Part shown: in pieces, positions 1 to 18,953 of the stretch | How the letters are laid out: each line of letters opens with the position of its first letter | How positions within the stretch are numbered: position 1 is the first letter of the stretch | Virus genome (UHGV): UHGV-1695118 | Reading direction: 5' to 3' (one strand) | DNA: 18,953 nucleotides | Source: a virus | The notes under the pieces: model-generated | The model's input: the letters and a program-made list of their open reading frames with translations, nothing else | What the model was told of the DNA's origin: nothing | Databases searched by the model: none | Translations under genes and position numbers: made by a program

Positions 1-713
1 CCACCACGGCTACGCCATTGGGTTAACGCCCACTCAAATACTAAAGTGATCTCATTCTCCGTATACGCTTTACGTGTTTTTGTTTCTGTCAGTAGTTCTA
101 CGAATGGCTTAGCATCACGACATTTGCATCCTGCCTTGTCGTTGTAGAAGGCAAGGCAACGCAATGCCGCTTCGTTTACGCCATCCTGATTGACCATTTT
201 TTGTTCATTTTCGACAATACACGAAGTGTATATATCTTTTTCTCTTTCTTTTTCTACTTCTAATTCTAATTCTAATTCTAATTCATGACCCTTTCCTGAC
301 CCGGTCATGACCCTATCATGACCTTTTTGTGTTGGATTGATTAACTTTTCTAATTTTAATTGCTCCTTCGCTGTGTTTATGGCGGCCCTGTAAGCGCTTT
401 TAGAAGTCATTGATTGGTCCAGCCTTTTCAATAACTTTAAACAAGTTATGTGGCCTTGAGAACATTCAAACAAACCAATTTCGATGAAGTATTTCATCAT
501 TTCTTCTATACGTTTTTCAGTAGATCCGACGTTTCGCGCAATTATTCTTGCGTCATGTCGTAGGTCAAAAGTTAGATTGTGCTGATCTACGTCATAAGTT
601 ATTAGTTCTAGGCAATACCAATAAAGCCCGTACCCTTCCAGGCCATAATCTAACAAAACGTTTTGAAGTTTTTCATCGCGGTTCGCATCGCTGTCATGCT
701 TAAACCACTTCAT
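1..713 (-). CDS. Replication initiator / replisome-organizer-like protein, N-terminal 237 codons (ORF continues beyond window position 1)
   Basis: Hand translation of the minus strand gives an uninterrupted frame from ATG (713-711) to the window edge. GGAGG lies 9 nt upstream. The N-terminus MKWFKHDSDANRDEKL resembles the conserved start of phage replisome-organizer proteins. Absent from the ORF track because there is no in-window stop. Confidence 0.6.
   Translation of the reverse strand, partial: MKWFKHDSDANRDEKLQNVLLDYGLEGYGLYWYCLELITYDVDQHNLTFDLRHDARIIARNVGSTEKRIEEMMKYFIEIGLFECSQGHITCLKLLKRLDQSMTSKSAYRAAINTAKEQLKLEKLINPTQKGHDRVMTGSGKGHELELELELEVEKEREKDIYTSCIVENEQKMVNQDGVNEAALRCLAFYNDKAGCKCRDAKPFVELLTETKTRKAYTENEITLVFEWALTQWRSRG
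252..324. repeat. Hexamer tract (TTCTAC/TTCTAA)x5 (252-281) followed by three direct copies of TCATGACC(C)T (283-292, 305-314, 316-324), inside the replication gene
   Basis: Read directly. The TCATGACC copies are spaced 22 and 11 bp apart. On the coding (minus) strand the tract encodes KGHELELELELEVEKEREKD. Confidence 0.8.
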
Positions 714-716
714 AGA

Positions 717-974
717 TCATCCCTCCGGCAACATCACTACATAGACATCACTGAATGCATCAAGACGACAAACAAATCCTTTATCCATTAACGCGGCGAA
801 GGCATCATGTACCGTATGAACAGGAAGTTCACACATTGCGGCTACTTCTTTGCGTGATGCATCATGTACCCGTCCTTTGTTATCTGCCTTTTCAGCCAGA
901 GCCATTAAGACAAGTTTTTGAATCGGGCTGTTAAGTTTTACGTTCCATACTTCATTCATCATGTGCATACTCAT
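717..974 (-). CDS. Small winged-helix HTH DNA-binding protein (HTH_36-like), first gene of the operon divergent from the repressor
   Basis: ORF-track frame 717..1052. ATG at 974 is preferred because AGGAG sits 7 nt upstream; the TTG start at 1052 is not excluded. The segment LNSPIQKLVLMALAEKADNKGRV...EVAAMCELPVHTVHDAFAALMDKGFV fits the winged-helix pattern of replication-initiator DNA-binding domains. The stop is 3 nt before the ATG of the downstream replication gene. Confidence 0.6.
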   Translation of the reverse strand: MSMHMMNEVWNVKLNSPIQKLVLMALAEKADNKGRVHDASRKEVAAMCELPVHTVHDAFAALMDKGFVCRLDAFSDVYVVMLPEG

Positions 975-1279
975 CGTGTTTTCTCCTATGGTTAGAGTGA
1001 ACGCGCGGGCGGGCATCCCATTAGCATTAGATAGCAGTGACTGACCGCTCAACAGATCCCGCCGTTGCGTGATATTTGTTTTTCGCTTCGCAGCGACACC
1101 GGATTTTTAAAGAGCTTAAGGTAAGTGCCTTTTTGTGCCTTCCGTTATCTTTTTCCTTGCGTCTTTGCAAGTATGGCCTTACCTTGTCTGCAAGTTTACA
1201 AAATGGAATTTTAAGATCAAGGCTTAAAATACACGTTTTGTGACTTGCATCAAACTTTTTGAGGTTATAGGGTAGCGAC
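975..1279. promoter_or_regulatory. Divergent promoter/operator region between the repressor gene and the leftward operon
   Basis: About 300 bp non-coding between divergent genes. Contains palindromes CTTGC-N6-GCAAG (1156-1171) and CTTG-N4-CAAG (1183-1194), a TGTGA-N6-TCAAA element (1239-1254), and possible back-to-back promoters (minus strand -35 TTGATG 1253-1248 and -10 TATTTT 1231-1226; plus strand -35 GTGACT 1240-1245). Promoter assignments are weak. Confidence 0.55.
1083..1117 (-). promoter_or_regulatory. Candidate nutR-like site (boxA GCTCTTTAAAAA plus boxB hairpin UCGCU-GCGA-AGCGA) on the leftward transcript
   Basis: The minus strand reads AAGCTCTTTAAAAATCCGGTGTCGCTGCGAAGCGAAAAAC. The boxA matches the rrn/lambda boxA consensus (GCTCTTTAA), followed 8 nt later by a 5-bp stem with a GNRA-type loop. 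Confidence 0.4.
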
Positions 1280-1927
1280 ATGAAAACAAAATGGTATGAC
1301 TTAGCAAAGCAGCTCATGCGGGCGCAGGGCATGAGCCAGGATTCACTAGCGGATCGCATGGGGATAACTAAAGGCGGCCTGTCACACTGGCTGAACGGTC
1401 GCCGCGAGCCAAATCTTGAAGATATTGCGCGGATTATGCGAGAGCTTGGTCGTCGGCAGTTCACTGTTACACATGATGGTATGGTCATTGATGATTCTGT
1501 TTCTAATACACTTCAGGCCGTGCCGCCGCGTGATTTAGGTAGTTACCCGGTTATTGACTGGAAGGACACAGTAAACAATATGGATGACGCAAGGCGTTCA
1601 GCATTACGACACGTTACGACTAGCGTTATTTGTTCAGATGACAGTTACTGGCTGGTTGCCAAAGGTGAATCAATGAACGCGCCGCAGGGGTTGAGCATCC
1701 CGGCGGGGACGATGATACTTGTTGACCCGCACGCGCCAGCTATTGACGGCAAACTGGTTATAGCCCAGCTTGAGGAAGGGCAGATACCGACGTTTAAACA
1801 GTTGATTATTGATGGAGGTCAAAGGCTTTTACGTTCGCTCAATCCGCTGTATCCGCCAATCCCTATGAATCCAGAATCAAAAATTATAGGCGTGGTGGTT
1901 GATGCGAAGATCGTAAACCTGCCATAA
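1280..1927 (+). CDS. cI: CI/c2-type phage repressor (N-terminal HTH, C-terminal S24 LexA-like autopeptidase domain)
   Basis: 215 aa. C-terminal half (SYPVIDW...GESMNAPQGLSIPAGTMILVDP...GKLVIAQLEE...KIIGVVVDAKIVNLP) is close to the remembered P22 c2 C-terminal domain, with Ser (GESM) and Lys (GKLV) catalytic residues. N-terminal HTH (SQDSLADRMGITKGGLSHWLNGRREP). Confidence 0.93.
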   Translation: MKTKWYDLAKQLMRAQGMSQDSLADRMGITKGGLSHWLNGRREPNLEDIARIMRELGRRQFTVTHDGMVIDDSVSNTLQAVPPRDLGSYPVIDWKDTVNNMDDARRSALRHVTTSVICSDDSYWLVAKGESMNAPQGLSIPAGTMILVDPHAPAIDGKLVIAQLEEGQIPTFKQLIIDGGQRLLRSLNPLYPPIPMNPESKIIGVVVDAKIVNLP

Positions 1928-1932
1928 ACATT

Positions 1933-1957
1933 AGCCGCCGGATGGCGGCTTTTCTTT
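1933..1957 (+). terminator. Rho-independent terminator after the repressor gene
   Basis: AGCCGCC-GGAT-GGCGGCT perfect 7-bp stem, 4-nt loop, then TTTCTTT, 6 nt after the repressor stop codon. Confidence 0.7.
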
Positions 1958-2050
1958 GCCTGGAAAACGCCAAAACGTAAACAGAAAACGTTATTTATTG
2001 TTTAAATATCAATAGCATATAAAATATTTTAAAAAAGTATACAAAATGGA

Positions 2051-2079
2051 TTGACTTGATGTTTTACGGGGCGTATATT
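2051..2079 (+). promoter_or_regulatory. PL-like sigma70 promoter (-35 TTGACT, 17-bp spacer, -10 TATATT)
   Basis: TTGACT at 2051-2056 and TATATT at 2074-2079 with an A/T-rich upstream tract. Located between the repressor terminator and the N-like gene. Confidence 0.6.
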
Positions 2080-2334
2080 GCGAGTCAAAGGAAGGTCGCA
2101 GGTAACAAAAGCAACTTCCTGGCACTTTAAAAATCAGGCTTAACACCTTGTCAACCGTGGAGTAACTCCCCGATGGGGGACCGAAAGCGGCACTGATAAC
2201 AAGGCGCATGGGGTGTTTAAAGCGTTACATCCCCCACGAAACCGCACGCAAGGCGACGAGTCAGCTTGCTTGGAGTGAGCAAGGTCACGCCGGGAACGGC
2301 GATGATTGCGGGATTAGTTGAAAGATGTTAAGCC

Positions 2335-2371
2335 GCTCATTAACAATCTGGTCAGCCGCTGGAAGTGCGGC
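2335..2371 (+). promoter_or_regulatory. Candidate nutL-like site (boxA GCTCATTAACAA plus boxB-like hairpin GCCGC-UGGAAGU-GCGGC)
   Basis: boxA matches rrn boxA GCTCTTTAACAA at 11 of 12 positions. A hairpin follows 8 nt downstream, about 55 nt upstream of the N-like start. Confidence 0.45.
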
Positions 2372-2426
2372 AATTAACGAAGATGATTTTTATTAATTTT
2401 CATCAAGGATATACGGAGATCAGATT

Positions 2427-2717
2427 ATGAGCGTTACAATTATATATGGCAAATGTGATAGCAAAATGAATGCCAGGGAACGCAGAAGGATAAAAAGAGA
2501 AAACGAAAGAAAATCATCACCTGCAATCAATAAAACAGACAATGTGGATAAAGCTATTCGATTTGCAAACGAGGAAAGATGCAAACCAAATAGCATTAAA
2601 GAACGTCGCAAAGGATCAGTAAAATGGTATACGGAAAATGAAAGCGGCAGCTACTACCACGCAACGCAACCACGCCATTTAGGGGAAAAACCCCTGGATA
2701 AAGTCCGCTACCATTAA
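2427..2717 (+). CDS. N: N-like transcription antitermination protein (P22 gene 24 type)
   Basis: 96 aa. N-terminus MSVTIIYGKCDSKMNARERRRIKRENERK carries an arginine-rich motif and resembles the remembered P22 gp24 start. GGAG lies 8 nt upstream of the ATG. Sits downstream of the repressor, PL-like promoter and nut-like site. Confidence 0.8.
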   Translation: MSVTIIYGKCDSKMNARERRRIKRENERKSSPAINKTDNVDKAIRFANEERCKPNSIKERRKGSVKWYTENESGSYYHATQPRHLGEKPLDKVRYH

Positions 2718-2747
2718 TACAAAATGTAAACATTCGGAGGTGACATT

Positions 2748-2870
2748 ATGGTTATTCTGGCGCTTCAATTCAAACTGGCGGTAGCGGAAATGCTTCATGA
2801 TGCCGAAATGTGGAGCGCCGCGAATAAAGCCTTATACATAGTGTTAACAGCGAAGGAGATTAAAGGGTGA
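2748..2870 (+). CDS. Hypothetical small protein (40 aa), translationally coupled to erf
   Basis: ATG at 2748 with GGAGG 7 nt upstream. Its stop TGA overlaps the GTG start of erf (GTGA). Below the ORF-track size cutoff. Confidence 0.4.
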   Translation: MVILALQFKLAVAEMLHDAEMWSAANKALYIVLTAKEIKG

Positions 2871-3508
2871 AAACAGAGTTACATAAAAAACTATGGACGA
2901 TTCAGCAAACGCTGAATGCGCCGAAAAATCAGCGTAATAACTTCGGTGGCTATAATTACAGGTCTGCGGAGGATATTTTAGAGGCGGTTAAACCACTGCT
3001 TCAAAATATCACACTGACTGTTAGTGATGAAATTGTCCTGATCGGCAATCGCTATTATGTGAAAGCAACGGCGACGCTAAGCGACGGTGAAGATGTAATA
3101 GCGGTAACTGCTTATGCCAGGGAGGAAGAAAGCAAGAAGGGTATGGACGCCAGCCAGCTAACAGGAGCAACATCAAGTTACGCGCGTAAATATGCTTTGA
3201 ACGGTTTATTCTGCATAGATGATGCTCGCGATCCTGATACTGATGCTTACGCGAAGCAGACAGGCCTGCAGCAGCGACAACAGAAAAACCCACCAAAACA
3301 ACAACCGCAGCAGAAGAAAGCGCCGCCAAATCCTGATGAAGTATTAGCACGTTTCTGTGATGCAGCAGCGAAAGCGCAGGACGCTAACAAGCTGCGTGAA
3401 ATATTTGGCAAATGCTGGAAATTACTACCGGAAGGATCGGAACATCGAATCAAGGCAAAAGATGTTTATGACATCCGGGTAGCAGAGCTTAACGGGGAGA
3501 TGTGTTAA
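2867..3508 (+). CDS. erf: Erf-family single-strand annealing recombinase
   Basis: 213 aa with GTG start and AAGGAG 8 nt upstream. Segments LNAPKNQ, YRSAEDILEAVKPLL, SDEIVLIGNRYYVKATAT and GATSSYARKY match remembered P22 Erf. Gln/Pro-rich C-terminal linker. Confidence 0.9.
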   Translation: MKTELHKKLWTIQQTLNAPKNQRNNFGGYNYRSAEDILEAVKPLLQNITLTVSDEIVLIGNRYYVKATATLSDGEDVIAVTAYAREEESKKGMDASQLTGATSSYARKYALNGLFCIDDARDPDTDAYAKQTGLQQRQQKNPPKQQPQQKKAPPNPDEVLARFCDAAAKAQDANKLREIFGKCWKLLPEGSEHRIKAKDVYDIRVAELNGEMC

Positions 3509-3927
3509 TGAGTTTAAATTCAATCACGCTGGGCGGGAATATCGGTAATGATATGGAGGTTCGCTACACACAAAACGGGAAAGCGATTGGTAGTTTTCCG
3601 TTAGCTGTAACGAATGGCTACGGCGATAATAAGCGGGTAATGTGGATCACTTGCCTGGTATTTGGCGAGCGTGCGGAAAAATTGGCGCCACATATCCGTA
3701 AGGGTGGAAAAATAGTGGTAAGCGGTCGCCTGGATGTTCGGCAATATGACCGGAACGACGGCACGAAGGGGACTGCGGTAGAAGTGGCGGTTAATGAATT
3801 TGAATTCATGAATGTTAACCAACAAGGCCAGCAGCAAGGACAGCAGCAGAAAGCGCCGCCGCAGCAGCAGAATAATAACGGGAATAATCCGCCTCAGATG
3901 GACTTCGACGACGATATTCCTTTTTAG
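3508..3927 (+). CDS. ssb: Single-stranded DNA-binding protein
   Basis: 139 aa from ATG 3508, which overlaps the erf stop (TAATG), with GGGGAGA upstream. OB-fold-like core, Gln-rich linker and the acidic C-terminal tip DFDDDIPF typical of bacterial and phage SSB. Confidence 0.93.
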   Translation: MSLNSITLGGNIGNDMEVRYTQNGKAIGSFPLAVTNGYGDNKRVMWITCLVFGERAEKLAPHIRKGGKIVVSGRLDVRQYDRNDGTKGTAVEVAVNEFEFMNVNQQGQQQGQQQKAPPQQQNNNGNNPPQMDFDDDIPF

Positions 3928-3943
3928 AATCAATGTGTTAGCT

Positions 3944-4222
3944 ATGAGTGATTATCTAAAACCGCCACCGCAACCACGAACAAAAGAGCAAGTATTAAAA
4001 GAAGCCCGCGATCGATTTGATCGCGGGCTTTTTTTATGCGGCACGGCAGCGGATCGAATGGCGAAAAGATTTAGTGACCTGTACGCGAAGCAAATCTGGT
4101 TTGACAACTGGCGAGCGAGTTCTTACCCGCTACAGAAAACTGATGATATGCAGTGGCCTGAATATGTTGATCCACGAATGCGCAAATATCGCGGGCGTAT
4201 GGGCAAGGTTATTAACGATTAA
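3944..4222 (+). CDS. Hypothetical protein (92 aa)
   Basis: In-frame ATG downstream of ssb within ORF-track frame 3812..4222; the upstream part of that frame overlaps ssb. No clear SD. Confidence 0.5.
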   Translation: MSDYLKPPPQPRTKEQVLKEARDRFDRGLFLCGTAADRMAKRFSDLYAKQIWFDNWRASSYPLQKTDDMQWPEYVDPRMRKYRGRMGKVIND

Positions 4223-4234
4223 TGAGGTATTACC

Positions 4235-4486
4235 ATGACAGCTACAACATTAAGCGAAAATAACGGGCGCGGTTTTCAGGGGACTGCGGAAACCTCAGAC
4301 GATGGTGATGTATTTGTCGAATTCGGTGGCGGTAACTATGAATTCGAAACGTCGGCGGGCTGGCACGATAAATGGCCTTTCCCGACGCGCAAGGAATTAA
4401 GCGATCGAAAAACATTTGGCGAAGATGCCGAACGCCTGGCGAATAATAAATGGATGGATAAATTTATTGCGGAGGCTGAAAAATGA
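4235..4486 (+). CDS. Hypothetical protein (83 aa)
   Basis: ORF-track ORF; GAGG 7 nt upstream of the ATG. Confidence 0.6.
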   Translation: MTATTLSENNGRGFQGTAETSDDGDVFVEFGGGNYEFETSAGWHDKWPFPTRKELSDRKTFGEDAERLANNKWMDKFIAEAEK

Positions 4487-4596
4487 GTTTTGCAAAAATT
4501 GCAGCATTGGCTGCGGCGGTGGCGATCGCGGCGCTATATCTTAGCTTATCGCTTTATATTACGGTGGCGATCATCAAGCTGATTACAACTATGTGA
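4483..4596 (+). CDS. Small hydrophobic peptide (37 aa, predicted single transmembrane helix)
   Basis: ATG overlaps the upstream stop (ATGA); GGAGG 7 nt upstream. Sequence MSFAKIAALAAAVAIAALYLSLSLYITVAIIKLITTM. Below the ORF-track cutoff. Confidence 0.5.
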   Translation: MSFAKIAALAAAVAIAALYLSLSLYITVAIIKLITTM

Positions 4597-4603
4597 GGCA
4601 ATC

Positions 4604-4726
4604 ATGAGAGTCAGTAAGGATATTGTGACGGTCGCGTTTTGCGTTATTTGTTTCCTGTTTGCGGTTGTGTTTTGTGGCGCACTTGCGGCAGTGATTAGCT
4701 TTATTGGTAAGGGGGTGATGTTATGA
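4604..4726 (+). CDS. Small hydrophobic peptide (40 aa, predicted transmembrane)
   Basis: ATG 4604 with GTGAGG upstream. Sequence MRVSKDIVTVAFCVICFLFAVVFCGALAAVISFIGKGVML. Stop overlaps the next start (ATGA). Confidence 0.5.
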   Translation: MRVSKDIVTVAFCVICFLFAVVFCGALAAVISFIGKGVML

Positions 4727-4995
4727 CTCTGTGGGATGCAAAAGAAGGTGATCTCGTTGTCTTGCCAGCATATCGTAGTGATCTCGGGCTGGTCGTACTG
4801 AATAAAACATGTAGCGACATTCAACGCCCGATCCTGGTTAGATACTTAGACGGCACGATGATCGAACCGCGTTTCTTCGACAAAGTTGAACTGAAGGCCC
4901 GCAATGTTCGCGTTAAGCCTTTCCGGGCTTATGTTGAAAATCACTGGCGTAAATTGTTCGCCGGACTGAATGGGATGTTCGGCGTATGGCTATAA
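4723..4995 (+). CDS. Hypothetical protein (90 aa)
   Basis: ORF-track ORF, translationally coupled to the upstream peptide gene. Confidence 0.55.
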   Translation: MTLWDAKEGDLVVLPAYRSDLGLVVLNKTCSDIQRPILVRYLDGTMIEPRFFDKVELKARNVRVKPFRAYVENHWRKLFAGLNGMFGVWL

Positions 4996-5177
4996 AATTA
5001 GTGAAGGTTAAACACCTGAAAGGCGGTGAAAGATTAATGTCATGGTGGGGACATGAATTTATTGCTACTGCCTTTCATTTCGGCCTAGGTGGTCAAGTAA
5101 CAATATTTGATGAAGATTACGACGAGGTGGGGCAATGGCATCTTGAGCAATATGTCGAGGTGTTAAATGAAAATTAA
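4986..5177 (+). CDS. Hypothetical protein (63 aa)
   Basis: ORF-track ORF overlapping the upstream stop; no clear SD. Confidence 0.4.
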   Translation: MAIKLVKVKHLKGGERLMSWWGHEFIATAFHFGLGGQVTIFDEDYDEVGQWHLEQYVEVLNEN

Positions 5178-5499
5178 ATTCCACAAAGCGTATGACGCTA
5201 ACACAAACAAGCTATCACTATTTATCGAATTCGAACGCCGGATCGTGGTAGCGCCTTGGTCGCGGCGCTTTAATGACGCCGCCGGGCGTAGACAATTCGC
5301 GGTCGATATGCTGTTACGCGGCTGCGGCCTTATGCGTCCGCTATCTGATTTAAAACGAATGATGCCGGGATCGTTCGGTCAGATTGATGAAATAGAAATA
5401 AGCCCGGAAGAACTGAAACGTGAGCGTGATTTATTCCTTTCAAGCGAAGGAAACCCGTTTAATTCAGAAACTGAAATGAAATGGCATCATCCACTATAA
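5167..5499 (+). CDS. Hypothetical protein (110 aa)
   Basis: ORF-track ORF; GAGGTG 4 nt upstream of the ATG. Confidence 0.55.
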   Translation: MKIKFHKAYDANTNKLSLFIEFERRIVVAPWSRRFNDAAGRRQFAVDMLLRGCGLMRPLSDLKRMMPGSFGQIDEIEISPEELKRERDLFLSSEGNPFNSETEMKWHHPL

Positions 5500-5510
5500 G
5501 GGTAAATATT

Positions 5511-6131
5511 ATGAACAATATCAAAACGGCTTATTCACTCGGCAGCGAAGGCATGTTAATTACTCGCTACACAGAGGACGCGAGCTTTCACGAAGTGGTA
5601 ACTAAGGATTATCACGAAGTTTTAAAAGATATGGAAGCAGGAGTGTATGACAGTGACTTAAATCTGGCGCTACAGATTGTTGATATTATGATGGATGCAT
5701 CAATCCGCGATTACGTGTCTTTAAGCATGGAAGAAAAAACATCGGTAGCGCGTTATGTGTTCTGCCTCACTTTCGTAAGACGCATGGAGGAGGAATTCGG
5801 ACGCGCACCAGTGCCGGAAGATGTTGATCCGCTCGCGTTCGGAAGTGCTGTTATTTTCCCGTTGAACAAGGATCGGCTTGGCAGTGTTTCACTGCATTCT
5901 ATGCGCGCCCTGATGAAAAAGGTCTTTGAGGTTAAGATGTTGCAGAAATTTATTGAGGAAGGACACGAAGAAGTGAACGTTAAGGCGTTTATTCCGGTGC
6001 TTTACGGAAATTTTGTTGGCGATGATATGCGCGCTAATGAATTAGGCGTACAGGCGGCTATAGCTACGCTTAACGAAGCAATGAAAAGTGCACAGCCTAT
6101 TCATGAACAGGAAAAACGTGTACTGCATTAA
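5511..6131 (+). CDS. Hypothetical protein (206 aa; alternative start 5481)
   Basis: ORF-track frame 5481..6131. ATG 5511 is preferred because AAGGG lies 8 nt upstream. No recognisable motif. Confidence 0.6.
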   Translation: MNNIKTAYSLGSEGMLITRYTEDASFHEVVTKDYHEVLKDMEAGVYDSDLNLALQIVDIMMDASIRDYVSLSMEEKTSVARYVFCLTFVRRMEEEFGRAPVPEDVDPLAFGSAVIFPLNKDRLGSVSLHSMRALMKKVFEVKMLQKFIEEGHEEVNVKAFIPVLYGNFVGDDMRANELGVQAAIATLNEAMKSAQPIHEQEKRVLH

Positions 6132-6133
6132 CA

Positions 6134-6153
6134 GCGTGATTGCGATCACATAA
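6134..6153. promoter_or_regulatory. Palindromic element GCGTGAT-TGCG-ATCACATAA (copy 1)
   Basis: Inverted repeat GTGAT-N4-ATCAC read directly. Nearly identical to the element at 9714-9733. Fits a CRP-like TGTGA-N6-TCACA pattern at 9 of 10 positions. Confidence 0.5.
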
Positions 6154-6230
6154 ATATACATTTTGTATTGTGATTGCATATCCGTTTTGTAAGCCGAAAT
6201 CAAAAGGTTTACGGTGCGGAGGAAAACAAG

Positions 6231-6449
6231 ATGGCCCGCGAATTAATGCTTTATTGTGTTGAGGGTGGCGTAGGTAGTAATGCCTATGTCGCCGGGAAAG
6301 GCTATCCAGCCGATGAAGTGCTTTCTAATATGCACTTCCGGGAAAATGAAAGCCGGGTGTCTGTGTGGAAACGGTGCATTGATGGTATTGAGGTTGTAAG
6401 TATCGAACGGTATTTAGGCACGTTTGATTACGGTGTTATTGAGGCTTAA
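6231..6449 (+). CDS. Hypothetical protein (72 aa)
   Basis: ATG 6231 within ORF-track frame 6174..6449; GGAGG 8 nt upstream. Confidence 0.55.
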   Translation: MARELMLYCVEGGVGSNAYVAGKGYPADEVLSNMHFRENESRVSVWKRCIDGIEVVSIERYLGTFDYGVIEA

Positions 6450-6451
6450 TT

Positions 6452-6544
6452 ATGGACGACACATTGTTTTATATGTGCTGTTGCTGGGGTTTTATTGCCT
6501 TATGTCTGTTTATCAGGTGGTTTATTGAATACCATATGAGGTGA
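6452..6544 (+). CDS. Possible 30-aa hydrophobic Cys-rich peptide
   Basis: ATG 6452 with GAGG 7 nt upstream. Sequence MDDTLFYMCCCWGFIALCLFIRWFIEYHMR. Very short, so weak. Confidence 0.3.
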   Translation: MDDTLFYMCCCWGFIALCLFIRWFIEYHMR

Positions 6545-6547
6545 GGC

Positions 6548-6742
6548 ATGGAACAGAAAACTGATTATAGAATACCTGATGGCCTAAAATTAGTTGGCAT
6601 TGGTTTCGGGTGTAGATTTGTATCTGACGCAAAAGGAGCGATTTATTTAATACGTCTTATTGATGGCGTTCAACATATAAGGAGATTAGGAATTTACATC
6701 AAAGCATTCAGAAGAGGTTATTTAAAAACTCATGAAATTTAA
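6548..6742 (+). CDS. Hypothetical protein (64 aa)
   Basis: ORF-track ORF; GAGGTGAGG directly upstream. Confidence 0.55.
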   Translation: MEQKTDYRIPDGLKLVGIGFGCRFVSDAKGAIYLIRLIDGVQHIRRLGIYIKAFRRGYLKTHEI

Positions 6743-6935
6743 ACATTACATGGAATGGAAAATTCCAGAAGCAGCAACAAAGGCAGCGCCAGGAAATGTT
6801 TCTGGCGTTTATTTTTATATGGATGGCAAATGGTATTTCGGCAGCAGGCCGGATCGCTACTATCAAGAAATATGCAAGCCTCACGTATGGGATATTAAAG
6901 AGCGCGTGAAAGGCGGGGTAATTGAGGACGTTTAA
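6732..6935 (+). CDS. Hypothetical protein (67 aa)
   Basis: ORF-track ORF overlapping the upstream gene end; SD distant. Confidence 0.45.
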   Translation: MKFKHYMEWKIPEAATKAAPGNVSGVYFYMDGKWYFGSRPDRYYQEICKPHVWDIKERVKGGVIEDV

Positions 6936-6936
6936 A

Positions 6937-7164
6937 ATGATGCGTGCAATTATTGACTTCATTATTGGATGGTTATTTTGTTCTTTTTTCGTATTCTCAT
7001 GTATAGCTACGGTTTTTATTGGAATTTTATGTGGTGTGTCGTTTGTTACATGGGAGCTACCAGAAATTCCATCACCTGATGATGCGCTTTATATATTAAG
7101 GGTTATTATTGCTGTTAGTGTATTTGTTGGGTTCTTTTTCGCTGATTCTACTGATGATTTATAA
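6937..7164 (+). CDS. Small membrane protein (75 aa, two predicted transmembrane helices)
   Basis: ATG 6937 within ORF-track frame 6922..7164 (which uses a TTG start). Hydrophobic stretches IIDFIIGWLFCSFFVFSCIATVFIGILCGV and ILRVIIAVSVFVGFFF. Confidence 0.55.
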   Translation: MMRAIIDFIIGWLFCSFFVFSCIATVFIGILCGVSFVTWELPEIPSPDDALYILRVIIAVSVFVGFFFADSTDDL

Positions 7165-7165
7165 A

Positions 7166-7399
7166 ATGGCTTTATTTAACCTGTCAGAGCCGCAATTTAA
7201 CGCCGTAAAGACTGCCGCCCGCGCCGCGCTTTCGGCCTGCAAAGCGGAAGTAGAAAAGAACGGATACAGCGATAAAGCTACACGGCTGATATTAGAGAAG
7301 CATTATCGCAAGGTCGCCCCACTAATCAGTATTGAGCGCTTTGTGTGGTTGGTGGGGTATTTAAACAACCGTTGGGGAACGGAACAGGATTATTTCTAA
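7166..7399 (+). CDS. Hypothetical protein (77 aa)
   Basis: ATG 7166, one nt after the upstream stop, within ORF-track frame 7109..7399. Confidence 0.5.
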   Translation: MALFNLSEPQFNAVKTAARAALSACKAEVEKNGYSDKATRLILEKHYRKVAPLISIERFVWLVGYLNNRWGTEQDYF

Positions 7400-7408
7400 G
7401 GGGGCGTA

Positions 7409-7948
7409 ATGAAAAATGATTACGGCGGCAGCCATACGCCGAAAGAAATAAAAGACTTATGGCAAACGCCAAAACCTGTTTTTAGAGGAATGGATCGTGA
7501 ATTCGAATTCGTCGCGGATGTGGCGGCAAACAAGGCAAACGCATTAATCCCGCGATATATAACCGAAGAAATGGACACGCTCCATTATCCGTGGGGAGCG
7601 GTGGCGATGCCTGGCGAGTATGTCTGGATGAATCCGCCATATTCTAATCCGGGACCATTCGTTGATAAGGCGGCGCTTGAACATCAACGAAATCACATTG
7701 GCTGTGTAATGCTATTGCCCGCTGACATTTCTGTTAGCTGGTTTATGAACGGCGTGGAGACGGCAAACGAATGCCGATTAATCACGCGCGGGCGTCTGGC
7801 GTTTATCAATGCCGCTACTGGTAAGCCAGCAAGCGGAAACAATAAGGGTAGCTTGTTTTTGATCTGGCATCCACGGTGCAGACATAAATGTATTTTCACG
7901 CAGATAACACGTAAAGAGCTATATGCAAGAGGTGCAGAAAATGAGTAA
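7409..7948 (+). CDS. dam: Phage-type DNA N6-adenine methyltransferase (Dam-like)
   Basis: 179 aa. Catalytic motif NPPY in WMNPPYSNPGPF, with a downstream LLPADISVSWF segment typical of the small phage Dam family. AAGGGGG upstream of the ATG. Confidence 0.8.
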   Translation: MKNDYGGSHTPKEIKDLWQTPKPVFRGMDREFEFVADVAANKANALIPRYITEEMDTLHYPWGAVAMPGEYVWMNPPYSNPGPFVDKAALEHQRNHIGCVMLLPADISVSWFMNGVETANECRLITRGRLAFINAATGKPASGNNKGSLFLIWHPRCRHKCIFTQITRKELYARGAENE

Positions 7949-8453
7949 AGCGGCTGAATTGCTAAGACTTGCGGCTGAAACTATTGAGGCAAGAGGGGAA
8001 CAAAACGGATACGATCGAAAAGAAGAAAAATCAGCGCCAAAAATAGCGGCTATTTTCAACGCTAAGAAGGGGACAAATTTAACCCCACTTGATGTATGGG
8101 ATCTAATGATTTGCCTCAAGGAAGCGCGTTTAGGGGCTATTCTCGCTAATGGAACTGATCCGCTCGACACTCTTATAGACCTTATTGCTTATAACGCGCT
8201 TAAGGCCGAACAGATATTAGCGGAACGGGAGGAAGAACAAAAGAAAAAACAGGGCGTTTTTGATCTCCCTATCGGTGGATTGAAGAAAACTTTTGCTGAT
8301 CTTGCTGGACCAGAGCCATCTATTGTACCTGGGACAATCCCACCTGTGATGTTTTACGGTGGTGAGATTACTAATCGGCTTGATGTGAAGTTTGACAACG
8401 AATCGCTATTACGCGCGGCGGGGTATCATAAAAATGGAAAGGGTGACAATTGA
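7941..8453 (+). CDS. Hypothetical protein (170 aa) inside the putative modification module
   Basis: ATG 7941 with AAGAGG 8 nt upstream, within ORF-track frame 7923..8453. Overlaps the dam stop by 8 nt and the next gene by 20 nt. Confidence 0.6.
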   Translation: MSKAAELLRLAAETIEARGEQNGYDRKEEKSAPKIAAIFNAKKGTNLTPLDVWDLMICLKEARLGAILANGTDPLDTLIDLIAYNALKAEQILAEREEEQKKKQGVFDLPIGGLKKTFADLAGPEPSIVPGTIPPVMFYGGEITNRLDVKFDNESLLRAAGYHKNGKGDN

Positions 8454-8937
8454 CAGGTTATTAGCCTGCGTTTATGTCGCCGTTTTTGTGATCATCAATC
8501 TTATTGTTAATCATTGCGGCCCGTGGGTAATTCCGATCACCACGGTAGCCGCCGTGTGTGTCAATATGATGATCCGTGACCTCCTGTTATATGACGGCGG
8601 CCTGAAATGGTCGGCTACAACATGCGCCGCCGCTGGCGCAATCACGGTGCTGATAAATTACGACGCCGGAATGGTGGCGATCGCGTCATTCGTTGCGGTT
8701 GTTTCCGGTGCACTTATTTCTGGCGGCGTTTACCGGGTTTTGCCTGGTGGCTTTGATTCTAAACGTTGGCCTGCAAATATAGCGTCCGCCATTGGTGATG
8801 CGTTAATTTTTCCTACGCTATCGTTTATGGCGTTTATGCCGGAAATATCAGCTATGCAATTCATCTCAAAAATGGCAGCGGTAACGGTGATCACCATCAT
8901 TATGCGCCGCTATTTCACGTTTGAGGGTAGAAAATGA
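8434..8937 (+). CDS. Multi-pass membrane protein, possibly VUT/YhhQ-family (queuosine-precursor transporter-like)
   Basis: 167 aa from ATG 8434 within ORF-track frame 8392..8937. About 4-5 hydrophobic helices. Segment KRWPANIASAIGDALIFPTLSF resembles the remembered YhhQ segment RRWWLAPTASTLFGNVSDTLAFF. The family call is tentative. Confidence 0.35.
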   Translation: MERVTIDRLLACVYVAVFVIINLIVNHCGPWVIPITTVAAVCVNMMIRDLLLYDGGLKWSATTCAAAGAITVLINYDAGMVAIASFVAVVSGALISGGVYRVLPGGFDSKRWPANIASAIGDALIFPTLSFMAFMPEISAMQFISKMAAVTVITIIMRRYFTFEGRK

Positions 8938-9692
8938 GCAGGGCTAAACATTGGTTAAATAATTGGCTTAGAAGTTGGGTGGTGTGGTCGCTGTACGACG
9001 GCAGCGGGTACGCCGTTAAAGATTGGGCGGAAGCTGGATATAAGTGCTATTGCTTCAACTATGACGGCGCAAATCACGGAGATTATGAAGGCGTTAAAAT
9101 CATTCATCCAAATATTGAATACGTTAACGTCTGGATTGATAGCCATTTCCTGGTAATGTTCTCCCCTGAATTGTCTGTTTATCCAGAGCCTGACATTATC
9201 CTGGGCTTTCCTCCATGCGACGATCTCGCTGTGTCAGGCGCTCGCTGGTTCGTTGATAAATACAGGAAAGATCCTTGTTTTCAGAATAGGGCGGCAAGAA
9301 ACGCAATGTTGGTTGAATCTCTGGCTAACATGTATAACGTGCCGTGGATGGTGGAGAATCCTGTTGGTGTGCTGTCAACGCTATGGCGTAAACCGGATTT
9401 TATCTTCAATCCTTGCGCTTACGGTGGCTACCTGCCGGAAGATGACAAGCATCCTGCTTTCCCTGATGTTTACCCACCGCGCGACGCGTACACGAAGAAA
9501 ACTTGCATATGGTGCGGCAACGGATTCAGGCAGCCGCTTTTTAGACCTGTAGATCTTAACTCTGGTGATAACCCTGGGTGGGCGAAAACCGGAGGCAGGA
9601 CGAAACGAACAAAGATGATCCGCTCACTAACACCGCGTGGCTTTGCCCGTGCTGTATTCCTGGCTAACCATGACCGCGTTTTATCGGACTGA
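8934..9692 (+). CDS. Compact C5-cytosine methyltransferase-like protein
   Basis: 252 aa. ATG overlaps the upstream stop (ATGA). C5-MTase motifs occur in canonical order and spacing: motif I LYDGSG (about aa 20), motif IV GFPPCDDLAVSG with the Pro-Cys catalytic dyad (about aa 92), motif VI MVENPVG (about aa 130). Also carries CIWCGNGF. Short for this family. Confidence 0.5.
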   Translation: MSRAKHWLNNWLRSWVVWSLYDGSGYAVKDWAEAGYKCYCFNYDGANHGDYEGVKIIHPNIEYVNVWIDSHFLVMFSPELSVYPEPDIILGFPPCDDLAVSGARWFVDKYRKDPCFQNRAARNAMLVESLANMYNVPWMVENPVGVLSTLWRKPDFIFNPCAYGGYLPEDDKHPAFPDVYPPRDAYTKKTCIWCGNGFRQPLFRPVDLNSGDNPGWAKTGGRTKRTKMIRSLTPRGFARAVFLANHDRVLSD

Positions 9693-9713
9693 AGTTTACA
9701 AAATGGCGTCATT

Positions 9714-9733
9714 GCGTGATATGGATCACATAA
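9714..9733. promoter_or_regulatory. Palindromic element GCGTGAT-ATGG-ATCACATAA (copy 2)
   Basis: Shares GCGTGAT and ATCACATAA with the element at 6134-6153. Lies in the intergenic region upstream of the nin genes. A weak candidate promoter lies just downstream (-35 TTGTTC 9748-9753, -10 TATACT 9770-9775). Confidence 0.5.
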
Positions 9734-9851
9734 TGGCGCTTTTCGCCTTGTTCTGGTGTATCCATTTTGTATACTTCAAGCAAACAAAATGCTCTTTAAA
9801 AATCCGGCAGCGCTGAAATGCGTAGAAATCACCTGAAAAGGAGAGAGCATT

Positions 9852-10028
9852 ATGTCTTTTGATGATTACCAATGGCATGACGACTATGAACGAGAAAGCG
9901 TTATGCGTGCAATGTGCAATGTATGCAGCACGAAGAAAGGAGGCTGTAACGAGTGCAACGAATGCTTAGAACATTGGCTAAGGGCCGGACACGCCGAAAG
10001 GCTGAACGAAACAGAGAATCAAAAATAA
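9852..10028 (+). CDS. ninF: NinF-like small Cys-rich protein (58 aa)
   Basis: ATG 9852 with AAGGAGAG upstream. Sequence MSFDDYQWHDDYERESVMRAMCNVCSTKKGGCNECNECLEHWLRAGHAERLNETENQK. Positioned immediately upstream of ninG. Below the ORF-track cutoff; the NinF assignment is by position and size. Confidence 0.45.
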   Translation: MSFDDYQWHDDYERESVMRAMCNVCSTKKGGCNECNECLEHWLRAGHAERLNETENQK

Positions 10029-10042
10029 TCGGGGTGGTTTTT

Positions 10043-10648
10043 ATGCAAAACCCTAAAAAACCCATAAGACGCCGTTGCAAATGCTGCGGCGTTTTTTTTG
10101 AGCCTAAATATCACAATCAAACGTGGTGCAGCGATGAATGTCTGGAAGAACTGAAGTTTGACCAGCTATGCCGCGACCGTGAGAAGGCTATGAAGGCTAT
10201 GGAGCGGAAGAAACGCCGTGATAGCCAGAGGGAAGAACGCAACCGGAAGCGTAAACAGTTAAATCCGCGTAGTTATTGGATCAAACAAGTTCAAAATGTA
10301 TTTAACGCCTATATTCGCGAACGTGACGCGCGCTTGCCGTGTATATCTTGCGGGACTTACTACGGTGAGCAATGCGGGTGGGATGCAGGTCATTACAGGA
10401 CGGTAGCCGCCGCCGGACACCTTCGCTTCAACGAGGATAATTGCCATAAGCAATGTAGGCACTGCAACCAGACACTAGACGGCAACATCGGAGGGTATCG
10501 CCCGGCGCTGATTCGAAAAATTGGCCTCGCCAGGGTGGTAGCTCTGGAGAACAACAACGATACGCATAAATGGACGATTGCAGAATGTAAGGAGCTAATA
10601 AACATCTATCAGGCGAAATTGGACGCCTTAAGGAGAAAGGCAGCATGA
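10043..10648 (+). CDS. ninG: NinG / Rap-family recombination protein
   Basis: 201 aa from the internal ATG of ORF-track frame 9953..10648. Cys-rich N-terminus (RRCKCCGVFFEP...WCSDEC) and core (PRSYWIKQ...NAYIRERDARLPCISCG...WDAGHYRT...LRFNEDNCHKQC...) match remembered lambda NinG. Confidence 0.85.
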   Translation: MQNPKKPIRRRCKCCGVFFEPKYHNQTWCSDECLEELKFDQLCRDREKAMKAMERKKRRDSQREERNRKRKQLNPRSYWIKQVQNVFNAYIRERDARLPCISCGTYYGEQCGWDAGHYRTVAAAGHLRFNEDNCHKQCRHCNQTLDGNIGGYRPALIRKIGLARVVALENNNDTHKWTIAECKELINIYQAKLDALRRKAA

Positions 10649-11052
10649 ATGAATATTCTTTTAGCCTGCCTTACCCGCCATCGAATAATCGCTATTACCG
10701 ACATTCGCGCGGTTTTCACTATATCAGCAAAGTGGGGAAGGAATACAGGGAACAAGTAAGAGACATCATCGAGCTATTAAATTTAAATATTAACCTACCT
10801 TGCCGACTGGCAATTGCCATTTACGCCGCGCCGCCGGATAACCGGATCAGAGATCTGGATAATATCCCTAAATGCCTTTTTGACAGCCTTACTTATGCCG
10901 GATTCTGGAGGGATGACGGGCAAATTGACTCAATAAAAATTGTCCGCTGCCGGAAGGTAAAAGGCGGACGCTTGTTTATTAAGATCCGCGAACGCGGCGA
11001 CCTACTACCGGATATTGACGAATACGCGACTAATATGTGGGGTGAGCAATGA
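10645..11052 (+). CDS. rusA: RusA-family Holliday-junction resolvase
   Basis: 135 aa. N-terminus YSFSLPYPPSNNRYYRH, plus DNRIRDLDN and AGFWRDD segments, match the RusA family. ATG overlaps the ninG stop. Confidence 0.88.
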   Translation: MNEYSFSLPYPPSNNRYYRHSRGFHYISKVGKEYREQVRDIIELLNLNINLPCRLAIAIYAAPPDNRIRDLDNIPKCLFDSLTYAGFWRDDGQIDSIKIVRCRKVKGGRLFIKIRERGDLLPDIDEYATNMWGEQ

Positions 11053-11231
11053 AAAACGAAGTTAAAGATCTGCAAATAGATATTCAGCGCGACGAGCGTG
11101 ATTTAGAGACGGTCCGACAAATCCAGGCTTTCCACATGCGCGAATTACTTGCGCTGAAAGAGTTCGAAAGAAAGCTGGTGCAATCCATTTCTGATCGTAA
11201 ACGGCTGGCGGCGCGTTATGAGGGCAAATAA
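11049..11231 (+). CDS. Small charged coiled-coil protein (60 aa)
   Basis: ORF-track ORF translationally coupled on both sides (ATGA with rusA, TAATG with Q). Confidence 0.5.
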   Translation: MKNEVKDLQIDIQRDERDLETVRQIQAFHMRELLALKEFERKLVQSISDRKRLAARYEGK

Positions 11232-11959
11232 TGAATTTAGAATCCATTCTAAAATTCCACTTTCCTAAATCACCGCGATTATCTGACGAAAGCCGGGGCA
11301 CGTCCCCGGACGCTCTTAATACGACGGATGCGCTAACCGCTGCGGGTATGGCGCAATCGCGCGTAGAGCTTGGATATAGCGCTTTTTTAGGGAAGATGGA
11401 ACTATCACAAGCCGAAAAACATAGGGCCGTAGTTTTGCTTACAGAGCGTTTAAGGGCTATGGCGAAAGATTACGAATACGTGATGGAGTTAAACGAGGAT
11501 CAGCGCAATGGACTTATTATTCTTGTTGCCGTTTTCGCGTTTCGGGATTATTGCCAGAGTGCGGCGACCGAAAAAGTTTGCCCTAAGTGCGGCGGCCACG
11601 GGCATTTACCAAATCCATATTGCAAATACACATCGACAATTTGTTCGCGGTGCAACGGCAAAGGCTACGTTAAAAACCATTGCCAACGTTGCAAGGGGCG
11701 CGGAGAAGTACCGGATAAAGCAGCCAGTGAAGCGGCGGAAATGCCAGTATTCAAAACGTGCCAGCATTGCGGCGGGCGCGGGTACTCGCGTTTCCCGGTA
11801 GATCTCGTCCGGCAGGCCGTTAACCAGCTTGTTTTCCCGGTAAGCAGATCAACATGGTGGAAGAAATACCGGGTTTTCTATGAAGACGCCATAGCGGAGC
11901 TATTCAAAGAAGAGGCCCGCGCGGAAAGCGAAATTAAACGAGTGACACGGGGTGAATAA
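11231..11959 (+). CDS. Q: Late-gene antitermination protein Q (lambda Q type)
   Basis: 242 aa. N-terminus MNLESILKFHFPKSPRLSDESRGTSPDALNTTDALTAAGMAQSR parallels the remembered lambda Q start. Four CxxCxGxG zinc-finger motifs. Confidence 0.88.
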   Translation: MNLESILKFHFPKSPRLSDESRGTSPDALNTTDALTAAGMAQSRVELGYSAFLGKMELSQAEKHRAVVLLTERLRAMAKDYEYVMELNEDQRNGLIILVAVFAFRDYCQSAATEKVCPKCGGHGHLPNPYCKYTSTICSRCNGKGYVKNHCQRCKGRGEVPDKAASEAAEMPVFKTCQHCGGRGYSRFPVDLVRQAVNQLVFPVSRSTWWKKYRVFYEDAIAELFKEEARAESEIKRVTRGE

Positions 11960-12063
11960 TGGACAAGTTAGAAATAAACGATCAGTTTGCCGTTATCTTA
12001 TTCGAAGATAAAACAGGCGGCGCATGTTGTAAAAAAAAGTCACTGGTGCTGAAGCGCGCTTAA
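11959..12063 (+). CDS. Possible 34-aa ORF coupled to Q (TAATG)
   Basis: ATG overlaps the Q stop. Sequence MDKLEINDQFAVILFEDKTGGACCKKKSLVLKRA. No independent support. Confidence 0.2.
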   Translation: MDKLEINDQFAVILFEDKTGGACCKKKSLVLKRA

Positions 12064-12147
12064 TATTGGGTATGGCAAGCGCGTTAAATGATGGCGAATT
12101 GCCCGCCATCCCTGTTAAGCCAGTGCATATCTATAAAAGGGGCGACA

Positions 12148-12495
12148 ATGAAAATGATTAATATCGGTTGGTTATATTGCGAAAACTGCGACGACGACGG
12201 CATGGTTGTTAAGACTGAAAAAGGCTGCGGCCTCTTTCTGTATCAAGGCGATAAGTTTGTTTGTCCGCGATGCGGTGGTAGTGGTGAGATAGAAATTATT
12301 GAAGATAACGCCGTAGCGCAAGAACCAGAGCGCATTGTCCTTGATGAAAAAATAAAAATTCATCCTGATTTATTACAGCAAATTATCGATCACGTATCGG
12401 CAGCCGCAATCTACGGCGATAACAATTATCAGCGTGAAATGAACGTCAAACGTGCGATTGAGCAGTATTTCGAAGGTGACGACAATGAAGCCTAA
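12148..12495 (+). CDS. Zinc-ribbon protein (115 aa, two CxxC pairs)
   Basis: ATG 12148 with AAGGGG upstream, within ORF-track frame 12088..12495. Motifs YCENCDDDG and CPRCGGSG. Confidence 0.6.
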   Translation: MKMINIGWLYCENCDDDGMVVKTEKGCGLFLYQGDKFVCPRCGGSGEIEIIEDNAVAQEPERIVLDEKIKIHPDLLQQIIDHVSAAAIYGDNNYQREMNVKRAIEQYFEGDDNEA

Positions 12496-12754
12496 ATTAA
12501 AAGAGCATGAATTTAGGGATCTCATAAACGGAATAACCGATAAAGCTAGGATGTACTCAAATGCGCAACAGTTAAGGGCGGTTATAGTTACGGAATTAAT
12601 GAAATACATTGAGCCATGCGGACCAGGCGACGAAATGACTATGGATAAGGCCATCAAGCGCCGTTCGGCTGATTGGTCGGTTAGTAACACTGGATTAACC
12701 GGATACATTGAAGGCTATAACGACTGTTTACAGGATCATGGCAATGAAAAGTAA
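12485..12754 (+). CDS. Hypothetical protein (89 aa)
   Basis: ATG 12485 with AAGGTG upstream, within ORF-track frame 12452..12754. Confidence 0.55.
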   Translation: MKPKLKEHEFRDLINGITDKARMYSNAQQLRAVIVTELMKYIEPCGPGDEMTMDKAIKRRSADWSVSNTGLTGYIEGYNDCLQDHGNEK

Positions 12755-12959
12755 CCGCAAGCGCCTTGTAAGGGCATACGATAAAGCATTAAAGGCTTTT
12801 GATGATCTGCGACACAATAAGCGCCAGCGCCGCAAATGGGCGCGTATGCTTGTTTATGAGTGGCATTATTCTGATGCTTTCATGGAAAGTGCGCCGCTAT
12901 TAACACAGGAACAAGCCGACGAAGTAGCTAACGATAACGTTTATTATATGATGTGGTGA
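12744..12959 (+). CDS. Hypothetical basic protein (71 aa)
   Basis: ATG 12744 with AGGA 8 nt upstream, within ORF-track frame 12708..12959. Confidence 0.5.
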   Translation: MKSNRKRLVRAYDKALKAFDDLRHNKRQRRKWARMLVYEWHYSDAFMESAPLLTQEQADEVANDNVYYMMW

Positions 12960-12963
12960 TAAT

Positions 12964-13329
12964 ATGCAAATAATCATTGATTACCTTTGCCACGCTGCAA
13001 ATACGCTTTTCGGTTTTTATCAGCAACCACTCCTGAAAGAATGGGACGAAATGCTTAATGACATCCTCGACAAAGGGTTAATAATGGAATTCGGGGAGCT
13101 AACAATCAAATTTAATTACGAAGGCAAAGAATATGACATATGGGTAGGCAACAGATGGTATGCATACGGGCATATTTATTCAATTGGCGGTAAATACATT
13201 AAACGAAGTCAGGAATTTAGACCGCGCTTCCGCACAATGCGACGACTGCATGACCTGCATATGAAGATATTTGGAGATCAGGAGGCACGGGAATTATTCA
13301 AAATTTACGGGGGTAAATCATGGAGCTAA
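12964..13329 (+). CDS. Hypothetical protein (121 aa)
   Basis: ORF-track ORF; GGTGA upstream. Confidence 0.6.
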   Translation: MQIIIDYLCHAANTLFGFYQQPLLKEWDEMLNDILDKGLIMEFGELTIKFNYEGKEYDIWVGNRWYAYGHIYSIGGKYIKRSQEFRPRFRTMRRLHDLHMKIFGDQEARELFKIYGGKSWS

Positions 13330-13550
13330 AAATCTGGCAGGCTATCGACGTAGTTGATAATGAATTAACAATGTTTGCCACTGACGGAAAGCGCGTGGTT
13401 ATCGCTACATGGACGCATAACCATGATGATATTGTTTTTCGTCGCAAGGCTGCGGAGTGGCTTTTCTCTGACAACGGCTACACGATGAATATCATGCAGC
13501 TTTCCAGAATGAAGGATGAAAAGCTGGTTGATAGTTACACAACTGCATAG
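13320..13550 (+). CDS. Hypothetical protein (76 aa)
   Basis: ORF-track ORF; GGGGG 6 nt upstream. Confidence 0.55.
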   Translation: MELKIWQAIDVVDNELTMFATDGKRVVIATWTHNHDDIVFRRKAAEWLFSDNGYTMNIMQLSRMKDEKLVDSYTTA

Positions 13551-13560
13551 TGGGGCAAAT

Positions 13561-13794
13561 ATGTGTATCTATGAACACAAGCGGGATAAAACCCGCTTTT
13601 TTGTTCGTGCTGGCGTGGCTTACCAGTATCACGACTGCGGATATATCGAGGCGCTTGCTTACGATCTGGATTTCGAACAAGAAAAAGAATGGTTTGATTT
13701 CAAGATTTACCGGAAGCGCAAGCCAACGCGTGACGAACGACACGCTATCCGGGACTTTTTAATCAGCATAGACCGCTGGGAGGCAGACGAATGA
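13561..13794 (+). CDS. Hypothetical protein (77 aa)
   Basis: ATG 13561 with GTGGGG upstream, within ORF-track frame 13516..13794. Confidence 0.5.
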   Translation: MCIYEHKRDKTRFFVRAGVAYQYHDCGYIEALAYDLDFEQEKEWFDFKIYRKRKPTRDERHAIRDFLISIDRWEADE

Positions 13795-14018
13795 AAGTTA
13801 AATTCTTGCACGATCACGGATACCCGTCATTGAAACAGGTTGTTGGTAAGGTCGTTAATGTCGTTCATAGCGATGATATTGCTTGCATGATTAATGGTGC
13901 TGATCTCATTGCTGCTGGTGCTGATGACCATTACATCAATCCGGCGTGGTCGTATACGTTCAGCCTGGGCGACTTCGTGGGCGATAAGGGGCGCGGGCTG
14001 CAAGTAGTCGAGGGTTAA
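13791..14018 (+). CDS. Hypothetical protein (75 aa), possible distant member of the tandem paralog family
   Basis: ORF-track ORF with ATGA coupling. Weak similarity to the downstream paralogs (ADDHYINPAWSY versus the shared YI-DD-G-W motif). Confidence 0.5.
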   Translation: MKVKFLHDHGYPSLKQVVGKVVNVVHSDDIACMINGADLIAAGADDHYINPAWSYTFSLGDFVGDKGRGLQVVEG

Positions 14019-14022
14019 TATT

Positions 14023-14271
14023 ATGGACGTTTACGAGGATGTTTACCTGGCACCTTCATCTTATAGCTTTTATTTTCTGATAAATGGAAAGGCTTATAGA
14101 TGCGATTCTGACGGGGTGAGAGAAGAAAAGCTGTTTTGCACTAAAGGATACCTGGATGATTTGGTTTTTGCCGGGATATTTCGTAAACGCCCGGCTAACC
14201 TGGAAGAAGAAATGTTGATTGAGGTAATTAAAAATGAAAATAAGGGTAAGTTATTTCCGGGCGAAAGATAA
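14023..14271 (+). CDS. Hypothetical protein (82 aa)
   Basis: ORF-track ORF; GAGGG upstream. Confidence 0.55.
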   Translation: MDVYEDVYLAPSSYSFYFLINGKAYRCDSDGVREEKLFCTKGYLDDLVFAGIFRKRPANLEEEMLIEVIKNENKGKLFPGER

Positions 14272-14485
14272 GGCAACAGGAAAGCAGATTGCGATCCTGG
14301 TTAACGAGGCGCAGTACATGTTTGTCCTTCAGCCGTGGTGTGTTGTAGATCTTAACGACAACTGTCGCCGCCACGCTGCGCGAAGTGCTGTTGGTATGAA
14401 AGGCTGGCAACCGCGCGACATGGAAAAATATTGTGAATGGAAATTGGTGGCAAAATACACGGTCGATTATAAAGGGGTTTTCTGA
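14234..14485 (+). CDS. Hypothetical protein (83 aa)
   Basis: ORF-track ORF overlapping the previous gene by 38 nt; GAGG 9 nt upstream. Confidence 0.5.
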   Translation: MKIRVSYFRAKDKATGKQIAILVNEAQYMFVLQPWCVVDLNDNCRRHAARSAVGMKGWQPRDMEKYCEWKLVAKYTVDYKGVF

Positions 14486-14709
14486 TGTTTGTAAAATGTA
14501 TAAAGTCTCGTTTCCCTAATCTTTTTGTGGTTGATGAGATTTACGACATAGAAACGCTAATAAGCAGAACTAACGATATTCAGTACATTTATGATGAAGA
14601 TGGCGATCCGTGGTTTTTTTATAACGATCTCAATGGTAGCGGATTCGTTGATGGCGTTGGCGGTAATGGTGTGCCAGTTGCGCTATTTATAAATGCAAAT
14701 AAGGAATGA
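14485..14709 (+). CDS. Tandem paralog family member A (74 aa)
   Basis: Sequence MFVKCIKSRFPNLFVVDEIYDIETLISRTNDIQYIYDEDGDPWFFY aligns with the three following ORFs. ATG overlaps the upstream stop. Confidence 0.6.
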   Translation: MFVKCIKSRFPNLFVVDEIYDIETLISRTNDIQYIYDEDGDPWFFYNDLNGSGFVDGVGGNGVPVALFINANKE

Positions 14710-14714
14710 ATATC

Positions 14715-14921
14715 ATGTATGTTAGATGCACTGAATCAAAATCATCATGCTTTGAGGTTGGCGGAATATATACCGTAGCTCACCTGACTGGTGATGAACT
14801 TAACACCCAATACATTAAAGACGACCACGGAGACGCGTGGCGCTATTGGGATTGTTACGCGCGTGGACACGTTGCCAGCCAGTTCAGTACGGAACCGATC
14901 GCGCGTTTTGTTAAGTGGTGA
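14715..14921 (+). CDS. Tandem paralog family member B (68 aa)
   Basis: Sequence MYVRCTESKSSCFEVGGIYTVAHLTGDELNTQYIKDDHGDAWRYW. ATG 14715 with AAGGA 9 nt upstream, within ORF-track frame 14706..14921. Confidence 0.6.
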   Translation: MYVRCTESKSSCFEVGGIYTVAHLTGDELNTQYIKDDHGDAWRYWDCYARGHVASQFSTEPIARFVKW

Positions 14922-14930
14922 GGTAGTGTT

Positions 14931-15170
14931 ATGAGACAGAATCAGAGATACCAGTGCACATACTCACGATGCAGCGCGTTTTTTAAGAATGGCAAGATCT
15001 ACGAAGTCGGAGCGGCATTGGTTGACGCAAAGGATCAGGAATATATTCACGCCATTACTGACGACCAGGGCCAGTTATGGCGATTTTATAAGATGGGATG
15101 TGGAACTGCGCTTGTTTATGCGCGGGCTTGTGGTGGTGCTTTTGCTGCGTTTTCGTATGTAGGTGCATAA
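14931..15170 (+). CDS. Tandem paralog family member C (79 aa)
   Basis: Segment YQCTYSRCSAFFKNGKIYEVGAALVDAKDQEYIHAITDDQGQLWRFY. GAGGT upstream. Confidence 0.6.
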   Translation: MRQNQRYQCTYSRCSAFFKNGKIYEVGAALVDAKDQEYIHAITDDQGQLWRFYKMGCGTALVYARACGGAFAAFSYVGA

Positions 15171-15171
15171 A

Positions 15172-15390
15172 ATGATTTTAACGTGTAACGAATCGAGATT
15201 AGGTTGTTTTGAGGAAGGAGCACAGTACACGGCTGAAAAACCGATGGGATTGTCTCCTAAATTTCCGTTTATCGTCGTGACTGACACTTACGGTCACTTA
15301 TGGTATGCAGGGCCGCTAGGCGGTATTGGTCGTTATGTTGTCCGTAGTTTGGATGGGGCGATGAAGGTTACTTTTACGGAAGAAACGTAA
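15172..15390 (+). CDS. Tandem paralog family member D (72 aa)
   Basis: Sequence MILTCNESRLGCFEEGAQYTAEKPMGLSPKFPFIVVTDTYGHLWYAG. ATG 15172 within ORF-track frame 15163..15390 (which uses a GTG start). Confidence 0.55.
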   Translation: MILTCNESRLGCFEEGAQYTAEKPMGLSPKFPFIVVTDTYGHLWYAGPLGGIGRYVVRSLDGAMKVTFTEET

Positions 15391-15416
15391 ATGTGATCTG
15401 TATTACAAGGTTTACG

Positions 15417-15450
15417 AAATGGCATTGTTTCGGCAGTGCCATTTTGTTAT
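15417..15450 (+). terminator. Rho-independent terminator-like hairpin after the paralog array
   Basis: AAATGGCATTG-TTTCGG-CAGTGCCATTT: 11-bp stem with one G-U pair and a 6-nt loop, followed by TGTTAT. Confidence 0.5.
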
Positions 15451-15488
15451 AAAGAAGCTGAAGAGAGAACGATGCGGAGGGTAGAAAA

Positions 15489-15767
15489 ATGAAACGCTGG
15501 ATTAACAAAGAAGTCGAATCTCGCTTAAACGCATTTTGGGAGATGGTGGAGAAAGAAGACCCAGCACACGCTGCAAGCCCTTACCTGAACAACATCGAAT
15601 ATCACTACATTGCAGCAAACAACGCGGAGTTCGAAGAAGAAGGTGGAGCCGACAAGTTCGCACAAAGCAACGCATTCAACAACGCAAACGAAATGATGAT
15701 GGCAGTCATCGAACAGGCAGAGGAAGACTACGAATGCAAATCACTTGAATTCGCACGTATGGCATAA
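15489..15767 (+). CDS. Acidic small protein (92 aa)
   Basis: ORF-track ORF with GGAGGG upstream. Strongly Asp/Glu-rich (EFEEEGGADKF, EQAEEDYE). Confidence 0.6.
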   Translation: MKRWINKEVESRLNAFWEMVEKEDPAHAASPYLNNIEYHYIAANNAEFEEEGGADKFAQSNAFNNANEMMMAVIEQAEEDYECKSLEFARMA

Positions 15768-15777
15768 GGGGGAAACC

Positions 15778-15918
15778 ATGAACGCTAACGCTAAATATCC
15801 GGCCTGGGTTTTCGAACTGTACGCAAGATACTTTGAATTACTGGCACAAGGTGAAGAAGCATTAAGCATTGACGAGTACGCGGAGTGCTTAGGGTTTAAA
15901 GGAGACGAAGAAGCATAA
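15778..15918 (+). CDS. Hypothetical small protein (46 aa)
   Basis: ATG 15778 with AAGGGGG 5 nt upstream. Sequence MNANAKYPAWVFELYARYFELLAQGEEALSIDEYAECLGFKGDEEA. Below the ORF-track cutoff. Confidence 0.45.
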   Translation: MNANAKYPAWVFELYARYFELLAQGEEALSIDEYAECLGFKGDEEA

Positions 15919-15923
15919 AACAC

Positions 15924-15939
15924 GGGGCCGGATGGCCCC
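15924..15939. other. Perfect hairpin GGGGCC-GGAT-GGCCCC in an intergenic spacer
   Basis: 6-bp GC stem with a GGAT loop. No U-tract on the plus strand; a moderately T-rich tract follows on the minus strand. Confidence 0.4.
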
Positions 15940-15961
15940 ATCAAATCAGAAGGGTGTAATC

Positions 15962-16261
15962 ATGAAAAGCGCTAAATTTATTGCTTGCTGTTTTGTTGAA
16001 GTTCCTAACGATGATGTTTTCTGTAATTATGAATTTAAAGACAGCTTAGGCAGATCTCACATTGTTGTTGGCAAACGCGGCGACTGGTTATATATAACCG
16101 ATGACGATATGATTTTTACCAGAAATCAACTTTTTCACATCCACTCAGTAAATAATTATGCGCCAGTTGCCGCTATATCCGTAATGGATATGCACGCTAA
16201 GAAATGGATTGAAAAGGACGATATTAACGAAGCGCGTAGCTTACCTGGTGCGGAGTTTTAA
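15962..16261 (+). CDS. Hypothetical protein (99 aa)
   Basis: ATG 15962 with AAGGGTG upstream, within ORF-track frame 15932..16261. Contains GDWLYITDDD, loosely like the paralog motif. Confidence 0.55.
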   Translation: MKSAKFIACCFVEVPNDDVFCNYEFKDSLGRSHIVVGKRGDWLYITDDDMIFTRNQLFHIHSVNNYAPVAAISVMDMHAKKWIEKDDINEARSLPGAEF

Positions 16262-16264
16262 TTT

Positions 16265-16519
16265 ATGGAAATAATCAAAATATGGCGCGGCAACAGTAAG
16301 GCTGACGGTGAGTTTTGCCGCGTCGTTCAATTCGTAAATTATGGTAGGTTTTACGAGCTACCTTATGACAAAAGGAAAGATGATTTCTATTTAAGCGAGT
16401 CAATCCCGGTGCACAGAAAAATAAAGGCGCTTAGGGGGTTGTTGCGAAGTGGTTTTTATTCTTGCCCTAACCCATTAAACAATCCTGAACTGGTAGCTAT
16501 TTTTTACGAAGGAGAATAG
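16265..16519 (+). CDS. Hypothetical protein (84 aa)
   Basis: ORF-track ORF; GGAG 9 nt upstream. Confidence 0.5.
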   Translation: MEIIKIWRGNSKADGEFCRVVQFVNYGRFYELPYDKRKDDFYLSESIPVHRKIKALRGLLRSGFYSCPNPLNNPELVAIFYEGE

Positions 16520-16522
16520 ACA

Positions 16523-16846
16523 ATGTCTAAATTTATCAGCGTTAAAGTTTTCCGTGGCACTTTACCGAACGAAGAAAGATTAGGACAATTTGCCGGGCAA
16601 CCTAGTGCATGTTTCCGTGTAGCCACTGAAGACGATGCGCATGTTAAATGCTTCCACGTATCGGAACCGCCTTTTAATGCAGACCATCTTGAAGACCCGG
16701 ATAGAATTAAAAGCCTAGTATCTGCCTATCTGATGTTCCAGGGTATCGCTGATATGGAAGTGGAATTGCTTGGCGCTGAACTGGTGGCAGAATACAAAAT
16801 TACTGAAGCAGAAAGCGGAGAATCAAAAATTGAGCGCATCAAATAA
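16523..16846 (+). CDS. Hypothetical acidic protein (107 aa)
   Basis: ORF-track ORF with AAGGAG 8 nt upstream. Confidence 0.65.
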   Translation: MSKFISVKVFRGTLPNEERLGQFAGQPSACFRVATEDDAHVKCFHVSEPPFNADHLEDPDRIKSLVSAYLMFQGIADMEVELLGAELVAEYKITEAESGESKIERIK

Positions 16847-17081
16847 ACCTTACAAAATCCGTTGTAAAGGTGAATACCCTGGCTTTACGACTGGTTGCGA
16901 ATACTTGGGCCACATTGGATGCGGCCCTTTCGGTGAGTTAGGGATGAATACGCTGGACGACGACGGCGACAGCCGGACGCTTGATCTTGATTCTGATGAT
17001 TTCGAATACATCCCGCCAGTAACTTACCGTGCCGTTGATGATTTCCTGGCTGAACATGAAGACGAGGGCGATGATGATTGA
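16830..17081 (+). CDS. Cys-containing protein with a highly acidic C-terminus (83 aa from TTG 16830; ORF-track frame starts at 16770)
   Basis: Start uncertain: both candidates are TTG codons; GGAG lies 9 nt upstream of 16830. C-terminus DDDGDSRTLDLDSDDFEYIPP...AEHEDEGDDD. Confidence 0.4.
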   Translation: MSASNKPYKIRCKGEYPGFTTGCEYLGHIGCGPFGELGMNTLDDDGDSRTLDLDSDDFEYIPPVTYRAVDDFLAEHEDEGDDD

Positions 17082-17268
17082 ATGCCTTATAGCTGTGATT
17101 GTTTTGCTTTATATCGCTGGCGCTATCCTGATGTCTTGTTTTATTAAGTTTAGCGGAGCTGAACCTGGCGGCCTTGAGATTCCTTTTTGGCCTGTGACTG
17201 TGTTTATCGCTTTCTTCGACGCTACGGCAGGGCAGATCAATCGAGCTATTAAGGAGCGCAAGAAATGA
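17074..17268 (+). CDS. Small membrane protein (64 aa)
   Basis: ATG 17074 with GAGGG upstream, within ORF-track frame 17029..17268. Hydrophobic stretch IECLIAVIVLLYIAGAILMSCFI. Confidence 0.5.
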   Translation: MIECLIAVIVLLYIAGAILMSCFIKFSGAEPGGLEIPFWPVTVFIAFFDATAGQINRAIKERKK

Positions 17269-17444
17269 TTGAAGATGGGGTGTACGCAACAGTAGTAGAC
17301 GGGCTGTTTTACCGCGTAGAAGGTGATGATATTCGCATCCGCGTTGGCGGTGGTGAGTGGGTAGCGCCAATCATTAAGACGGCGCGAGAAACAATTAAAA
17401 TATTTCTTGATGCTGGTGAACTGGTGAGGGTTAGCGACCTATGA
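17265..17444 (+). CDS. Hypothetical small protein (59 aa)
   Basis: ATG overlaps the upstream stop (ATGA); AAGGAG 8 nt upstream. Sequence MIEDGVYATVVDGLFYRVEGDDIRIRVGGGEWVAPIIKTAREITKIFLDAGELVRVSDL. Below the ORF-track cutoff. Confidence 0.5.
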   Translation: MIEDGVYATVVDGLFYRVEGDDIRIRVGGGEWVAPIIKTARETIKIFLDAGELVRVSDL

Positions 17445-17617
17445 ACGAGATCGAAGATGGTATCTATTTGCATAAGGTATTTAACATCGTCTATTTACTT
17501 AAAGGTAATAAGGTGATGATAAGACCTGATGACGATCCACATTGGGAATCAAGCGACATGGATCGGCGGCATATGCAAATGTTGCTTGATAACGGCCTGA
17601 TATATAGAAAGCCGTAA
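17441..17617 (+). CDS. Hypothetical small protein (58 aa), possible paralog of the preceding gene
   Basis: ATGA coupling. Sequence MNEIEDGIYLHKVFNIVYLLKGNKVMIRPDDDPHWESSDMDRRHMQMLLDNGLIYRKP shares an IEDG(V/I)Y start with the upstream ORF. Confidence 0.45.
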   Translation: MNEIEDGIYLHKVFNIVYLLKGNKVMIRPDDDPHWESSDMDRRHMQMLLDNGLIYRKP

Positions 17618-17624
17618 GCCGTAT

Positions 17625-17653
17625 TTGTAGGGCGTAAACAAACAGATTAAAAT
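17625..17653 (+). promoter_or_regulatory. Candidate promoter (-35 TTGTAG, 17-bp spacer, -10 TAAAAT) upstream of the lysis genes; possible late PR'-like promoter
   Basis: Read directly; lies 25-50 nt upstream of a strong terminator. Identified by eye only. Confidence 0.35.
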
Positions 17654-17680
17654 ATTTCCTAACAATGCGAAATTGTAATT

Positions 17681-17711
17681 ACCCGGCCCCGCGCCGGGTT
17701 TTTGCTTTGTT
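17681..17711 (+). terminator. Rho-independent terminator immediately upstream of the holin gene (tR'-like position)
   Basis: ACCCGGC-CCCGC-GCCGGGT 7-bp GC-rich stem followed by TTTTGCTTTGTT. Confidence 0.7.
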
Positions 17712-17723
17712 GGAGGAAAATCT

Positions 17724-17924
17724 ATGTTCGACAAAATACGGGGGGCGTGCGCGTATGTGGCTGGGGCCGTAACTGCTTTTTTCGGCGCGATAACCATCAA
17801 TGACATTGCCGTCTTTGTGGGTATCTTATCAACCGTAGGCACATTTGCCGTTAACTATTACTTCAAATCACAGGAGAACAAGCGAGCGCAAGAGGAACAC
17901 GACGCGCGAATGGGGAATAAGTAA
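17724..17924 (+). CDS. Holin, class II pinholin-like (two predicted transmembrane helices)
   Basis: 66 aa with GGAGG 7 nt upstream. Two hydrophobic helices and a charged C-terminal tail. Immediately precedes the SAR endolysin, as in phage 21. Confidence 0.75.
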   Translation: MFDKIRGACAYVAGAVTAFFGAITINDIAVFVGILSTVGTFAVNYYFKSQENKRAQEEHDARMGNK

Positions 17925-18416
17925 ATGATTAGCCAATCGCTGAAAAACAAGATTATTGCTGCGGCGGCTGGTGGGGCGATCGCTATTGCGGCTGTGATGG
18001 TTAAACCATTAGAAGGCGTGGAGTACGATCCGTATCGTGATGCTATCGGTGTATGGACTGTATGTTATGGTCACACCGGAAAAGACATTATGCTGGGTAA
18101 AACTTACACGCAATCAGAATGCGATGCTTTGTTAAACAAAGATCTCCACAAAACCGCAAAAGCGATTGGCCCATATATTAAAGTCGAAATATCAGATTTT
18201 ACCCGCGCGGCGCTTTATTCATTCGCCTATAACGTAGGCGCTACCAACTTCAAAACATCAACATTATTGAAGCTACTCAATGACGGCAAGAAATCGGAGG
18301 CGTGCGCACAGCTTAAACGCTGGATATATGCTGGTGGTAAGCAGTGGCAAGGGTTAATTAACCGCCGTGATGTTGAATATGCCGTTTGCGAATGGGGTGA
18401 AACATGGACAAGGTGA
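17925..18416 (+). CDS. R: SAR endolysin (GH24 lysozyme with N-terminal signal-anchor-release domain)
   Basis: 163 aa. Gly/Ala-rich N-terminal segment [17 protein letters not shown], then [34 protein letters not shown]...[20 protein letters not shown]...[12 protein letters not shown], close to remembered phage 21 R. Confidence 0.92.
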
Positions 18417-18874
18417 AGACGTTAATCATCGCCGTTGTTGTTTGCATTATTGCCGGGCTTACCGCCGTAACGTGTTATTACCAGGGTGAGGCGGCAAGGT
18501 TACAGGAAGAAGTCACGGTGACGAAAGGCGCACTAAAAACAGCAAGTAACACTATCCAGCAGATGAAGGAGCGAAACGCCGAACTGTCAAAACTTGATAA
18601 GAGGTATCACGATGAGATTAAAGCTATCAGATCTGACATTGCCGATCTTCGCGCTGGCATTGATAGCGGTGCTATCAGGTTGCACGTCAACGCCGAGCCA
18701 GTGTACGTGCACGACGCCACCGGAACCGCCAGCAGCATTAATGGAGCCACCTGTAGACTTACTGCCAGTGCTCAATCAAATTATCTATCCCTCAGAGAAC
18801 AACTAAAAGAGAAAGACGCGAAGATCACCGGATTACAGGACTACATCAAAACGCAGTGCATACGCAAAGAATAA
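18404..18874 (+). CDS. Rz: Rz-like i-spanin
   Basis: 156 aa. N-terminal transmembrane helix ([16 protein letters not shown]) and coiled-coil periplasmic domain. Overlaps the endolysin 3' end. Confidence 0.8.
18612..18806 (+). CDS. Rz1: Rz1-like o-spanin lipoprotein, nested in the +1 frame inside Rz
   Basis: 64 aa from ATG 18612 with AGAGG 7 nt upstream, within ORF-track frame 18594..18806. Signal peptide with lipobox LSGC, then a Pro-rich mature region. Confidence 0.75.
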   Translation: MRLKLSDLTLPIFALALIAVLSGCTSTPSQCTCTTPPEPPAALMEPPVDLLPVLNQIIYPSENN

Positions 18875-18953
18875 CAGCGCGCGGACGTGTCGCCGTTTCC
18901 GCCAGCCAGCCATAACCGGGCCAATCCTTCCCGCGAGCGACGGCGGAATAGTC

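Follow-up and report, generated by a model that had tools for sequence, protein, structure and literature searches.

What occupies the stretch between the antiterminator gene and the lysis genes in this phage, and are the small open reading frames (ORFs) found there related to each other? The window analyzed here, i.e., the whole 18,953-nucleotide stretch of UHGV virus genome UHGV-1695118, is of the mEp021-type (mEpimmI) of temperate coliphages, and represents an E. coli prophage. The Q antiterminator gene (PF03589) lies at positions 11231–11959 and is followed by an unbroken run of small ORFs, and a strong terminator was found at 17681–17699, immediately upstream of the holin. A first-pass annotation, made from the sequence alone, had described four consecutive ORFs within this run as diverged paralogs closed by a terminator-like hairpin. 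All four ORFs were recovered on the plus strand at exactly the positions given there, in a slot downstream of the Q gene and upstream of the lysis genes. The features relevant to our analysis are as follows:

14485..14709, plus strand: member A, 74 aa, pI 4.2 (ORF, shuffle z, phrog_31142 and leave-out profile)
14715..14921, plus strand: member B, 68 aa
14931..15170, plus strand: member C, 79 aa, pI 8.8 (phrog_31142, leave-out profile and dN/dS)
15172..15390, plus strand: member D, 72 aa (shuffle z, leave-out profile and dN/dS)
15414..15447, plus strand: terminator-like hairpin with a 15-bp stem, a UUCG loop and a U-containing tail (folding)
16830..17081, plus strand: tentative relative of the array proteins, 83 aa, TTG start with GGAG 9 nt upstream (phrog_25234, 9e-54)

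The array genes are tightly packed—their start and stop codons either overlap or are separated by 1–9 nt—and no gap divides the array from the preceding genes, with the ATG of member A overlapping the TGA of the gene upstream (TGATG). The start of member B at 14715 (M-Y-V-R-C) agrees with the N-terminus of the family, M-x-V-x-C, and AAGGAA lies 8 nt ahead of it; if translation began at the ATG at 14706 instead, the protein would be three residues longer. The start of member D at 15172 (M-I-L-T-C) likewise agrees with the family, with an alternative GTG at 15163. Member C is the sole basic member in the window, and the pI lies between 4.1 and 6.2 in eight of the ten subfamilies described below. 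The family N-terminus carries no hydrophobic, signal-like stretch, which argues for a cytoplasmic location and makes a periplasmic, PliC-like role unlikely.

Several comparisons connect the four proteins. Smith-Waterman alignments evaluated against 1000 shuffles gave z-scores of 12.7 (A-B), 10.8 (A-C), 9.2 (B-C) and 9.4 (B-D), versus 3.75 for C-D and 0.5 for A-D; hence, B is what ties member D, the furthest diverged among the four, to the family. Profiles built with one subfamily left out were searched against 344 six-frame ORFs of the window, and the left-out subfamily was the best non-training match in each case (4e-12 for A, 8e-15 for B, 1e-11 for C and 7e-4 for D); the family profile matched D at 1e-31. 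Residues C5, S8, F13, Y19, D36, G39 and W42 are invariant in A–D, and the shared motifs read by eye in the first pass proved essentially right, except that the G of F-x-x-G is replaced by D in member A, and that member D reads D-T where the motif has D-D. As judged by sequence comparison, the four ORFs at 14485–15390 are true paralogs of one family. The family comprises at least 10 subfamilies (A, B, B', C, D, D', F, G, H and I), and hhalign returned 98% for the family against G, 75% against I (P 2.5e-5) and 26% against H (P 7e-4). The subfamilies share only approximately 20–40% identity, yet their ORFs are intact and the core residues are kept.

The array is narrower than the span of 13791–15390 initially assigned to it: it contains the four members and extends from 14485 to 15390. 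The ORF at 13791–14018, which had been proposed as a distant member, gave no match to the family HMM and an hhalign P of 0.65; it belongs to phrog_5009 and is present in all relatives. The genes at 14023–14271 and 14234–14485, inside the same range, are unrelated to the array family. The other ORF suggested as a distant member, at 15962–16261, ranked first among the non-members in four out of five family-profile searches, never at a significant level (E 0.06–1), and its hhalign comparison (P 0.02 over 19 columns) does not place it in the family either.

Searches of existing catalogues provided little to build upon. Pfam and NCBIfam yielded no meaningful match for A–D—the sole Pfam line, DUF6436 for member D, was far below the cut-off—and no HMM of PADLOC-DB, a collection of known anti-phage defence proteins, matched A–D or the neighbours tested. 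Rfam gave no meaningful match in the region. In PDB sequence searches, all matches were at chance level, e.g., a cysteine sulfinic acid decarboxylase (E 0.65), or repeat-driven, as in the designed 'Cake' propellers. The propeller and Cake scores are sums of numerous short hits in which the D-D-x-G-x-x-W hairpin is matched again and again, and a beta-propeller blade (Reg_prop PF07494, BNR or FG-GAP) was rejected, with no Pfam match and a structure model corresponding to a closed barrel, not an open, four-stranded blade. In PHROGs v4, phrog_31142 matches B and B' over their full length (1.6e-40 and 2e-38, respectively) and, more weakly, A (3.4e-9), C (1.8e-5), F and G, with no match to D, D', H or I. 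Existing catalogues thus already include some of these proteins, as a nameless phage family; phrog_31142 carries no annotation, and the paralogy and the array are recorded nowhere.

We observed considerable variation in this slot across 27 related loci. It holds between zero and five members, drawn from the subfamilies above and combined in 17 architectures, and is an accessory region in which the phage genomes differ strongly. The member order is fixed, i.e., [A-B/B'/H]-[G/F]-[I]-[C]-[D/D']-hairpin (slashes separate alternatives). Single-member arrays contain only B (L007 and L008) or only G (mEp554), and the array is wholly absent from the prototype phage, mEp021—both situations argue for independent action and dispensability of the members. 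Natural deletions of ~2 kb take out most of the array, and frameshifted, truncated and fused variants are frequent in public data (P0020–P0024, P0017, P0027 and a frameshift in the A gene of locus L006). Full-length relatives with a named source came exclusively from E. coli or Caudoviricetes/coliphage records, both in word-indexed and in exhaustive profile searches; none was found outside E. coli in these searches, where many records are nameless. Among 5426 complete E. coli genomes, a query spanning 14234–15500, which includes the upstream gene, was matched in 35, and approximately 11 of these contained the upstream gene only. The slot is a cassette of interchangeable genes, seen in no phages other than those of the mEp021-type.

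The hairpin said to close the array is real. It has a centroid energy of about −20 kcal/mol (z −3.6 for the folded 83-nt stretch), and the annotations of mEp044, mEp010 and mEp554 each show an ARNold terminator in the equivalent position. With six mismatches at most, it is kept in 25 of the 27 loci, 26–63 nt after the last member, whichever that is, and it is missing only in mEp021 (no array) and mEp013 (deletion). In this respect, the array resembles the accessory moron-type units of temperate phages (own promoter, gene, terminator): it is a non-core insertion between conserved genes, ends in an intrinsic-terminator hairpin, and lacks that hairpin both in the empty-slot phage and in the phage with a deletion through the slot. 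However, a moron brings in one foreign gene, whereas the array consists of several paralogs and follows the preceding genes without intergenic space; a consensus-based promoter scan, which can miss weak or internal promoters, found 13 sites, against 16.8 expected by chance, with no excess ahead of the array.

How did this diversity arise? The first-pass annotation had read tandem duplication with divergence as a sign of diversifying selection, and the substitution rates do not support this proposal. Pooled dN/dS within subfamilies was 0.07–0.20 (0.15 for member C over 45 pairs and 0.16 for member D; the value of 0.42 for A comes from a single pair), in the same range as the flanking genes (0.05–0.40). 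The array subfamilies are coding and under purifying selection, and diversifying selection within orthologs was rejected on ratios well below 1. The paralogs have no DNA-level repeats or shared DNA tracts, which argues against recent duplication or gene conversion; together with protein identities to B of just 24–32% among the window paralogs, this indicates that the duplications are old. The variation seen today results from whole genes being gained, lost or replaced by other alleles while their order stays the same; fast sequence change is not its source. The array corrects the tempting equation of a diverged tandem array with ongoing positive selection: the copies are conserved, and the gene content varies.

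From a structural perspective, the monomer model obtained, that of B, is a closed, six-stranded small beta-barrel (pLDDT 90) with a prominent beta1–beta2 loop, and matches Gp54 of Escherichia phage Bas11 (JohannLBurckhardt; PDB 9AXB and 9ERV; Zhang et al., Nature 2024, PMC11578894). This fold call rests on the deeper alignment, since with a shallower one, the model was of poor quality (pLDDT 69) and matched no fold. On this basis, the array proteins are predicted to share a Gp54-type barrel fold; SH3-like small beta-barrels also count among the closest known systems. Similar predicted barrels are common in T1-like phages, often with several per genome. Gp54 is a small, non-essential protein that is bound by a bacterial defence sensor: it activates CapRelSJ46 by direct binding, via partial unfolding of the barrel (PMC11578894). 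Its homologs include Gp19 of SECphi27, close homologs differ in CapRelSJ46 binding and activation, and the discoverers speculate that Gp54 may be a counter-defence factor (PMC11578894). Gp54 is among the few phage proteins for which structures show direct triggering of a bacterial immune sensor, and its fold has been reported as very rare; our literature search found no follow-up on its native role.

The array genes resemble Gp54 in being small (68–79 aa) and non-essential accessories, absent in mEp021 and single-copy or deleted elsewhere. At the sequence level, hhalign detected no homology between A5 and Gp54 (P 0.17), and a comparison of the family alignment with an 8-sequence Gp54 alignment was likewise not significant (P 0.17). 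Furthermore, the one PHROG family matched by Gp54 is phrog_7421, to which no array protein gave a match. The link to Gp54 is a fold-only one, drawn through a predicted model, and such an analogy would transfer little functional information. If the prediction is right, the Gp54 fold would exist as at least 10 subfamilies in an ordered, swappable array within a common group of temperate coliphages of the gut.

Two further sets of proteins may be related to the family. The protein encoded at 16830–17081 is a tentative relative, with K-I-R-C, G-F-T-T-G-x-E-Y and L-D-D-D-G-D motifs in its N-terminal half and a very acidic C-terminal tail (net charge −15). Its hhalign comparison with the family (P 0.012) covers 28 columns, which align in the register expected, and it is usually among the top non-members in family-profile searches, with weak E-values of 0.6–5.8. 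Three independent natural in-frame fusions to its acidic tail were identified (P0025, P0090 and P0018); the fusion points lie at or beside the D-D-x-G-D motif in B and H, and slightly further on in A. Two of the three were verified on 40-kb contigs as deletions of ~2 kb. The second set consists of DUF6501 (PF20111), for which no paper mentioning the domain was found, and P0060, a metagenomic protein with four tandem repeats of ~65 aa that matches DUF6501 at 1.3e-10. The family profile matches P0060 at E 8e-4 in a search of 1.8 billion proteins, the repeats align column for column, and a common motif order (V-x-C ... G-K-x-Y-x-V ... I-x-D-D-x-G ... R-F) is apparent. In addition, B, C, G, H and one P0060 repeat show weak matches to phrog_4927, which we group with phrog_10169, DUF6501 and P0060 as a near system. 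However, the ~18 residues that separate the W-x-F strand from the final strand in the array proteins are missing from the P0060 repeats, and the DUF6501 HMM did not match A–D, P0005, P0040, P0049 or P0056, even at E 10. The tie between the array family and DUF6501/P0060 is weak and indirect.

What could such a cassette do for the phage? The explanation we favour, plausible but still tentative, is that the genes encode independent accessory barrel proteins in a swappable slot, aimed at host or defence proteins. Each gene would give rise to a free-standing, cytoplasmic, mostly acidic six-stranded small beta-barrel of ~70 residues, probably transcribed from a long rightward, antitermination-dependent operon ending at the intrinsic-terminator hairpin—a timing suggested by gene order only. 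Each paralog alone may act as a small protein-binding module, in which the conserved core (C5, F13, G-x-I-Y, D-D-x-G-x-x-W and F65) would display subfamily-specific loops and surfaces. These surfaces would face one host or host-defence protein, which the barrel either blocks or is sensed by, and the repertoire would change by whole-gene swaps through recombination. An anti-defence or host-specificity role, as suggested in the first pass, could fit this scheme, and protein binding, host takeover or counter-defence and the timing of expression are all best regarded as conjectural elements of it. The array provides a natural panel of diverged scaffolds, together with deletion and fusion variants, for testing binding, defence inhibition or triggering, and repertoire diversification.

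A bolder version of this explanation, possible albeit doubtful, is that the array acts as an 'immune-interface' cassette. Each barrel subfamily would have its own E. coli defence sensor, e.g., a CapRel-type fused toxin-antitoxin, which it would neutralise or by which it would be sensed, and host range would be tuned by whole-barrel exchange in a fixed five-position array, with the acidic-tail protein at 16830–17081 as a sixth member accepting barrel N-termini by in-register fusion. If true, the array would represent the first repertoire of several paralogs with the rare Gp54 fold, and would show what Gp54-type proteins natively do.

A different view, which we consider unlikely, is that the proteins are small nucleic-acid-binding barrels (SH3-, Sm- or OB-like) with a regulatory action on transcripts or DNA of the phage or its host, e.g., in antitermination, translation or replication. 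We assign the same low likelihood to a part in phage development, e.g., lysis timing, DNA packaging or virion assembly, with the variation representing neutral redundancy among interchangeable copies. Purifying selection and the fixed gene order would also be compatible with such a housekeeping role; nevertheless, the array is non-core, given its absence from mEp021 and the natural 2-kb deletions that remove most of it, and the proteins have no signal-like N-terminus. Moreover, the mEpimmI genomics paper does not discuss the array genes, and the family is absent from mEp021, the only virion analyzed by mass spectrometry in that study.

Slightly less probable still is that the paralogs form one hetero-oligomeric complex. 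This would explain the tight spacing and the fixed order—the genes overlap or abut, and are strictly collinear across the 27 loci—and the D-D-x-G-x-x-W hairpin resembles propeller blade motifs, with weak profile matches to propeller repeats. However, phages carry anything from zero to five members in many combinations, including one alone, the monomer is modeled as a closed barrel, and the propeller matches are summed short motifs that Pfam propeller families do not support. Finally, it is highly improbable that these genes are mere leftovers of old duplications, devoid of function and kept by hitch-hiking: although disrupted variants are frequent, every subfamily with enough pairs is as constrained as the neighbouring genes, the ORFs and the core have survived extensive divergence, and the structure model is confident.

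Four consecutive, tightly packed ORFs occupy 14485-15390 on the plus strand, at exactly the coordinates that the first-pass annotation had assigned to the clear members of a tandem array of small paralogs, and a terminator-like hairpin follows them:

14485-14709, + strand, ORF, member A
14715-14921, + strand, ORF, member B
14931-15170, + strand, ORF, member C
15172-15390, + strand, ORF, member D
15414-15447, + strand, terminator-like hairpin (folded as a 15-bp stem with a UUCG loop)

The ATG of A overlaps the stop codon of the preceding gene (TGATG), B starts 5 nt past the stop of A (an alternative ATG of B at 14706 overlaps A), and gaps of 9 nt and 1 nt separate B from C and C from D, respectively. 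On reading the sequence, a purine-rich stretch lies a few bases 5' of every array-gene start.

Several lines of sequence evidence indicate that A-D are truly related as paralogs of one family, as the first-pass annotation had proposed. Smith-Waterman-type local alignment against 1000 shuffles gave z values of 12.7 (A-B), 10.8 (A-C), 9.2 (B-C), 9.4 (B-D), 3.75 (C-D) and 0.5 (A-D)—D is thus connected to the family via B in these alignments. A public profile built independently of the window, phrog_31142, matches B (2e-40), A (3e-9) and C (2e-5). When profiles made without the tested subfamily were run against all 344 six-frame ORFs of the window, the held-out member was the top remaining ORF each time (A, 4e-12; B, 8e-15; C, 1e-11; D, 7e-4). 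Besides the start Met, the residues C5, S8, F13, Y19, D36, G39 and W42, plus I34, are invariant across A-D, in agreement, bar small exceptions, with the motifs first picked out by eye. Protein identity to B is only 24-32% among the paralogs and no DNA repeats common to them were found, so the duplications are old. Two further ORFs suggested as distant members fell away: that at 13791 belongs to an unrelated family (phrog_5009; hhalign P 0.65) kept in all relatives, and that at 15962, the highest-ranked non-member in four of five family-profile searches, was never significant (E 0.06-1).

To place the array in a comparative context, 26 related loci were gathered from IMG/VR, GenBank phages and complete E. 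coli genomes (27 including the window), and every ORF between the conserved upstream gene (the 14234-14485 homolog) and the hairpin was classified. Across these loci, the slot is filled only by members of the array family, which fall into ten or more subfamilies: A, B, B' (sharing about 41% identity with B), C, D, D' (sharing about 55% identity with D), F, G, H (94 aa) and I (85 aa, N-terminal Cys lost). All ten form a coherent alignment; hhalign links G (98%) and I (75%, P 2.5e-5) to the family, and H less strongly (P 7e-4). Gene order is constant—A-B, B' or H; then G or F; I; C; D or D'; and the hairpin—while gene content takes 17 architectures among the 27 loci, including:

A-B-C-D (the window)
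A-B-I-C-D'
H-G-I-C-D' (MagusPhagus)
B'-C-D (mEp044)
G only (mEp554)
B only
empty (mEp021)

Frameshifted and fused variants of array members also occur among public data.

Selection was assessed by pooled Nei-Gojobori dN/dS within subfamilies, which yielded 0.14 for B, 0.13 for B', 0.15 for C, 0.16 for D, 0.11 for D', 0.20 for G, 0.07 for H, 0.16 for I and, from a single pair only, 0.42 for A; 13 neighbouring genes ranged from 0.05 to 0.40. These values mark the array genes as truly protein-coding and under purifying selection, contrary to the diversifying selection initially suggested, and they argue against the genes being junk. Arrays differ in gene content; rapid sequence change is not the source of their diversity. 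Given the low identity between paralogs and the lack of shared DNA tracts, synonymous sites between them would be saturated, so that dN/dS speaks for selection within subfamilies and not for the distant past.

The hairpin noted behind the array also proved real. Its centroid structure has about -20 kcal/mol, and the 83-nt folded stretch containing it has a z of -3.6 relative to shuffles. Three relatives carry an annotated ARNold terminator at the homologous site. In 25 of 27 loci, the hairpin sequence lies 26-63 nt 3' of the final array member, regardless of its subfamily; it is missing only in mEp021, which has no array, and in mEp013, where a deletion runs through it. In our reading of the hairpin sequences, the observed substitutions preserve pairing (G3-to-A turns G-U into A-U; A28-to-G yields U-G). 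Separately, a GC-rich 8-bp hairpin with a T-run lies on the minus strand at 15922-15941, just upstream of the 15932/15962 ORF; no gene that it might terminate is apparent on that strand.

Beyond the hairpin lies a possible further relative:

16830-17081, + strand, acidic-tail protein (83 aa, TTG start, phrog_25234)

Its N-terminal motifs (K-I-R-C ... G-F-T-T-G-x-E-Y ... L-D-D-D-G-D) precede a strongly acidic tail (...DSDDFEYIPP...DDFLAEHEDEGDDD, net charge -15), whose D-F-E-Y-I-P-P stretch may loosely resemble SSB C-terminal tips. Its profile-level similarity to the array family is weak (hhalign P 0.012) and runs in the expected register. In public assemblies, array members are fused in frame to this tail in three different ways (database proteins P0025, P0090 and P0018), the joint falling exactly at D-D-x-G-D for B and H and slightly beyond for A. 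Every B or H fusion (2501-2731 of related locus L035; 2501-2755 of related locus L036) removes about 2 kb comprising the hairpin and five to six genes; two fusions, on 40-kb phage contigs, are clean deletions of this size with normal neighbours on both sides. The B junction falls inside a 13/15-nt match (GACGAC.ACGG.GAC). Together, these features suggest, short of proof, that 16830-17081 is a positional homolog and possible sixth member of the array.

Full-length relatives were retrieved by indexed searches of 5.8 billion proteins and by an exhaustive profile search over 1.84 billion cluster representatives; all are labelled 'hypothetical protein', and those with a named source come solely from E. 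coli or Caudoviricetes, many of the records naming no organism. The only other proteins within reach of the profile contain repeats: beta-propellers, picked up via the D-D-x-G-x-x-W hairpin, and P0060, a 270-aa protein from a 1371-bp JGI metagenome contig. P0060 has four tandem repeats of ~65 aa with motifs ordered as in the array family (V-x-C ... G-K-x-Y ... D-D-x-G ... R-F) and matches Pfam DUF6501; the array proteins of the window gave no match to DUF6501 itself. P0060 may represent a wider superfamily in fused, repeated form, the link to it and DUF6501 being weak. The family is already in PHROGs, anonymously; its full extent, ordered cassette organisation and predicted Gp54-type fold appear undescribed in the searchable literature.

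Gp54 of Escherichia phage Bas11 is a non-essential protein of unknown function, a six-stranded barrel with a prominent beta1-beta2 loop and a topology termed 'very rare in nature'; by partial unfolding it binds the antitoxin domain of the bacterial defence protein CapRelSJ46 (Kd 800 nM) and thereby triggers it (PMC11578894). Foldseek against predicted viral structures matched the array model to many uncharacterised proteins of 60-135 aa (TM 0.7-0.85) from T1-like and other enterobacterial phages, sometimes several per genome. Gp54 and the array proteins belong to separate PHROGs, and hhalign detected no sequence homology between them (P 0.17, whether the comparison was with Gp54 by itself or an 8-sequence Gp54 alignment); in the short aligned region, their F-x-x-G motifs are in register. 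By its predicted fold, the array family joins the small Gp54-like accessory barrels of coliphages. In BFVD, the barrel model is matched by several different proteins (127, 168, 210 and 268 aa) of the same T1-like phage, with Escherichia phages vB_EcoS_NBD2 and vB_EcoS_ESCO41 as examples, which suggests multi-copy and multi-domain versions of the predicted fold in Drexlerviridae.

What emerges is a set of dispensable members, variable in copy number, each subfamily conserved—ten or more related predicted barrels with a conserved core. Each protein might work independently within the cytoplasm, as a small module that binds a protein of the host or of its defences, and recombination between phages would reshuffle the repertoire; from this pattern we consider such a role plausible, if just short of probable. 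No N-terminal hydrophobic segment was found in the array proteins. General nucleic-acid binding sits poorly with their mostly acidic character (pI 4.1-6.2; exceptions, C at 8.8 and B' at 7.7), and an obligate complex of array members with the existence of single-member arrays. A core developmental role is countered by the absence of the array from the prototype phage, mEp021. Half of the first-pass interpretation thus stands: paralogy and accessory status are borne out and a host-facing role is plausible, yet diversifying selection was not detectable.

The window is 85-87% identical to mEp044, mEp010, mEp554, mEp013, mEp021 and MagusPhagus, temperate coliphages of the mEp021 type (mEpimmI), and its array region (14234-15500) is 99.8% identical to a prophage of E. 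coli N25. The same query matched 35 of 5426 complete E. coli genomes, about 11 of them through the upstream gene only. Based partly on annotation of relatives, the window codes for a CI-like repressor, Erf, SSB, Dam, NinG and a Q-type antiterminator. The landmarks for transcription are:

11231-11959, Q-type antiterminator gene (PF03589)
17681-17699, + strand, strong intrinsic terminator (GC-rich 7-bp stem and T-run)
from 17724, holin-lysozyme-spanin cassette

Coding is uninterrupted from Q onward and the strong terminator lies directly upstream of the holin start; from this gene order, the array is probably on a long rightward, antitermination-dependent transcript shared with Q. The stretch 17600-17715 (+) resembles a late control point of the lambda pR'-tR' type, although this candidate lies ~5.7 kb downstream of the Q gene instead of beside it. 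A promoter scan found sites no more numerous than chance; about 30 nt upstream of the terminator is a possible -35/-10 pair (TTGTAG and TAAAAT, 17 nt apart). Another terminator-like hairpin with a T-run (13579-13598, +) sits within the coding sequence of the 13516/13561-13794 gene, where mEp554 has an ARNold terminator annotated at the equivalent place; together with that at 15414, it suggests an operon dependent on antitermination.

Some minor features complete the picture. A short ORF at 11960-12072 (+; about 37 aa, MDKLEINDQ...) starts at a TAATG overlap with the Q stop, leaving no non-coding gap after Q. The four-gene block 12088-13329 is an insertion relative to mEp021, in which the homolog of 13320-13550 directly follows Q. 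In L035, an HNH endonuclease gene absent from the window (PF13392; 4064-4585) lies between the lysozyme and Rz-like lysis genes. Just 5' of the array, genes 14023-14271 and 14234-14485 (+) are conserved and overlap by 38 nt. The mEp021 homolog of the former is annotated 'virion structural protein', and the mEpimmI paper compares it to the RB69 translational repressor; the latter has a faint match to a 'translation repressor' PHROG (E 0.07).

What the first reader, a model, noticed from the sequence alone, without database searches (positions are those of the whole stretch)
15489..17081. Strongly acidic small proteins as candidate DNA mimics
The products of 15489-15767 (EFEEEGGADKF, EQAEEDYE), 16523-16846 and 16830-17081 (C-terminus DDDGDSRTLDLDSDDFEY...EHEDEGDDD) are very rich in Asp and Glu. 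Ocr- and ArdA-type anti-restriction proteins and some anti-CRISPR proteins are small acidic DNA mimics.
Basis: inference. Interest (0 to 1): 0.5.

Follow-up and report, generated by a model that had tools for sequence, protein, structure and literature searches.

The report
Acidic small phage proteins, mimicry unproven
Three small genes in an E. coli prophage really do encode acidic proteins, but only one is as acidic as a proven DNA mimic, none resembles a known anti-restriction protein, and their function is still unknown.

Summary
The window is the early-to-lysis region of a temperate coliphage of the mEp021/mEpimmI group, about 88% identical to mEp010, mEp554 and MagusPhagus. All three ORFs are real genes: each has a full-length PHROG match of unknown function and dN/dS of 0.14-0.39.

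Their acidity differs.
- C (16830-17081, TTG start, 83 aa) has net charge -15 and pI 4.03. It is the most acidic of 48 window genes and falls in the range of T7 Ocr and Gp5.9.
- A (15489-15767, 92 aa) has net charge -11 and ranks third.
- B (16523-16846, 107 aa) has net charge -7, ranks ninth and is ordinary.
- An unlisted 46-aa gene (15778-15918) ranks second.

The two modelled folds differ from each other. A is a generic helical bundle shared with lytic Vequintavirus phages. C is an SH3-like beta-barrel followed by an acidic helix and a disordered D/E tail. B could not be modelled.

DNA mimicry remains conceivable for C only. The precedent is CarS, an acidic SH3-like operator mimic. This is an inference from fold and charge.

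The parts
15414..15447 (+). Terminator-like hairpin in the 98-nt gap upstream of gene A
   Evidence: RNA fold of 15391-15488 gives a ~15-bp stem followed by a U-rich tract (-26.2 kcal/mol, z -3.2). The homologous position in mEp554 is annotated as Rho-independent terminator T10.
15489..15767 (+). Gene A: 92 aa, net -11, pI 4.44, predicted four-helix protein. Flexible gene shared with lytic Vequintavirus phages.
15778..15918 (+). Unlisted 46-aa acidic gene (net -7, pI 4.04), second most acidic product of the window
   Evidence: phrog_22232 matched full length, E 1e-34. Charge ranking.
16523..16846 (+). Gene B: 107 aa, net -7, pI 4.89, not unusually acidic. It is the fastest-evolving of the nine genes compared, and its last 17 nt overlap the start of C.
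   Evidence: phrog_23107 matched full length, E 1e-61. 212 homologues, the 120 listed all E. coli/Shigella or unnamed metagenome sequences and nearly all 107 aa. Across the family net charge is -12 to -3, median -6. Invariant residues are mostly hydrophobic or structural. dN/dS is 0.39 overall and 0.57 for residues 52-80.
16817..16832 (+). Shine-Dalgarno (GGAG, 16817-16820) and invariant TTG start codon (16830-16832) of gene C, inside the 3' end of gene B
   Evidence: TTG and the purine-rich SD are conserved in every related locus. RefSeq/PGAP instead starts the gene at Met39.
16830..17081 (+). Gene C: 83 aa, net -15, pI 4.03. SH3-like five-stranded beta-barrel, then helix 66-77, then a disordered acidic tail.
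16950..17078 (+). Acidic module of C (residues 41-83): distal hairpin DDDGD, the DLDSDDFEYIPP segment, the amphipathic acidic helix and the DEGDDD tail. Net -16 over 43 residues.
   Evidence: Charge. Residues 43-65 are the most constrained part (dN/dS 0.06), while the helix and tail run at 0.29 but stay acidic. Short 56-58 aa relatives keep the barrel and the acidic hairpin (DDDGD or DDDDE in two of three) but lack the helix and tail.
17648..17699 (+). Context: conserved -10-like TAAAAT, an invariant leader and a strong intrinsic terminator (17681-17699) immediately upstream of the holin gene. This is probably the late promoter/terminator unit, which would place A-C upstream of the late operon.
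   Evidence: Terminator scan. RNA fold -33.6 kcal/mol, z -3.2. Near-invariant across 43 sequences (the window plus 42 related loci) including mEp021. mEp021 annotates TERM_5 (score 100) at this position. The promoter assignment is inferred.

Best explanation
These are separate small accessory genes, not a set of related DNA mimics. They lie in the long array of small ORFs between the Q-like antiterminator and the lysis cassette of an mEpimmI-type temperate coliphage.

Shown:
- All three are expressed-type genes under purifying selection.
- All are dispensable for the phage group.
- A and C have unrelated predicted folds. A is a helical bundle. C is an SH3-like barrel with an acidic helix and tail. 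B is unmodelled; its sequence suggests a mixed alpha/beta protein.
- None belongs to the Ocr, ArdA or any other described family.
- Only C reaches the charge density of proven mimics. A and the unlisted 46-aa neighbour come closer than B, which is ordinary.

Inferred:
- They are transcribed as distal, antitermination-dependent genes of the early-right operon. This follows from the conserved promoter-like element plus strong terminator directly before the holin gene.
- They act by binding other proteins.
- For C, the mechanism I consider most likely is electrostatic occlusion. The conserved acidic face of the barrel (DDDGD hairpin, DLDSDD-FEYIPP) together with the acidic helix and tail docks onto a basic, nucleic-acid-binding surface of a host or phage protein and competes with its DNA or RNA ligand. 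The SH3-like antirepressor CarS works this way on the CarA recognition helix. The target of C is unknown.
- I put the mimic-type mechanism at about 0.2-0.25 for C, about 0.1 for A and under 0.05 for B.
For: Context. The window is ~88% identical to mEp010, mEp554 and MagusPhagus. Gene order is cI, Erf, two DNA methyltransferases, NinG/Rap, RusA, Q-like, the small ORFs, then holin, lysozyme and Rz.

Genes are real. Full-length PHROG matches. dN/dS 0.16, 0.39 and 0.14.

Charge. C is at -0.18 per residue, against Ocr -0.24 and Gp5.9 -0.15. Residues 43-65 of C are under the strongest constraint (dN/dS 0.06), and 16 of its 21 acidic positions stay acidic in >=90% of homologues.

Accessory status. 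The DNA searches show the region missing from mEp021 and mEp515, the C search finds no match in mEp021, mEp013 or mEp515, and the mEp021 annotation of the Q-to-holin interval shows no gene of matching size. A is present in ~17 of 45 loci.

Operon position. Conserved promoter-like element and terminator just before the holin.

Precedent. CarS1 is 86 aa, pI 4.1, SH3-like, and mimics operator DNA (PMC2926617).
Against:
- The C family is very narrow, with only 15 hits among 1.84 billion representatives. Conservation of acidic positions across 75-95% identical sequences therefore carries little weight.
- Short relatives of C keep an acidic hairpin (DDDGD or DDDDE in two of three) without the tail. 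Part of the acidity is thus a structural feature of this small barrel family and not evidence of mimicry.
- Expression timing is inferred from sequence motifs only.
Confidence: 0.45

Rival explanations
1. One reading: the three proteins are Ocr/ArdA-type anti-restriction DNA mimics, or anti-CRISPRs, that block type I R-M, BREX or Cas effectors.
For: C matches proven mimics in charge density and pI. A is nearly as acidic as T7 Gp5.9. All three are dispensable, patchily distributed accessory genes. A is also carried by lytic Vequintavirus phages, inside arrays of small hypothetical genes.
Against: - There are no Pfam or NCBIfam hits to ocr, ArdA, Acr or any other family, even at E<=1.
- There are no PDB sequence relatives.
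- B is not unusually acidic, and its invariant residues are mostly hydrophobic or structural.
- The genes lie after Q, behind at least two terminator-like hairpins, not in a first-expressed position.
- No HTH/aca-like neighbour was found.
- C is absent from plasmids.
- The phage already carries two DNA methyltransferases.
- E. coli K-12 phages mEp021, mEp013 and mEp515 manage without these genes.
Confidence: 0.1
2. The acidity is incidental. C is one more member of the widespread family of ~60-aa SH3-like phage proteins, and A and B are ordinary small phage proteins. Their roles would be in phage development (replication, regulation, lysis timing) or as adaptors. The acidic tail would serve solubility or an intramolecular or phage-internal contact, not nucleic-acid mimicry.
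For: Small acidic proteins are common. Eight of the 48 window genes have pI below 4.6, and the T7 proteins gp6.5 and gp1.2, not among the known mimics, are as acidic as B. Short relatives of C share an acidic hairpin (DDDGD or DDDDE in two of three), so it is a fold feature. All BFVD neighbours are uncharacterised. The structurally similar Bas11 Gp54 is non-essential and of unknown function (PMC11578894). The genes form a tightly overlapping chain running up to the lysis cassette. A neighbour in the same array, homologous to mEp021_41, is annotated as a virion protein.
Against: The helix and tail are kept acidic throughout the C family, and the acidic 43-65 segment is the most constrained part of the protein. 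Both point to a functional acidic surface. A net charge of -16 over 43 residues is far beyond what solubility requires.
Confidence: 0.35
3. C is a divalent-cation (Ca2+/Mg2+) binding protein. The two DxDxD-type stretches (D43-D45-D47 and D52-D54-D56) would form metal sites.
For: The motifs DDDGD and DLDSD are nearly invariant and lie in loops of the model.
Against: Neither stretch matches the canonical DxDxDG loop. No Pfam calcium-binding family is hit. This rests on pattern resemblance only.
Confidence: 0.05

Closest known systems
T7 Ocr (gp0.3) and ArdA anti-restriction DNA mimics
   Same: They are small, highly acidic proteins of mobile elements. C has pI 4.03 and 25% D/E, against Ocr at pI 3.90 and 29% D/E.
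CarS antirepressor of Myxococcus xanthus (PDB 2KSS)
   Same: CarS1 is 86 aa with pI 4.1 and a five-stranded SH3-like fold. An apolar pocket rimmed by acidic residues sequesters a repressor's DNA-recognition helix, so it works as an operator-DNA mimic (PMC2926617). C is 83 aa with pI 4.03 and an SH3-like fold. It has conserved hydrophobic residues (L51, L53, F58, Y60, I61, P62, P63) embedded among Asp and Glu.
Small SH3-like phage proteins of unknown function (e.g. Bas11 Gp54; Escherichia phage LL5 A0A2Z4Q2J7)
   Different: C carries an additional amphipathic acidic helix and a D/E tail that the short relatives lack. Gp54 is six-stranded, and its only known property is that it triggers CapRel(SJ46) (PMC11578894).
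T7 Gp5.9 (RecBCD inhibitor) and other very small acidic phage inhibitors
   Same: Similar size and charge density. Gp5.9 is 52 aa at -0.15 per residue; A is -0.12, C -0.18 and the 46-aa neighbour -0.15.
   Different: No sequence similarity. No evidence of any interaction with RecBCD.

Membership tests
Ocr (T7 gp0.3) family | Sequence membership (Pfam ocr model / similarity to T7 gp0.3) | tested here: not met
   Pfam scan at E<=1 gives no ocr hit for A, B or C. BLASTP against T7 gp0.3 gives only a 10-residue chance match, E 1.9.
Ocr (T7 gp0.3) family | Elongated helical fold with a DNA-like array of surface carboxylates | tested here: inconclusive
Ocr (T7 gp0.3) family | Very high net negative charge (34 acidic and 6 basic residues in 116-117 aa) | tested here: inconclusive
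   C is at -0.18 per residue against -0.24 for Ocr. A is at -0.12 and B at -0.07. C approaches the Ocr value, A is intermediate, and B does not.
Ocr (T7 gp0.3) family | Inhibition of type I R-M / BREX in vivo | not testable with these tools
   Requires plating assays.
ArdA family | Sequence membership (Pfam ArdA / NCBIfam models) | tested here: not met
   No hits at E<=1 in Pfam or NCBIfam. No PDB sequence hits.
ArdA family | Location in the leading region of conjugative plasmids or transposons | tested here: not met
   C has no tblastn match in 72,556 plasmids. The B-C module is chromosomal (prophage) in all 34 E. coli genomes that carry it.
Anti-CRISPR (Acr) loci | Adjacent aca (HTH regulator) gene, or membership of a described Acr family | tested here: not met
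   None of the ten ORFs from 15489 to 17924 has an HTH or any Acr/Aca Pfam hit. NCBIfam gives none for the six ORFs tested.
CarS-type SH3-like operator-DNA mimic | Five-stranded SH3-like beta fold with strongly acidic composition | tested here: met
CarS-type SH3-like operator-DNA mimic | Homology to CarS | tested here: not met
CarS-type SH3-like operator-DNA mimic | Binds the DNA-recognition element of a specific repressor | not testable with these tools
   Requires interaction assays or complex prediction.
Small SH3-like phage protein family (uncharacterised; LL5 A0A2Z4Q2J7-like) | Sequence and fold similarity of the barrel | tested here: met
   Foldseek E 2.6e-5, 46% identity, TM 0.83. The family profile finds 56-58 aa relatives at E 3e-5 to 1e-4.

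The most novel reading that the evidence does not exclude
Gene C would be a new kind of minimal nucleic-acid mimic: an SH3-like barrel with a conserved acidic face plus an acidic helix and tail. It would be translationally coupled to the fast-evolving partner B. Together they would form a previously unrecognised anti-defence or antirepressor module of mEpimmI prophages, analogous to CarS but phage-borne and unrelated in sequence. Gene A, shared with Vequintavirus, would be a second, independent inhibitor.
Probability: 0.1. Interest if true: 0.55.

Novelty: new member of a known kind. Interest (0 to 1): 0.2.

Why it matters
If C, or A, were shown to block a DNA-binding defence or regulatory protein, it would add a new fold to the short list of DNA mimics. 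It would also assign a function to a family of small SH3-like phage proteins that is widespread but uncharacterised.

As things stand the result is mainly corrective. Composition alone over-called one protein (B) and missed another (15778-15918). The proteins are catalogued hypothetical accessory proteins of a described phage group. One practical by-product is that RefSeq truncates gene C to its acidic C-terminal 45-46 residues by missing the conserved TTG start.

Tried and rejected
1. Family searches (Pfam, NCBIfam) and PDB sequence searches, with single sequences (A, B, C) and family profiles (B, C), found nothing significant. The only hits were designed-repeat or compositional matches.

2. 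The profile search of the C family against 1.84 billion representatives gave only 15 hits. The long ones look like compositional matches (not checked). No informative domain fusions turned up.

3. I asked whether B and C, or B and 16265-16519, are paralogues. hhalign probabilities were 6% and 2%, which is not significant.

4. Chimeric database proteins first looked like evidence for exchangeable homologous halves. These were B N-terminus + C C-terminus, 16265 N-terminus + C, C N-terminus + the 17441 C-terminus, and C N-terminus + the Q C-terminus. They are better read as in-frame deletion fusions between neighbouring genes, so I did not use them as evidence.

5. Non-coding or chance ORFs are rejected on dN/dS and full-length PHROG matches.

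6. I considered a resemblance between DSDDFEYIPP and the SSB C-terminal tip. I rejected it because the motif is internal and not at the C-terminus (own knowledge of SSB-Ct, not tested).

7. The literature gave nothing. The mEpimmI paper does not mention acidic, anti-restriction or mimic proteins. There is no paper on the Bas56 homologue of A, and none linking Vequintavirinae to DNA mimics.

Full report
**What the window is**

The 18.9-kb window is about 88% identical at the DNA level to Escherichia phages mEp010, mEp554, mEp044 and MagusPhagus, with mEp021 a more partial match. These belong to the recently described mEpimmI group of Nus-dependent, non-lambdoid temperate coliphages (PMC11893012).

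PHROG and Pfam matches give the following gene order on the + strand:
- cI-type repressor (1280-1927)
- Erf (2867-3508)
- two DNA methyltransferases (7409-7948 and 8934-9692)
- NinG/Rap (9953-10648)
- RusA (10645-11052)
- Q-like antiterminator (11231-11959)
- about 25 small ORFs
- holin (17724-17924), lysozyme and Rz

The finding lies in the last third of the small-ORF array.

**Observation check**

The three ORFs and the quoted peptides are present.

| Gene | Coordinates | Length | D/E | K/R | Net | pI | Net per residue | Rank of 48 |
|---|---|---|---|---|---|---|---|---|
| A | 15489-15767 | 92 aa | 19 | 8 | -11 | 4.44 | -0.120 | 3 |
| B | 16523-16846 | 107 aa | 19 | 12 | -7 | 4.89 | -0.065 | 9 |
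| C | 16830-17081 | 83 aa | 21 | 6 | -15 | 4.03 | -0.181 | 1 |
| unlisted | 15778-15918 | 46 aa | 10 | 3 | -7 | 4.04 | -0.152 | 2 |

The median net charge per residue over the 48 candidate genes is +0.008, with sd 0.064.

Computed the same way, T7 Ocr is -0.24 per residue (34 D/E, 6 K/R, pI 3.90). T7 Gp5.9 is -0.15 (pI 4.08). The T7 proteins gp6.5 and gp1.2, which are not among the known mimics, are about -0.05 to -0.07. The Ocr composition agrees with PMC4872106.

So C is genuinely in the mimic range, A is borderline and B is ordinary. C's charge is concentrated: residues 1-40 are net +1, and residues 41-83 are net -16.

**The ORFs are real genes**

- Each matches a PHROG of unknown function over its full length: phrog_7287, phrog_23107 and phrog_25234.
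- I used 43 IMG/VR loci found with the B family plus annotated relatives. Pairwise Nei-Gojobori dN/dS is 0.16 for A, 0.39 for B and 0.14 for C. Holin is 0.07 and lysozyme 0.11.
- For C, the N-terminal 42 residues are also constrained (0.11-0.16).
- The TTG start with its GGAG/GGGGG Shine-Dalgarno is invariant in every locus.
- The predicted barrel needs the N-terminal strands.

RefSeq/PGAP nevertheless annotates only a 45-46 aa product from Met39.

**Distribution**

- C has 59 cluster representatives; every one that carries a source name is from E. coli or an uncultured phage. It has only 15 hits among 1.84 billion representative proteins. It occurs in four sequenced phages and in no plasmid.
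- The B-C pair is found in at least 34 of 5,426 complete E. coli genomes. It is always single-copy and chromosomal.
- B has 212 homologues at 65-94% identity among the 120 listed, nearly all 107 aa.
- A has few close relatives in prophages. It also occurs at about 61% identity in 126 phage records, mostly lytic Vequintavirus such as Bas56 AlexBoehm, inside arrays of small hypothetical genes.
- mEp021 and mEp515 match only a short stretch of this 2-kb region, and the C search finds no match in mEp021, mEp013 or mEp515. The mEp021 Q-to-holin interval holds only eight small genes, none of matching size.
- A is present in only about 17 of 45 loci that carry B.

All three are therefore dispensable, flexible genes.

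**Structure**

C was modelled with AF2 from 57 sequences, giving pLDDT 85. It has five strands (7-12, 24-31, 37-42, 48-51, 58-61), a helix at 66-77 and a low-confidence acidic tail.
- Foldseek against BFVD returns only uncharacterised 58-65 aa phage proteins. The best is Escherichia phage LL5 at 46% identity.
- Short 56-58 aa relatives found by the profile search keep the barrel. Two of the three keep an acidic hairpin (DDDGD or DDDDE). All three lack the helix and tail.

Part of C's acidity is therefore a feature of this small barrel family. The acidic helix and tail are specific additions.

Within C, residues 43-65 (DDDGDSRTLDLDSDDFEYIPPVT) are the most constrained (dN/dS 0.06). The helix and tail run at 0.29 but remain acidic.

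Its invariant residues are mostly hydrophobic or structural. Its central segment, residues 52-80, evolves fastest (dN/dS 0.57).

**Membership tests**

- There is no Pfam or NCBIfam hit to ocr, ArdA, Acr or anything else, even at E<=1.
- There is no PDB sequence relative, with single sequences (A, B, C) or with profiles (B, C).
- BLASTP against T7 Ocr, Gp2, Gp5.5 and Gp5.9 gives only chance matches.
- There is no HTH neighbour of the aca type.

Membership of any described anti-restriction or anti-CRISPR family is not supported.

**Expression context (inferred)**

Directly upstream of the holin gene lies an invariant -10-like TAAAAT, then a conserved leader with further -10-like elements, then a strong intrinsic terminator at 17681-17699. 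This unit is near-identical across 43 sequences, the window plus 42 related loci, including mEp021. mEp021 annotates TERM_5 at the same position.

This looks like a lambda-style late promoter/terminator unit. It would place A-C upstream of the late operon, at the distal end of the antitermination-dependent early-right transcript, behind terminator-like hairpins at 13579-13598 and 15414-15447.

Genes B, C, 17071-17268, 17265-17444 and 17441-17617 overlap by 4-17 nt, which suggests translational coupling. Delayed-early expression does not exclude an anti-defence role. From my own knowledge, lambda Gam and Ral are similarly placed. It is, however, unlike the first-expressed position of Ocr or ArdA.

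**Mechanism**

What is shown:
- The acidic products are separate genes, and the two that could be modelled have unrelated folds.
- Only C, and to a lesser degree A and the 46-aa neighbour, have unusual charge.

What I infer as most likely is that they are protein-binding accessory factors.

For C there is a specific precedent. CarS of Myxococcus xanthus is 86 aa with pI 4.1 and an SH3-like fold. It uses an apolar pocket rimmed by acidic residues to sequester the DNA-recognition helix of a repressor, acting as an operator-DNA mimic (PMC2926617). C has the same size, fold class and pI. It also has conserved hydrophobic residues (L51, L53, F58, Y60, I61, P62, P63) embedded in Asp and Glu. This is analogy only, because no homology is detectable.

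My estimates for a nucleic-acid-mimic mechanism are about 0.2-0.25 for C, about 0.1 for A and under 0.05 for B. The main rival, at about 0.35, is that the acidity is incidental to an ordinary small phage adaptor or regulator.

**Verdict**

It holds for C, is moderate for A and fails for B, and one acidic gene was missed. The DNA-mimic interpretation is neither supported nor excluded.

These are catalogued hypothetical accessory proteins of a described phage group. Interest is low unless experiments show that C or A blocks a DNA-binding protein.

Noticed in passing
window 15778-15918 (+): A 46-aa gene (phrog_22232) with net charge -7 and pI 4.04 is the second most acidic product of the window. 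It sits between genes A and B but was not listed in the finding.
   Followed up: partly
window 16817-16832 and 16944; locus L047 2922-3059: RefSeq/PGAP annotates gene C only from internal Met39 (45-46 aa). The upstream TTG with its SD is invariant in all related loci, residues 1-42 are under purifying selection, and the N-terminal strands are needed for the predicted barrel. The public annotation is probably truncated.
   Followed up: yes
window 17640-17723: An invariant -10-like TAAAAT, a conserved leader with further -10-like elements and a strong terminator (17681-17699) lie just before the holin gene. The unit is conserved across 43 sequences (the window plus 42 related loci), including mEp021. 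It looks like a lambda-type late promoter/tR' unit for the Q-like antiterminator encoded 5.7 kb upstream.
   Followed up: partly
window 17265-17444 and 17441-17617 (+): Two adjacent small genes are tandem paralogues (29% identity, E 4e-6). Both match phrog_15318.
   Followed up: partly
proteins P0043, P0044, P0049, P0052 (relatives of window 16265-17617 and 11900-11959): Public databases hold in-frame chimeras joining halves of neighbouring small genes: B N-terminus + C C-terminus, 16265 + C, C + 17441, and C + the Q C-terminus. This suggests frequent deletions within this gene array in prophages.
   Followed up: partly
window 15489-15767; locus L003 4001-4273: Gene A's family is shared between temperate mEpimmI prophages and lytic ~135-kb Vequintavirus phages (126 records, ~61% identity). 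This is an example of a small gene exchanged between very different phage lifestyles.
   Followed up: partly
window 7409-7948 and 8934-9692 (+): The phage encodes two DNA methyltransferases (phrog_111 and phrog_757). The second corresponds to mEp021's putative cytosine methyltransferase. Self-methylation is an established way to evade restriction.
   Followed up: no
window 14023-14271 (+); locus L049 3538-3786: This 82-aa product of the same small-gene array is 70% identical to mEp021_41, which is annotated 'virion structural protein'. That is an unexpected location for a virion component.
   Followed up: no
window 15922-15941: A GC-rich hairpin (ACGGGGCC-GGAT-GGCCCCAT) sits between 15778-15918 and 15962-16261. 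It scores as a terminator only on the minus strand, where no gene is evident. Its fold z-score is only -1.6.
   Followed up: no
window 16523-16846, residues 52-80: The central segment of B has the highest dN/dS in the region (0.57) and exists as several distinct allelic forms. N- and C-terminal motifs such as KCFHVSEPPF and IERIK are invariant; IERIK overlaps the start of gene C.
   Followed up: partly

Follow-up and report, generated by a model that had tools for sequence, protein, structure and literature searches.

In phage lambda, the Q-binding element is located in the spacer of the late promoter, and the hexamer AACGAT is a sigma-70-dependent pause element where Q loads. The lambda record reads TAAATT, then TGACTC, then AACGAT at positions +1 to +6. 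The lambda PR′ cassette has been described with a 13-bp site as the Q-binding element, and a −35-like element upstream of the pause element serves the repositioned region 4 of sigma (PMC9388147). Two reports place PR′ directly after Q in the Stx phages as well, so that the genes inserted there (stx, tRNAs) are late and Q-dependent (PMC6266700, PMC7547250). The mEp021-type phages constitute the Nus-dependent 'mEpimmI' group (PMC11893012). The accessible literature on this group annotates a terminator ahead of the lysis genes and leaves a late promoter or qut site unmentioned, and a limited literature search found no precedent for a phage in which Q and its qut site are separated.

We analysed a stretch of 18,953 nucleotides from the UHGV virus genome UHGV-1695118 (hereafter referred to as the window). 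Its 8 kb from Q to the end are 85–88% identical to the Escherichia phages MagusPhagus, mEp010, mEp044, mEp554, mEp013, mEp021 and mEp515, and it is a member of the mEp021 (mEpimmI) group of coliphages. An earlier note on this DNA had proposed that the counterpart of PR′ and qut might lie just ahead of the holin gene, in which case the small genes between Q and the holin would be delayed-early rather than late. We find this interpretation to be the best-supported one and hold it with good confidence: the late-gene switch appears to be situated immediately ahead of the holin gene and 5.7 kb past Q.

Organisation of the region from Q to the lysis genes

The features of the region are as follows.

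9953–10648, + strand: NinG gene
10645–11052, + strand: RusA gene
11231–11959, + strand: Q antiterminator gene, 242 aa (PF03589, E = 1.2e-30)
11957–11961, + strand: TAATG, the Q stop codon overlapping the ATG of the first island ORF
11959–17617, + strand: island of ~21 small ORFs (from the ORF list)
17625–17630, + strand: candidate −35 TTGTAG, 3/6 match to the consensus, the weakest element
17631–17647, + strand: 17-bp spacer
17635–17647, + strand: candidate Q-binding element, a conserved 13-bp stretch, (A)AAACAAACAGAT, beside the −10, matching the lambda element in size and location
17648–17653, + strand: −10 hexamer TAAAAT, 5/6 match to the consensus
17654–17660, + strand: variable discriminator, 7 nt (6 nt in locus L054)
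17661–17666, + strand: predicted start A17661 and −10-like hexamer AACAAT, a candidate sigma-70-dependent pause element
17681–17704, + strand: intrinsic terminator (tR′ equivalent) with a 7-bp stem, a 5-nt loop and a T run
17712–17716, + strand: Shine-Dalgarno sequence GGAGG ahead of the holin gene
17724–17924, + strand: holin gene, with its ATG at 17724 (Pfam PF16080, E = 5.4e-16), the first late gene of the phage
17925–18416, + strand: endolysin gene (Pfam PF00959)
18404–18874, + strand: Rz-type spanin gene (Pfam PF03245)

The window Q aligns with lambda Q along its full length (240 residues) at 33% identity and matches PDB entries 7UBM and 7UBN (Q-lambda; E = 6e-37 for 7UBM). It represents a complete homolog of lambda Q within the Q-lambda family (PF03589). 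In the alignment, it differs from lambda Q by a 33-residue insertion (residues ~117–149) in the DNA-contacting arm, which carries a second CxxC...CxxC zinc-ribbon motif. An arm insertion, varying in length, is common to the whole Q subfamily found in Enterobacterales prophages. The Q search also returned a series of genome_contigs matches (L105–L128) with a 621-nt Q of lambda length that is, like lambda Q itself, 33% identical to the query. These came from many assemblies of unrelated organisms, among them Pseudomonas, Bacillota, Bradyrhizobium and Shewanella, some of the contigs being ~48.4 kb long, and most likely represent lambda DNA contamination of the assemblies.

As a comparison set, we used 55 loci of the group, comprising 6 annotated phages, 46 IMG/VR contigs, 2 contigs with a 72%-identical Q and the window. 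Among the annotated relatives, the gene that follows Q either overlaps the Q stop codon or directly adjoins it, which leaves no intergenic room for a PR′ at that point. A pattern search after the Q stop found a lambda-type cassette near Q in none of the 55 loci. The statement of the earlier note that 11960–12147 contains no comparably good promoter likewise stood up to a consensus scan, a sigma-70 matrix and the cassette-pattern search. In P0010, whose Q is 47% identical, a gene also overlaps the Q stop, and the sole contig stops before the lysis genes; a search of viral_contigs for more distant island-type relatives found no similar locus. The first ORF after Q in the window (34 aa, 11959–12147) matches only residues 1–29 of the 67-residue phrog_35000 of the relatives, pointing to a local rearrangement directly after Q in the window. 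A minus-strand promoter-like sequence, TTTACA-17-TATCTT (12033–12005), points back into Q.

The genes of the island follow each other closely and share one strand, and most of the ORFs match PHROG families of unknown function; the islands of the relatives carry a Lar-type gene and a PAPS-reductase-type gene. Tandem paralogs are present in the window, with three adjacent phrog_31142 genes and two adjacent phrog_15318 genes (14485–15170 and 17265–17617). A hairpin followed by a T run (AAGCGGG-ATAAAA-CCCGCTT; 13579–13604, + strand) lies inside the island and overlaps the start of ORF 13561–13794. It is almost invariant in 54 of the 55 relatives, in which the surrounding coding sequence varies, and in mEp021 its equivalent follows Q by only ~240 nt; the hairpin may be a genuine terminator, or else an RNA element belonging to the delayed-early transcript. 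At the end of ORF 16523–16846, a promoter-like TTGAGC-17-CAAAAT (16830–16858, + strand; TTGAGC-17-TAAAGT in the relatives) precedes a noncoding gap (~98 nt in the annotated relatives). This site is common to 25 of the 53 loci that contain the block described below, and may be an internal island promoter.

Elements of the block ahead of the holin gene and their conservation

The earlier note had described a −35 TTGTAG, a 17-bp spacer and a −10 TAAAAT at 5.7 kb from Q. All three are present, and the promoter candidate begins 5,666 nt past the Q stop at 11959. Absent from that note was AACAAT, which follows TAAAAT after 7 nt. A consensus promoter scan of the window did not call the 17625–17653 site, because its −35 matches the consensus at only 3 of 6 positions (8/12 overall). 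A weighted sigma-70 matrix, built from consensus frequencies, placed it fourth among all + strand positions of the window and second in the interval from Q to the holin gene. The pattern TAAAAT-N5-8-AANNAT is expected ~0.95 times per shuffled window, so that the promoter, viewed in this single sequence, is not beyond chance. The AAACAAACAGAT motif has a single occurrence in the window. The stretch before AACAAT, ATTTCCT, matches a −35 at 3/6 at best, and inspection of the window sequence alongside the relatives revealed no recognisable −35-like element directly upstream of AACAAT.

With the same matrix, another candidate for the late promoter, CTGACA-16-TATCAT (13468–13495), with a terminator at 13579, outscored the 17625–17653 site in the window. 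We rejected it because its hexamers read CTGATG and CATCGC in most relatives, a change that resembles ordinary codon variation.

The block ahead of the holin gene was found in 53 of the 55 group loci, and its 42 distinct versions were used to score column conservation. TAAAAT-N6/7-AACAAT is present in exactly one copy in each of the 53 loci, always ~75 nt ahead of the lysis cassette, and the distance from the Q stop to the block ranges from 1,927 to 6,725 nt. Since the relatives are closely related, the invariance of columns is of limited weight. The invariance is distributed selectively: the −10 hexamer (TAAAAT in 53/53 loci) and AACAAT are invariant in 6/6 columns each, the bases between them, the most variable part of the block, in 2/7 (five variants), the 13-bp stretch beside the −10 in 9/13, each terminator stem arm in 6/7, the terminator loop in 1/5 (10 variants) and the −35 hexamer in 2/6. 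The 3′ end of the upstream ORF has 1% invariant columns, and the holin codons 43%. The −35 reads TTGTAG in 20 loci, TTGTGG in 17, TTGTAT in 2 and TCGCGC in 14 (MagusPhagus being one of these), the last of which makes the promoter strength doubtful in a quarter of the group.

The block sequence is kept between two different upstream gene ends, and also ahead of the divergent holin allele of L027, L028 and L054; its conservation begins ~13 bp upstream of the −10 whichever gene is upstream. Thus, the block behaves as a module with its left edge ~13 bp upstream of the −10. When the + strand promoters predicted from Q up to the block were clustered over the 53 loci (matrix threshold >= 8.5 bits), the block proved to be the most widely shared one, occurring in 39/53 loci, as compared with 25/53 for the next cluster. 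A search of 5,426 complete E. coli genomes gave 35 with a match, strains UMNK88 and MS 21-1 among them; all 35 contain both the 3′ end of Q and the block, and never within ~650 nt of each other.

The GC-rich terminator that the earlier note had placed between the promoter and the holin gene was also borne out, with the hairpin ACCCGGC/CCCGC/GCCGGGT (17681–17699) followed by the T run, TTTTGCTTTG, and then by GGAGG and the holin ATG. The stem has 7 pairs, 6 of them G-C, and in a terminator scan it was one of the best candidates in the window. Folded by itself, the hairpin has a predicted energy of −13.3 kcal/mol, the predicted 52-nt RNA has a folding z of −4.2 versus shuffles, and records of the relatives annotate this terminator as TERM_5, T9 or T10.

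Being the best-supported element and already annotated in relatives, the terminator could account for the block without a late promoter. It would then end the early rightward operon, possibly as the 't5' of the mEp021 literature, and be followed by the ribosome-binding region of the holin gene; the two −10-like hexamers would be conserved for another reason, and late transcription would stem from readthrough by polymerase that had been modified at another site, through the N-like Gp17 at nutR2 or through Q loading at an unrecognised promoter. Consistent with this, the −35 is weak, or absent in the 14 TCGCGC loci, and the mEp021 terminators t1, t2 and t5 have been shown experimentally, in the context of Gp17 antitermination (PMC11893012). 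However, this explanation accounts neither for the complete invariance of TAAAAT and AACAAT on the two sides of a variable 7 nt nor for a conservation edge that stays ~13 bp upstream of the −10 whichever gene precedes the block. Moreover, no other lambda-Q-type cassette follows Q, and other predicted promoters are common to 25/53 loci at most. We consider it unlikely that the block serves as a terminator only.

The promoter and the terminator together predict a terminated RNA of ~44 nt, short and stable with a U tail, and the block might accordingly be a stand-alone small RNA gene whose constitutively made RNA acts in the lysogen independently of Q. One report indeed describes the short terminated PR′ transcript of Stx phages as a regulatory small RNA (PMC7547250). 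Such an RNA is nevertheless compatible with a late cassette, being a by-product of the same cassette in lambda and the Stx phages. Rfam and tRNA scans gave no matches, and the nearly invariant sequence offers no evidence of a target or of covariation. A function as a small RNA gene in its own right seems to us quite unlikely. As a separate observation, the initial 12 nt of the late RNA predicted here, 17661–17672 (AACAAUGCGAAA), are complementary to the U-rich 17700–17711 between the terminator and the holin Shine-Dalgarno sequence, and this pairing would enclose the terminator hairpin in read-through transcripts. The variants keep the pairing (a C-to-U change; a one-base deletion in L054), the variation being too small for a test.

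Two other sites in the window resemble nut sites. The nutR1-like site (2335–2371, + strand) upstream of the N-like gene (2427–2717) consists of a boxA-like CGCTCATTAACAA and a boxB-like GCCGC-TGGAAGT-GCGGC; between it and the repressor gene with its terminator (1933–1950), the window has its best sigma-70 site, TTGACT-17-TATATT (2051–2079). A conserved noncoding segment after the cytosine methyltransferase gene (9748–9830, + strand) is probably the published nutR2 site, with the nutR2-like part at 9790–9830. A promoter-like TTGTTC-16-TATACT (9748–9775) stands directly upstream of its boxA-like TGCTCTTTAAAAA (9790–9802), and nutR2 may have its own start.

The block has some resemblance to such sites. 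TAACAAT could be taken as boxA-like and ACAAT-GCGAA-ATTGT as a boxB-like hairpin, in which case Gp17 would carry early transcription through the terminator; the boxA of the nutR1-like site also has TTAACAAT (2335–2347), and the combination of a 5-bp stem and a GCGAA pentaloop is reminiscent of boxB. However, the block lacks the boxA core GCTC and has TTTCCTAACAAT where the nutR2-like and nutR1-like sites have TGCTCTTTAAAAA (9790–9802) and CGCTCATTAACAA (2335–2347), respectively. The 5-bp stem is intact in 29/53 loci and broken without compensation in 24/53, the hairpin (17662–17676) ends 4 nt before the terminator stem and leaves no room for complex assembly, and Rfam gave no match. On the absent boxA core, the broken stem and the proximity of the terminator, we rejected the nut-like reading, which we regard as highly improbable.

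Comparison with late cassettes of lambda, lambdoid prophages and Stx phages

To compare the block with cassettes outside the group, we used 49 loci with a 32–41% identical Q, namely lambdoid prophages of Enterobacterales and other Gammaproteobacteria, plus lambda. The arrangement −35/N15-18/TAnnnT/N5-7/AAnnnT occurs within ~80 nt after the Q stop in 42 of these 49 loci (0.015 expected by chance per window) versus 0 of the 55 group loci. The pause hexamer of the outside cassettes is AACGAT in 27 cases, AATGAT in 6 and AACAAT in 1; the last is the L076 cassette, which lies directly after Q and has AACAAT at the same position as the window block. A simple scan detected a terminator in 31/49 outside loci, mostly ending 48–100 nt past the pause element.

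We then scored the window with models trained only on the outside cassettes. The model combining the −10 and the pause element ranked position 17648 1st of 37,856 positions on both window strands, although about 1 site per shuffled window scores as high as the block with these two elements; the 106-nt gap on the correct strand represents 0.3% of the scored positions. With a model of three elements (−35, −10 and pause), the block was not among the top six, all scores being at the level of shuffles; this model fails to single out the block because of the −35.

The likeness to lambda PR′ and tR′ that the earlier note had claimed is thus backed by the order of the elements, the invariant hexamers and the contrast between outside and group loci. 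As in lambda, with an antiterminator of the same family, a candidate −35 is followed by a 17-bp spacer with a ~13-bp conserved block, a −10, 6–7 nt, a −10-like hexamer, a terminator and the lysis genes. The hexamer at +1 to +6 is AACAAT in the window and AACGAT in lambda, a likeness at the level of sequence. The differences are also clear. The cassette lies 5.7 kb from Q in the window (1.9–6.7 kb in the relatives), whereas the lambda −35 starts 42 nt past the Q stop. The window terminator lies at about +44 and that of lambda at about +194, making the window leader unusually short. The −35 is weak (3/6), in contrast to TTGACT in lambda, and no −35-like element is evident before the pause hexamer, where lambda has TTGACT. 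The spacer, and with it the candidate Q-binding element, is unrelated in sequence to that of lambda, and the window Q has the extra zinc ribbon that lambda Q lacks. Taken together, the block probably belongs to the lambda PR′-qut-tR′ kind but departs from it in two canonical features, adjacency to Q and a −35-like element before the pause.

Counterparts of the window Q are found in the Enterobacterales lambdoid prophages with a long-arm Q (for example L061 of Enterobacter kobei, L062, L066 of Kluyvera and L076 of Pectobacterium), whose Q proteins are 32–41% identical and have an inserted zinc ribbon as in the window. Their cassettes have the same layout of −10, 6–7 nt and AAnnnT, and in most cases where a terminator was detected it ends 48–100 nt past the pause element. 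Unlike the window, where a coding gene fills the site after Q, all of them have the cassette 5–45 nt after the Q stop. Their usual −35 is TTTACT and their usual spacer TTTCCCGAATCTGTG, which differs from that of the window.

The Stx phages, such as 933W, resemble the window in having variable accessory genes inserted between Q and the holin gene. In the window, by contrast, the insertions lie upstream of the proposed late promoter and are therefore predicted to be Q-independent.

The predicted late-gene switch and the expression of the island

Segment 17625–17704 is probably the PR′-qut-tR′ cassette of the group, moved away from Q, and the island would then be delayed-early. With the cassette 5.7 kb past Q and the first island gene on the Q stop, the island is expected to be part of the Q-containing delayed-early transcript and not of the late one.

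The mechanism that we propose is modelled on lambda (PMC9388147). Host RNA polymerase would start constitutively at about A17661, and sigma-70 would re-bind the −10-like AACAAT in the first transcribed bases, causing the polymerase to pause. In the absence of Q, the hairpin and T run would stop transcription after ~44 nt. Q, as a product of the early rightward operon, would bind the conserved AAACAAACAGAT beside the −10, load onto the paused polymerase and allow it to continue past the terminator and transcribe the genes for the holin, the endolysin, the spanin and the virion. The island would be transcribed together with Q from the early rightward operon, which is presumably antiterminated by the N-like Gp17 (PMC11893012). 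The sigma-70 promoter, the Q-binding element, the pause element and the Q-dependent readthrough are all predictions for this locus.

Q-dependent antitermination is itself well known, and the layout described here is a modest variation on the textbook arrangement of lambda. It would correct the assumption, made in textbook diagrams, that PR′ always abuts Q. A 130-bp fragment carrying the block would offer a test object for the recognition of a different DNA site by a member of the Q-lambda family that has an added zinc ribbon, in the setting of a very short leader and with no evident −35-like element for region 4 of sigma.

In each phage, the position of the late promoter sets the expression timing of ~20 genes that are uncharacterised. 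With the cassette next to the holin gene, as proposed, the variable island would be expressed with Q, before lysis and independently of Q, in keeping with early roles such as host takeover or anti-restriction. The mEpimmI phages are common temperate gut coliphages, and this reading of their islands is the opposite of that of the late-expressed Stx insertions. A more far-reaching and rather doubtful extension is that, with Q unlinked from qut in the mEpimmI phages, the gap has become a hot spot of variable small genes upstream of the late promoter, forming a Q-independent, delayed-early arsenal for host takeover or anti-defence, and that in lysogens the constitutive promoter and its very near terminator may yield an abundant ~44-nt RNA with a regulatory role of the kind reported for StxS.
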